Assembly: GCA_048013815.1 (NCBI GenBank)
Contig: CM106586.1
Span: forward strand, 13,888,001-13,952,000
Direction of reading: 5' to 3'
Source of the DNA: Setoptus koraiensis
Taxonomy: Eukaryota; Animalia; Arthropoda
DNA: 64,000 nucleotides
The notes beneath the pieces are model-generated. The model was not told the origin of the DNA. It was given only the letters and a program-made list of their open reading frames with translations, and searched no databases. Of this stretch, positions 1-64,000 are shown piece after piece; within the stretch, counting starts at the first letter, position 1, and every line of letters begins with the position of its first letter. The position numbers were made by a program, and so were the translations under genes.

Positions 1-394
1 CGTCATCTTGGTCACGATTTCTTTCGGTTCTCTTAGAACTCCTATCTTTTGGCGATTCTTTTGGCCCCTCACCTTGATGGTAAATATGCTCATAATCGGA
101 AGGAGCTATTGCCATTGTGGGCGCATTTGAGGGCATCTTAGGCATTCCACCGCCACCAAGGGTCATCTTTGGCAAAACATTTGCTGGCCGGGCACCGCTT
201 CTATCCCGTGCAGAAAACTTTTGGCTCCTATTTTCTTCACGACCACCACTACGATCGGGTACATTCTTTGCAGCACCGGTGCCCTCGTGAAAAATGTGCT
301 CATAATCCGATGGTGCAATGGCCATTGTAGGCGCAACTGAGGGCACCTTCTTCATACTTTCGTCCCGGCCCCGTTCTCGTTTCTTGGGACCCAT
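1..394 (-). CDS. 5' part of an orphan low-complexity protein running off the left edge, with an internal repeat (PSxAPTMAIAPSDYEHI[FY]H[EQ]G x2)
   Basis: Hand translation from ATG at 394 (MGPKKRERGRDESMKKVPSVAPTMAIAPSDYEHIFHEG...MPSNAPTMAIAPSDYEHIYHQGEGPKESPK...) is open for ~131 codons to position 1. The two repeat copies differ largely at synonymous positions. It is not in the ORF track because the stop lies outside the window. Confidence 0.65.
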   Translation of the reverse strand, partial: MGPKKRERGRDESMKKVPSVAPTMAIAPSDYEHIFHEGTGAAKNVPDRSGGREENRSQKFSARDRSGARPANVLPKMTLGGGGMPKMPSNAPTMAIAPSDYEHIYHQGEGPKESPKDRSSKRTERNRDQDD

Positions 395-879
395 GACGGA
401 GAATAATCTTTCAACTGTTAGTCGAAAAAACAACTACCCTAAAAAGCGAAAGATGAAACAACAAAACGAGTCTCGTGCACTACTGTTCGGAAGTGATTGT
501 GCTGATATCGAGTAAGATAGGCTCGCTTGCTAATCGATTAACTGAACGCCTCGTGCATATCGTCCACGCATCGTCATGTGCACGAAGTTTGTCCAAAACA
601 TTCATAGAAAAACACTTGATTGCCACCATATGAGGCGCATTTGCGAAAGTTCTGGTCCTGATAACTTAGCTTTTTCGTAATTTTCACCAATACTACGCGG
701 ATACATGTATTACATGTATGTACATGTATTATTACACTTAGGGACAGGTTTTTTCGTACGCTGGATCTTTCCGGGCTTATCTCTTTCGGGTAATTCTTTT
801 TCAGTTCTTTTTCCGGCTGCACCTATCTCACTGTTGGACCCACCTTGAGTCCAAATATTCAGTCTCTCTGACTAAACTG

Positions 880-1124
880 AGTTGCAAAAACGAATAATTT
901 TCAAATAAGTATCAAAGTAGAAGCGGACAAGTTTTTTCAACCGTCTCACTTGACTGAATGACGAATTGAATTCCTCTGTAATATTCTTCCCATGCATCTC
1001 TTTTCTTCTTTATAGAAGTATCATCATTTAGCCTAGCATTAATTTTTGGATATTTTGCAACCAGTTCTGACAATACTCTCCTCTCCTCATTCGAATAATT
1101 TCTAGATCTATCTCTTGACGACAT
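880..1124 (-). pseudogene. Frameshifted Myb/SANT-like DNA-binding domain (Myb_DNA-bind_5/MSANTD type) relic
   Basis: MSSRDRSRNYSNEERRVLSELVAKYPKINARLNDDTSIKKKRDAWEE continues after a 1-nt frameshift (~983) as ITEEFNSSFSQVRR, matching the R.xN[FY]S.EE...L..LV.KY...KK..AWEEI..EFN pattern. Confidence 0.6.
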
Positions 1125-1185
1125 ATCTGGTTTTTTAATGATAGAAGTTCAACGCAAACTCGAAGAATTAGATAAACAATAGAAA

Positions 1186-1900
1186 TTGACCAACACATGT
1201 GTTCTAATTGACCACATGTGCACAACACGCGTGCCTGAAATCGACTTACAAAATATTTATTTTTTATTATTGAGGACCAACGAGGATCATCGCATCTATA
1301 ACATGGATGGGACCAGATTATCTTGGAAAAAATTACCTTCGAAGACATGCCAGAAGAGGTACAAGAAGTTTTGGGACAAAGCAAGATAAGCAAGCCTTCA
1401 CGTTGTCATTCTCTGTGAGTATGACCGGAACCAAACTCAAGCCTATCATAGTTGGACATCATCAAAAGCCGAGGTGTTTCAAATCTATTGATTATAATCT
1501 GGACAGGCTTCCGGTACAATATTATGCCAATCGGACTGAATGGATGACATCAGACATATTTCAAGACATCATCTGCCACCTACACAAGGATTTCAAAGAT
1601 AGGCAAGAGTGCATGACATCATTACTTGACAGTTTCCAAGGACACAAAATTGAAGAAAGTATGTATCCACGCACAAATTTTCAATACTCACCTCCAAACA
1701 CTACATCCAGGACTTAACCACTCTATGGAATCATAAACTCTTTCAAGTGCCAATACACATCAATCCTTATGGACCAAATAGTCAGATATTATCAAAATAA
1801 CCAAACATTGAAACTTGAGGAAAAGAGCTTCGACCTCTATCAAGCAATCAATTGGGTCTCTGATGCATCATCGAGAGTGGGAGAGGCCACTATCAAGTAT
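1186..1900 (+). mobile_element. Decayed pogo/Tigger (DDE_1) transposase fragment
   Basis: IYNMDGTRLSWKKLPSKT resembles N.DETGLFWK. In the next frame: GTKLKPIIVG..KPRCFK, LPVQYYANRTEWMTSDIF (AWMT motif), LLDSFQGH (LLDN..H) and PPNTTSRT*PL..GII (PPNTTS..QP.D.GII). Frameshift and in-frame stop are present. Confidence 0.85.
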
Positions 1901-2008
1901 TGAGCACACTGTGATTATATAAGAAGTGAGACAAACTAACCATTGGGCATGATAGACGATGGTATCACATGTGATCTGACAAAGTAAACCTCATTCCTGA
2001 TAACGCCC

Positions 2009-2753
2009 ATTCCAACGTGAGTCTGGCCCATCTGAATTCCCCTGTTTCTGGCTAGCAAGAAAAGGTATATCGAAAACCCGGAAAACAAATACTTTCAGCG
2101 ATAATCAGATTTATTTTGGTTGGTTTGTTGGTTGGTTTGGCTATGTCATACCAAGTCGGTTTACATATGCGAAAACAAAGAAATCATGAATTTTGACCTC
2201 TCTACTTTGATCGTGTATTTCACATATTTTTAACTTAAACGCGTGAATATGCCACGGAATCAATCAGAATAGGCCTTGAAAGGAATTCTGCCAACCAAGC
2301 AACCAACTAATTAACCAAAATGTATATATACGCAGAATTCAGCGAAAATGTACCTTTGCTTATGGAAATGTTTCAAAACTTTTCGTGGCGCATAATGATA
2401 GAACCTTTACCAATAAATTTCCTTTGACTAATATTCTCCAGAAAAAAAAGTTGAGCGCCCCCTACGGTGGGGATCTGAAGTTATTCAAGAATAAAGTATG
2501 CAGGTCTTTCGTGGGACACTCTGTATATATATGTATGTACACATATATGACGATGAAAAATTTTCATAAAAATTAAAATGAATGATACAGTGGTCTATAC
2601 TCTGTCTATGCTGAGGATAATTCTTTTCGGCCATTCAGAGTTGCGAAATTCGAATGAAAAAAACTGAAAAATCGGATTTTTTCCCTCATTTTCCGAGGAT
2701 TTCTTGTTCCCCAGAAACAGGGGAATTCAGATAGGCCAGAGTCACGTTGGAAT
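2009..2753. mobile_element. MITE-like non-autonomous element, ~745 bp, with ~54 bp terminal inverted repeats
   Basis: 2009-2062 ATTCCAACGTGAGTCTGGCCCATCTGAATTCCCCTGTTTCTGGCTAGCAAGAAA is the reverse complement, with about 6 mismatches, of 2700-2753. There is no internal ORF. Internal inverted TTGGTTGG/CCAACCAA tracts are present. The TSD and superfamily could not be resolved. Confidence 0.75.
2454..2463 (-). promoter_or_regulatory. CTCF-core-like motif AGGGGGCGCT (inside the MITE)
   Basis: Exact 10-mer also found at 26509, 54729 and 57800. It resembles the 3' core of the CTCF consensus CCASYAGRKGGCRS. Confidence 0.25.
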
Positions 2754-2780
2754 CGATGTCATGCTCATGAGGTCTACCTT

Positions 2781-3185
2781 ATCAGATTCAATTCATTGCT
2801 GGTTGGTAAGATTATTTTGACCTGCAGAAGAAACCTAGAAACAAAACTAGAGAGAGCAGAACAATCAGACAGGCTGTTGAATGGAGCTTGGCTGCTGAAG
2901 AAAATGAAGCTTCTATCCATATTAATCATACGATACGAATGAAAACAAGGTTTGACCATTTTCGAGCTTTAGCCAACAGAAGGTTTCATTTTTCTCTCTG
3001 TTCTTTTTTAATACTCGAATGACAAGCGAGAAATCAGCAAGATCATGCAATCGCATTGCTGGCAACAAGTTGTTGTCCGATTCCGGATGTCGTTATCTCT
3101 GGTCTTCGTTTCCAAAAGTAGTGCTTGAATGAGGAGGTCTTTCTCAGATGAACCCAGAAATCTAGTTTATTTCTGTTTCCGGTTT
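2781..3185 (+). pseudogene. Internally deleted third copy of the secreted 6-Cys protein gene plus its conserved 3' flank
   Basis: 2781-2870 translates IRFNSLLVGKIILTCRRNLETKLERAEQSD versus FRFISLLVGQVILTCKRNLETKLELAEQSD in 15674-16795. It then jumps to the 3' flank (TTTTCGAGCTTT, CAGCAAGATCATGC, TTTCTCAGATGAACCCAGAA..TTTATTTCTGTTTCC) shared with both intact copies. Confidence 0.85.
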
Positions 3186-3654
3186 GTCACTCTTCTTTGT
3201 TCTCACTTTTGCTATATTTTTGGAAATGGACAGACCGAAATAGGACAACCTCTTATGCCTAGCCCGGAGTTCCCAGATCTCGCTCACAAGTGATGTGGAG
3301 AGATGGTTCTCTAAAACGCAGCCTACTCTTCACTGTTAAATAGCCTCAAACAAAACTATATTATGAAATATATCGTATTCCTAGTTAATGAACATAGTAA
3401 TGCAGCTAAAGTATTCTAAAGATCAATTACAATCTTTTCTGATAAGTTTGTATGTATTCACAATCGATATAATAATCGAAGAGACTGAAAGACTGGTATG
3501 CAATTTCTTGTAGCGACCGATTTTGATGGATTTTTAGCACCGATTTGCCATATTCCACAGATCTTCGAAGAATTATTTCAAATCAAGCTTGAACTGCTAT
3601 GTGTTACATATCTCAATGGATACTATATCTTTTATTCTAAAGAGGGGATAGTGA

Positions 3655-4407
3655 TCAAAACAACACTATAAGCACAACAATTAAGATGGTAAGATTCATT
3701 AAAAAGGGCCACCATTGCTTAACCATACCCACCCAACTAACATATTCAGAATTGAAAGTAATCAAATACCAGACATCAAACTGAGTCCATTCGGTGTTGT
3801 TACTGTATTTCATTAGATTTAAAGCGCCAGAAATATGCTGATGGCAATTATTGAAACACAAACTATGCCTTGTTTTTGAGTAGTGCTCAGCTGTAGTAAC
3901 TATGGCTTTATCCCAGTCGTCTTTGGAACTTTTAACTTGTTTTGGATCAAATTGATAATATTTTGTAGGGCGTCCGAACGAGAAATTATCGATAGAAACT
4001 ACAAAATCGTCAGAGAAATCATATATAACTCCTTGGGATGTTGCTATACCTGTGTGGCCTATAACAGGTATAAACCATGTCACAAATGGTAGGGGCGTCC
4101 ATACCAAACAGTATGGCCATCTGTCTAGCTCATAATCTATTTCACCAATTGATTTTGCCATTGATCTTAGAGGTCGGCTGAATCGTTCTTTTGAATTTAA
4201 TTGTCCTATAGAGGCAGAGGAAGCCGACCCTGGTTTTTTCCTTGAACCTAGAGACTTGTTTGATTTGATGGATTTGATTGCTCTGACTGCTTTATTTTTT
4301 TGCGAAACCGTAACAATATTCGGGGGCCTGCCCTTTTCTTTACCCAGAGGTAGGTTTATCGGTTTGGCATCCGAGGAAGGGTTGGGCTCCTTCATAGTTT
4401 CAAACAT
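3655..4407 (-). CDS. TMEM222: Transmembrane protein 222 (DUF778 family), single exon
   Basis: RWPYCLVWTPLPFVTWFIPVIGHTGIATSQGVIYDF...FGRPTKY...HSLCFNNCHQH, with a C-terminal TM segment. Confidence 0.92.
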   Translation of the reverse strand: MFETMKEPNPSSDAKPINLPLGKEKGRPPNIVTVSQKNKAVRAIKSIKSNKSLGSRKKPGSASSASIGQLNSKERFSRPLRSMAKSIGEIDYELDRWPYCLVWTPLPFVTWFIPVIGHTGIATSQGVIYDFSDDFVVSIDNFSFGRPTKYYQFDPKQVKSSKDDWDKAIVTTAEHYSKTRHSLCFNNCHQHISGALNLMKYSNNTEWTQFDVWYLITFNSEYVSWVGMVKQWWPFLMNLTILIVVLIVLF

Positions 4408-4819
4408 TTTTTTACCCTAGATAAAGGACAGGATAATTATTGTCCAATATAATTGGCATTGATTTATCAGACGAATTATCACTTGTGGGTTGAATTGTTT
4501 TTCGGAATTACGGATCATAACATCGTGCGACGATGTTCTGACCGACGCTTCAATCACGTGCAACTGTTTATTAATTTTTTTCTCATTTCATTTCTATCAC
4601 TAATTGTCAAAGCGCGAGCTTTCATGATTATGTTGAGCTACATTGCACTATAGTAGCAAGTACATTTACTCAAGTGATAATAATCTTTGTACTATAGCTA
4701 GGAATTAGGTTATTTAGGATGGATTCACACACACACGATGCGACTGATTGTGTCCACCATGACGGAAATCTTTATTATTGATCAAGAGACATAGAGCGAG
4801 CCCCAAACGATTTTATAGA

Positions 4820-6110
4820 ATGAAGAAAATTTCTAGTAATGCCGGACCTAATTTAGGTAAAATTAACAGTGGGCATTCGTGTAAGTTAACTGTAAATAAA
4901 CCTCAAGCTATTGTTATAGATCTATTGGGTGTTCTTATCAATAAGACATTTATGACGAGCTCTAAAGAATTCAAAGATTTCTTCACGAAGAATTTGTCAG
5001 ACTTTTTGCATGAAAGTTGGAGGCAGAAACAATTAAGGATCACAATCAATTTCTTCCGTTGTTCACAACAGAGTGTGCCAGAGGAATTCAAATTGGCCGA
5101 CAGAGATGAATCTAAAGAGGAGCAAATCAAGCAGGCTAAAAGGCACGTTTTGTGGAAAACAAAAAACGATCCCACCAACTCAGCTCTGTCATTGTTCTTT
5201 CTCGTAATGACAGAATGGGGCTACAAAAACAAACTTCTACAAACTGGGTAAGTGTGAGCTGATTTATACACGACACTAGTTAACTTTGACAATGTAGCAC
5301 TATGTGTAATGACTGTCTCAATATCGTCTATTGCATGCCATTTGTGCAAAACTTCATCAAACGACCTGATCTAACATTATAACAAACAGTATCTATGATG
5401 AGGTGTCGAGCATATTAAAAAACTGGAAAGAGGTCGCCAAGATACCGGTTTATGTAGGGGTAGGCTCAGCGGATTTCCTAGTCATGATTCTGAGTAACAC
5501 ATCCCAAGGAAATCTTTTACCTTATTTCGCTGGTCATATGAACATAATGGATTTTGATGGGAACAACGCAAATAAAGATTTTCGCAAGCTTGTGGCCATC
5601 TTGCGATTACCCCCAGAGAAGGTTCTCTATTTAACGCGATTCAGACAAGGTGAGTTTCAGTTCTTACTAGTCCAATCTTCTTTCGATATTGTCTGTAGCA
5701 TCAATCTTATCCAATGTGGTTTGTTTTTATACTTATATAATGTACAAATAGACTGTAAAAGAGCTATGGAGAATGGATTACAATCAGTTATAGTTCTGAG
5801 GTCAGATTTCGATATAAACAAAGTTATACCAGCTATGAAACAAAAACGAGCCAACATGTCAGTGATAGATGGTACAAAGGCACGCGTTTCAGCTCCTGAG
5901 GAATCGCCCCAAGCTAAAACTAAAAAGCCAACGGTAGATAGCAAGCAACCTCCAGATGTGAAAAAAGAACTTGTTGATAATCTAGGTTCGTTATCAATAA
6001 TTGATGATACATCTGAGGAGGGTAGTTCCCGACAATTATCGACTATAACGGAAGCGGACTGCGTTAAATACAATGTTGTTTTTTCCTTGTCGGAAATAGT
6101 ATTCAAATAA
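4820..6110 (+). CDS. Divergent enolase-phosphatase E1-like HAD-fold protein, probably catalytically inactive; 3 exons (4820-5247, 5390-5649, 5752-6110)
   Basis: ENOPH1-like blocks: IVIDLLGV, IYDEVSSILKNWK, VYVGVGSADFLVMILSNTSQGNLLPYFAGHM, FRKLVAILRLPPEKVLYLT, AMENGLQSVIVLR. Introns GTAAGT...CTAAC...CAG (5248-5389) and GTGAGT...TAG (5650-5751) both restore the frame. An upstream exon is possible. Confidence 0.72.
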
Positions 6111-6475
6111 TGACAATCGACAATAGCAACCAGACCGAACCTTCAAATTGTCCTACTATAACAAATTAGTGATGCATTTTTATCGTATTTAGTTGCATAT
6201 CATTGTTTTTGTTTACGGTTTTATTATTTTCAATACTATAAGATATCACTAGATTCTCAAGATTCTTGAGCTCCAGTGAATTAGTCTTATAAGGATAATT
6301 CGTTTATTCTTGTAACTTTTTTGCTTGAATATCGATTATTTTAGTGGAGTAATTGTTTTATTCAGCCCACCACTAGCAATAATGATCTATATATGTGTGT
6401 TTATATGTTGGTTCTGGTTGTTTCAATTTCGCTAGTGCTTTTTCTTATTTGTCCAGTGTGAAGATAAGTAATTAC

Positions 6476-6487
6476 TATATATATATA

Positions 6488-6551
<64 letters not shown>
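6476..6551. repeat. (AT)n microsatellite, ~75 bp
   Basis: Near-perfect AT dinucleotide run. Confidence 0.97.
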
Positions 6552-6553
<2 letters not shown>

Positions 6554-6595
6554 TGCATATGGGCAGAAGTTCTCCAGTGTATAATGTGGAGTGGA

Positions 6596-7502
6596 TCAAG
6601 CAATTCTTACGCCTCCTTTGCTGCCGTCGCCATTCACCGGTGCTCTGATATCTATTTCATCCGCCAGAGTCTCAGTTTGGCGCACCAATGCTTCAGTGAG
6701 GCATTTTTTATCATTCCCTGGAAGAATTCTATCTCGACAAAGAAAGTTTTCAAGAGTTAGTTCACGCGATCCGTGATACCATTCCTCGATCAAATCGTCA
6801 TATGTCTCAACAATACGAGAACATTTTGATCGCAACTCCACTATCTCGTTCGTAGGAGCGTCCCACATTTCGAACGGTATACCTATATCAACTTGAACTC
6901 CCTGTTTCACCTGTCATCAATAACAATATTGAAATTGGACAATGTCAACATCCGAAAATTGATATGATACAACAATGAGGGTGGAAACGAAGCAGTTTGG
7001 TACTGCCATATTTTCTTACCAAATTATGTAGGCTCTTGAATGTATCAGTGTGACCTCGTGCAAATCTGTTTATATCAGTATATTGTTTGTGCACCTTGTA
7101 TTCAAAGATTTTATTGCAAGTTTGCTCTAAAATCTCTATAAGTAATAGATCAGACCTATCATAACGGATCCTTTTCTTTGACACTTCATCTATCGAATAA
7201 CCTGTCTCTATCATTTTGAGATACTTGGATGATTTTTCCAGCAGTTTCTCGAATTCCATGCTGAAAAATCTGCAAGCTGGTACAAAACAATCGAAACGCG
7301 TGTTGCATTAGTATTGATATAAATGGAAACACCACTGTCAAACATAGCAATTGGACCAATTCATGATTGTAAACTCACCCTCGCAATCATCAGGATATCT
7401 TACTTCCTGATGTTCCATTATGTTTTCTCCTTGAGCCTGAGATCCGATGCACATGAGCACGACGAAGAAATATATTTTGATTTGTGTGATTGAAAAAAAC
7501 AT
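6596..7502 (-). CDS. CNPY3/4-like: Canopy family saposin-like ER protein (CNPY3/4, canopy-b-like); exons 7502-7379, 7276-7020, 6910-6596
   Basis: Spliced product: signal peptide [23 protein letters not shown], then [84 protein letters not shown]. Both introns are GT-AG and phase-compatible. A further 3' exon is possible. Confidence 0.88.
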
Positions 7503-8227
7503 TATGCAATTTCTATTGTTTTTTTTTTACAAATATGTTGGTTCTCTGTAAGAATTATTCAATAATTCAATAATTGATCAAGTGCCATCCTGAAAATTTC
7601 TCTCAAAACTCCAGGCTTGGTGAAAATTTTCTATTTGGACTACTTTTAGGGGTGGGCGCGGCACTGAGTTCGGGTGAATTTTCCCCAGAACACTGCCTCA
7701 ATTATTTTCGGTTTCCTTGCTGCACTATGAGTTATAGTCTATAACTTCTTAAATGAAAAATAAAATCAAACCCTCGAACACGCGTAGCCTTGATCTCCCT
7801 ATCTCGGATCGAGTCAAAAGAGAAAGAATCCAAGAGAACGCTGACGCGAACGTGTGCCTAGCTCGAATAAACCGAAAGTCGGAACTAGTTTTCCCGCACC
7901 CGAAATTTTTGGTCGGTTGTAAAAAATACCCTGATATGCCTTCACCTCGCTCAAATCCGAAAACTCTGAAAATACTCGATTTCGTAGCTCATCTTCTGAT
8001 CCAATCAAATAGAGTCAGATGAAGATTTCACGTTGTCAGTGCGACCCTCGTGACATTATTTTGATATGTGAAAATTTTTTTATACACGATTTGTACGATA
8101 TTTTTACTCTCCTGTAAACCGGAAGCTAAATTGAGGAGCCATGCGTTCTTTATACCATTTGCGCAAGACAAATCAAAGCAAATTGCAATTGTAGGCATTT
8201 TTCACGAAATTTGCAGGGAAAACCACA

Positions 8228-8767
8228 ATGACAAGCGAGCGATCTTCCAAGAGTGCACAGTCCATCAATCTATCACCCAATGAATTGAATGTGTCGAATA
8301 ATCAAACTCAGGACACGACACAAACACAAACTCAAATGCAGACCCAATCTAGATTGAGATCGTATTACAAAAACAAGCAACCTTTATCAGGCAAAGAGTT
8401 CCTCCTAAAAAATTTGAATCCAAGATTGCTGCCAAATAATGTCGACTCGGCTTACATGCACAGTGTGTTTAAGAAGAAATCGGTGACCACTCATGAAGAT
8501 AGTGGCGCTTATGATCCGATCGCTATGTCATCGAGTCCATCATTGACTAAAAAGCAAAGTGAGCAATCGATGAGGTTACAAACAGAAAAAACGGTGTCCA
8601 AGCGACTGAAACCAGGAGATCGGGATTTCAACTTACATGAGTTTAATATGCAACAAATCAAAGACAGTGATGACTACTATAGAGTCGTGTATAGTAGATT
8701 GCCGGCAAGGTCTATTTCTGATTATGATCTAATGAGTGATCAACACACTTCTTCACCAAATAAATAA
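8228..8767 (+). CDS. Hypothetical 179-aa hydrophilic orphan protein
   Basis: ATG-started 540-nt ORF in AT-rich DNA, S/T/Q/K-rich, with no recognisable domain. Confidence 0.55.
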   Translation: MTSERSSKSAQSINLSPNELNVSNNQTQDTTQTQTQMQTQSRLRSYYKNKQPLSGKEFLLKNLNPRLLPNNVDSAYMHSVFKKKSVTTHEDSGAYDPIAMSSSPSLTKKQSEQSMRLQTEKTVSKRLKPGDRDFNLHEFNMQQIKDSDDYYRVVYSRLPARSISDYDLMSDQHTSSPNK

Positions 8768-8849
8768 AGCGACAGTGAAGGAAAAAAGCAGACGGCCCTT
8801 TTCTAGAGTAAAAAAATGTAACGTCGTTAGTATGCGCCCATACCGAATA

Positions 8850-9167
8850 CTAGAATTTTTTCGCCCTCTTCTTCTTGAAATCGTATTCTTCAATTGGGGT
8901 CTTCTTAACCGTTTTCTTCTTCTTCTTCTTCTTATGCGTTTGCGTGGATTTCGCTTCATCAGTTTCTGTCTTCCAACTTTTCTTTTTTTTACTTCCCTCT
9001 GCTGGCGGGGGAACATCCGTTTTAGTTGCAGTAGACATGTCAGTTGGAGATGGCTGCATTGGGCTAGATGGCTGCATTGGGCTAGATGTAGCCGGTGCCC
9101 TGTCTGAGGATTGGCTTCCTGTCTCTCTCACAACTTCAGTGTTGTCTTCTCCCTCTTGCTCTTCCAT
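8850..9167 (-). CDS. Hypothetical 105-aa protein with acidic N-terminus and poly-Lys C-terminus
   Basis: ATG ORF with an SSPMQP duplication and HKKKKKKKTVKK..KKKRAKKF. Gene structure is uncertain because splice-like sites lie upstream. Confidence 0.42.
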   Translation of the reverse strand: MEEQEGEDNTEVVRETGSQSSDRAPATSSPMQPSSPMQPSPTDMSTATKTDVPPPAEGSKKKKSWKTETDEAKSTQTHKKKKKKKTVKKTPIEEYDFKKKRAKKF

Positions 9168-9270
9168 GATGATTCCGATTGGTCACCTTACCTTATACCA
9201 AGATGACGGCGTTTTTTTTTGCTGGGTGCCGCCTCTATATATAGTATTTCTATTTAATTCGATGATGCTC

Positions 9271-9302
<32 letters not shown>

Positions 9303-9984
9303 GAATATTTGCTGATATATATTTCACCAAAGTTTCCGACGAACTTCAAATAGATCCCTCTCAAGTTATTTTTTTCCGGCTAGGTCGGTTTCTTCTGAAA
9401 AGTTCTCTGTACTGGCTGTAGTTTTCAAGTTTAATTCTCTCAGAATTTTTGCTCCGGTATTCGCGTTGACAGAAGTCAAATTCTCTGAAAGAACTTTGAA
9501 CTTTTGGTCCCCACTAAAGTTACATATTACCACCACGTAATTTCTGTGGCGAAACATTGACCCTGAAACTTTATCATCAAATTAAACAATGATATCGGAT
9601 AACTTGTTCACAGATTTAAGGTCGTGTTCAAATGTGAATGTTACCGATGCTACAGTCAAGTGAAAAATTATCGTTATCACCTGGAAAATGCGACTGTATG
9701 TGTGAATTCCTCAACAGTTAGTGCACGGCTCGAAATTTTTGTTTCACAAATTAGTCTGACACGGACTTTCATCAGTTATTTATTTGATTGTATTATTACA
9801 AGTTCAATGTACATGTATATTCTTGACCATATCGGGAGAGGGATGTAATTTTTTTTTTCAAGTTGGGTGTAGTTTCACGTGCACTTCGACTCAATCAAAG
9901 TAGGAATGCTTTCGTCTAAATCATTGATCCATACGCAAGGCTGCCCGCCGTATCTCGTGCCTGTTTACTAAGCTCCAATTTTGG

Positions 9985-10416
9985 CTAACTTGGCCTATAG
10001 TGATTACTGGTTATCAGACGTTTGATTCTAAAAGATAACCAAAAAGAGCATGCCACAATCAGCAGATAGTGACTCAGTAAGCCACCTAAAGCTGCTGATG
10101 GCAAATAGAGCCAAATTCTATTGTATTTTATAAACGGAATAGTTCTCAAAAATAGACATAGTGAAATGCTTGCTATACTGACAATAAATTCCTTCTTCAA
10201 ATTATCACAATCTAGTGAGATTTTATTCAATAAAGGCCATCGTATTGGAGCAATATTTCCCGTCAAAGATGCATTATTTCTGAAGGCGTCATGATTTATT
10301 GTGTCCGGCGATCGCTCTAATTCTGAGCGTAATACTGAAATAGTGTTGGATCGATTGTTTTCTTGTTTCGTCAATTCTATTTCATCTGTTGTCGATAATT
10401 CAGTGTAACTAGACAT
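9985..10416 (-). CDS. Hypothetical 143-aa membrane protein (about 2 C-terminal hydrophobic segments)
   Basis: ATG ORF with hydrophobic stretches FIVSIASISLCLFL and LPSAALGGLLSHYLLIVACSFWLSF. No family recognised. Confidence 0.5.
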   Translation of the reverse strand: MSSYTELSTTDEIELTKQENNRSNTISVLRSELERSPDTINHDAFRNNASLTGNIAPIRWPLLNKISLDCDNLKKEFIVSIASISLCLFLRTIPFIKYNRIWLYLPSAALGGLLSHYLLIVACSFWLSFRIKRLITSNHYRPS

Positions 10417-10624
10417 TTCTAGAGTCTATCGATAAAGCTAATCAGATCTCTAAAAGTTACTGATTATAAAAGAAAAAAATATATTAGTGGCATGAAGAAG
10501 TTAGATGCTCATCGTTGTTGCAGAAAAATCTCGTGTTGTTCTGCCTTTTCTCGCGATCCAGCTCTTGCAATCTTGCTCATCTATACTCATTCTATGTAAT
10601 CAGTAGTTTTGTCGATAACGAACA

Positions 10625-12616
10625 ATGGACAACCTCGTTCATTTATACTGTTTCCTCAAAGAATTAGACGCTCTGACAAGCGGAAGCTCATTGAAGAATC
10701 AAGCAGACAACAATGTGTCTACACCATGGAAAACGAAATTCAACCTCGACACTAGTGTCCGTTTGGGTCTTTATGCCAATCGAATTATAAAAGCAAGATA
10801 TCGACAAATCTTTCCGCGATTTTTCTTAATAAAGTTGATGAATGAGCGACTCAGGTATCTACATGACACAGGCTTGAAAATGATCACGAATCATTTAGAT
10901 CAATTTTCGAAGATTTCAGATCAAGAAAAATCAGCCGCTCGCGGTTACCAGCAATTAAAGAAATCCAAAGTACCAATAAAATCACAGTTCACACTAGTAG
11001 ATGATATATTCTTTTTGACAGTTGGAAAATTGATCTATTTCTATTTCAATTTAGAGTGGCATGAGAGTTTTAGGAATATTTCGACCTCAGCAACGCATCA
11101 GCAAACTAAAAATAATGCTCCTGATGAGGATAGAATGGAACTTGGATTAGAAGTCATGTGCAGATCAATGAGTAAATTCTGCGAAAATCTCTTCATTAAA
11201 ACTGAAATATTACTAGATAAATGTGAAGTTATGGCGAAACCCACCAGCTTGGTTAAAAACAAAACAAATAAATCTAGAAATGGACATAAGGGAACTTCAT
11301 TGACGTCAACAAGATCAGGCAACAGCACTTATGAATTGATGACGTCAGATTACAGTAAAGCAAGTAAGATCGTTGAACAAATCATGAAAGAGATCAACAA
11401 GTTCAATAGAATTGCATTATTCACTTTGAATAGCTATTGTGCTTTGAAAGATGTTTATTTGAAAAAGTACCTAAAAGAAATTATAACAACACAAAGGAGT
11501 AAAGATGTCGACGCTTGTATCATACGTTATATCGAGGATATCATCCAAATGAATAGTTCGGAAGACCATCCAAATATTCAAATATTGAAAGTAGCCACAC
11601 CTCTTTATAATGCTGATGCATTCAACCCTTTCAAGCAACACACCGATACTGATAGCAATGAGATGGCAAGAGAACGAATGAAAGATCTAGATCGTGCTCA
11701 TAAACAGTTAGCTACAAAGAGGCTCGATAAATCACCGAGATTAGAAAAAGAATTCTTCAGAGATTTGCAGAAATTCAGCAAAGAAAGCCCATTTTTCATC
11801 CAACAATTTGTTGATTATTATAATCGCCAAACAAAAGAGCACACTTTTCGGCTTCTCTATGGCGAAAAGAAACTAGATAAATCAGCCCAGCAAAGTAATG
11901 AGTCGAAGACAAGCGATACAGGCATCTACTCTATAGATATCTACAAGGTTGTAATTGATCATTCCAAGCAGTATGACGATTCCACAGGAAAATTACTGAA
12001 ATTAAGATGGCCAGACATAGCAGCCGAAATGAAAGCTGACGAAGATAATGATACCGAGAACATAAAACTCCTAAGGAGCGTCCTGAAAATCGAGCTTCTA
12101 TGCGATGAAATAAATGTTTTTGAAACAAGTATCACCAGAAGTTTAGTCAAAGTCAATGTACAAATGATTTTAGATTTAATTGTCGACGAGATACAATCTT
12201 TTCCCAACGATGATGGGTCAGATAAAACTGATATCAAATCTATGGAGAAGATAACTAATCTGCTTGCAGTAGTAGAAGACATTCTAACCGATCTGTGTTC
12301 CCGATTTTTGTCTCAGCAACAATTGAATTATTTCCTAAGATTGACCCGATGTAACTTAGACTGTTTCTCCTCCAAATTTATTCAACATATTAAAAGGAAT
12401 TCAAAAAAGAACTTTGAGGGGGTAAGATCCAGTGACAAAAGAAACCACAAATTGATTGTATTATTCTATCGTATACAGACGATAAAATTTATTCAGATAG
12501 TTCAAGGTTTCACCAATATACTATTAAAACTGGTGAAACAGTATGAGCTCAGCCAAACTTTTATTATGGGTAAGATCTCGAGGGATCTAGATGAAAGTGT
12601 TTTCAATCTAGAATAG
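10625..12616 (+). CDS. Hypothetical 663-aa intronless, probably alpha-helical orphan protein
   Basis: A 1992-nt uninterrupted ORF in AT-rich DNA with normal-complexity composition. No recognisable motif. Confidence 0.82.
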   Translation: MDNLVHLYCFLKELDALTSGSSLKNQADNNVSTPWKTKFNLDTSVRLGLYANRIIKARYRQIFPRFFLIKLMNERLRYLHDTGLKMITNHLDQFSKISDQEKSAARGYQQLKKSKVPIKSQFTLVDDIFFLTVGKLIYFYFNLEWHESFRNISTSATHQQTKNNAPDEDRMELGLEVMCRSMSKFCENLFIKTEILLDKCEVMAKPTSLVKNKTNKSRNGHKGTSLTSTRSGNSTYELMTSDYSKASKIVEQIMKEINKFNRIALFTLNSYCALKDVYLKKYLKEIITTQRSKDVDACIIRYIEDIIQMNSSEDHPNIQILKVATPLYNADAFNPFKQHTDTDSNEMARERMKDLDRAHKQLATKRLDKSPRLEKEFFRDLQKFSKESPFFIQQFVDYYNRQTKEHTFRLLYGEKKLDKSAQQSNESKTSDTGIYSIDIYKVVIDHSKQYDDSTGKLLKLRWPDIAAEMKADEDNDTENIKLLRSVLKIELLCDEINVFETSITRSLVKVNVQMILDLIVDEIQSFPNDDGSDKTDIKSMEKITNLLAVVEDILTDLCSRFLSQQQLNYFLRLTRCNLDCFSSKFIQHIKRNSKKNFEGVRSSDKRNHKLIVLFYRIQTIKFIQIVQGFTNILLKLVKQYELSQTFIMGKISRDLDESVFNLE

Positions 12617-12798
12617 AGTAACAACTAGCGCGCGCTCCTCCATTTTCTCGCTGTAAACGCATAAATATGTATGAGCGTCGTTTTGGTGAACATTCGCATA
12701 AATGTATTTTATGATTAGAAATATATTTGTTTAGAAATAAATATATCGTTTATAATTTAGAGGTTGATAATTTTGTACATTCATTTTCATACTTCAAA

Positions 12799-14361
12799 AT
12801 GTTTAGCAAACTTAAATCGTTTATCGGTGGAGGTAACTCGAGAGATGACTCAAAGAAAGAGGATTCCAAGAGTGATGAGCCCAAGAAAGACGGTTCCAAA
12901 AGTGACGAGTCCAAGAAGGACGGTTCCAAAAGTGATGAGCCCAAGAAAGACGGTTCCAAAAGTGATGAGCCCAGGAAGGACGGTTCCAAAAGTGACGAGT
13001 CCAAGAAGGACGGTTCCAAGAGTGACGAGTCCAAGAAGGACGGTTCCAAGAGTGACGAGTCTAAGAAAGATGAGTCCAAGAATGAGGACTCTAAAAAAGA
13101 TAACTCTAAAAAAACGGAGTCCACAGGAAAAGATTCTGTGAAGGTGGACACTGAAAAGGAGGATCCGATGAAGGCGAGATCCGAAAAACAGGATGCTAAA
13201 AAAGTAGGCATGTATAAACAGGATGATGTGGAAGTGAACTCCCCCAAGAAGGGAGAATCTAACAAGGGTGCTGATAAAAAAGACGATAATGATGTGCCCG
13301 AAAAAGGATTGAAAAAAAAAGGCAATATACAAAAATCATTGTCAGACGCTATGACACCGAGTGTCAAGGGATCAGGAAATAGGAAAGAAGGGCAAGAAGG
13401 CTCTAGCAGAACCAATTCCATTGCTCCCAGTGGTTCAGAACCTACAACGGTTGCGAGTAAGAGATATGAGCAAGTTTCGTCACCCTCTAACGATAGTCTG
13501 TCATCAGAAAATAATTTTGCTTCTAGCCAAGGCGGCTATAGCGTTATTTCTGACGACGATGGCTATGATATGGAATTGGACAAGGATATCATAGATGCGA
13601 TGATGAAGGACGAAGACAGTGAGTCGGAGATGGATGACTCTTCTAGCCCGGATGACTCTTCTAGCCCGGATATCTCTCCGGTCGCTCCAGAAGGGCGGTC
13701 ACCGGCTCAAAAGATCCAGCGCAAAATTGGAAAATCTCCAAAAGTTGAAAAAGGAGGCTCCAGATCTGGCAGTAAGAGTCCAACGAGAGGCCATCGCTCG
13801 CCGGCTCAGAAAATCCAGCGTAAAACCAAAAAATCTCCAAGAGGCCAAAAAAGAAGCGCTAGATCTGCCAGTAAGAGTCCAACAAGAGGCCATCGCTCGC
13901 CGGCTCGGAAAATCCAGCGTAAAACCACAAAATCTCCAAGAGGTAAAAAAAGAGGCGCTAGATCCGCCAGTAAGAGTCCAACAACGGTACGTAAATCACC
14001 GGCTCGAGCGGTCCAGCGTAAAACCACAAAATCTCCACGAGGTCAAAAAAGAGGCGCTAGATCTGCCAGTAAGAGCCCAGCTACGCGCCGTAGATCACCG
14101 GCTCGGAAAATCCAGCGTAAAACCACAAAATCTCCAAGAGGTCGAAAAAGAGGCGCTAGATCTGCCAGTAAGAGTCCAGCTACGGGCCGTAAATCACCAC
14201 GTAATCAGCTGAAAAAATCCAGCCCGTCACCGAGAACCAGAAGATATTTAGCTAGAGAGGTTAAGAAGAACGCTAAAAAGTCAAGAGGTCGACGCGCAAG
14301 TGTAAAGAAAACAAGAAACGCTAGGAGAAAATCTTCGAACTCTTCGCCGAGGAGCGGATGA
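12799..14361 (+). CDS. 520-aa tripartite repeat protein: zwitterionic 10-aa repeats, acidic centre, basic 33-aa SPx[KR] repeats (protamine-like/histone-H1-tail-like)
   Basis: ATG at 12799 in an AAAATG context. Repeat unit divergence is largely frame-preserving. The C-terminal half is dominated by K, R, S, P, A and G. Confidence 0.85.
   Translation: MFSKLKSFIGGGNSRDDSKKEDSKSDEPKKDGSKSDESKKDGSKSDEPKKDGSKSDEPRKDGSKSDESKKDGSKSDESKKDGSKSDESKKDESKNEDSKKDNSKKTESTGKDSVKVDTEKEDPMKARSEKQDAKKVGMYKQDDVEVNSPKKGESNKGADKKDDNDVPEKGLKKKGNIQKSLSDAMTPSVKGSGNRKEGQEGSSRTNSIAPSGSEPTTVASKRYEQVSSPSNDSLSSENNFASSQGGYSVISDDDGYDMELDKDIIDAMMKDEDSESEMDDSSSPDDSSSPDISPVAPEGRSPAQKIQRKIGKSPKVEKGGSRSGSKSPTRGHRSPAQKIQRKTKKSPRGQKRSARSASKSPTRGHRSPARKIQRKTTKSPRGKKRGARSASKSPTTVRKSPARAVQRKTTKSPRGQKRGARSASKSPATRRRSPARKIQRKTTKSPRGRKRGARSASKSPATGRKSPRNQLKKSSPSPRTRRYLAREVKKNAKKSRGRRASVKKTRNARRKSSNSSPRSG
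12865..13104 (+). repeat. 30-bp coding tandem repeat, 7 near-perfect copies plus 1 degenerate (SKSDE[PS][KR]KDG)
   Basis: Units start at 12865, 12895, 12925, 12955, 12985, 13015, 13045 and 13075. Confidence 0.95.
13699..14210 (+). repeat. 99-bp coding tandem repeat, 5 copies plus a partial (SPA[QR]KIQRKT.KSPRG.KRGARSASKSP....R)
   Basis: Units start at 13699, 13798, 13897, 13996, 14095 and 14194. Confidence 0.95.
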
Positions 14362-14789
14362 GGAACGTAAACATCACATTTGTCATGTCCTTTGTAAATT
14401 GATTCTTACTAAATTCCGGTGATACATGACTCGAAAGCATTATATCAATATAAATTCTTAGTATAAATAATTATTTAAATAAATAATTATCAATAGAGGC
14501 ACTGGCTTCAAGCGCTTCTCAAGAGTTCAATGTTCTCGGTATTATTTCATCGTCGGTTTCGATTTCGACAGCTATGTCTAGTCGTCTTGATTGATTTGCC
14601 TGTGTTTCTTTTTACCAAAGTAAAAAGCCGAAATTCATCTCGTCTTCGTTCGTCGCTTATACAACAGAAATATAGAGACATATGTATTCATACACGATAG
14701 ACACTAATATAGACGAATCACGAATCTGAGCATCGCTCATTGCAAGTTAAGCGACCTTCATTTGATGGTGTTAGGCCCAGAAGAGGGTT

Positions 14790-15060
14790 CGTTTTCTGAT
14801 CTACCCAAGGATGGTTGATTTGCTCATTTTGCCTAACACTCTTGGCGATCGATTGGATTTTTTTTTTGTTAATACCATAGCTTGTGAGTGTCTTAAATTC
14901 AACAGAATTCAATAGAAGAGCTAATCACTGAACTTGTTAGTGATTGGAAAAAAAACTAATCGCCGATGCTAACATATTAAGCTGGAGTTTTCAGCTGGAA
15001 AACATTTTAAGTTGGCTATCAAAAATAGTCAGGAGATAAATTTTCGTCAACCACAATGAG
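14790..15060 (+). repeat. Dispersed repeat A, copy 1 (homologous to 49075-49415)
   Basis: Shared blocks in order: GATTTGCTCATT, AACACTCTT.GCGATCGATT, CCAT.GCTTGTGA, ATTCAATAGAAGAGC, TGAACTTGTTAG, TTAAGCTG.AGTTTTCAGCTGGAAAAC, GTTGGCTA.CAAAAATAG, CCACAATGA. Confidence 0.85.
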
Positions 15061-15563
15061 CAAGCCACTATAAAACTCATTGGTTCTCATTTCGAGATCA
15101 TGAAAGAGTCCAGAGCTGGACCTGAGCGAACAATTAAACGAGTCAGGCTATTGGCCACCCAAAATGCGTCGCCTATCCGCCTTCCCACTGGCGTAACCCA
15201 GTGGGTGAATGCGTGCCCATGGGTTGACCCATGGGCTAGAGAAAACCCATGGCGCAGCAAAACGGGCGCAACTCCATCCATGGGTCGTGCCACCACCACT
15301 ACACTGTGTACTTGTCAGGTCCAAACTGTTAAATTCAGTAGGACAATGAGTCTAGAACATTTCATTTTTGAAAAAACAACTCTCTGGAATGTTTTTTTTA
15401 GCTAATTTCGATGGTAAATCAGAATAACTCTCTTTGGAATGAAAATTTCTAAAAATACTCGCAATATAGACACTCAGGCTACTCATGCTCATCAAATGAT
15501 AATATCGCAATCCCAAAACACATTTTACCTCATATGCATTGTGAGTCAAAATTTTTGGTCTCA

Positions 15564-15570
15564 TATAAAT
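15564..15570 (+). promoter_or_regulatory. TATA box of secreted-protein paralog 1
   Basis: CATATAAAT.GGGTGAGAT ~105 nt upstream of the ATG. The same motif, with GATAATATCGC further upstream, is conserved in paralog 2. Confidence 0.65.
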
Positions 15571-15673
15571 AGGGGTGAGATCACCAGTGGTCTGCTGGCA
15601 ATCAATGAAAAGTAAGATTCATTTGGTTGAAGAAACTAAAGATTTGAACAATTTTTAAATAAAAATTCATATT

Positions 15674-16795
15674 ATGATGTCAGAACAAAAATTACTAGTC
15701 TCTTTACTAATCGTCGGCGCCGTCGCTTGTTTCCTGCCTAGTAGTTCAGCTGGGGATGGCGAGGGGAAACTGTGGACATCATCCAAGTCACTTTGCAAAG
15801 ACAGAGTAAAATCTATCGACTCGGTGTCAAAATTCATAGAATTTGCGAATGAAATGGACCAAACACCGAAACTAGAAAGCAAAAAAACTACCGAGCTCAT
15901 CAACAACTGTTTGAACAGTTTTGATGGTGTGGGAGATGTTAGAGCTGTGTACAAAATAGTTCAACGAATTCCAACAGTACATTCTGTATGCGAACAGGAT
16001 TTCAGAAAGGAATTATGCAGATTCAGCGCACGCGTGAATGGCAAGGGATCTCAATCCCAGGGATGCAAAACAACTCATGGATTATTCAGATTCATTTCAT
16101 TGCTGGTTGGTCAGGTTATTTTAACCTGCAAAAGAAACCTAGAAACAAAACTAGAGCTAGCAGAACAGTCAGACGAGGCCGTCAAGCGAAGCTTTGATGC
16201 TGTGGAAAACGATCAAAGTGTTCGTAAAATAATCGAAGCGAATTTGCATCTACCAGAAGTTGATCTACCAGAGAACATAGTTACATGGAGCGCTTTGTTG
16301 TCCGATCCAGAGCAAAGGTCCTTCCCTCTGGATACCAAAGAAATAGTTGAACAGTATTTGAATATAAAGCGATCTTGCAACTTGATTGATAGTTACGCGC
16401 GGAACTCAATCTATCCCATTAAGATATTAGCCATCCGTGGTTTCAAGGCTGGAGACAATGACGATGTTACAGACAACAAATTGAGTAGCAGCTCAAGAGT
16501 CCGTCGCTGGCTCAAAACTGTCCAATATTGCCACGGTCTAGGATTACTAACTTTTTATCCGGGCACTGAAGTACCTGAAAGCTTGTCGAACGATGTACTT
16601 GATGGCAAGCTGCACGATGGATTCGAACCAAAGAGCTTCGAAATTACTGACCGATTTGATGACTTTAGCCAGGATCTCTGGTACAAATATCAGCCACAAG
16701 TACAACAAAAGAGCGGAATCAAAGACCGGCTCAAGAAAGGTTTTGACAAGCTGAAACAATGCTTCCGTCCTAACGATGGAGAGGATGACGGATGA
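15674..16795 (+). CDS. Secreted 6-Cys family protein, paralog 1 (373 aa; candidate salivary effector)
   Basis: Signal peptide MMSEQKLLVSLLIVGAVACFLPSSSA, single exon, about half identical to 47494-48582 with six shared Cys. No known domain recognised. Confidence 0.9.
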   Translation: MMSEQKLLVSLLIVGAVACFLPSSSAGDGEGKLWTSSKSLCKDRVKSIDSVSKFIEFANEMDQTPKLESKKTTELINNCLNSFDGVGDVRAVYKIVQRIPTVHSVCEQDFRKELCRFSARVNGKGSQSQGCKTTHGLFRFISLLVGQVILTCKRNLETKLELAEQSDEAVKRSFDAVENDQSVRKIIEANLHLPEVDLPENIVTWSALLSDPEQRSFPLDTKEIVEQYLNIKRSCNLIDSYARNSIYPIKILAIRGFKAGDNDDVTDNKLSSSSRVRRWLKTVQYCHGLGLLTFYPGTEVPESLSNDVLDGKLHDGFEPKSFEITDRFDDFSQDLWYKYQPQVQQKSGIKDRLKKGFDKLKQCFRPNDGEDDG

Positions 16796-17155
16796 GTAAG
16801 AATCGTACGATATGAAGAGTTCGTTCTTACGAATCGTATGATATGATATGAATAGAAACAGTGCTCGAACATTTGCGAGCTCTCATCAGTAAAAAGTCTC
16901 TTTTTTCGATTCTATTTTCATACTGTATTTATTGGCCAGCGCTTGTTCTAGGAGCCAGCTTTTCGCATCTCATTAGGTCGATCAGAAAACGAAATTGGCA
17001 AGGTCTCACACTTGAGTTGTTGATAGAAAAAGATTGTCCAATTGGAGATGTTTTTATTTTGGGTCTTCGTTTTCAAAAATAGGGCTTTGTTTGAAAGGTT
17101 TTTCTCAGATGAACCAAGAGAGATCTGGTTCATTTCTGTTTCTTGTTTGCATTTT
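16796..17155 (+). repeat. Conserved non-coding 3' flank of the secreted family (copy 1)
   Basis: Collinear with the reverse complement of 47095-47493 and with 2905-3185. Confidence 0.85.
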
Positions 17156-17611
17156 CCCAATCGTCGCTATTGAACATGATGAGAAAGGTCCATATTGAAT
17201 TCGGACAGCTTAACTAGACAATTTACAAAACAATTCTCAAAATCCTAGATCACACTTGAGTTGATGCATCCATTGTAGAATGTTTTCATTTTGCCAATCT
17301 GTTCTAACTATCCCATAGAGATCGCTCGCTATAAGATCTTTCTATCTTATATCAAGATTGTCTTTTGTTTCTGAAAAGGTGCCCATTTTACCATCGAACG
17401 ACCAGGAGGAGCGACCATCTTCCTTCCGACTGCTTCCCTCTCCCCTGATCACTAATTCTGACTGGCAACTTGCCAGTGGCAAGTACTGAAAAATTCGACG
17501 TTTGGATCGGATAGTGATCGTCCTGTCGAACTTCATAAGGCCGAATGATCAAAACGCCCAAATCATGAGGCGTTGAGTAGTTTAACCCGTAAATTCAAAG
17601 TAAATCTAGCA

Positions 17612-17836
17612 ATGAAGCATTTGATCGAAACTTTATTATTCGCCTTCTTGGTCTGCAGTGGATTGTTTTCCGATCGAGTCTATACTTCGTCAGAAGATGG
17701 TAGCTACCCAATTCATTGTCCAGAACCTGAAAAATGTAACAGAGAATTACGTAGAGACGCGTTTCGACATATCAAGACCATTAAAGAGTTTCAGTTTTAT
17801 GCCAACAAGTTGATCAAAGATGATTTAGAGGTGTGA
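17612..17836 (+). CDS. Small putative secreted peptide (74 aa, 2 Cys in the mature part)
   Basis: MKHLIETLLFAFLVCSGLFS is signal-like, followed by HCPEPEKC. The ORF is short, so it may be spurious or partial. Confidence 0.45.
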   Translation: MKHLIETLLFAFLVCSGLFSDRVYTSSEDGSYPIHCPEPEKCNRELRRDAFRHIKTIKEFQFYANKLIKDDLEV

Positions 17837-18098
17837 GAATTGCGATAGTTACCTTGTTACTGTACGCAGTAAACCTAAACAGATGACAACGCTAGTATTT
17901 ACAATAAAAACTTGGGTCGAACCCTAATCAACAAATTAAAACACCAAGGGAACCTTCGAAGGGCACAAAAATAGCTGATCGCAATATCTGAGGTTAGGCT
18001 CTTGGTCGTGAGAGATAAATTGTTACAGGAAAATTACACACTGTGTAGTACACTTATAAAGCCATTTAGATATCACAAATGATAAGAATTTCTTTGTT

Positions 18099-19761
18099 TT
18101 ATGGTTGACTAGAACAATTATTCTGTATGGAGGAATCTGGCTTCGGCCGTTGACCCCGAAATAGTAACAAATAGAAAATTGCCACCACTATCGAGCATAC
18201 CGATAGAAACATCATGGAATCTGCGTGTTGGAGAGGACCATTAGCAAAAATCGTAGTTAAGATTAAAAATCACTATCAATTATGCCATGAATATAGAATG
18301 AGGAGTCATAATATCGTAACTTACCTCCATAAGAGTATTCCCCATCGCTCGTCTTCTTTTTCATATATACCACAATCAGTGAGAAGATACTATTTAAAAA
18401 CATCACGGAAGTTGTTGAAAATCCAGAAATTGTTGCTTCGCGAACAAAACCACTGCATAAATGGGCGGACATATTTGCGAAACACGGTTTAGCTGTACTA
18501 CCGAGGAATGCTGTGAATAACGATGAACTGATTATCAGCCACTTGTGGTCTCGTAATTGTATGGCTTGAAAATATAACACTATTGCCACGGTGCTAAGGC
18601 AGGCTAATATCTTGACACCAGTTAGGCTAGTTTTAATTATAAGCACTGAATAAGATGACACAAAGAGGAATACTGAACCAGATATAGCTCCTATTGACAT
18701 TAGCTGACCACAGAATTGGTTGTCGTAATTTGCAGTTTTTAGTATATCTTGTAGTATGGGTGATATTGCTAAGGGAAACACTTCTCTGCAGGTCAAAAAA
18801 AACGAGTGGATCATGAAATCTTTGTTACTCAGCATAATTTTTATGCCATCCCTATAGGATATTGTAGAGTTGCTGGATATCATTACACGATTACTGGGAG
18901 GTGTAGGTGGCTTCGAGTCGCGGACACATATCGACACAATCAAAACTGAAGTCAGTGCCACTGCCAGATTGAGATATGCCAATAAGTATACCTGGTAGCG
19001 ATTTGTAATATAGATTGGCATCATGTAAGCTGCAATAGCATATCCAATTTCGAAGCCGATATATATCACAGCCCAAGCGGTAAATCGTTCTTTCTCTTTA
19101 AACCATGTCTCGGAAACCTTTAGTGGTAAACAAAAAAACAAAGTTACAACTTGTTGATTGATAATCGTTGAGATAACAAAATAAAAGTAACGTAAACTAA
19201 TATAAAATGGTAAATCCGGCAAGAAAAAGAGAGCTCTAAGTCCATTACGCAATAGAGTCAGCACTACTCCTGTATATATTCCGACTTTCAGACCCCATTT
19301 GTCGACTATCCAGGCGGTTGGCAAAGTGGTCACAAGAGGTATGTATGAGCAAGCGCTTACTATCCAAGTGTATATTTTGAGATCTGTGCTCAATAAATCG
19401 AGTATAACTTCCAAGACGGGAGCCAAAACCTCGGTCTAGAATTGTGCATACAAGTCAGACACAAAAACAAGATTATTTATCTCCTTCTATTAGATAGAAA
19501 TATGAAATATTGTTATGTCAGTAAGAATCAAAGTTTGGTATAAATGTAACTCACTATTGCAAGCGAAAAACCCCAGACGAACATTGCAAATAACACTAGC
19601 CATCTTCTTCTATTCGACTTGAAAATATTCACAGTGGTAACTTGGTCTGTAATCTCGTCAGGTGATTCGACAGAGTTTTCATTACAGTGTTCATAAGATG
19701 ATGTGACATTGTCCAGTAAGTCATTTTCGACAATTGGCTTCTCTTCGCTTTCGCAAATCAT
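18099..19761 (-). CDS. MFS transporter, SLC49 (FLVCR/DIRC2-like) family; exons 19761-19555, 19435-18325, 18220-18099
   Basis: RRRWLVLF before TM1, motif-A-like WIVDKWGLK, FCLPLKVSETWFKEKERFTA and DSKPPTPPS. Introns GTGAGT..TAG and GTAAGT..CAG are phase-compatible, and the last exon supplies TM12 (DSMMFLSVCSIVVAIFYLLLF). Confidence 0.88.
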
Positions 19762-20539
19762 GTCGAATTGTCTCACACAAGCTTGTTGAAATAATTAAAT
19801 CTCGTTAAATGTGGTGTTAGATTCATTAAGAAGATGTATTCTAAAAGAACTCTATTTCAGTCGATGTTGAGATTGGCACATTGATGGAGTGACAAACAAT
19901 TCTATCGCTAGTGCTTCAATTGATCTCTAGCGATAGAGCTGTCAATTTGTATTTTATCACTAACGGTTGAAGGCTGTCTACATGTAGTAATGACGATGAT
20001 ATATTTCAGATATATCCATGTGGCATGAATAGTTGATGACATACATAAAGATCCTAGACAAGATAGTAATCTACACCTGTGATCATTGAATTGGTGGCAA
20101 TGAAAAATACAATCCAACATACGCTGCTCAAAAAATAATAATATTACACATGTATCACATGTTCGAGTAACTTACACAAATCGTTGGACTCATTGACGGT
20201 GTACTTGTTCATACGGGATGAATGTCTGAAAGCATTTATCACAAAACCAGACATATAGTCGGAAAAATAAACAAGGAACCTTTGCTACAACATTAGGAAT
20301 TTTTACATATACTTTTTTTCTGTTAATTTCCAAACCAAATACAAAATACTGCACACATCCTAGTGTTGGTGCGCGCCTAACGACAGGCGAATTTTCATGC
20401 AGAGTGAGAACTTATGTTACTGTTCAAGAGATACACTGAAACGAATACTGTCTAACTGAAAGCGACTCTCTTCGAATGTAAATTTTTGTAGCCGAATTCC
20501 TCCTGACCTCAGCTTGAATATTTTGGGGCCGAGGTGCCT

Positions 20540-21000
20540 TGCTGACTCATCCCCATGACCAGGGCGCCAAACATATCTACCATTGCTGTTCTCGTTGCTC
20601 TTTTAAAGAGACGGTGGCCGTCAGTGATCGAATTTGCTGGTATCCCTCGTGGAATTCCATTGACACCACCATCTCCCCTGGTGTCATTCCGATGGATACT
20701 CTCAAGTGGAAGCTCTCGCAAGAAAATATTTTTTCCAATGACCGGAACCTAATGAGAAAGGAATTTCTCGCGCGGGGGGGGGACACTGGACGGGAGATAG
20801 GACTCCCATCATGGGAGTTTGTGCGTGTGCTCCGGCATGACAAAACATGTTGTTGGTGTTTGAATTTCGAGCAAATTTTCGCGCATGCGTGCAATTCGTA
20901 GAAAAAGTATTCCTTCGAGAAAAAACCAAGCCGATAATCAAGTGTGTGCAATGCAACTTACTGTTGTGTCTGCCTGCAGAGAGTACGTCGTTCGTGCGCA
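20540..21000 (+). mobile_element. Possible decayed piggyBac transposase C-terminal fragment
   Basis: Across frameshifts: HDQGAKHIYHCCSR / KRRWP (cf. DQ..Y..R..RRWP), then RACVQF..KTKPIIKCVQCNLLLCL..STSF, resembling the piggyBac C-terminal Cys-rich domain with two Cys lost. No TTAA/TIR ends found. Confidence 0.42.
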
Positions 21001-21314
21001 CCTTGAACGCGGTGGTTTCATTTTATGCATTGACTACCACACGATGGTTCTCGGGCAACACACTGCTACTAATAAATATAGACAAGAGAAAATCTATATA
21101 AGCGCCGACAGATTTTTCCTTTTCTAAGCACGCCTCGCTAAGTTACGCTAACATATATTCATTTATATATATTCATGTATCGGTATACTTGCTAGAATCT
21201 ACTAGAAACTAGGAATAAACAATTCACACTCACAGACACACTCACATTACAATCATTCTAGCCTATTATTACTAATTAAACAATTGGGATTCGATTTATA
21301 ATTGATCCGCAAAG

Positions 21315-22568
21315 ATGGTCAAAGAAACAAAATACTACGATATTCTAGGTGTTAGCCCCAATTGTACGGAGGATGAGCTAAAAAAATCCTATCGCAAGCT
21401 TGCATTAAAGTATCATCCCGATAAGAATCCAAATGAGGGCGATCGATTCAAGCAAATAAGTCAGGCATATGAGGTATTATCAAATCCCGAAAAGAGAGAA
21501 ATTTACGATCAGGGAGGCGAACAAGCTATTAAGCAGGGCGGACAAACGGGCGGCGAATACAATCCAATGGATCTGTTCGACATGTTCTTCGGTGGCAGCA
21601 GAATGCGCGAAAGGGGCCCAAGAAAAGGAAAGGACATCACATATACTATGAGTGTCACTTTAGAGGAATTGTACAATGGTGCAACAAGAAAATTGGCTAT
21701 CCAAAAGAAAGTTGTATGCGACAAATGCGATGGCAGAGGAACAAAATCGCCCACTATTGGGCCACAAAAATGCGCTGGTTGCAGAGGCTCAGGTACAAAG
21801 GTTAGAGTGGAACATGTAGGACCCAGTATTGTTCAAAGAATAGAGTCAAAATGTAACGATTGTTTGGGACAGGGCGAGACGATACCACAAAAGGATAGAT
21901 GTAAGAATTGCGATGGTAAAAAAATTGCTAGAGAAAAGAAAATTATGGAGGTTCACATTGATAAAGGTAGAGAGGACCAACAGAGAATTGTCTTCTCTAA
22001 TGAGGGCGACATGGAACCAGGCTACGACTTGCCCAGTGACATTGTTGTTGTATTAGATGAAAAACAGCATGATCGTTTTCAGAGAGTCCAAAAAAATGAC
22101 CTATTGACTACATTAGAGCTCAACCTAACTGAGGCGCTTTGCGGTTTCACTAGGATCATTCAAACTCTAGACGATAGAATTCTTGTATTAAAGTCTGAGC
22201 CGGGAGAAGTTGTAAAACATGGATCATTCAAATGCATTAACGGAGAAGGCATGCCCATGTATAGGAGTCCGTTTGAGAAAGGTCGCTTGTTAGTACAGAT
22301 TTCCGTAGAATTCCCTAAATCGATAGACCCTCTTGTGGCTTCCCAACTGGAAATATTGCTGCCACCTAAACAACCAGTAGAAGTACCAACTGGCGAGCAT
22401 GTCGAAGAGGTAACCATGTTAGACTTCGATCCGACGAAGGACAGAAACAGAGGTGGTAGAGGAGGACGTGCAGAAGCTTATAATGAAGACGACGAAGAGG
22501 GTGGATATAGTGGCATGCCTGGAGACTGGCAGCGAGCTGGTTCAGGAGTTCAGTGTAGGCCCCAATAA
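21315..22568 (+). CDS. DNAJA: DnaJ homolog subfamily A (Hsp40 type I), single exon
   Basis: J-domain with HPD, G/F region, four CxxCxGxG repeats, and a C-terminal CaaX-like CRPQ. Confidence 0.97.
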
Positions 22569-23069
22569 TTATCACATACCTTTCAAAATGTCACTCAGAT
22601 GAGCATATCCTCATCTATTTGTAAACAAAAAATTAGTTGTCAATTTATAATTGAATCCATCTTGGGTTCGAAATCTGGCCCAATCATACCTATTTCGAAC
22701 AACTTCAACAATAAACTAACAAAGCTGCTAATTCTTTGTGCATCTTACATCTTAAGCACCTGAATCTCTGCATTTGTGTTAGAAAATCTACTCATTGAAA
22801 CTGAAGGTATGGAAGGAAGCAGACTACAAGACAATCAGGGGGTAATCAGAGTTTTTGAGTAAATTTATTTATGCTAACTGGGTCTGTAGATTCGACTTTT
22901 TTGGGCGTATATTTCGCACATCTCGGAGCAGTATATATTCTCTCAGAAGGAGTAGAAATTTCTTCTTGAATTTCAAACAAACCGAATAGAATCTAAAAAA
23001 AAATACGAGCATCTGCGCTTGCCCCCGTGAGACTCTTTTCTTGGTAGAGTGGCTTCTGAATATCTTATA

Positions 23070-23767
23070 TCAATCCTCTGAATGATTCTCGGATATATCC
23101 TTCACATTGAATCCTAGAACTTTTTGTAAGAGCAAGCCCATTGGAGAGAGTGAGAGTCCCGTGCAACCAACTTGCTCTATTTTGTTTGTTATTTTGTTCT
23201 TCCAGTTTCTTTTTCTCGTTGCTGAATGTACGAACCAGATCGGCAAGGGGGTAAGTAAGGTTAATAAAAGATACAATATTGATCTTAGAGCGAAGAAAAC
23301 CGTCAAAAAGAGAGCAACACCAATTGCAACCACAATTGCCGGATGATCACTTTTGTAGTGTTGAGAATTCGGCAATTTTCCAAGTAAGAATAATGTCGAT
23401 GCTGCTATAAAAACTGCACTTATGGCACCAACTATGATTGTTCTCATGCCGCAAAACCTAAGGATAATAGAGGGTCAGAGTAGTTAGATTAACATAGTTA
23501 AACTTGATGCAACTAGGCTCATTTAGATGGGTGAAACATTTAAACTTATACTAACAGGAAAATAACGGATATTATTAGTGAGATTAGGAAATAATTTGTT
23601 TGATAATACATCAAATTGCAGACCATCCGATTATTTAGACGTTTCAAATCAGTAAATGTAGGCATAGAATAACGTGACATATTGAGTAGAAAATCGCCAA
23701 GAGTACGTGGAGGTGGAATCTTGTATGCATCCATGTTCTTTTTAATTGTTTCTGGTACTGATGCCAT
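23070..23767 (-). CDS. PRAF2/3-like: PRA1 family protein (PRAF2/ARL6IP5-like); exons 23767-23556 and 23457-23070
   Basis: PPRTLGDFL..RYSMP..DLKRLNNRMVCNLMYYQTNY..., WFVHSATRKRNWKNKITNKIE, SPMGLLL. The 98-nt intron GTTAGT..TTAG keeps the frame. Confidence 0.9.
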
Positions 23768-24440
23768 GATTGTTCTTGTCTACTTTCCTTTTTTCTTATA
23801 TAGTTTGATATATTAGAGACTTTATTCCGACGAAGACTGAATGCTTTTGGATGTTGCACTAACTAAACTAATGATTACTGGTTCTGTTTCATATTATGAA
23901 AAATCAGTTTTCGGCATGGGCAAACTATTGCAGTTTTTCTGTCCAACAGATGCTGTCAAATAGAGAAGGAGCGATTGAACAAAAGTGTCTGCGTGTGTAT
24001 TTTTATATATATCCGCTTGTGCTTGTCGACAATATACGAGGAGAGTATATAGATTTAGTGTTGACACATCCATTAAATCCACTCGATCACATATATAGCC
24101 ACATGATGTAGTTTTTTGATACAGACTACATTTAGATCACACGCTCAATGTCATTAGGAAAGATCAGTCAAATCCTGATTGTGTGTAGTGTTATACACTC
24201 TAAATATACAAATGCATTCTATAGTATATTGAAGCCGAGGATGCGAGCCCCTTTTCTAGCGCGCGTGAGTTTCAGGGTGGGATAATCTTTGGCCAATTCT
24301 CATCTGCACAAGCTCATTCCAATCTTCTAGAATGATTTGAAATGTGATTCTCTTTGAAATAGATTCTCTCACACATAGATAGACGGAAACGTGTTGCGAA
24401 CGAATATAAACTAGTTTTATTAGTTGAGACAAATAGCTTG

Positions 24441-25937
24441 TCATGCAACAACTTTACCCAGTGACACCATGACACTATGAGTCATCTTTTCTATTCTGTC
24501 CGCGTCGCGAGGACTCTGCAGAACAACAATATCATGGCTCATATTGAAGCAACATCTCAAATCAGCCGTTTCCGACAAGGGCTTGACCTTTAAAAAGAAA
24601 CCAGCTTTATACAATTTTTGATATAGAACTTGAGATTGGTTGGACTCTGTGGACGTTACCAACGCTGCGGGTATATGCTCGAATTCAGCTGTCTCATCCT
24701 TTGGGCCCAGCTTAATGTCACCAGGCGGTAGTGTTAGCTCATATAATTTATCATCGTCTACATCTGCTGACTGGGCGAAAGTAACCTGTACCTGATTAGG
24801 GGTCTGGTTTTGTATAGTCATCTCGATCAGGTTGACCTCATTCACTTTCAGTAGATTAGGATACTTTTTTGGTCTAAATTTAAGTTCAGGCACGTGGTAA
24901 TAGGCGGAGAGCTGTATTTTAAATTTGATGGATACCGGACTATACTCTGATCGACACAGATTGTGCTCACAAGTTTTGCATCGCAGTGATCGCTTCACTG
25001 ACAAAGATTTACTAATAGGACGAAAAGACTCAAAGCATTCTGGCTGTAATTCGACCTGAGCCAGTCTCTGTTCTATGGAGCTCACCATTTCTAAGTTGAA
25101 ATCTTTGTCATAGTAGTGTTGAGCATTCAATGGCTCAATAACATCCGTGGCAACGGGAGGAACAAATCCTGATATCGCTTTGTCTTCAGATATTTTGTTT
25201 TTTAGCTCAGAATTGTATTGGGCTGAAAGAGCTGTTTTACCTTGATATGACTTGGCTCGTAAACTAGCTGTAAGCTTTGGCGAAAGCGACGCGGATATGC
25301 CGTATTTATCTAACAAGTGCATGGCATTCCCACTCCGTGGATGAAATCTTCTCTTTTCTTTGTCTGATTTCTCTTTTTGTGCTAAAGCTTTAAAATATTC
25401 GAATAGTTCCTCTAGACGTTTGGTGTTTGGTACTTCAATCTCTGGGAGATCGTTTGTTACTTTGGATGCCTCAAATATTGTGAATGTTTCCGAAGACCAC
25501 CTACAGAAAGCACAAGTAAGCTGGCAGGTCTTCTTGATGGCTTCTCCTGACGAGGCGTCCTCGCCTGGTTGTGATATGGACAACGTGGTTGTTGAAAGCA
25601 GGTGGAAACACGACGGGCAATGATAACAAGAGGCGCATTTATTCTTTTGAAATTTGGGATCTATGGTCGGTATATACTCGAGACAATGTTGACAGTATTG
25701 AGAGTCTACCTCATGGGAAACACAGTCTCTACATCGTAGGGCCATGCAATGGCGACAGAAATAGGTGGAATAGAGTCTCTTGAATGTTCCGCAACTGCAT
25801 TTGTATAGAATAGAATCATTGAAGAAAAGGTTCATCATATGACTGGGATCCAAGATGTCAGCATCAGATCTCGCTCGATCGGAGATCTGATCATTTAGGA
25901 AAGGTGTGTATTCACACGGTAACATGGAGGGATTCGC
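24441..25937 (-). CDS. DCTN4: Dynactin subunit 4 (p62), single exon
   Basis: YFCRHC..RCRDCVSHEVDSQYCQHCLE..KNKCASCYHCPSC, CAFCRWSS, KRSLRCKTCEHNL..EYSPVSIKFKIQL. The first ATG is at 25937, and the ortholog-equivalent start is near 25835. Confidence 0.95.
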   Translation of the reverse strand, partial: ANPSMLPCEYTPFLNDQISDRARSDADILDPSHMMNLFFNDSILYKCSCGTFKRLYSTYFCRHCMALRCRDCVSHEVDSQYCQHCLEYIPTIDPKFQKNKCASCYHCPSCFHLLSTTTLSISQPGEDASSGEAIKKTCQLTCAFCRWSSETFTIFEASKVTNDLPEIEVPNTKRLEELFEYFKALAQKEKSDKEKRRFHPRSGNAMHLLDKYGISASLSPKLTASLRAKSYQGKTALSAQYNSELKNKISEDKAISGFVPPVATDVIEPLNAQHYYDKDFNLEMVSSIEQRLAQVELQPECFESFRPISKSLSVKRSLRCKTCEHNLCRSEYSPVSIKFKIQLSAYYHVPELKFRPKKYPNLLKVNEVNLIEMTIQNQTPNQVQVTFAQSADVDDDKLYELTLPPGDIKLGPKDETAEFEHIPAALVTSTESNQSQVLYQKLYKAGFFLKVKPLSETADLRCCFNMSHDIVVLQSPRDADRIEKMTHSVMVSLGKVVA

Positions 25938-26508
25938 CATTCTGAGAAAAAGATTAGGTGTATTTATCCAAGCCAACCAAGCAAATGATTATTCAATGAC
26001 GTCTTCGGTTGTCATGAGTTATTGTTGATGACCATCTAAATCAATGGATATTATTTCGGGTCCTGAAGCACGTATGACTCTCGAACATGTTTTTCTTCAA
26101 TACAATATCAAAAGTTGCAGCAGAACAGCTGTCTCAGTGTAGGCATGCGCTTGAACTTGCCCACATTCATCCACTGTTATTTTGCGATGCTCTCTGCGTG
26201 AATGGGTCGCCGACGAATACTCAAAGTATTGAATACTCCATCCAAAAGTTTCCAACAAATGATTAGTGTCAATGATGTAAGACTAACTAGACGAAAATTG
26301 ATTTTGACAATGAATAGTCAAATAGAGGTTCTTTTCACAGCAAATAATCTGTCGGCTTCGCAAAGTCAGTGAAAGTGGTTCAAAATTAGTGTTCAAATTG
26401 CGCGCACTCTAGACGCAGGATGTCCCATCGCTGTTTTACACTGGATGCAATGGATGAACGAATTGTTACATCATATGTTACATACAACTATAGCTCCCGA
26501 TATCCTAG

Positions 26509-26518
26509 AGGGGGCGCT
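26509..26518 (+). promoter_or_regulatory. CTCF-core-like motif AGGGGGCGCT in the DCTN4/zinc-finger divergent intergenic region
   Basis: Context CCTAGAGGGGGCGCT. Confidence 0.3.
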
Positions 26519-27442
26519 TTAGTTACGAGTCATCGAAAGTAATGGCCTACTCGTACATCGTTTGAGCAACTCTCACTGCCTTTTAGTGTCGTTCACAACA
26601 CTTCGCTCATGCACTGTACCAATATGCATTACATAAGAGTAGCTAGTCTTATAGCGACAATGTGTGCTTGCCCCCTATGCGCAGTTGTAGTGATGTGCAG
26701 CCTTGTCTTACGTAATTTTAAAATTGCCGCTGAGTTATGCGCAGGGGAGAGAGACAAGTTTTCCCCTATATCCAAATGTTCAGTGTTTTCTGTGCCGATT
26801 TGCACATTGCTACAGCTATAAGTGCAAGTGTGGCTATCGTACTGGATGTGATCTCACTTCTTGCGGAGTTTGAAACTCTGAGTTTCTGTGCGAGTTTTTG
26901 TACACACAATTCTATAGATTGTATTTGTGCATGATTCAGTCGGTCTTGTGCGCGCGGTCTTGCTAAATGTGCGTGGGCGCTCGAAATGCAGCGTGAAAGC
27001 TGCCTAATGGCATTACGTCAAATGCAATTGAGGTTGCTCTATGTGCCATCTGTGTGCAGAACAAGGCGCTTGTGCGTGTGCACAGAAAGTTTGTAAAAAG
27101 TGAGATAACACCCAATACGTGCTAAATAAATAAAATAAATATATGATCGCATATATCAGTGTATTGGTGACTGTAGCACTAATATGCTTGTAAAAATTGA
27201 ATCAATGTGAGTCACGGCGGCCCATCTCTGCGTCTCTGACTCCTTGTAGTCAATCAGCACCAACCCGTTTGTCCGTTATTTTCAAACGTGTAATATCTAT
27301 CGTGTCTATCCAAATTGATTGAAATAAACAAGACAGACAGGGAGAGAAAGAGAGGGAGATAGAGGCACATGTACATTCATTTGGACACACATATAAATAT
27401 ATATATTAGTTGCACAATTGTAGAACATTAAAAGAATTAATA

Positions 27443-30101
27443 ATGAAGAAAATCGATAATTCTATTACTACTATTACTACTCATACCACTACTCCTACCG
27501 ATACTACCACCACTACAACTACTACTGATACTACCACAACTACTGTTGGCACTGCTGAGCAAAATGGAGAGCCGCTAAACACCACTAAAGTAGATTCAAG
27601 TGATTCACCTTCAATAAATGACAAGGATAATCTAAAGCTTCCCCGTAGACGCCCCATTTATGAAACAGATGATTTAATTAGAGAACTTTCACCACCTATC
27701 GAAGGAACCGAGGACCCAAGTACCATAATAGGAGCAGATGGTACAATAAATGGAAGGAAACCAGTACAATGCAATATTTGTAAGAGATATATGCCCGAGT
27801 CAAGACTGGCCAACCATATTAGACACTTGCACGACAATAGACCCAGTGTAAATCCGAAAAAAAACTTCAAATGTGATCATTGCGGAAAACAATTCACTAT
27901 CAGATATACATACCAACAACACGTTAAAACACACACACAAGGTAGGCCCAAGTGTCCAGAGTGTGGAACTACTTTTGCCTCCGCTTTTAGCTTGTTTCGT
28001 CACAGAGCTAAAAATCATGGGATTGAACACAATTACAAAACGCATAATTGTGATCAATGCAATAAGACTTTCTTTAGTTTGAGTGAGCTCAAACTTCATC
28101 AACAGCGCCACTCAACCGACAAAGAATTCAAATGTCAGGAATGCAATAAGGCATTCTCTGTGAAAGGAAACCTTAGAATTCATATGCGGACACATGCTAA
28201 GGAGAAACTATTCAAATGCGATATTTGTGGTAATTCATTTTCTCATCCTTATTCCCTAGTCAGCCATAGGCGAATTCATACAAATGATTGTCCGCATAAG
28301 TGTCCTCACTGTGACAAAGGTAAGAGTACTTTTATATGAGTTACAGCACCCATCCTCCATACCAACTATTTGATGCACTATTATTAATACTTTATGAACA
28401 AATTTTCCTCTAAATAATCCTACCGGCAGCCTATAGAGCTAAACATCAGCTCACTTCTCATATGATTGTTCATACAGATTTGAGACCATTCAAATGCGAT
28501 CAATGTCCGAAGACATTCCGATCTAGAACAGCCTTCAAAATGCATCAAGATGAACACAAAGGTATCAAAAGGTTCACTTGTAAATTTTGTGAGAGACAAT
28601 TCCAGTGCTATGGCAATAAGCTCAAACACGAGCGCCGTCACATTGGAGAAAAGAAACACAAATGTGGTTACTGCGACAAAGGTAAGTGAAATCAAATCGG
28701 CAAACTATTCATAGTACTTAGCCATTTATGTTTTCTATAAGTCCGATACTAACTTGATCATGTATTTTCTAATATTTTCACTCTGTAGCATTTATTGAGA
28801 AGCAGGAACTTAAGAACCATCTCAAAATACACGAAAGAAACCAAAAATCTGTCAATAGCTCTGATATTGTCGAGACTGAACAACCATCTAGTTCAACTAG
28901 AAATTGTGGAACTACCAATGCCAAAACCAGCAAAAATACTCCTAAAAGTAATGCCGGTCAGGCTAATCGTGTTGTAGTAACCAAGGTTAACCAACAAACA
29001 ACGAAATGCAACATTCCGGAGCTCACCAATGACACTTTAGGGATCCTAAGTGATAATGTCAATCGTCAAACAAGTGGCACTAATACGTTTTTTGTGGGTA
29101 TGGCTGATGGACAACAATTCAATGGGAATCATCATAATCAAACTAACTCGACAACAAATGCAACTCCAGATCAAATGCACGGTGTCATGATCATGAATAC
29201 AAATGAGGCTTCTCAGCGGCAAGAAGGTCAAGGTGGTTTAAGCTCAAACATTCATCACCCGCCGAACATTTCTAACACCAGTAATGTTCTCATGCAAGCC
29301 TATCCAAGCACTGTTGATGTACAAGCAACCTCCTCGCCTGGAATTGTATTGTCCCAGCAGTTGCAACCACAAGCACTCAATCAGCATATTGACCAAAGTG
29401 GCGATCAATATCATGCTAATTCATACGCTACTACAACTAATCAACAAAACCAACAGTGGCACCAAAATGAAGTTCAACAAACAGCTTCGAATGCACATAC
29501 AACTATGCATTGCCACCCTACTCTGGTGCCAAATCAGATGAATATTAGATTCGCCTTGAACGCCAATGGTCACCAACACTCAGGAATGAACCACGAAGAC
29601 CCCTATGGTCAACAACAACAGCAACTACAGCAACAACCGCAACAACAACAACGTCCACAGCAGCAACTTCAACATAGACCCACGACTGCCCCGCCCCAAC
29701 AACAAAATATCCATCGACCACTTTATGTGGTTCTGTTGCAACAGCCCCACTTAAAGACAACTCGTTCTAATCAACAAACAGTCAATAGTTTATCTACACA
29801 ACAACAAAACATTCAGCAACAACAACAACAACAGCACCCACAGCCGGTTAATCTGCGGAATCCAACCAACGGTAACCAGAAGGGATCATCTGGTACCTCT
29901 GTGATCAATGCCGGCCAACAACAAGTCATACAGGCTACTAATGTTAAGGGTAGCAGACAATTTCATCGCAATCAACACGTGGCATGTAGGTTGTGTAAAC
30001 AACTGGTACCTGATATCCGCCATCATCTAATAATATTCCATAGAGTTGAACTTGGAAGTGGTGAGGATATCAGTTCTTGGTTTACACCTGCTACTCGTTA
30101 A
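27443..30101 (+). CDS. C2H2 zinc-finger transcription factor (about 11 fingers, Gln/Asn-rich C-terminus); exons 27443-28319, 28430-28681, 28789-30101
   Basis: Both phase-1 GTAAG..AG introns interrupt fingers at the same point (CxxCDK|A) and splicing restores CPHCDKAYRAKHQLTSHMIVH and CGYCDKAFIEKQELKNHLKIH. Exon 3 is open into the 29094-30101 ORF and ends with an isolated CRLC..H..H finger. Confidence 0.92.
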
Positions 30102-30373
30102 GAAATTTGAGAGATTACTACAACGATAGTCAACATTTTTTGATTGAAATCAACCCCGAACATAAAGACATACATATTAATTGTTAATTAAGACATAGTT
30201 TAAGGAAACTCTAAAAGAGATAAATCAACATTTGGTTAACTAAAAAACTTGTATTAGCTTGAAATAATAAAAGCTAATGTTATTAAGACTATATGATCAG
30301 TTTATTTTTTCATTCATCCTTTCTTGACTATGCTAATTGTTTATAGTGTATAGTCTACTCATTTCCTTCAATA

Positions 30374-31118
30374 TTAGAATTTTGAGACAACACTATTCTT
30401 TTCTATACTTGGCCTCTTTGGTGAGTATTTTTTTGATGCAACACATCGATTCTGGCGACATGAATAAGTAGCTTCGCAAGGACAAACATCCAAATAGGTA
30501 TTCTTGTAAAGTTTACTGGCGCCGTTTGGCCAAGCGAGAAGCCTGTCCTCGCCCTCACTCCTTTTATGGCATCTGGAGTTGCTAGTGGATAATTTCTACG
30601 AACATTGTATGAGAGAATCAAGAGAATAGAAGGTGATTGTTATTTTCCGAGGCCTTGATATATTATATATATATATGCACGGCAGTGAATTGTTCTATTT
30701 CAAAAAAAAAAAAAATAGTTACCTTGCAAATGGGCTCGCTATATCTCATGTAACCTTTGTTTGGTGAAAGTTGTTGGTTAAATGGTGAAAAATTGTATTC
30801 TCAGCTATCTACTCTTCATTCAGTTTGGACCAAAACTTACCCACTGTGCAGCAGTAACCCGGGCCACATTCTTCTGTTGAGGAACACTTTCTGGCGTTTT
30901 GTATGGCTACCAGTTCGGGATCTTCGCTGGCATTGACAGTCCCAATGATCTAATCAAAGAAAAGAACAATGGTGTTTGTGAGATGAACAAATTTGTGGCT
31001 GATTGTCACTACTGACACTCGAACTACTTAAAGCAACAGTTGGTGATATAAGTAAACTTACAACGATGACCAAAAATGTGAGAGATGATAAGAGCAGCGA
31101 TGAGGAATTTGTATGCAT
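30374..31118 (-). CDS. Astakine-like / prokineticin (AVIT, colipase-fold) secreted 10-Cys peptide, 139 aa; exons 31118-31062, 30949-30841, 30754-30723, 30595-30374
   Basis: Spliced by hand: MHTNSSSLLLSSLTFLVIV|IIGTVNASEDPELVAIQNARKCSSTEECGPGYCCTV|GYMRYSEPICK|KLSTSNSRCHKRSEGEDRLLAWPNGASKLYKNTYLDVCPCEATYSCRQNRCVASKK...SKF*. Three GT-AG introns (112, 86, 127 nt), all phase-consistent. C-x5-C-x4-CC..MRYS.P.C..C..Y...CPC...C...C is the astakine pattern. Confidence 0.9.
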
Positions 31119-33162
31119 TGTGATCTGCTGTGGATCATTTGTTCAAACCAAACATAATTTGATTAATTTATTCAATTCGATTAAACTGTGAGCAAGAGAT
31201 AAAACTTTGATCTGTCTAACTGGCGCTGATGCATCGCCTTTTATATAATCAATTGGTTGCGTCGCTAAAAGCTGACTGGATAAATCGACACAAAAACACA
31301 AAATATGTTGTTTACAATAGGATAATTGCATATGAGTAGTCTGAAATATGCATGGCAGCCAGTCTGAGAGTCACAGACAAGGTACCGAGGAATGAAAACT
31401 CTTTGGACTCTTCTCATTGATGCTGTTACGCATTATAAGATTATATTAGCTTTAATAACGTGGGCTTAGAAGCCACCCACATATATGATGAATGATTACT
31501 TCGCCGCCATCAACTCGGAATTATCTATCGTGACATCACCAGTGATAGTTCGATTGATAGAAGAAAAAGTCTATGAGACTCAGTTTGTGAGTTTACAGAA
31601 TGAAGTGCCAAGTCAATTAGTGGCAACTTTTTATTTTGTTATTTATTTATTATAATTGTAATCATCGATTACAATTACTTCGCACAGCTTTTTTTAACGC
31701 AGTCTACCAATTACCTTCACAGACTGATGAGATGCTGCTGGAATCAACACACATTACAAATAAAGCCGTGCACGCGAGATAATAACAGCCTGACGTCACG
31801 TGAAAAGTGGAATCTTTGTAAATGAGTTTGTAAAAAAGGGTGAATGTTGTTCGTGCGCTGCAATTAGATTGTTTTGTTGTGATTTATCCATCAGAATGAT
31901 GTGATATTGCCAGCAGCTTAGTAGTGCTAGCGGTTTACGAAATGGGGCTTACATTGGTGCATTAGTGGTCACAAAAGCCAGTCAGTGTTCACATGCTAGT
32001 TGCGAGACTAAAACGGAACAAAGACCATTGCAAACTCCGCTATTTTGGCCTTGTATGTATGTTTGTATAGAGTTTGTTCAAATGTGATAAATTTTGTTGA
32101 TTTTCCGACACTCTAAACACACCATGACCCGAAATGATCAGTCTGAAGGTAACGTTAGCGCTGGCATGCCGTCATCAAGATGCAGTGTATAGCATATATG
32201 ATGATTGTGTCAATCGAATGGCACTTGTTATTTGCACCAACGGATTGTGTGTAACAGTATTAGGCTGATGATGATAATGAAATCGCAATGACTGTTGTCG
32301 GCACAATTGCGACATTGGCGTGAATTGCGTCATCAGGAAGTCACCATGAGCGCCACTGAGATGGCGCCACCCGCAAATTTCTATTAAATTGTATCATCTG
32401 TTTGCTTGCAAAGGCGGGCCCCCAGCGACGCGCCAGAGGTTAAATAGATGGAAGACCCATGGTGCGATGCGCCTGCGCGGCCCCATTTTGTCGAGTTTTG
32501 CACCAGCCAGAGAACGCTCGACAAATGTTGGCACGCACACAAGCAAGAGTATAGTAAAGTACTGCTGGCCTGATCAGTGTTTATCGCTAGCCGGGGCCTC
32601 AATTTCAATTTTCAGTTGGCCTCTAGAGGGTCAGTTTTCAGTTGCGCAGTTGGACGGTTAGAGAGCGAACTGGCCGGCAAGCATCACAACAAGTATTTAT
32701 TCCTAATTATTCTTTTGGGCACTTTAGCAGCCACGCTAATTGAACCGAACCGCTTGATTGGCATGTTTGCTTTGGCTGCAACGTGCGACACACGACACCA
32801 AAATTCCAAGCAGTCATCGTCATTATTACACAATAGCAGTATGTACGAGTAGAGTGAGTAATCTGTGTATGGTTGCCGTCGATCTATTTCAAACTAATCA
32901 ACTTATCAATTTACCAGCCATCCAGTGTACGTGTCAGTAATAGTTGTTCGTGTCAATTGTGTGCCCGGATGTGATAAAAATGAGCTCGCATTTGCCAACA
33001 AACAAAACACTGCAATGCCAAGTGAGCAAAAAGAGAAAGAAGCGCCGAAAAAAACGAAAAAAGAACCCGCCTGGCATGTGGTGTCAAAAGCGACAATCGT
33101 TGCGCCTTATATGTTCGTTGTCCAGCGCCAACAACAACAACAACAAACAAACAACAGTTAAA

Positions 33163-36100
33163 ATGTCAACTTGGCTCCTGTCACTCATCTGCACAACAAT
33201 GGTATTGTCAGCTGATCAATGTCAATCGTCGAGCCGTCAACTAATCGGCGATCTCGGCCATCAGCTAGATAAATCGCACACTCTGTTTAGGGCGCCTATT
33301 ATTGAGAGCAACTTTGTTTATTTGGCGTCACTGGCGACTTCCGGTGCAGCAACTTGGCCACATTCGAAAAGGGACACGAGACAACAACAGTTGAATTCGT
33401 TCAGCGGTTCGCTGGATCCGCGTCAGCTCGACGACCAAGACCAAGACGATTCTGGCTCGCCACATGAGCCTCTAGTGGTGGCCAGCAGCGACGGTGGCGC
33501 CAACGAAGACGACAACGACAACGACAACGACGACGACGATGAAGACGACGACGAACCAGAAGAACAGTACGAAGACGAAAACAACGCAGGTACAAATGAC
33601 ACAGCCAGGGGCAAGCAGCAATCAATCGATGGTAATAATGACGCCGGCAGGTCGCAGCATTTTGATTCGAGCCCCAACAGCGAGATACCCATACCCAACG
33701 ATCTGAAACAAACAATGGACGACACAATGGACAATGTGGCCGTATTATCGAGTAACGGTCAAGAGAAGCTCGACAAATCGTCTGGCAACAATTACGGCAA
33801 CGGCAACAGTGACAATAGAAAGAGTTCGTCGCCCATATTCACTATGCAACAAGAGAATGTTATTTTGAACGGAAGCGAACTCAAGGTTCGCCTGCCGGCA
33901 AAACCGATAACCGCTGCCGATTTGGACAGACTATTTAAAGATTCGTACGGGCACAAAACAAAACTGTATGATATAGTGAAAGCGTCCTCCAGACAACACA
34001 ACAAATTGCCAAAATCCGACGCGCCAAAGATAATGTGCAAGACTGTAAACGCCACCAAAGGTTCAGTGAAATGTGATCAGAACAGTTTTAATTTCAACAC
34101 AGATCCCAAGAATTTTGTTTTAATTCACATGCCGGAAAGTGGGGCACCGCACGGCGACATATATTTAAATATCAAGGCAATAGACGTGTACAAGTACACA
34201 CTAGACGAACACAAATCGTCCATGCGGTGCCATTGTGAGGCGTCCGGTGCCGGCGAGACCATTATTGGCAACTCGATCAACATTGAGATACAAGGATGGA
34301 CACTGTGGTCCAATTGGTCGCCTTGTGCGCCAATACAAAAGTCGAAACTGTCACCGGAGACTGTGACGGGTGTGCTAGATAGTGTTGCAAGGGGCCCCAC
34401 AATTGGAAATTGGCGAAACTCAAACGATTTAGTGTGCATTCAGATAAGAAAGCGACGATGCTTTGGCTGGCGACAAACAGCAACGTCGTCGTCGTCGTCC
34501 TCGTGTCCAGGTGACTCTGTGCAAAGTAGGTCATGTCAATCAAACTGTGATAGTGGCGCAATTGTGGCGGACAGCACAATAAGGAACACGATGATGATAA
34601 ATCAGCACCAGCATCAGCGTCCGTCTAGCGGCAACAACGACGACGACGACAACAATCGACATCATCGACTTGTGAAACCAATCTGGGGCGACTGGAGCGA
34701 GTGCTCGTCCGATTGCACAAAGCGACGCCACCGTTTGATTTGTAATTCGTTGTTGTCATTTGATGCAAACAACAGCAGCAGCAGCAGCAACCAATCGGAA
34801 CAGCAATCAAGATCGTGCGACGACGTCGATCCGGCCACCACCTACGAGCAGAGGCCCTGCTACGGGGGACAGTGCAAGACACAGAACACAAGTGAGTAGC
34901 CATATTACATAATACGACGAGCTGTGTGACGATCAGCCTGTGAACAGAGCCGATATATTGTTACATGTTTGTGATTGTTTTGTGCCAGCACAATCATTGT
35001 AACGGGGCCCATTGTGGCACAATGGGCCCCGTTATAGGTCGCACGGTTCCCACGGGCGGCGCAATTTGATGACAGTGCTCAATTGTTTTGCTCACTTTGA
35101 CTGTGACGTCTCGTCACACTGACAGTGACTAATGGGACCTGTTGGTCGGCCAGCAGCTTGTTTGTATTGGTGGAGTATCGTCGGTAAACCAACGAGGGAT
35201 ATAAACAAAGAGATAAAATCTAAAATCATCGCTCGCTCACTTGCTTATCTGGCGCGCCAGAGCCAGATGAAAGGATAAGCTGATGTGTGCTGCGTACATG
35301 TCGGCCGAACATGTCCACTAATCTCTCATTAAACGCTGATTTGTTTCACTGGCCCGCCAACCATTGGGCCCACAAAACAGCCAACTGGCTTGTCAGTGAC
35401 TGCATCGCGGAACAGCTGACTGTTTTGTGGGCCCAATGGTCGCGAAAAGTGCGCCCTCGTCGGCCATTTATTGGACCGTGGACAGGGGGGCCGTAAAGTG
35501 GCAGCGGTCCGGTTTACGTAATAGTCGCTGGCGAGTCAATCAGAGCGATAGACAATCACAGATAAGACGCGCCTAAATATATAAAAGTCTGTTCAACAAT
35601 GTTGACAGTGTGTATTTGTTGGGTCTCATTTGGACTTGTGGGCCGCCAGACAACACAATCTATTATGTGCGTCTCGTTTATTAGCGCCATTATTATTAGG
35701 TAATAGCATAATATAAATTGTTTCGTCATCATATTGTGTGCTCCTGTCGTCAATAGTGGGCGACACAATGCGACACGATGCGCCACAATGCGCCACAATG
35801 CGCCACAATGCAGCGCCCAAACACACCAAGTGAGCGCAAAATGTGTCCCGTCGCACTGCGATTTGGATATCGGAGAAAGTCAATGCACTTTTGCGACAAG
35901 TTGTCCCCCTCGTTTGATTGCCCATCGCGATCGTCCATCAAATGAGCATCGACGGCAGCCGCAACAGCGGCGACAACAACGGCGACAACGACAGCGTCGC
36001 CCGTTACGGCCGACCAGAGGCAGTTAAAACGCGCGCACACACACACACACGAGCAGTAAATACACGGAGTAGATATAAGTAGCGAGTGGTTCGCATCAAT

Positions 36101-36428
36101 CACGTGCTCGAATTAGGCACGCGCTGCTCTGTTGGCCGCTGGTTGGCCGCTGGTTGGCCGCTGGTTGGGGCGCTCTTTTTGGCGTTGGCAGTGGCCGGCG
36201 GACACTGCGCCGTGTCGCGAGCAGTCGAGCCGGCGATCGTTGTCCTTTGTCAACGCCAGCGTGTTACGTAATGTTGCAAGCAGTAACGGCGGCAGCAGCA
36301 GTGTTGCGCAAGGGGCCCCCACCGCACACGACACAATGCACTCGTATATGGCGCACACAAAGTGGCGCTGTCCCCCTTTTCACTTGCTTGACTCTGACGT
36401 TTCTGTTGTCGTCGTCGCTGTTGTCGTT

Positions 36429-36463
<35 letters not shown>

Positions 36464-39400
36464 TGTCGTGGCGGCGGTGTGTTCATGTTACGCAACCAAG
36501 TGCTCGCGGTGGCGCCAGATATTCATTGCAAAAGCTACTGCAAACTGGCGGCCGCGACAACAGCAAACAAATAGCAATAGTTTCGCGTGTGTGTGTGTGT
36601 GTCCGATGTTTGATTCAATTCATTCATCACACGAATTGTCACATAGTGGCCAACAGATACACTGTGCATGTGCCCGTGTCACATCAACAGTAGATAAGGA
36701 TTGGACGCGGCCACATCACCAGTTGTGCCGCACTGGACAATGCACAACCGGCCACTGGTTGTGCAATGTTTGTGCACCACAAGTGCACGTTATCGCGCAA
36801 TATTCGCGCCAGTGTTGCGTAACTGGCCCCTTGCGTAACTGGTCCCGTTGTGGTAACTCGAGCCGCAGCAAGCCAACAACCGGCCCGGCCAATTCGGTGT
36901 CTCGTCTGGGCGGTCGGTGTGACATGGACGATGTGACAGCCAGTGCGTCGTGTTGTGTTTGTTTTAACTCACTTGTCGATTGAAAATTTCACAAGATGTC
37001 GCTCGCTCGTTTCACAGTCGCTCGCTTAAGAGTTTGGGGCCCCGTTTCTCTCGCGCGCGTCGATGTGCGCGCCGATGTGCAAGCCGATGTGCGAGCCGTA
37101 TGACGCAACAATGTCGCAACAAGGCCAGCACTTATCGTGCGTGTCATGCAGTGCATGTCGCATGCATTGTTACGCAACCGTCGGCATTGCTTACCGACAG
37201 CGATGTTGTTGCGCGACGACAGCGACGTTGTTGCGCGACGACAACGATGTTGTTGCGCAATACCCGCAACACTGAAAACTATAAAACGGTCCAAGACAAT
37301 ATGCGTTATTATGTAATGTTACTCTGTATGTGGCTGGCAGCTTACATCGTGCCACGTGCTAATATCAATTCACTATTATTACACTGATTGTATTGATCAC
37401 ACTGATTACGCTGATGGCCGCATCCAATGTGAACGCGCGCTTGCTGGCACCCATCGGATCGGCGTGTAGCGTTTACGAGCGATGCATGCACCCAATGATT
37501 TGATGATAGTTGTCCCGACTGAACCTCAATGTTCATGTGCAATTTGCATTCGGCTTGTTGGGCCAGTCGCCCCCACCCCCGCTCAGTGTTCGTTGCTGAC
37601 CGCTGACCGTTGTGTTATTTGGCAGCGTGATGACACACAGTTTGATAATAACAGAGTGCAACAAAATTACAAAAGTATTATGCAATGGCCGCAGTCAAAT
37701 TAAATCTCGCTCTCTCTCTCTTTCTCTGCCCAACAATCTCTGCCCAACAATCTCTGCCAAACAATCGCTCTCTCAAAGAATCTTTTGGGGGCCAGATTCT
37801 TTCATCGGCGATGGGCGATCGGTGGTGGGCCAACGACCAACGACCAACGACGAATTATGGCCAACCATAACTCATGGCCGGCGACACACACGCAAGCACA
37901 CTTGCAATATCTGCGTGCTGGCCGCAAAATCATCGTATACTATCGCATTCATATATCACCGTGCATCTAGTGTGCGGATATTAATGGTTTTCGTTGCTTG
38001 CAATCATCAGCGGCGTATAGACTCGACACAGTTTGATATCATTGTAGCGATACCATTAGGTGGCCCCAGCGACGGGCAGCTGTTTTCTTGGCTTGCTTCA
38101 TTGTGGCTTTTGTGCCGGTTGTCGCTCTCAATCGCTAATTGTTTTACTTGTTGTGGGGCCCGCTGACAATGTTACGTCACACAATAATGATAATGATAAC
38201 CTTGCGTTGGCAGTTCAATTCTAACTGTTCAAACCAGTTGTTGCCCGCTCAATGAGTTGCACAACAACTCATTGCACCTATGGTGAGGCTGTGTTTGTGT
38301 GCTGTGCACCGGAAGTGCGCAGCAACTCGTTCGTTGTATTGGGCAACTGCGCCTCTTTTTGGTCGCTCGCTCATCGCTTGCTCGATCACTTTTGGTCAGT
38401 GATGAGCGTTTTAGAGAGAGAGAGAGAGAGAGTGACGCAAGAAGACGTAACGCGTTGTCGGCCGCTAAGTGCATAATCAGCTTAGCGAGCTTCTGTCTGG
38501 CGATCAAAAAGTTTGCGCCATTTTCTCTGTTGTCAAACTTGCCACTCGGCGTCTTATCTGCCGTGAGCTGGCCCGTTTTTGAGTGACGACGGCCGGTCAG
38601 TGACCGATCGGCCGGGCCGCCGCCTCGCACTGCTCAAACTGTTCAAACCGCTCAAACCGCTCAAGCCGCTCAGAGTGCCCAGACTGCTCAAACTGGTAAG
38701 ATGTGGGCGGCTGCTCGGGGCGCCGCTCGCGAATCATATCGATCATAGTTTGCGAGCGAGCGAGCGTCGGCTGGCAATCATTTGAATGTTGCGACTTATC
38801 TAGCTCGAAGTGATCATCGCATTGCTGCGCGATTCATTCTCGCGTGGCTACTTTTGTTGTTGGACGTACCAGCGCGACTCGTGTCATTTGTTTGCGAGAT
38901 ACTGTCGGCCCATAGAGAGACTCAGAGAGAGAGATTATGCAAATGGGCACCATGACACAATAATCAGTTTTTGAGTGAGCAAGTGTGACGTCCTAATTGA
39001 ATGACGCTGCCGTCAGTTGGCCCTGATTCGGCCCCGCTCGATAGATGGGGCCGGCCAGCTGTGGGCCAGCCCTGGGCCAGATATGTGGCCATTATGTGTG
39101 TGTGTGTCGTCTATTGTGTGTCGGGCGAACGCGGCGGGGCCCAGTTTGCAAACTCTCGGACCGTTCGCCCAAACCATCGCTCATCGTGCACTCAACAGAA
39201 TGAATGATTTCCCATAGCTCGCTGACCGGCCAGCCAAACTCAAGTGCCCCATTCATTCATTCAAGTTGCAGTTCCTGTCGAGACAACAAGCTCGCGCATA
39301 TTGCATGCACGATAACTGTCATTGGCCGGGCCACTCACTCAGCGCCGCTCGCACTTCCGGTCGCTTCTTTTCAATTTTATTCAGTGGCGCTCGTCTCTCC

Positions 39401-42400
39401 CACTCTCTCGCTCACTCGCTGCCACACACGTGCTAACCATCCGACTATGACTCTTGCACTTTTGCACCGCGGGCCTCATTGCACCGCGGGCCTCGTTGCA
39501 CCACGGGCATCGTTGCACCATCGCATCACGCAGCGCCATTTGACTATTGGACTATTGCAGCATTGCAGCATTGCAGCATTGCAGCATTGCAGCATTGCAG
39601 CATTGCAGCATTGCAGCATTGCAGCATTGCAGCATTGTCGCATTGTCGCATTGTTGCATTGTTGCATTGTCGGATTGTCGGATTGTCGCACTGTCGCATA
39701 ATGAAGCGATAATGGATAAGTATAGTGTAGCGCGACGAGAACAGTAGCATATCGCTGGTCGGCCTATGCGCGACGTATTATCATCATTTGCCATTGCCGT
39801 CATGCAATCGATGGAGTAGTTGCGTCGCCACTGCACTCGTGGTGCAGCTCAATCAGACAATTCAAACCCTGTTTCGAACAGAAAAAGAAAGTCGCCACCG
39901 TCGTCCGACTTTTCGCCAACTTTTGTCGGGGCCCCCAAACAACAACTGAGCCACTGGAGTTTTAGCAGACGGATATGGCTCGTGCAACGCCGATCGGCGG
40001 CCATGATGAAATCATCAGCAACGAGCGACAAACAAGCCGCCGCTTGCAGTCTTGCAAAAGTGCGTCTTGTCAGTCGTTGTGTGGGCCCAACTCGGATTAA
40101 TAATTGCGCTTATATCATTTGTATGGACATGTTGGCTGCACAGTGCGGGGGCCCCATATCTATATCGCGTATAGCGCGTAAATGGCGTATATGGCGTAGA
40201 GTGTTTGGACTTGTTTATGCGGCCGGCGCACAAATGGCAGTTTGCGAGAATGCATGATACCAGCGGCCAGAAATAGATTTATATATATATATGACAATGG
40301 TTGACTTTCTATTATAGCTTTTGTGGTGTAATGGTTGTCGTGCTCACTGATGCGCACCGCTCGCCCAAATTGAGGCCCCCTGTGCACCATGGGCCCCCGC
40401 AACACATTGCACTACCGCTCACAAGCATTCAATGGTGCATTCAATGGAGCATCTTCGCAAATGGTGCGCCGCACCAGCAGCAAGGTGCATTTGTTTTTAA
40501 CTTTTTCTAGTTGATCGCCGCCAGCAGGCACCACTGAGCAGTAACTGCTTATTCAGTGCCATATCCGGTGAATGGATCGCTCGAAGTCGAGCAACGGATC
40601 AATAAACGAGAGAGGGCCCGTAATGAACGTCAATTTAGTGCGCGCACATTAACTACAAACAAGCGATGATAGATTTATCTGTGAATCATAAACATTTTAT
40701 ATCCGTCGCGAGCCATTGATTGCGATGCAAACTGGCTCACTTTTGGACATTGTCACTACTCAATGCCGGCAACTTAACAGTTGGCTGTTGCCCTTTTTTG
40801 TTGGGCCCCAAAAAGGGCCGCTGCACACAAGCGTCACACTGGCTGCTGTTATGTAATGATCTCTCTCTCTCTCTCGTAAGCAGCAACAAGACCATACGAT
40901 GATGGATTGATCGATTACCTAACGAGCCGTGCGCGCCATCTATAGAGCAAGGTTCTGCTGATGGCCTGGCGATGCACGCGCCAGCGGATCTCTCATCGTC
41001 GTTGCTCGCTAAGGGCTGATGGGCCCCATTTTGGGGTCCGGCGCCACCCATTGTCCGCACATAAAGCGCTGCACATAAAGCGCTGCACATAAGGATCCGA
41101 ATATAAAGATCCAGATATAAAAATACGTCGAACAGGCCGGATACGCTAGAGGGCCAGCACTGCGACACTGGACAGCAGGTATTGTTGTCGGCGAGCCGCC
41201 AGTTAATTAATGGCCGATCATTGTTGGCAATTAATTGTGTGTCGTCGCCTGCTACCGGCCAGCAGCATCGTGGGGCCAATATTAAGTTACTTTGTTGGAT
41301 TATGCTCGTTATTTGCTCTCTATTTGTTGATGTTGTTGTGATGAAGCGACAAATCTGTTTTGCGGGCGCCCCCGTTTAGGCCGCTCGGCCAGACTGCTGC
41401 GAGCTGGCACCAATGTGAGGCAATTGTGTAATTGAAACCAGTTAGCCAAGTGAGCGGTTTCCAGCGGCTTCCAGCGACGCACTCTTAATGGCAATGGGGG
41501 GCCATATTGGGCATATCGAGAGCGGACTTTATTTTATTGCGCCTTGTCGGACACAATTGTTTCGTTAGTGGGCGACAAGTTCGCTTGTGTGGCATAATTG
41601 TCTGGACGAGCATAGCGGACGAGAGAGGGGGCCCCATCTCTGGCCTGGCTGGCGGAATAGCGAAATGCAGCGACGGGGAATAGTCGTTTAGTTTAATCGC
41701 GCGGGCGCCAATGCTTGTTTAATCAAATTAACCACTGAGAGCCACAACTGGGGCCCACAACAGCTGACAGCCAGAGAAAACAAAACCATCCGCGGGACAA
41801 CATTTAATACACAACATGAGCGATATATACACACACAACAAAAGCGTTTATCTCTTTTGGCACTTAGTGGCGCGCACAACTAGCCAGACAGAAACTTAAA
41901 TCCATTACGTAAGAGCCGGCGGCAGCGATAGAGCGAGGGGCCCCTGGCAGCGACTTTGCAGAGGGCCGCCAACAAAGAAACGGACGAGCATCATCAACTA
42001 ATATAGTGCAGCCAGACAGAGCGTCTTTGGCCGTCATTGGAAGTGGGGCCAGCAACAACAAAGAAAGGGCCCCATGCAAGCGCCACCAAAAGAAGCAAAC
42101 TCATATTCATTCATCAGCTACTTTTGGCTCGTTACGAGCAAATTGTTTTGTTGTTTTATCACCCGGCAGGGCGCGCACTCTGTGATGACACTGACTGTGT
42201 GACACACATATTACGTCACTGATATTATATCACTGTTATAGGCAACGGGGCCCAGATTGATGGGGCGCTATTGACTGGCTGGCGTTGTTTGTCGTCGCTG
42301 TGTTGCCAGTGGGTGTAAATTCATTGTAAATTTGTGTATAACTAGCTCAGCAGCAGCAGCAGCACCAAAAACAATTGTCGATGTGATTAACGGCGACGGT

Positions 42401-45400
42401 GCAGCTATTAGTCAAAGTTGTTAACTTGATTATGGCCAACTGACAGTCCAGTTAACTGGCGGCCAGATATCGCCATGCATCGCCATATATCGCCGGATAC
42501 AGCGCGGCCCGCCAATTGACTTGCCCCGGCCGGCCTTTGGCGCCTCCGTTGCCGCCAGTGCACACGATTGCCTGCAAATGCCCCGGAATGCCCTCAAAAC
42601 GGGGGCATCTATCTTGGTCGGCACGTGCTCGAAGAGCCACCGTGTCACCTACAGGTGCTCTGGGGCTCCGTGGCGCCATGTGTGTGCGCGCCGCGAGTTT
42701 GCAAGACATAGCGCTATTAGCGACTCCAAGACACGACAGTGCCACTGAGCAGTGTTGCGGTGGCGCATTGTGCGGATAAAAGCTGAGGGGCCCGGCCGAG
42801 AAAGGGGCCAGCCGAGAAAGGGGCCCAGCCGAAAAAGCGTGCGCGGTGATCTATCTTGATGTCTCGCAGAGTCACGCGGGCCGCGCGAACAATGTAGCGC
42901 GCATTGTTGTCGTTGGCTGGGGCCGCCGACACGACAATTGCAGAGTTTCGGTCATTAATAACAGCCGACGCAACTCGATTTGGGCCAGCCAACCGCCAGC
43001 CAGCCCGCCGCGCTCAGCCATTTGCCGACTGTTTCTGAGCGCGACCATCTCTGGCGAGCCGCAGAGTCGCCGGGGATAAATTTAGTTCGCTCGGGTCAAG
43101 CACTCGCAACTTGCCGCTGTTGGCGCCGGGCCTCGGCCTGACAATTGCTCGCTTTTAATAATAATAATAATGCTAAATCACACTCTTTTGGGCCGACGAT
43201 TGATGAAGAATTCGCCTCAATTCTGTGCCGCTCTTTGTCAATTGTCGCTGTGACAAGCTCACGGCTCGCAGCCAGCTCACGGCTCGTAGCCAGCTCACGG
43301 CCATAACTGATGAGGCCGAGAATTTGCTGAATCGGCTGTATGAATTTAAAATTTCATCTAGCCACTAACTGGTGCTGCCACAATGCGAGCGGAAGCCGCA
43401 TCTCGATCAACCATAAATAACGGTTGGCCGGCGAAAAATGTCATCCGAAGTGTGACAGTTATTAACAACAACAACTTCATCGCGGCCACGTCACAATTGG
43501 CCCGGCTCGGCCGCGCCAATGTCGGCGCGCACGCAGACCAAATAACCTCGTGTAATAACGACCAGAGACAATGACAATCATTGAGCCATCCATTAACGAC
43601 AACACTCTTCTCTCTTTCTCTTCTCTGTCAATTCTTGTTTGTCAGACAATTCGACAGTCAGGCGACAGCAACACGCCGAGCCGAGCTGGCCGCTCGGCCA
43701 GCACGACAACAACAATATCAACTATATTAACAACAACAATAGATCCAGGAATCCAAATAAGAATCATGCGGGCCCCAACAATGGCAAGAATGTCACTGCC
43801 GCGGTCATCGCCGCTGGCAGTTATGGCGCCACAAAAAAGTTTAAATTTTTCTGGCTAGAATCGGAGCGAGTGATGTTTTACGTTTGTCTCACCTCGGGCA
43901 CAATATTAATGTCGCTGTTACTGTTCACGCTGGCCATTGTATTAATTAGACGGAGGCGCATTAAAAAACCAAAGACTTGCTCTTATCAATGGATGCTGGC
44001 CAACGCCCACTCAATCAACCAATCGGGCAGCTCAACAAACGGAAGTCGCGCCGGCGATTGTGTCAATTGTGCGCTCAATTCACACAACACTTCCGGTCGT
44101 CTGAGTCAAAGCTCGCAGGATGTGCACAGTTTCTCGGGTTTTGCCTTAGGTAAACCGGCGGCCATAAGTGGCGCATGCAAATCTATTGGCACCAGTAGCA
44201 ATGGCCTAATATCCACCGATGATGCACAGAGGCACAGTTTTGAACAAAAGGTAATGCCAGTGTCTGCAAATAATCTGCAATCAGTTGCCCATTCGGGCCA
44301 GGCAAAACAGACGACAACAAGCGCAAATATCACCAACAATTTCATGTATGACACCGTTCACTATGGCTACGACGCAAACACAAAATTGTCTTCGCGCTCA
44401 AACTCTAGCTCTGTCAGTGTTGTACAACCAACATTGAGGTCGTCGTCGACGTCCAGCAATCACCAGATTGTAGCCAACAACAATAATACTAATAATACCG
44501 ATAAGCAATCACCATCAATAGTGCCGCCAATGTCCAACAACAACAACATAATCAATAGCGATGGCGAATCGAGGACAGCGCCATCATCGTCGGGTGCCGG
44601 ACAACCGTGCCAGCGACAAGCCAGGGCCACGGCCATCGTCAGGGGCAACTGTCAGATCGTGGCACCGAGGTCCGACGCGCAGACGAGAGAGAAAATATCC
44701 GACAAAACAAATCTTATCGCCGACAATGGGTCGGCAGCAGCAGTAGACTTTAGGGGCCCGTTTCAATCGGAACATTCGAGCCATTCGAGCCATTCGAGCG
44801 TTTGCAAGGATGCGGGCAAAATCGAGCACTCAATTCACTCATCTAGCGCGTCGACCAACCAAACGTTTGTCAGCTTCAGATCGTCCGATCTGAGAGATTT
44901 CAACCAAAATGCACACGCGAACAGAAACCGCAGGAACTACCACGGTCAGCACCAGCAACCACAACTGTCGCAATCTAATCAACAATTCACAATTAATAGT
45001 CCGAGCCACGAGCATCTGATCCAGCAGTCGCCCAGGTTTCATAACGGCACCAGCAACAATGACAGCATGATAATTAGTAGCGCCTACTCAACGCCAGGCG
45101 GAAATTACACAAACAAGAGGAACACAAATCAAATAGATCAACACGACGTGAAACGTTTGTTGTCCAGACGACAAATCTCTGCTGGTTCGCAATTGGACAG
45201 GAGTGAAAAAGATGACATATTGTCACTAGAGGCACACAGACCACGCACCACCAGTCAGGATGTTGACCAGCAAAAAAATAATGATTTGCGTCATAATAAT
45301 GATAATATCAAACGGGTGCACACCAATCATCAGCGACAACAGTCCATGGGCAACAGTAACTGTTTTAATTCCATACTGTTCGACTATTACGATGACACTG

Positions 45401-45744
45401 AGCATCATTATGAAGAGATAAGCTCGCCAATGCGAACCATGTTTCAAGTGGCCTCCAATAATCATAATCGTCATAACAATGGCGATTGTCGGCATAATTC
45501 CAGTGAAAATCACCGCACCAGTCCAATAGTGGAACATAATGGCGGGCAAGATACAGAACAGGAAGATGGCGAAAAAGAAGAATTGACTGATCATGATATC
45601 AACTCGGTACAAGATGAGGCCCTCATCGTCTGCGTGTCCAACAGTACCGATTGTGTGGAGGAAATTGTTTATGATGCTGTCGATGACGGAGAAAAATCTC
45701 TCGGTTGCCAGCAGGACGACGAGGCGACAACACGAACAGAGTAA
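33163..45744 (+). CDS. UNC5-like type I membrane receptor (signal peptide, acidic region, degenerate Ig, TSP1, TSP1, TM, long low-complexity tail); exons 33163-34891 and 43859-45744
   Basis: Signal peptide MSTWLLSLICTTMVLSA. Ig end plus TSP1: CHCEAS..NIEIQGWTLWSNWSPC..CIQIRKRRC..CPGDSVQSRSC. TSP1 #2: WGDWSECSSDCTKRRHRLIC..CYGGQC, with the UNC5-type spacing. Donor GTGAGT at 34892 and acceptor TAG at 43858 are both phase 1 and join directly to the TM VMFYVCLTSGTILMSLLLFTLAIVLI-RRRR. Confidence 0.75.
36091..36340 (+). repeat. Dispersed repeat B, GC-rich intronic copy (homologous to 49429-49640)
   Basis: TCGCATCAATCACGTGCTCGAA.TAGGCACGCG..., GCAGTCGAGC..GCGATCGTTGTC.TTTGTCAACGCCAG shared. This copy carries a triplicated 11-mer GGTTGGCCGCT. 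Confidence 0.88.
36405..36468. repeat. (GTC/GTT)n microsatellite
   Basis: Trinucleotide run within the large intron. Confidence 0.92.
39554..39690. repeat. 8-bp minisatellite (ATTGCAGC) x10 followed by degenerate ATTGT[CT]GC/ATTGTCGG units
   Basis: Direct reading. It explains the spurious (IAALQHCS)n and (MLQCCNAA)n ORFs. Confidence 0.95.
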
Positions 45745-46273
45745 CGCCAAAAATTTGTGATAATTCCAAGATTGATTCAGACACATACGCACAAGCCCGC
45801 CAGAATGTGACCTTTCCCACCAAAATGTATCACAGCAAGTCCTGATCACCAATTCGAAAATAATAACCCATAAATAAAATAAAATTACACACGAGTCATC
45901 ATTATCTGCGGATTTTGCCCGGATTTCCTCCCATTTCTAAAATCTGCTCGTCTGGTACCCTTCTACCTTCAATTCGCTCAGCTGGTGGATTTTCTCTGCG
46001 ATTGCCTTACGCGAACGATCACTACCATCACATATCATCATTTTCGGATAATTCCGATATGATATTGTGTTGTACAAATGAGTGGCCAATGACACAATAG
46101 ATTTTATCCTGTTCGCCTCCTGTCCTGGCGCAATCACTATGAGAGTGATTCGATTGAATAGTGCCGATTTGATGGCCTCATTCACTGTGTGTATATTGGC
46201 GTACTCACGTTGTCTAAGCGTCTAAGCTAAGTCACTCACGACTTGCACGTCTCCACAAATTTTTTCGATAATT

Positions 46274-46825
46274 TCATCGAAACAACCCATCGCCTGAAAT
46301 TCGTCTAATCTTCCGTTTTATATTATCGCAACCAAAGTTATAGTAATGGGACAGGACATTTTCATTGGCCAACCAGTAATTGCCTGATTCTGATCGGTCG
46401 CGTTTCCATTCTTCTTCACTCATCCTGAGGCGCCAACCAACCACCTTGCTGTTGATGAAGCATGATTTGAGAGATCCATCGTTTGACCACAACTCTTCAC
46501 CAATCACGCAGTCGTATTCGGTTATTTCTATGAATGACTCGTCCAGTGTCTGACCACACGGGAACGCCAGGAGAAAATATATGTCATGTCGTTCGTTATG
46601 TACTCGTTCCCATCGTACGGTCGATATTTGTTGTCGACACTCTGGCAGCGCTTGACAATCTGGCGAATCCGAAATATCGCTACTGACTCTGCCCTCCTCT
46701 AGATCTTCGTTTTTTAGATCAATAAGCTCGCTGAATCTCGTAGACACTTGGGCCAAATTATGTCGATCGAGTAAATCGTTTAAATTTTCGATGATAATGA
46801 GCAAGAGCTCAGGCTTTTCTGCCAT
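46274..46825 (-). CDS. F-box-like protein, single exon (~183 aa)
   Basis: N-terminal MAEKPELLLIIIENLNDLLDRHNLAQVSTRFSELID fits the F-box P.E.L..I...L...D...L..VS..F..L pattern. The C-terminal part is unrecognised. Confidence 0.62.
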   Translation of the reverse strand: MAEKPELLLIIIENLNDLLDRHNLAQVSTRFSELIDLKNEDLEEGRVSSDISDSPDCQALPECRQQISTVRWERVHNERHDIYFLLAFPCGQTLDESFIEITEYDCVIGEELWSNDGSLKSCFINSKVVGWRLRMSEEEWKRDRSESGNYWLANENVLSHYYNFGCDNIKRKIRRISGDGLFR

Positions 46826-47094
46826 CTGTTCGACTAATGGCTCGAGCGGGTTGCATTGAAGATAAATGAATAGCGTGACTCTGAGATTCTTCGTATTTAT
46901 CAAATCGTAAAACTCGATCTCACGACAGTCGTTATTGACTAAACTCCCACCAGCTATCTCAATATTTTTTGATTGGTAAGACAGTTGCCTTCATGTTGCT
47001 AACAAATAGTGGCAAAAGGACCTCTTTTACGGGAGTGCTCGCGGATCGAACTTGTTTTAAATCGGGTTTTTAGGTTGAAAGCGAGTCAGACACC

Positions 47095-47493
47095 ACTTCC
47101 GTTAAACCCTGGCCGGAAACAGAAATAAACCAGACTTCTGGGTTCATCTGAGAAACACCTTCCCGACCTCGCTCCATTTCTGAAATCGAAGACCCAAAAG
47201 AGAGTGAAACATCCGGAATTGGAACACCCTCTAGCATTGCCGGTGCAAACGCATGATCTTGCTGACTTGATTTTCTCATCTAACTAATGAGACGCGAAAA
47301 ACTGGACCATAGAACAAGCGCTGACCAAGAAACTGGGCACGAAAATAGAATCGAGGGCAAAAAAAAAATGAGATCTTTTTGCCCTGTGCGAAAGCTCGAA
47401 AATGTTCAAGCCCTATCTTTATTCCTAACACCATTCATTTGATTCATATCATCACTCATAAGATTCACAGGAGTGAAAGCTTCATATCATCAC
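47095..47493 (-). repeat. Conserved non-coding 3' flank of the secreted family (copy 2)
   Basis: Reverse complement is collinear with 16796-17155 and 2905-3185. Confidence 0.85.
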
Positions 47494-48582
47494 TCAATGA
47501 GGTTTACCTTTAAGCTTGCCCAAACCTTTCTTGAGCAAGGCTTTGAATCCGGAGTGATGGTTGTCCGATTTGTGTTCGTGCGATGGAAATTTGAATCGGA
47601 GATCCGAGTCAATGTCGTTGAATTGTTCAGCCACTTCAAAGCTCTTTGGCTCTACTTGCCCCTCGATGAAGTCCTCGTCTTTGAACAATTCTAGTGGAAG
47701 TATTGCCAAGAATGCACCTCGGCAATATTGGACAGTTTTCAGCCAGCGTCTGACTATTTGGCTACTCTTCAATTTGTGGTCTACAACATGGTTGTTGTCT
47801 TCGGCCGTGAAGCCATAATTAGCTAACCTTTCAATGGGGGAGATTGAGCTTTGCGCGTAACTATCGATCAAATCGCAGGATCGCCTCAGATTCAAAAACT
47901 TTTCAATCGTTTCCTGGGTGTCTAAAGGAATGCGAGTGCTCTCACAGTTAGACGCCAAGTTTATCGTTGGAATGAGGTGTTCTGGTAGATCAACTTGTGA
48001 CAGGTCAAGACACTGATTGACCGTTTCACGAATGACTTGATCATTTTCTACAACATTCAGGCTCTGTTTAACGGCCTCGTTTGATTGTTCCGCTTGCTGC
48101 AGTTTTGTTTCAAGGTTTCTTTTACAGGTTAAAATAACCTGACCGAATATCTTTGAAGTTAATTCAAGCAATCCGTGATTCTTTTTTGTGTCTATGGGCA
48201 TATTGCTGGGCTTGTATCTTCTAAGGCGCGTATCATAAAATTCAATCATTATCTTGATGGCTTCATCATCACACACAGAATGAGATGTTTGCAGTGCCTG
48301 AACCATTTCTTTCATAGCTATCACATCTCTCACACCTCCATTACTGTTCAAACACTCGTTGATTATTTTGGTTGTTTCGCTATCTAGTTCCGGTGTTTGG
48401 TCCATCTCGTCTGCAAATTCTATGAACTTCGACAGTGAGTCGATAGATTTTACTCTGTCTTTGCAAAGCGACTTGGATGATGTCCAAGGTTTCCCCTCGC
48501 CACCACCAGCTGAACTAGTAGGCAGGAAACAAGCGACGGCGCCGACAATCAGCAAAAAGGATAAAACTTGTTGTGCTGACAT
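47494..48582 (-). CDS. Secreted 6-Cys family protein, paralog 2 (362 aa; candidate salivary effector)
   Basis: Signal peptide MSAQQVLSFLLIVGAVACFLPTSSA. Shares WTSSKSLCKDRVKSIDS, GQVILTCKRNLETKL, RSC.LIDSYA, VRRWLKTVQYC, EPKSFE and LKKG..KLK with paralog 1. Confidence 0.9.
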   Translation of the reverse strand: MSAQQVLSFLLIVGAVACFLPTSSAGGGEGKPWTSSKSLCKDRVKSIDSLSKFIEFADEMDQTPELDSETTKIINECLNSNGGVRDVIAMKEMVQALQTSHSVCDDEAIKIMIEFYDTRLRRYKPSNMPIDTKKNHGLLELTSKIFGQVILTCKRNLETKLQQAEQSNEAVKQSLNVVENDQVIRETVNQCLDLSQVDLPEHLIPTINLASNCESTRIPLDTQETIEKFLNLRRSCDLIDSYAQSSISPIERLANYGFTAEDNNHVVDHKLKSSQIVRRWLKTVQYCRGAFLAILPLELFKDEDFIEGQVEPKSFEVAEQFNDIDSDLRFKFPSHEHKSDNHHSGFKALLKKGLGKLKGKPH

Positions 48583-48701
48583 GTTAATCCGAATTTATAT
48601 CTAAGAATTGTAGTTCATCCAATCAAATAAGTCTTACTATTAATTTGAATACAATCTTCGGCTATGGAACAAAATGGTAACCTTAGGTTAATCTCACCCT
48701 C

Positions 48702-48708
48702 ATTTATA
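48702..48708 (-). promoter_or_regulatory. TATA box of secreted-protein paralog 2
   Basis: The minus strand reads CATATAAATGAGGGTGAGAT, matching the paralog 1 promoter. Confidence 0.65.
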
Positions 48709-49074
48709 TGAAAAAAAAAATTTGTATACCCAGACAATCCATAAGGAGAAACTGTATTTTTAGATCGCGATATTATCGCCCGATCAGTGACACATGAAAT
48801 TTGCTGCATAAAAAACATTTTGGGGAATCGCTTTCCGAAAATGAATTGTCTAAGCCGTTTTGTTTGACTGAGCTTGACATTCACCTGAGTGACGCCTTTT
48901 TACATCGGCCTCTACTTTGTGGTATATTCTTACAAGTTACAGTTGCAGTTGTGGCGTGGATTGCAGATAATAATCGGAACTGCGTATGTAAAAACCACTC
49001 ACCATGAGTGACTCTATGGAATATTCTCCTTCTACTCTTGGCCTATGCCCAACTCGATACTCCTACATGGATCC

Positions 49075-49415
49075 GGATTGAAAACCAAGGAGTCTCATGG
49101 TGATTTGCTCATTGTGGTTGACGAAAATTTATCTCAGACGGGCTCTATAATCCAGTTCTGCTAAAGCTAGATACTCAAACACTCTTTGCGATCGATTAGA
49201 AAGACTCTCGTTTATCCCATGGCTTGTGAATATGACTTAGATTGAACAAGATTCAATAGAAGAGCCTATCATCAATTGCAATGAACTTGTTAGAGACAGT
49301 AATAACTACTGGCCGCTGTCAGCATGTTAAGCTGCAGTTTTCAGCTGGAAAACGTTTTGTGTTGGCTACCAAAAATAGCCAAAAGTTTTGGTTAATTGTA
49401 AATGCACCACAATGA
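49075..49415 (+). repeat. Dispersed repeat A, copy 2
   Basis: See 14790-15060. Confidence 0.85.
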
Positions 49416-49428
49416 CATAAGAGGACAA

Positions 49429-49640
49429 TCGCATCAATCACGTGCTCGAACTAGGCACGCGTTGTTCTTTTGGCCGCTCTTTTTGCCATTAGCAGTAGAT
49501 ATTGCGCTGTCTCGCAAGCAGTCGAGCTAGCGATCGTTGTCGTTTGTCAACGCCAGTTAGTGTTATGTAATGTTCCAAGTATTAACAGCAGTAACGTTAT
49601 GTAAGATGTTATGTAAGAGGCCCACCGCGCACCGCATAAT
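49429..49640 (+). repeat. Dispersed repeat B, AT-shifted copy
   Basis: See 36091-36340. It directly abuts repeat A copy 2. Confidence 0.85.
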
Positions 49641-50498
49641 CCGTGCCTAACTTTGACGTTTCTATCGTTTACGTCGTGGTCGCCAAGCAAATAGAACCGA
49701 CAAAAGGTGAATAGTTTTACCTAAATTTCTAATCCAGTGAGACTCATGCTGACGATCAATAGAGTTGACTATTGTCGGCCAGCCTAAGCAAACAAATTGT
49801 CTTTTATTGACTGACTGTTTGTGCAGTTTGTATTTGTGTGTTGACCGTAAGTATAAGTTTGATTGATACGCACTAATTAAACATATCGCTGATAATAATT
49901 GAGTGTACAGTGTGTACAAACAAAAAACACTGCCCAATGTCATAAGGGCAATTCGCTGATAACTAATCAATATTTACGCGAATACGCCCTTTGTCATGTC
50001 TCACAGCAACAGCAACAACAACAACAAAACCAAACAAGTCTGTTTGTGAGATGACACAATGAGAATGGCTCATTATCATGGTGCCAAATCTCTTCGTTTG
50101 GTTATCGATTTGTCACAATCTCACAATGTCAAACTCGGGCCACTGGTAACAGCTATCGATTGGCAAGATGGCGTCAAGATCGAGTCAATTGCATCCATGT
50201 AAATGAGTGTCTCATAATGAGTGCGTTCATTTCACTGCACCTTCGGACGTCTTCCTCGTCCGCTAGGGCTCCGCTTGTGCATGTGCCAACAATTGTAACT
50301 TACAATTTGTAAGGCGCTTTAGCCGCTTAGATTTAGCGCACTCGTGCCATGGACGCGGGGTGGCGCGTAGGTGCTCCGAAATCCGGAGTCAAAATTCGGA
50401 CTGCGAATGCCGGATTGGTGGAAAGCGACCGAGTGGCCATATAGCACGGCGACTTGCGGTGCGGTGCATTGTTGCACGGTGCAAGTTGCACCGCGTGG

Positions 50499-50510
50499 AG
50501 CGCCCTCTAC
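50499..50510 (-). promoter_or_regulatory. CTCF-core-like motif GTAGAGGGCGCT upstream of LAP3
   Basis: Variant of the AG[GA]GGGCGCT core. Confidence 0.25.
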
Positions 50511-51053
50511 ATTCTTGTTGCGCGCATGGTGCGGTGCGCGTACGGCTAGCAGGCAGATATGATCGAGCTTGAAACTGCAGTTAAAGTAAAAAATGGCCTG
50601 CCCATGTGATGGGGTTCTGTATTGCGTCCACTGTGGCCTGTAGCAAATCGCACTTGTCTACAATCAATTCAATTATATTTAATAGACTGTTGGTAATAGT
50701 TATCATTTTGTTTGATTAGTGGGCGGATTAATGGTGGCGCCATTGTACGGGAGCATGCCAATTAATCAGCATGCAAGTGTGATAATTGTTTGCCGATGCA
50801 GCGATGGTGCAAACGCACCGAGGCTGCGGCTGATTCGTCGTGCAGCGCGGTGCACAGTGGCGTGAGTGCACTTGCATGATTCGAATGAACTGTGCGCACA
50901 CATTTCAATGTGTGCGTAACCAGAGAGTTCAGTTCCGCCCATCGACAACAAAGAACGTAACACAAATAACACATTTATAATCTATATAAATCTATATAAG
51001 GTGCATACAATATTCAATTGTCGATATTTACCCAAGAAAGGCTATATATACAG

Positions 51054-52571
51054 ATGCTACTCAGCAGTTGTCGTTTTTTATTCACCAGTAGATCAGTATC
51101 AATATTGTCAAGTCGTCAATTCTCGCTCACATCCATCAACATGTCAAAAGCCCTCGTGTTGGGAGCCTACCAGGACTCCAGCGAACTCACCCCCGCCGCC
51201 ACCAAATTCGACGCAGAGACAGGCGGAAAGCTCAGCTCGCTGCTGAAGAAATTCGAGCTCAAGAAAGGAAAATCCTTACTGTTTCCCGCTGTGTCCGACC
51301 AGTACCTGTCGGTGGCTGTCGTCGGACTCGGCCCAAAGGACGCCGGTTACAACGAGCTAGAAGACATCGACGAGAAGAGAGAAAATGTCAGGGTCGCCAT
51401 CGCCAAGGGCGTTCGAGCTCTCAGAGAGTTATCGGTCGACGAAATTCACGTTGACCCAGCCGACGATTCGGAGGCCGCAGCCGAGGGAGCGGCGCTGTCA
51501 CTCTTTTATTTCGATGAGCTCAAAAGCGACAAATACAAGAAGAAGCCCGTCAAATTGGACTGTTATTTGGGCGCCGACGACAACTTCAAAAAGGGACTCG
51601 TTCTCTCCGAGGCTCAAAATGTGTGTCGCCGATTTGCCGAGATGCCCGCAAATTTGATGACACCCACCATTTTTTGCGAAACAGCTCAAAAGCTCTTCAA
51701 AGGAAATGATAGCGTCAAGGTGATTGTGCGCGACGAAAAATGGGCAGAGGATAAGAAAATGTTTTCGTTTTTAAGCGTGGGCAAAGGATCGGCCCAGCCC
51801 TCAAAATTTTTAGAGGTACATTACAACAACAAACCAGACTCAAAACCCTTCGTATTGGTAGGAAAAGGCGTCTGTTTCGACAGTGGCGGTATCTCACTCA
51901 AACCCGGCCTCAATATGGACAAGATGCGCTACGACATGGGCGGTGCGGCCAATGTCGTGTCCACAGTCTATGCCCTCTCCAAGCTAGGAGCTAAGGTAAA
52001 CGTAGTAGCGTTGACTCCCCTTTGTGAAAACTTGCCCAGCTCCACAGCAAACAAGCCCGGTGACGTTGTGGTGGCCATGAACGGCAAATCAATTCAAATA
52101 GACAATACTGATGCCGAGGGACGGCTCATTTTAGCCGACGGATTATGTTATGCGCACGAGTTTAAGCCTCAGGCCATCCTCGACATCGCTACTTTGACAG
52201 GAGCAATGGGCATATCTTTAGGATCCGCTCTTACTGGAGTCTGGACAACATCTCCCAAACTCTATGAAGACCTTCGCAAAGCCGGTGTTTACACAGGCGA
52301 CAGAGTCTGGCGAATGCCCCTCCTGAGTCACTACACGAAAAATGTCACAGACAGTCAATTAGCCGACTTACAAAACATAAGCAAAACCGGTTCCCAAGGT
52401 GGAAGTTGCACGGCCGCAGCATTTCTGAGAGAATTTGTCGAGTGTCCCAATTGGTTGCACCTAGATATAGCCGGTGTCATGGAAAGCAAAGACGAACTAC
52501 CATACTACGGCAAGGGAATGAGTGGGCGCCCCGTACGAACTTTATACTACTTTTTGAACAATTTTTTCTAA
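51054..52571 (+). CDS. LAP3: Cytosol/mitochondrial leucine aminopeptidase (M17), single exon
   Basis: KGVCFDSGGISLKP, MRYDMGG, NTDAEGRL, ATLTGA and WLHLDIAG. The ATG at 51054 starts an S/R/L-rich presequence-like segment, with a second in-frame ATG at 51141. Duplicated TCTATATAA(A/G) at 50981-51000. Confidence 0.97.
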   Translation: MLLSSCRFLFTSRSVSILSSRQFSLTSINMSKALVLGAYQDSSELTPAATKFDAETGGKLSSLLKKFELKKGKSLLFPAVSDQYLSVAVVGLGPKDAGYNELEDIDEKRENVRVAIAKGVRALRELSVDEIHVDPADDSEAAAEGAALSLFYFDELKSDKYKKKPVKLDCYLGADDNFKKGLVLSEAQNVCRRFAEMPANLMTPTIFCETAQKLFKGNDSVKVIVRDEKWAEDKKMFSFLSVGKGSAQPSKFLEVHYNNKPDSKPFVLVGKGVCFDSGGISLKPGLNMDKMRYDMGGAANVVSTVYALSKLGAKVNVVALTPLCENLPSSTANKPGDVVVAMNGKSIQIDNTDAEGRLILADGLCYAHEFKPQAILDIATLTGAMGISLGSALTGVWTTSPKLYEDLRKAGVYTGDRVWRMPLLSHYTKNVTDSQLADLQNISKTGSQGGSCTAAAFLREFVECPNWLHLDIAGVMESKDELPYYGKGMSGRPVRTLYYFLNNFF

Positions 52572-52743
52572 ACCGGCCTTTTATTAACAACAAATAAACA
52601 ATGAGATAAATACACGTTTACACATTCAACATCATAAAATGATTTGCCAGCGAAAAAACCTGCTATCTTCTCAATCAAGGAGCTCATTTTGAAAAATAGG
52701 TGTAAAAAGTCTAGTCGCACTCTTTCGACTTCTCGGTAGAGAT

Positions 52744-54435
52744 TCACTTGGCATTACCGGAGGTACTAGGTCCGCTTTCAACTTGCATATCGGTGGTGAT
52801 TTCGTTCAACAATTGATCTATCCTTTGAGCCATTATTCTCCGTATTTTTTCTATTGATCCTTCGCTACACCACCCATCTTTTTCAGAGCAGAGCTCAGGC
52901 TCATGACCGTCGTTACTATGCACAATAGACTGAACCTCTTCCAGCTCGATATCCTTCAATTGATAAGATAGCTGTCTATATGCTGGTAACAAATCGTCGC
53001 GAAATTTAAACATGGACTCTTTAACAAACTCCTTCTGTAGACTCGTATGCGCAAAGTCGATGGATTCCTCATTAATAAGATCAAAATCAGAGAGATCATC
53101 ATCCTGTTGAAGTTCCTCCAGTGCTCCACACGAATCATCATTAGTTGTAGATTGAGCAGCAACTTGAACATCTTGGATTTTTGCCGTCTCAATGACCTCT
53201 TCGTATAATTGGTCGCTATTCTGCGAAACAATCATACTTTCCTCATGATCCATCTCCTCACTCCAGCTGGTCATAGGAGCCATTTGGCGACTGTTGATCA
53301 ATGAGGACCTTAAATCGGTGTGGGTCGTTGAGCGCGATTTTTTCTTTGGTAGCTGATATTGATAAATAGATCTTTTCGCATAAATATTCGCACTATCTGC
53401 GCGATTACAATAGGCTCTTTTGAATCTGAAATCTAAAGTTTGGTAAATTTTTGAAGATTTTTCCTTAGTTGGGTTAAAGTTGTATTTGACCCACATAGTT
53501 CTGAAGGGTCCATTTGTATAATGAAAAGCAACAATCGGTAGAATATATCGAATCTCCATAACCGTGCAACCTAGTTCATAGCATAGTGCTGCTCTGGACC
53601 ATATAGGTTGCCTATTGAAGCAAGCCTCTACTCTGGGTATCATCTTCTTCTCAAATTCTGGTAATTGATTGTAGTATCTTATGACTTTTTCTGGAGCTTG
53701 TTGCGGCACTGAGTCATTCCATGAGATCAAACATGCCAAAGTTGAACGCTTTTTTCGCGTTTTACCTATGATAGATAGACGATTCTGGCGCTCATATTCA
53801 TCCCGCATCTCCTGGCTCCGAAATTTCGGTTGTGGCACATGGACATTATCATTGGGTGTATCAAATCTCGAGAAAACAGCAGGCAAAATAAGTAACGGAG
53901 CATCAGGATTAAGAGTTTTCAATGTCCCATCAAATGGATCGCTAGGTATCAATTCTTCTATTATCGAAGCATATGTTGGATTGAGCGATTGTTCGCTTCG
54001 AGACACCATGAACTCTCTGTCGATCTTTTCTGGATCGATGGTGGTGGCTGGAATGTTGTTTCTCACCATAGGAAGCCATTGGAATTCGGCCAGAGTGTCA
54101 AACTTGAACGTTGTTTGAATCTTTCCCACCACTTGAACACTATAATCGTATGATGGAGAACTATTATCAGGGCTAATATCAGCACTCTTTCTGCGGCGAC
54201 GCTTAAATCTGACAAGGAGACTCCTGGAGGCTACCCTGTCACCGTGGGTTGGATGAGCGTATGGGTCTTGCTTTCTGAACGTCAATTCCAGTCTGTCCTT
54301 TGGCGAGTTGAATACATTCTCGACAGTCTCGACGCCATTCAATGTGTCTAAAGCCTTGTCCAAATTCTCAACGATCCCTGGATAATCAACAGATATCAGT
54401 GAGCGCAGGTTGGTGCATTTGCATTCGGCAGTCAT
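52744..54435 (-). CDS. GTF3C5: General transcription factor IIIC subunit 5 (Tau95/TFIIIC63), single exon
   Basis: VDYPGIVEN.DKALDTLNG, LELTFRKQDPYAHP, FKFDTLAEFQWLP, CFNRQPIWSR, FHYTNGPFRTMWVKYNFNP, YQTLDFR, CSEKDGW. Confidence 0.93.
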   Translation of the reverse strand: MTAECKCTNLRSLISVDYPGIVENLDKALDTLNGVETVENVFNSPKDRLELTFRKQDPYAHPTHGDRVASRSLLVRFKRRRRKSADISPDNSSPSYDYSVQVVGKIQTTFKFDTLAEFQWLPMVRNNIPATTIDPEKIDREFMVSRSEQSLNPTYASIIEELIPSDPFDGTLKTLNPDAPLLILPAVFSRFDTPNDNVHVPQPKFRSQEMRDEYERQNRLSIIGKTRKKRSTLACLISWNDSVPQQAPEKVIRYYNQLPEFEKKMIPRVEACFNRQPIWSRAALCYELGCTVMEIRYILPIVAFHYTNGPFRTMWVKYNFNPTKEKSSKIYQTLDFRFKRAYCNRADSANIYAKRSIYQYQLPKKKSRSTTHTDLRSSLINSRQMAPMTSWSEEMDHEESMIVSQNSDQLYEEVIETAKIQDVQVAAQSTTNDDSCGALEELQQDDDLSDFDLINEESIDFAHTSLQKEFVKESMFKFRDDLLPAYRQLSYQLKDIELEEVQSIVHSNDGHEPELCSEKDGWCSEGSIEKIRRIMAQRIDQLLNEITTDMQVESGPSTSGNAK

Positions 54436-54728
54436 AATTACACTAGCATGTCCTGTCACTTGTCTCCGTTAGGTAATTTACATCACGCCAGTAGATGGTA
54501 CATGCAATATTTATAATCTATCTGTTTGTAAGAAACTTGCTAAAGCGTGTTCCGTTTAGTTGGCCTCGCCAGTCCGTCCTCTCACAAGTCAGCTGTTGTG
54601 ATCAAACAATTGTTGAATGAAAATCCATTTGATGTCCTTTTGTGCAACGTAGTTGCCTACGTGTTAGTTGAAAATTGTTCGAATGAAATGACGATTTCGA
54701 GCAATCAATCGCGCGTGCTGACAGTCGC

Positions 54729-54738
54729 AGCGCCCCCT
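54729..54738 (-). promoter_or_regulatory. CTCF-core-like motif AGGGGGCGCT in the GTF3C5/COX7C divergent promoter region
   Basis: Context ACTGAAGGGGGCGCTG on the minus strand. Confidence 0.3.
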
Positions 54739-55049
54739 TCAGTTGATATTTTATATGAAAAAAAAGTCATTTCAAATCTCGCGCATTGTTCTCAGCACAA
54801 GTGCAAGGAGGTGTCTAGCAGGGCACAATAATACTGTGGCGTGCGACTGCTATCACAAGGACACCTTGGTAAAAATGCATTTAACGATAGATGAGTTTAG
54901 TTCACAATAATTCATTGCACCCGAGAATTATTTATCAATACCCATAGCATCGTTAGAATCTTAATTATCTCGAGATCTGTCGCGCTTCGTTGTACTTAAC
55001 AACGAAATAATTATTAATATCATTGGAAATCACTAGGTATATTATAGAG

Positions 55050-55208
55050 ATGTCTCACGGACGCCCCATTGTTGGCGAAAATTTGCCCTTCTCAATTAGA
55101 AATCACAGACTGCTAGCCATTGGAATGACCCTGTACATCGGATCAGCCATGGGCCTCCCATTTTATATATTGAGAACACAACTCAAGAGATTCTACAATG
55201 TTAAATAG
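55050..55208 (+). CDS. COX7C: Cytochrome c oxidase subunit 7C (mature part; a presequence exon may lie upstream)
   Basis: SHGRPIVGENLPFSIRNHRLLAIGMTLYIGSAMGLPFYILRTQLK matches the SH....G.NLPFS..N...L...M.LY.GS....PF.I.R.QL pattern. Confidence 0.85.
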   Translation: MSHGRPIVGENLPFSIRNHRLLAIGMTLYIGSAMGLPFYILRTQLKRFYNVK

Positions 55209-55957
55209 TTAATCAGGAATGTAGTTTTTTTGCAGCCTCACATGGGTTCAATCAGTCCCATGATGATTAATAAAAATTGACTATTATTAGCTAGTCTACA
55301 GAAATAGCCTGTCTCTTATTAACTCGCTCTCATATTTATAGTGACCAACAATTTAAGGTAAAATAATGAAGACAAGTATATCTCATCTCATGACATCACA
55401 CCTTCACTAGTAGGCTAGCCTGTACCGCTGGCTAGTGTTGAGGCTAACAAGACAGTCAACTATTAGCGAGCGACCCCTGCTACACCGTATTCGTAAAAGT
55501 ACAGTCGGGCATCATTATAGTGCTACACTAAATAGGTATTATAATTTAATTAGTTGTTGTTATAATACACGTGATTGCGGTCACAATATCTCACTAGGGA
55601 ATATTAGTTACTTTTGTTGTTGTCTCGTATTTACAATTATTTTGTGTACATACACACATCATATACTTGTACAAGGCGAATCCTTGCCTCACTATTTCTA
55701 ATCTAGTGTGTAGACGATCCTCACATAATTGCCACCCTAAAATGAGGTTATTTCCACACTTACACATATATATATTTTCATATGTATATGTGTATACATT
55801 CATATATATATCTATTATGTATATATATTTTTAAATTTTGGCGTTACAGTTGAGCTAAATAGGATCTAAATAGAGTAACAGTAGCTATATTAAATTATAT
55901 ATTATAAAAGTATCTAGGAATATAATAATATTCAAATAATTCTTTATCCACTTATTG

Positions 55958-56383
55958 ATGCCAACGGCGCCAGCGCTAAAAGGTCATTTGATCTGCGCGC
56001 CCGCCGACATTCGTTTGATTGGAGATGACCAAGGATCCGGGGAAGACCTTCATTCGATATTATTGATGACCCTATCGCCATACTTCCAGATCGTTTTAAA
56101 CGATGGCGACTTCTATAAAACTACCTACTATTGTAATAACGATAATAATGGTACTAGCAATAATATAACCAACAGTAACAATAATGTTAGGACCTTGTAC
56201 TTGGAAGGGGCAGATAGTGAGACCATAAAGATAATCAAAGATTATGCCTATACTGGTAAGACTAAATTAACAGTTGACAATGTTAAAAAAGTCAATAGGG
56301 TTGCCGACATGTATAATATAGTGGGCCTAATAACTGAATGTGAGACGTTTCTTATAAAAAACACCAACACTCCAGAGTGTTAA
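55958..56383 (+). CDS. BTB/POZ-only protein (~141 aa)
   Basis: LHSILLMTLSPYFQ..LYLEGADSETIKIIKDYAYTGKTKLTVDNV...VADMYNIVGLITECETFL is a kelch-type BTB domain with an Asn-rich insert and no BACK/kelch region. Confidence 0.85.
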   Translation: MPTAPALKGHLICAPADIRLIGDDQGSGEDLHSILLMTLSPYFQIVLNDGDFYKTTYYCNNDNNGTSNNITNSNNNVRTLYLEGADSETIKIIKDYAYTGKTKLTVDNVKKVNRVADMYNIVGLITECETFLIKNTNTPEC

Positions 56384-56912
56384 CTACAAAATCCTGTTTC
56401 CTAGCTAATGGTGAATGATTGCCAAACGTTTTACATGGATGACTGGAACCATGATACAAATCAACATCTAACCAGAGTCCAAAGCATCCGTCACCGGCGC
56501 CGAATGCAAGACTGTCGCTATTGCCCTTAATATAATATTGATTGTCGCCTGTCCAGGGATACCGTTCAAATTTAGGTATGAACCTAAATAGATACGTTTC
56601 GCCCGTTCCATAGAAGCCGTCGCTTTGTTTGATGGAACATGAAGCAAAGGCGCCAAAGACGACATTTTCCGTATCCCTGATTATTAACAATGTTGGACTA
56701 TCATATTTAGCTAATGTTCTATAAAGAGTCTTTAAACTAAATCCCATTTGTGATGTACTAAATGCTAGCGTCCATGAGTAACCCTCTGCTCTAGCTGGTA
56801 AATATTTACATAATTCTCTGCGATGTGAATTCTCTAATATCTCCGATTTGCCAATTAGCTCTGGCAGTGGTACAGGTGACGAGTAGCCATCATACCAATC
56901 ATCATTATTCAT
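56352..56912 (-). CDS. OXR1/mtd-like: TLDc-domain protein (OXR1/NCOA7/mustard-like), TLDc-only, single exon
   Basis: PELIGKSEIL..HRRELCKYLPARAEGYSWTLAFSTSQMGFSL..YGTGETYL..WTGDNQYYIKG..GAGDGCFGLWLD..LECWCF. Confidence 0.93.
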   Translation of the reverse strand: MNNDDWYDGYSSPVPLPELIGKSEILENSHRRELCKYLPARAEGYSWTLAFSTSQMGFSLKTLYRTLAKYDSPTLLIIRDTENVVFGAFASCSIKQSDGFYGTGETYLFRFIPKFERYPWTGDNQYYIKGNSDSLAFGAGDGCFGLWLDVDLYHGSSHPCKTFGNHSPLARKQDFVVNTLECWCFL

Positions 56913-57799
56913 GATTAATCATGTATATGTGTATATTTGGTTTGTTGTAATTTACAATGGGTTGACAGACAGTGTTGTGTTGTAATAGTTGTCGTATTAA
57001 TTGAATTGATTGGACTGTTAACAGGCTGGCCTGATTTGTCGATGTGAACGATGTATGAAGATGGTGGTTGTGGTGGTTATTGATTATGCTGGTTGTTGTC
57101 GTTGTTGTTGTGGCTGTTACAGTACTTGATTTTCAATGCCACCAACACACACACACACAGATCCAAAGCGAGCTGTCAAGTGTAAGTGCTGTCAGTGCTG
57201 CAGAATCCACGCAATGTGACTAATAGGTTCAAGTCTGCTCACATTGCACTCTACCCCACACGATTGTACAATGTGTAATACAAGGATGGTAACATAAAGA
57301 TGGAGATATGAAGATGACAGATATAGATATATACGTTTATAAACAATTATAAACAACAAAAGACAAATATAAACGTCGATCGTGGAGGATATTGTATTCA
57401 GATTCTTTTACTTGTGCTCACACACACACACACACTCACGACACTGCTGCAATGTCCGCACTGCAGACAGTCTGCAGTTTGCAGCAAAAGATAAGCGCTC
57501 TCTGCAAGCGCCTCCACGCACACGTAGCTGCCTTTCCTGCCTGCTCGCCTGCCTGCCTGCCTTGTGAGCTGCTGCTGCTGTCTGCCGATTGCTAACTGCT
57601 AACTGCCAACTGCTAGCTGCAAGCTGAGGGCCACAGCTTATGCTGTAGATAGTGTTGTTGTTGTGGTTGATTTGACTATTGGCTAGCGGACTATACAAGA
57701 ACACACACACACACTGTATAAATATATATAAATATATCCAGACAGCATTGAGGCGTGTCACCCCCCGAACGCTCACTGTGTGGCCGCTGGCGAGTCTGC

Positions 57800-57809
57800 A
57801 GGGGGCGCT
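57800..57809 (+). promoter_or_regulatory. CTCF-like motif TCTGCAGGGGGCGCTG upstream of the TLDc gene
   Basis: Best match in the window to CCAGCAGGGGGCGC (2 mismatches in 14). Confidence 0.35.
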
Positions 57810-58237
57810 GTTTGGTTGCAGCAAGCGGCGCTGTTTTGGTGTTTGGCTGGCCAGTTGCACTGCCAACTGCAAGTGCCATTGGCCCGTGTCTCACGAGTTG
57901 CCAGTGGCGAGGAGCGCCTCTAGTGCAGCTTGCGCGCACCGCCGTTGACGCAACGAAGCCGAGCCAGCCACTAGTATGTGTGTGTTGTTGTGCAGTATGG
58001 TAGTGCTAGAGTACACGACAGCCAATTACGTAACGTTGTGCTGCTGTGTGTCTGTTGTTTGCTATGCGGATGCGCCACGAACGATGCGCATCAAAGCGCG
58101 TCTAACTGTGTCGCTCTATTCAACGCGGTCTCGCCATTGGGCAGAGTCTCTGCAGAGAGCGAGCGAGCCAAATTGTAAGCGAATGTCAACTGTGTCCTGT
58201 TATGTGAGAGCAAGACGACGTTTGTTGTCGACTGGAT

Positions 58238-58245
58238 GCTGCTGC

Positions 58246-58281
<36 letters not shown>

Positions 58282-58293
58282 CGTTGTTGTTGC
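58238..58293. repeat. (CTG)n-(TTG)n microsatellite
   Basis: Direct reading. Confidence 0.93.
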
Positions 58294-58846
58294 CATTGAA
58301 AACACGCCACCACGCACAGTGGCGCTGGCGGCGGCGCAAATCGAAACGAAGTGGCAAAGTTGATCATCATCGATGGCTCGCGCTCTTGTATCCGCTCGGT
58401 TCTACTTCAATTGGCAGCCCACTTTTGCCTCTGTCCGACTGGCTGCTTGTTTGTTTGCCCGCTCGCTTGTTTTGCACTCTCTGTCCACTCTTTTTCACTC
58501 TCTTTCACTGTCCGACGCTCCGGCGGCCCGACGCTCCGGCGGCCCGATTGTGTCGACGCTGGCGCCGGGCTGCAAGCGACCGAAACAGCAACGTCAATTG
58601 TTTGTGCCCATTTAAACTGCTCGTTAGCTGGCTGGCAGCGCTGTCGTCGAGCTCGAGCTCGATGCCGATATGTGCTGCTTGTGCCGACACAACAACAAAA
58701 TGCCCCAGCCGAGACTATCGTTCGGCATGCCAATCGTCTAAATCATCATTGACTCTCCTGTGTCAAGTTGACATTGTCACAGGCCACCAACAATTGTGGC
58801 CAACAGACACAACAACAACATGACATGACGCACCTACACCTGTCAT

Positions 58847-58904
58847 CATTGGCGGCATTGGCGGCATTGGCAGCATTGGCAGCATTGGCAGCATTGGCAG
58901 CATG
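58847..58904. repeat. 9-bp tandem repeat CATTGGC[GA]G x6
   Basis: Direct reading. Confidence 0.9.
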
Positions 58905-61049
58905 GCGCCAATGCAAGTTGACACAAGTGGTGCGATACTGTTGTGCGCTGTCACCCTGCCTCACTCAAAAATGCCCCAAATACCCTGGTCTGATCTGCGG
59001 GCTGCAGCCTCACAACTGTTGTCAGTTCCCAACTGTACAACTGAGAAAATTGAGAAAATTCCACGGTCCCCGAGTACCCGAGCTGCTGCACATTGGGTAT
59101 TTTGCAATATTGGGAATCAAACTTTAATCAAACTTCAATCAAACTGGCACTCAATTGGCCGTACCGGCCTATCACACAATCTGGCGAGCTCAAAATGTAA
59201 ACACGGTATCGCCTCACAGCAACCCGCATGGTGAATAGTGGGAATATGTCCGAGCAAGCGTGACCAAAGGGGCAAGGTTCGCGGTTTACCAAATAAACGC
59301 ACACCACACATCCAAGTTACATGATCTAACTACTTGTAAACAGATGAGAAGCAGCGGATAAGGAGGCGCAATAAAGCGTTAACTTTATCACGTAAGCACG
59401 TGTTTATGATGTAATCACTAGCGTTGATTGGACCACCAATCAATGCTCATCACTGGCTAGCACATGTCATAACGAAGGCTAACTAAGGCCTTCCCGAAAT
59501 ACATGTGCACCTCGCCAATCCCTATCTCTGGTGGTGAGTTGACGCACTAGTGTTAGTCTGTTTTAATGGTGACTTATTCCATCACTGTTACCGACAATCG
59601 CTGGCACTATAACACCCAATGCTGCAACACGGATTTAGAGTTGCTATTTTGAACGTGATATGGTCAGAGGGATTTCGTTTGCTCTCTGAACAAGCTCCAG
59701 TTGCAAATTCTATCGACCAAAGAATCTGTGCAACATATCTGCTGACAGCGGAACAGGCCATTCGAAGAAAACTAGATGATGCAATTTGCACGAAATACAC
59801 AAAAGCGATGTGTATGAAATACACAAAAGTTCAATGGGCCCTTTTTGGGTGATTCTTCTTCGAGTGGACAGTCACAGCCTTCGGCCGGCGCTGCAAACCA
59901 GCCTGGAGTAGCCCCGATGGACGAGAGTATCGATTGTCATGATCGCCACTGTAGTCATTGTGCTGATGTCACTAACTACGAGATACCGCTTGACTCAAGC
60001 GGCTTGAGTGGCTCAAATGGTGTAGGCTGCATTGGTCGACTCTACAGTGTAGAGTCTACACTGTAGAGGCGCTCATCAAAAACAAAATCTCACTCCTGAA
60101 TGGATTAAATGGGCCAAAGAATTTTTCGCTTGCCTCGGGGGGCATCGCCGAACGGAGACAGAACGCACCATTGTGCACACAGCGCTTGTATGGGCCTCAT
60201 TACTGGCCTAAAAATGAAATGGCAAATGGTTGACGTTTTGTTTTGGGCCAAAAAAGTCAGCCAATTTTTTGTCTAAGGCAAGCGCCCTCTCTGATCTACT
60301 TATGGCGACGTTTTGACAAGCGGCAAGGATTGGCCCGAGTGAGACAGTTGTTTTTTGAGTATATTCGCACTCAAGTGGCCAATTCAGTTGAAAGAAGAAT
60401 CATCATTGAGCCAGCCACAAGCCTGGCCGCTTAGCTTGCCTTTATCATGAATTTCGTAACTGTCCACGGTGTCATTTGAACTGTTAGCATTCGGCGAACA
60501 AACGCTGACGCTGTTGCCGTTCACCCACTTCCGGGTGTGTGATTGACAAGCCGGCCGTATCGTATTGATACGGTATTAATCCATCAGTCGCCACCAATCG
60601 CTGGCTCCTGTAACCCGATCGAATCGACTCGATCAGCGATGCTCATTATAAATCGCTCATTTCACAATGTGCCCACGGCGACACACTGACCCCGAATTGC
60701 ATTTGAACAGCTCGAACGGATCGCCCCCTAAGACATGGCGGCCTCTCTTGTCCGTTGTGCAGCCAAACAGGACGCGCGATTTGTTTGCAGCCCAAACCCA
60801 GAACAACGAGACACAAAAGCTACAGATTAAATCAGATGGGGCTCGCAAAGAAAACCAACAGATTAGGGCTGTTTCTCGTGAATTTGTGGCCACGTTTATC
60901 ACACTATGACATGTTGTTGTTGTTGTTGTTTTGTGTTTTACACTGACAATTCTTATCTATTTTTATCTGCCATTTCATCTGGCCACTCCGATGCTTGATT
61001 GATATAAACAAAGCGCGACATAAACAAAACAAAATGAAAAACAATTTTT

Positions 61050-63441
61050 TCACCTGGTGCAACGGTGCAACTGAACGCCCGCTCTGTCGTTGTCCAGGCT
61101 AGACCAGCGACACAATTTTGCCGAGCCTATAGCGCGGATTCTGGCGTCGATATTGCTCATATAAGTGACCTCGACCAGGTCCACCAGTCTCGGTCTCAGC
61201 TGCTTTTCGCCGCTTAAAATCACTGAATCAATGGGGCCCAAGAAGGACTCTGTTGTCAGCAACAGTGTGTACGACAACGACGACGAGTACCTGTTCAGTG
61301 TCAACGGTTGGCCCGTTGGATCGCTCAATTTTGTCACATTGGCCATGTGACCCATGATGCTAATAGAGTTGATAGATATTGTTTCGCGCCTAAATCTCCA
61401 CCACAGATATCTGACCAGTATGTGATAATGATGCAAACAAAAGTTTGCCCTTGGTTTTGTGTCGAAATAGTAGCGGCTCTGCAACTTTCTCGGTCCGTTT
61501 TCCCCTTCATCGTCGCCAAATCTGTCCCTCTGGTGGAGCCTTCGACGATTCTCCAGCTCCCACACGACAGCGTCCGCCGGGCCGCCGCCGTAACTGTGTG
61601 TGTCCATCATGCGCCGCATCTGGTTGGCGGCGGGCAGGTGCGGCGGGCCGCTCGGGCCGGACTCAGGGCTCACGGGCGCTGGCAAAATCTGAGCTGGCGG
61701 GCCGTTGCTGGCGGCCGCCTCAGCTCCGACGAGGCTCACGTTTGCGGTCGGCGGCGCGCTCTTCGGGCCGGCCCGAAGCTGGCGCGCTTCGGGCATAAAG
61801 AAGGTGCGACAATCGTCCTTTTGTTTGCACTGGAAACACTGGCCCCGCTTGAAGTTGACATAATTATCACATTTGTAGCCCACCATTTGGCACACGTTGT
61901 CGCGATCGAGCTTGTTCTCGCCGGGCACCCATTGGTAGTCCATTGATTCCACCATGAGATCGACGGCTCGGTGGTGCGAGCACGCCGACGCTCGAAACAG
62001 ATTCTTGATGGGCCTGATGAACAATTTCGAGGTGGCCTTCTTGATCTTCATCAGCTTCCGGAATGTGGAATCGGCCGCTTGCGAGCCCGTTCGCTCGCCG
62101 GGACCCGGCGCGTCGGGCGCCAGCATTCGCCTGCCCGTCGACAGGCTGGCGAGGGGCGCCGGTGCGCCCAAAAAGTACCTGTCGTCGGCAGCAAAAACGT
62201 TGCGCCAGGCCGACCCGGGTTCCAGGTTTCTCCAGGCGGCCGGCCCGTTGAGCCATAGCATCGCCGTTTCGGCGCTGCCGTCCGACGCTCTGGCGTCGCC
62301 GCTCACGGGGGCCTGCACGAGTTCCTCGAAGTGGCGCTTTATGGCCGCGGCCTGAAACAGGTCGCTGGCGCCGCTCGACAGCGGCGGCGCGGGCTCACAG
62401 CCGGGCTGTTTGCCGCGCCCGTTCGGGTAAAAATCATAGTCGCCCAGCGGCTCACTGTAGCCCATGAGACCGGAATTCGTGTGCATCACCTCCACCAATT
62501 TGGCGCTGTCGGGCCTCAAATGGGTCCAGATGCGTGTGTTTAGGGCGCCGCCGCTGTTGGCGTCGAGCATTATCTCCAATTCGATGGCCTCGTCGGCTTG
62601 TTGCAGGCTGCCGTCCTCGGCAAACACTTGCTGCGCGTTTTTGCCCTTGGATGCATCGGCGGAGTCAACGAAAAAGTTGTTGTTGTCTTTGTTGTCGTCG
62701 TTGTCGTCGCGATTCGTGACCGTGGCGCCCGTGCTGCGCGGCCCGAAGCACGGCAACGCCGGATCGCAAGCCGTGATGCGGCCGATCATCTGAAAGGGGC
62801 GCGGCGCTGCTGCCAGCGACGACGCGGCCAACGCGAGCGGATCGTCCGCGCTGCCCGGCCGGGCGCTCCTGGCGGATATTTGCTGTTGCAGTCGTAGGTG
62901 GTGCTGTTGCTCATGGTAATCGTTTGCGAACTCGCTACCAACAAATCCCATTATGTGCGCCCCCAGCGAATGGCCTATCAAATGGATCTGCTCAAAGTCA
63001 ATGTCGTCGCGCAATTTCTTCAACAGTCTGGCTATCATTCGTGACACAATTAACGCATTAGCGGCAGCGCGCGGATAATAGGCCAGCACGGGCGACGCGC
63101 CCTTGCGCCAATCGGTCAGTATGACGTTGCAATCTTCGTGCCGCAAGAACTTGTCCTTGGCCTCTTGCATCCATTCCGATTGGTCGAGGTCCGTGTGAAA
63201 GCCGTGCGTTATCCATTTCAGCGACTTGTTCCTCTTGAACGGACTGTGCAGCAGTATCTCGAACCGGCCCGCGCCAGTGCCATTTATTACGTAGGGCACC
63301 ATCGGATTTGAGCGGGTAAACAGGTGAAAGGTTATATTTAATTGGTCCGGCGTAGCGCTGGAGGTGGGCACCACGCAGCTCTTGCTGAGCCGCTCCAACG
63401 TTACGTCGTTGTCCTCCAATCTGAAATCGTCTTTGTTGTCG

Positions 63442-63497
<56 letters not shown>

Positions 63498-63839
63498 GCT
63501 GTTGCTGTTGATGAGGTCGGTAAAGCTATTGTCGCCTGTATTTGAACGCTGCAGTTGATGCGGATCAATCACAATTAATTGTGGCTCGGCTACGTTTGCC
63601 GTCACGGGCAAGTCGACGACGGGCTGCCGCTGCTGTTGCTGTAACTGTAACTGCGGCCGTCCCCCGTCGACGGGCGACGACGACGACGTTCTCGCGATTG
63701 TTTGCCGGAAGGGGTCAGCCGGTCGCTGACAAATGACTGTGTTGTTGTTGTTGTTGGCATTGATTAAAACTAATACTATTATCACAATTGTAAAACTCAA
63801 CTCAATCACAGCATCACCGTGGCCTCTGTTTAAAATCAT
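61050..63839 (-). CDS. Pancreatic-lipase-family (alpha/beta hydrolase) lipase/phospholipase A1 with large loop insertions and a PLAT-like C-terminus, single exon, 929 aa
   Basis: FHLFTRSNP, ITHGF, NVILTDW, catalytic GHSLG (Ser), RITACDPA (Asp), VEVMHTN, DFYPNG..QPGC, CSHHRA (His) and GYKCDNY..F..GQC. N-terminal hydrophobic segment present. Confidence 0.93.
63425..63510 (-). repeat. (AAC)n coding run giving a poly-Asn tract in the lipase N-terminus
   Basis: Direct reading. Confidence 0.93.
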
Positions 63840-64000
63840 TTTTTCGCTCTTGTTGCCGATGTGCCACTGACAACAGTTTGTGAGTGTCTACCCGAGCGGC
63901 CGCACTCACAAAAAAAAATTGTCAATACAAGGTTTGGGCTGGCCGGTGTAGCAGGTTTGAGGTCAATAGATGTCAATGCGTTGAAAATATTCAAGAATTC

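Follow-up and report, generated by a model that had tools for sequence, protein, structure and literature searches.

Genes A and B of Setoptus koraiensis: a probable anchor-less branch of a large, lineage-restricted family of orphan ectodomains

In the secreted salivary gland protein families of the Hessian fly, signal peptide and non-coding flanks are kept from copy to copy while the mature protein diverges strongly. The spider mites (Tetranychus) possess effector and saliva-proteome families that are, as far as they are cited in the Aculops lycopersici genome paper, lineage-specific salivary proteins (PMC7738191). According to the same paper, it is not known by what means eriophyoid mites cause galls or disarm plant defences (PMC7738191), and the sole eriophyoid secretome described, that of A. 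lycopersici, contains almost no secreted herbivore-specific protein in a multi-member group (PMC7738191, section 13). A literature search for an eriophyoid saliva proteome found none. Eriophyoid genomes are small, comprise two chromosomes and carry very few introns (PMC7738191, PMC11879100), a pattern with which the present genome agrees; the assembly of a Rhodamnia-associated mite amounts to 34 Mb (PMC11879100), as against 48.8 Mb, in two contigs, for the assembly considered here.

The window, that is, the whole stretch of 64,000 nucleotides that was analysed (positions 13,888,001 to 13,952,000 of contig CM106586.1, assembly GCA_048013815.1), carries two intact genes, A and B, together with relics of their kin (Table 1). 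As in the Hessian fly families, the paralogues keep signal peptide and flanks while the mature protein diverges; unlike in those families, the flanks change about as fast as four-fold degenerate sites, omega does not significantly exceed 1, and the proteins are large and folded, with a conserved core. Common to this family and the spider mite salivary families are secretion, the lack of a known domain, restriction to a narrow mite lineage and a multi-copy organisation. The spider mite proteins come with evidence from saliva or gland, whereas the present family is known from sequence, and no sequence relation was found between the two. Genes A and B probably represent an anchor-less, secreted subfamily of a lineage-restricted orphan ectodomain family, shaped by cassette duplication, by loss and by a constrained core. 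The genome has shed much of the usual arthropod repertoire, yet keeps at least 100 genes for this one orphan extracellular domain.

Table 1. Features of the two genes, their flanks and related remnants (positions in the window unless another contig is named)
Feature	Position	Strand	Basis or remark
Gene A, CDS, intronless, 373 aa	15674-16795	+	uninterrupted ORF
Parts encoded by gene A, in order: signal peptide, ~300-aa helical six-Cys domain, basic C-terminal helix			
Gene A, predicted signal peptide, aa 1-26	15674-15751	+	from translation
Gene A, proximal promoter and 5′UTR block	15417-15673	+	family-wide blastn matches, multiple alignment
Gene A, TATA box TATAAATA	15564-15571	+	~105 bp upstream of ATG
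Gene A, conserved non-coding 3′ flank, probably 3′UTR	16796-17155	+	aligns with gene B flank and relic
Gene B, CDS, intronless, 362 aa	47494-48582	-	uninterrupted ORF, short secreted subfamily
Gene B, promoter and 5′UTR block, homologous to that of gene A	48583-48850	-	alignment; boundaries approximate
Gene B, conserved 3′ flank	47113-47493	-	inverted repeats I5, I6, I8 and alignment
Deleted relic of a short-family gene	2778-3190	+	direct repeat D5, inverted repeat I6, tblastn, flank alignment
N-terminal relic (aa 2-70) of a long membrane-anchored member, adjoining gene A	17591-17830	+	tblastn
L023 ORF	L023:839-2104; contig 1 ~12998638-12999903		

Architecture, size and duplication unit

The preliminary description had reported two intact intronless paralogues and a deleted relic, and all three were recovered. 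Full-length identity between the proteins of genes A and B is 53% (E 1e-121). The start of gene A that aligns across the family is its second ATG, at 15677. In the signal peptide a hydrophobic core is followed by SSSA, which places Ser at -3 and Ala at -1 of a putative cleavage site. The relic, placed earlier near 2781-3185, was confirmed by DNA repeats and by a tblastn match whose protein remainder is confined to aa 136-173: it retains the codons for about these residues (2778-2891) and part of the 3′ flank (~3008-3190). At the DNA level, its segment 2782-2870 shares 91% identity with 16086-16174 and its segment 3101-3182 shares 80% with the 3′ flank of gene B. The second relic, next to gene A, matches the product of the long member L042 (45% identity, E 1.7e-12, tblastn).

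A family of two genes and a relic, as initially conceived, turned out to be a gross underestimate. The protein of gene A has 118 six-frame matches in its own genome (tblastn). Of these, 28 are separate, intact short ORFs (331-373 aa) that all keep a common signal peptide, and at least 10 further matches are fragments or stop-interrupted copies. Dozens of membrane-anchored relatives add to these, and the family as a whole numbers at least 100 loci in this genome. The short genes form tandem arrays on contig 1 near 0.67, 3.36, 9.77, 10.09 and 11.03-11.07 Mb, the remainder being scattered over both contigs. The initial notion of a secreted, cysteine-scaffolded family evolving by birth and death was thereby supported.

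Most of the remaining matches lie in open frames of 420-600 aa, 32-39% identical to gene A over aa 30-300 (E 1e-47 to 1e-12, tblastn); in a 48-sequence alignment, identity between short and long members is 28-34%. Twenty long members (ORFs of 421-593 aa) were fetched and scanned by hydropathy, by which both signal peptides and transmembrane (TM) helices were called. A hydrophobic, signal-peptide-like N-terminus is present in all except one ORF that starts inside the domain (19 of 20), and near the C-terminus of 16 of the 20 lies a hydrophobic stretch of ~20-35 aa, resembling a TM helix, followed by a short tail. The layout of a long member thus comprises an N-terminal hydrophobic segment, the ectodomain, an amphipathic basic helix, an acidic stalk rich in His, Thr and Ala, a TM helix and a tail, the predicted organisation of type-I membrane proteins. 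Inspection of the short sequences showed that they terminate either just past the basic helix or with an acidic tail, and that their C-termini are devoid of a hydrophobic stretch. By this predicted architecture the short genes are a secreted sister branch and not strict members of the membrane-anchored family. The two branches have in common a homologous ectodomain, six cysteines, a basic helix and orphan status in both sequence and fold; they differ in that the long paralogues continue into stalk, TM helix and short tail, while the short genes stop after the helix and form a clade of their own.

What is duplicated is larger than the gene. In gene A, the ~260 bp that precede the ATG and the ~350 bp that follow the stop codon match at least 15 other loci, on both contigs, with identities mostly of 67-77% and E-values down to 1e-42 (blastn). 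The upstream sequences yield three conserved blocks in multiple alignment, one of them the TATA box. Genes A and B have an alignable promoter block and 3′ flank in common with many further members, and the 3′ flank is also shared by the relic, so that the cassette of promoter, gene and 3′ flank first seen in the window is, on this sequence comparison, the family-wide unit of duplication. Inclusion of sequence upstream of the TATA box fits DNA-level duplication better than retroposition, and a common promoter suggests co-expression. For the 3′ flank of gene A taken singly, blastn matches were obtained at 15 other loci (66-86% identity), its indels are not multiples of three, and an Rfam search with it gave no match. 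The best-conserved piece of this flank, 17100-17140, is found in A, B, the relic and 4-5 other members (~7 in total). An 8-bp hairpin can be drawn there, but substitutions in the 3′ arm do not restore pairing and Rfam gave no match, and the piece was rejected as an RNA hairpin.

Farther upstream, genes A and B share a distal block (14951-15142 vs 49026-49381); relative to the genes, one part of it runs in direct and the other in inverted orientation (repeats D6 and I4). Either a small rearranged element or a distal regulatory sequence may account for it.

The ectodomain, its phylogeny and the C-terminal helix

The six cysteines noticed in the first two genes (C41, C79, C106, C152, C235 and C286) are invariant in 48 of 48 aligned members, short and long alike, and presumably form three disulfides. 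Their surroundings match nothing described. Pfam gave no match for genes A and B and only scattered noise across the 48 members, a profile search of PDB sequences returned 0 matches at E up to 10, and the ESM Atlas, queried by sequence features, provided no usable match. AlphaFold2, run on the family alignment, produced a confident model (pLDDT 88, pTM 0.83) consisting mostly of helices with four short strands. Fold searches with the domain as a whole (Foldseek on the PDB, VIA-align on PDB representatives, and the ESM Atlas) found nothing above the helical background. The initial failure to recognise a known domain was therefore upheld at the level of both sequence and modelled fold, and a confident model that lacks a structural neighbour makes the whole domain a candidate new fold.

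Relatives outside the genome are few. Searching 1.84 billion representatives with a full HMMER profile retrieved 59; the 13 that were looked up (ten clusters checked) were all from Logan assemblies of SRA data, and the 5 traced lie on compact, animal-like contigs of two SRA samples. A word-based protein search gave 3 matches, all in one SRA assembly.

A tree built on the ectodomain columns of the 48-sequence alignment, and left unrooted, sets short and long members apart on either side of one branch (99% support). The short side also takes in three proteins from another sample, placed beside the basal member L049. Another 24 short members form a clade (100% support) that, among the sequences available, occurs in the present genome alone. 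On this unrooted tree, derivation of the short form from the long by truncation is the simpler of two readings, the other being the reverse. Genes A and B sit in different subclades, with L002 the nearest relative of A and L012 that of B, both on the other contig (contig 1). Since each has a closer relative there than in its neighbour, the pair did not arise as a local inverted duplication. Their alignment is nevertheless a mosaic: dS is 0.36 over codons 1-70 and 0.79-0.89 over the remainder, and A compared with L002 displays no such dip. A low 5′ dS in the A/B pair that A and L002 do not show suggests an exchange tract over the 5′ end, probably an ectopic conversion that covered the 5′UTR, the signal peptide and the first helices (15648-15888 vs 48371-48611). 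Inverted repeat I1 reaches 48611, inside the promoter block of gene B.

The basic motif at the C-terminus of the short proteins lines up with the conserved helix found immediately after the ectodomain in long members, and recurs in the proteins of the other sample. The preliminary description had counted this motif among the shared features of the family. It is indeed present in ~19 of the 28 intact short members; the other 9 end early or carry acidic tails, from which it follows that the helix is not essential to the subfamily. Within the long clade, L023 (421 aa) ends shortly after the basic helix and has no anchor, a second, independent loss of the TM segment by its predicted sequence.

Selection and transcription

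Evolutionary rates differ along the protein. Eleven phylogenetically independent sister pairs gave dS 0.48, dN 0.195 and omega 0.40 (NG86), and in 20-codon windows of sister pairs omega ranged from 0.10 (aa 154-172) to 1.03 (aa 297-310). Under a GY+F3X4 codon model fitted to a 25-member clade by maximum likelihood, overall omega was 0.64, with 0.40-0.56 in three core regions. The two segments initially described as hypervariable, aa 85-135 and 290-350, coincide only in part with the fastest stretches, which are more accurately delimited as ~aa 97-143, 198-217 and 294-320. Omega in these patches was 0.90 (aa 97-143, not significantly different from 1), 1.32 (aa 198-217, p = 0.064 against 1) and 1.12 (aa 294-320, p = 0.51 against 1). 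As the patches were chosen after the windows had been seen, the p of 0.064 itself overstates the evidence. A site-wise likelihood test, with separate synonymous and non-synonymous rates on a fixed tree, internal states summed, gap-rich columns left out and recombination ignored, assigned 74 sites to purifying selection; beta exceeded alpha at p < 0.05 in 7 sites, as against ~9 expected by chance.

The flanks complete this picture. Between the same pairs they are 70-75% identical, as compared with 61-72% at four-fold degenerate sites; the flank identities come from blastn, a global-alignment measure having been discarded after shuffled sequence also scored ~0.71. Flanks that diverge about as fast as four-fold sites look roughly neutral. 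At such near-neutral divergence of DNA, an unconstrained stretch of protein can no longer be aligned although non-coding DNA still can, and this accounts for the pattern that had been read as the signature of an arms race. Conserved flanks around a diverged protein, arms-race-like by eye, here fit near-neutral evolution of loops. The data fit a constrained core with loops drifting near the neutral rate, and these tests did not establish diversifying selection.

None of the runs on record as RNA contains the gene A stretch. Four runs (X3, X5, X8 and X9, the run type of X5 being unrecorded) were compared, as contigs, over 13800-18800. X3 covers everything evenly, and X8 and X9 cover intergenic DNA, which marks these three as DNA runs. 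The contigs of X5, in contrast, fall on genic pieces only, including 15895-16879 in gene A, and one of them contains a join that skips 126 bases (17727-17852) bounded by GT..AG on the minus strand only. A spliced join together with coverage limited to genes indicates that X5 is probably RNA and hence that gene A is probably transcribed, X5 contigs carrying no information on level, strand or tissue. The minus-strand spliced transcript itself, with its 126-nt intron, crosses the N-terminal relic at 17591-17830. Its source may be the MFS transporter gene at 18263-19426(-) or some unannotated gene.

Rival readings, site of action and neighbouring features

The domain could in principle be a very diverged form of a known family, for instance the helical six-cysteine odorant-binding proteins of insects or the four-helix PMEI of plants, though this is highly improbable. 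Odorant-binding proteins likewise have a signal peptide, a helical fold and six conserved cysteines and make up a large, fast-evolving family, and one of the 48 members gives a stray match to PMEI (PF04043, a four-helix bundle with 4 Cys) at E 0.077. Set against this are the lack of any consistent Pfam match, of a PDB profile match and of a fold in three structure libraries, as well as a domain of ~300 aa, twice the size of either family (odorant-binding proteins measure 120-150 aa) and membrane-anchored in most relatives. No PMEI chain appears among the top fold matches; for odorant-binding proteins (PBP_GOBP) there was neither a Pfam match in the 48 members at E up to 0.1 nor a fold match. 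The apicomplexan 6-Cys s48/45 domain is a beta-sandwich; the present model is mostly helical, Pfam gave no match to that family, and the likeness ends at the "six Cys" label. Hardly credible at all, and the least probable of these readings, is the proposal that the copies are decaying or functionless duplicates under neutral drift. It would account for the relics, the stop-interrupted copies and the regions with omega near 1. It does not sit with 28 ORFs that stay open at a median pairwise dS of ~0.8, with purifying selection in the core regions and at the 74 sites, with six invariant cysteines, or with relatives in another sample that keep the same layout.

A more serious contender, albeit a doubtful one, holds that the mite delivers the short proteins into its host plant as salivary or gall effectors, their patches driven by a host–parasite arms race. 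The proteins are secreted and lineage-specific, in 28 copies with turnover, their overall omega by maximum likelihood is high, a common promoter suggests that they are expressed together, and gene A is probably transcribed; moreover, such an expansion stands out against the near-absence of multi-member secreted groups in the sole described eriophyoid secretome (PMC7738191). The arms race is what the data fail to bear out, given that positively selected sites are not in excess, that patch omegas do not significantly exceed 1 and that the flanks keep pace with four-fold sites. In addition, most of the family is apparently membrane-anchored, which points to a first role on the surface of the animal's own cells. 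A secreted branch of such size and turnover, in a much-reduced genome, keeps the saliva hypothesis alive as a minority prospect, and this 28-copy branch with its common promoter makes an obvious shortlist of saliva-protein candidates.

On the preferred reading, that of an anchor-less secreted subfamily, all members would share an extracellular, mostly helical domain of ~300 aa with six cysteines. Since the short genes stop after the basic helix, their products are expected to be soluble and to leave the cell. The subfamily grows by DNA duplication of a cassette of ~1.8 kb, made up of ~260 bp of promoter and 5′UTR, the coding sequence and ~350 bp of 3′ flank; copies are lost as well, as relics and stop-interrupted copies attest, and some exchange probably occurs between them. 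Purifying selection holds the helical core, and three loop-rich patches drift near the neutral rate. Outside the cell, the protein would act as a binding module, its disulfide-locked core presenting variable loops and its cationic helix holding it against anionic surfaces. As to its site of action, the first guess, at somewhat less than even chances, is an extracellular surface or secretion of the mite itself (in gut, cuticle or reproduction, or as a partner of the membrane paralogues); saliva or the host plant is a weaker guess, and some other site weaker again. Given that most of the family is apparently membrane-anchored, the domain can be argued to have begun as a cell-surface protein of the mite. 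A bolder, unlikely proposition combines an undescribed and hugely expanded extracellular fold with recruitment of its anchor-less branch as saliva-delivered binders of host-plant targets, engaged through the fast-changing loops. If true, it would constitute the first protein effector family for eriophyoid mites.

The window lies in a part of contig 2 that is dense in family members. Matches to long members occur at 13856448-13869489, 19-32 kb upstream of the window, and at least 9 family loci, long and short mixed, fall within 150 kb at 13.79-13.94 Mb, a stretch that includes the window and amounts to a hot-spot. The contig ends of the assembly were inspected and bear no telomere repeat. Other long ORFs in the window are intronless animal genes for DnaJ, dynactin p62, an M17 aminopeptidase, TFIIIC Tau95, a pancreatic-type lipase and an MFS transporter. 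The ORF at 12727-14361 holds tandem coding repeats of 15 and 99 nt (D1 and D4, at 12781-13185 and 13699-14188). A microsatellite at 39521-39696, within a GC-rich stretch, comprises ~22 units of 8 nt, in which (CATTGCAG)n grades into (CATTGTCG)n.
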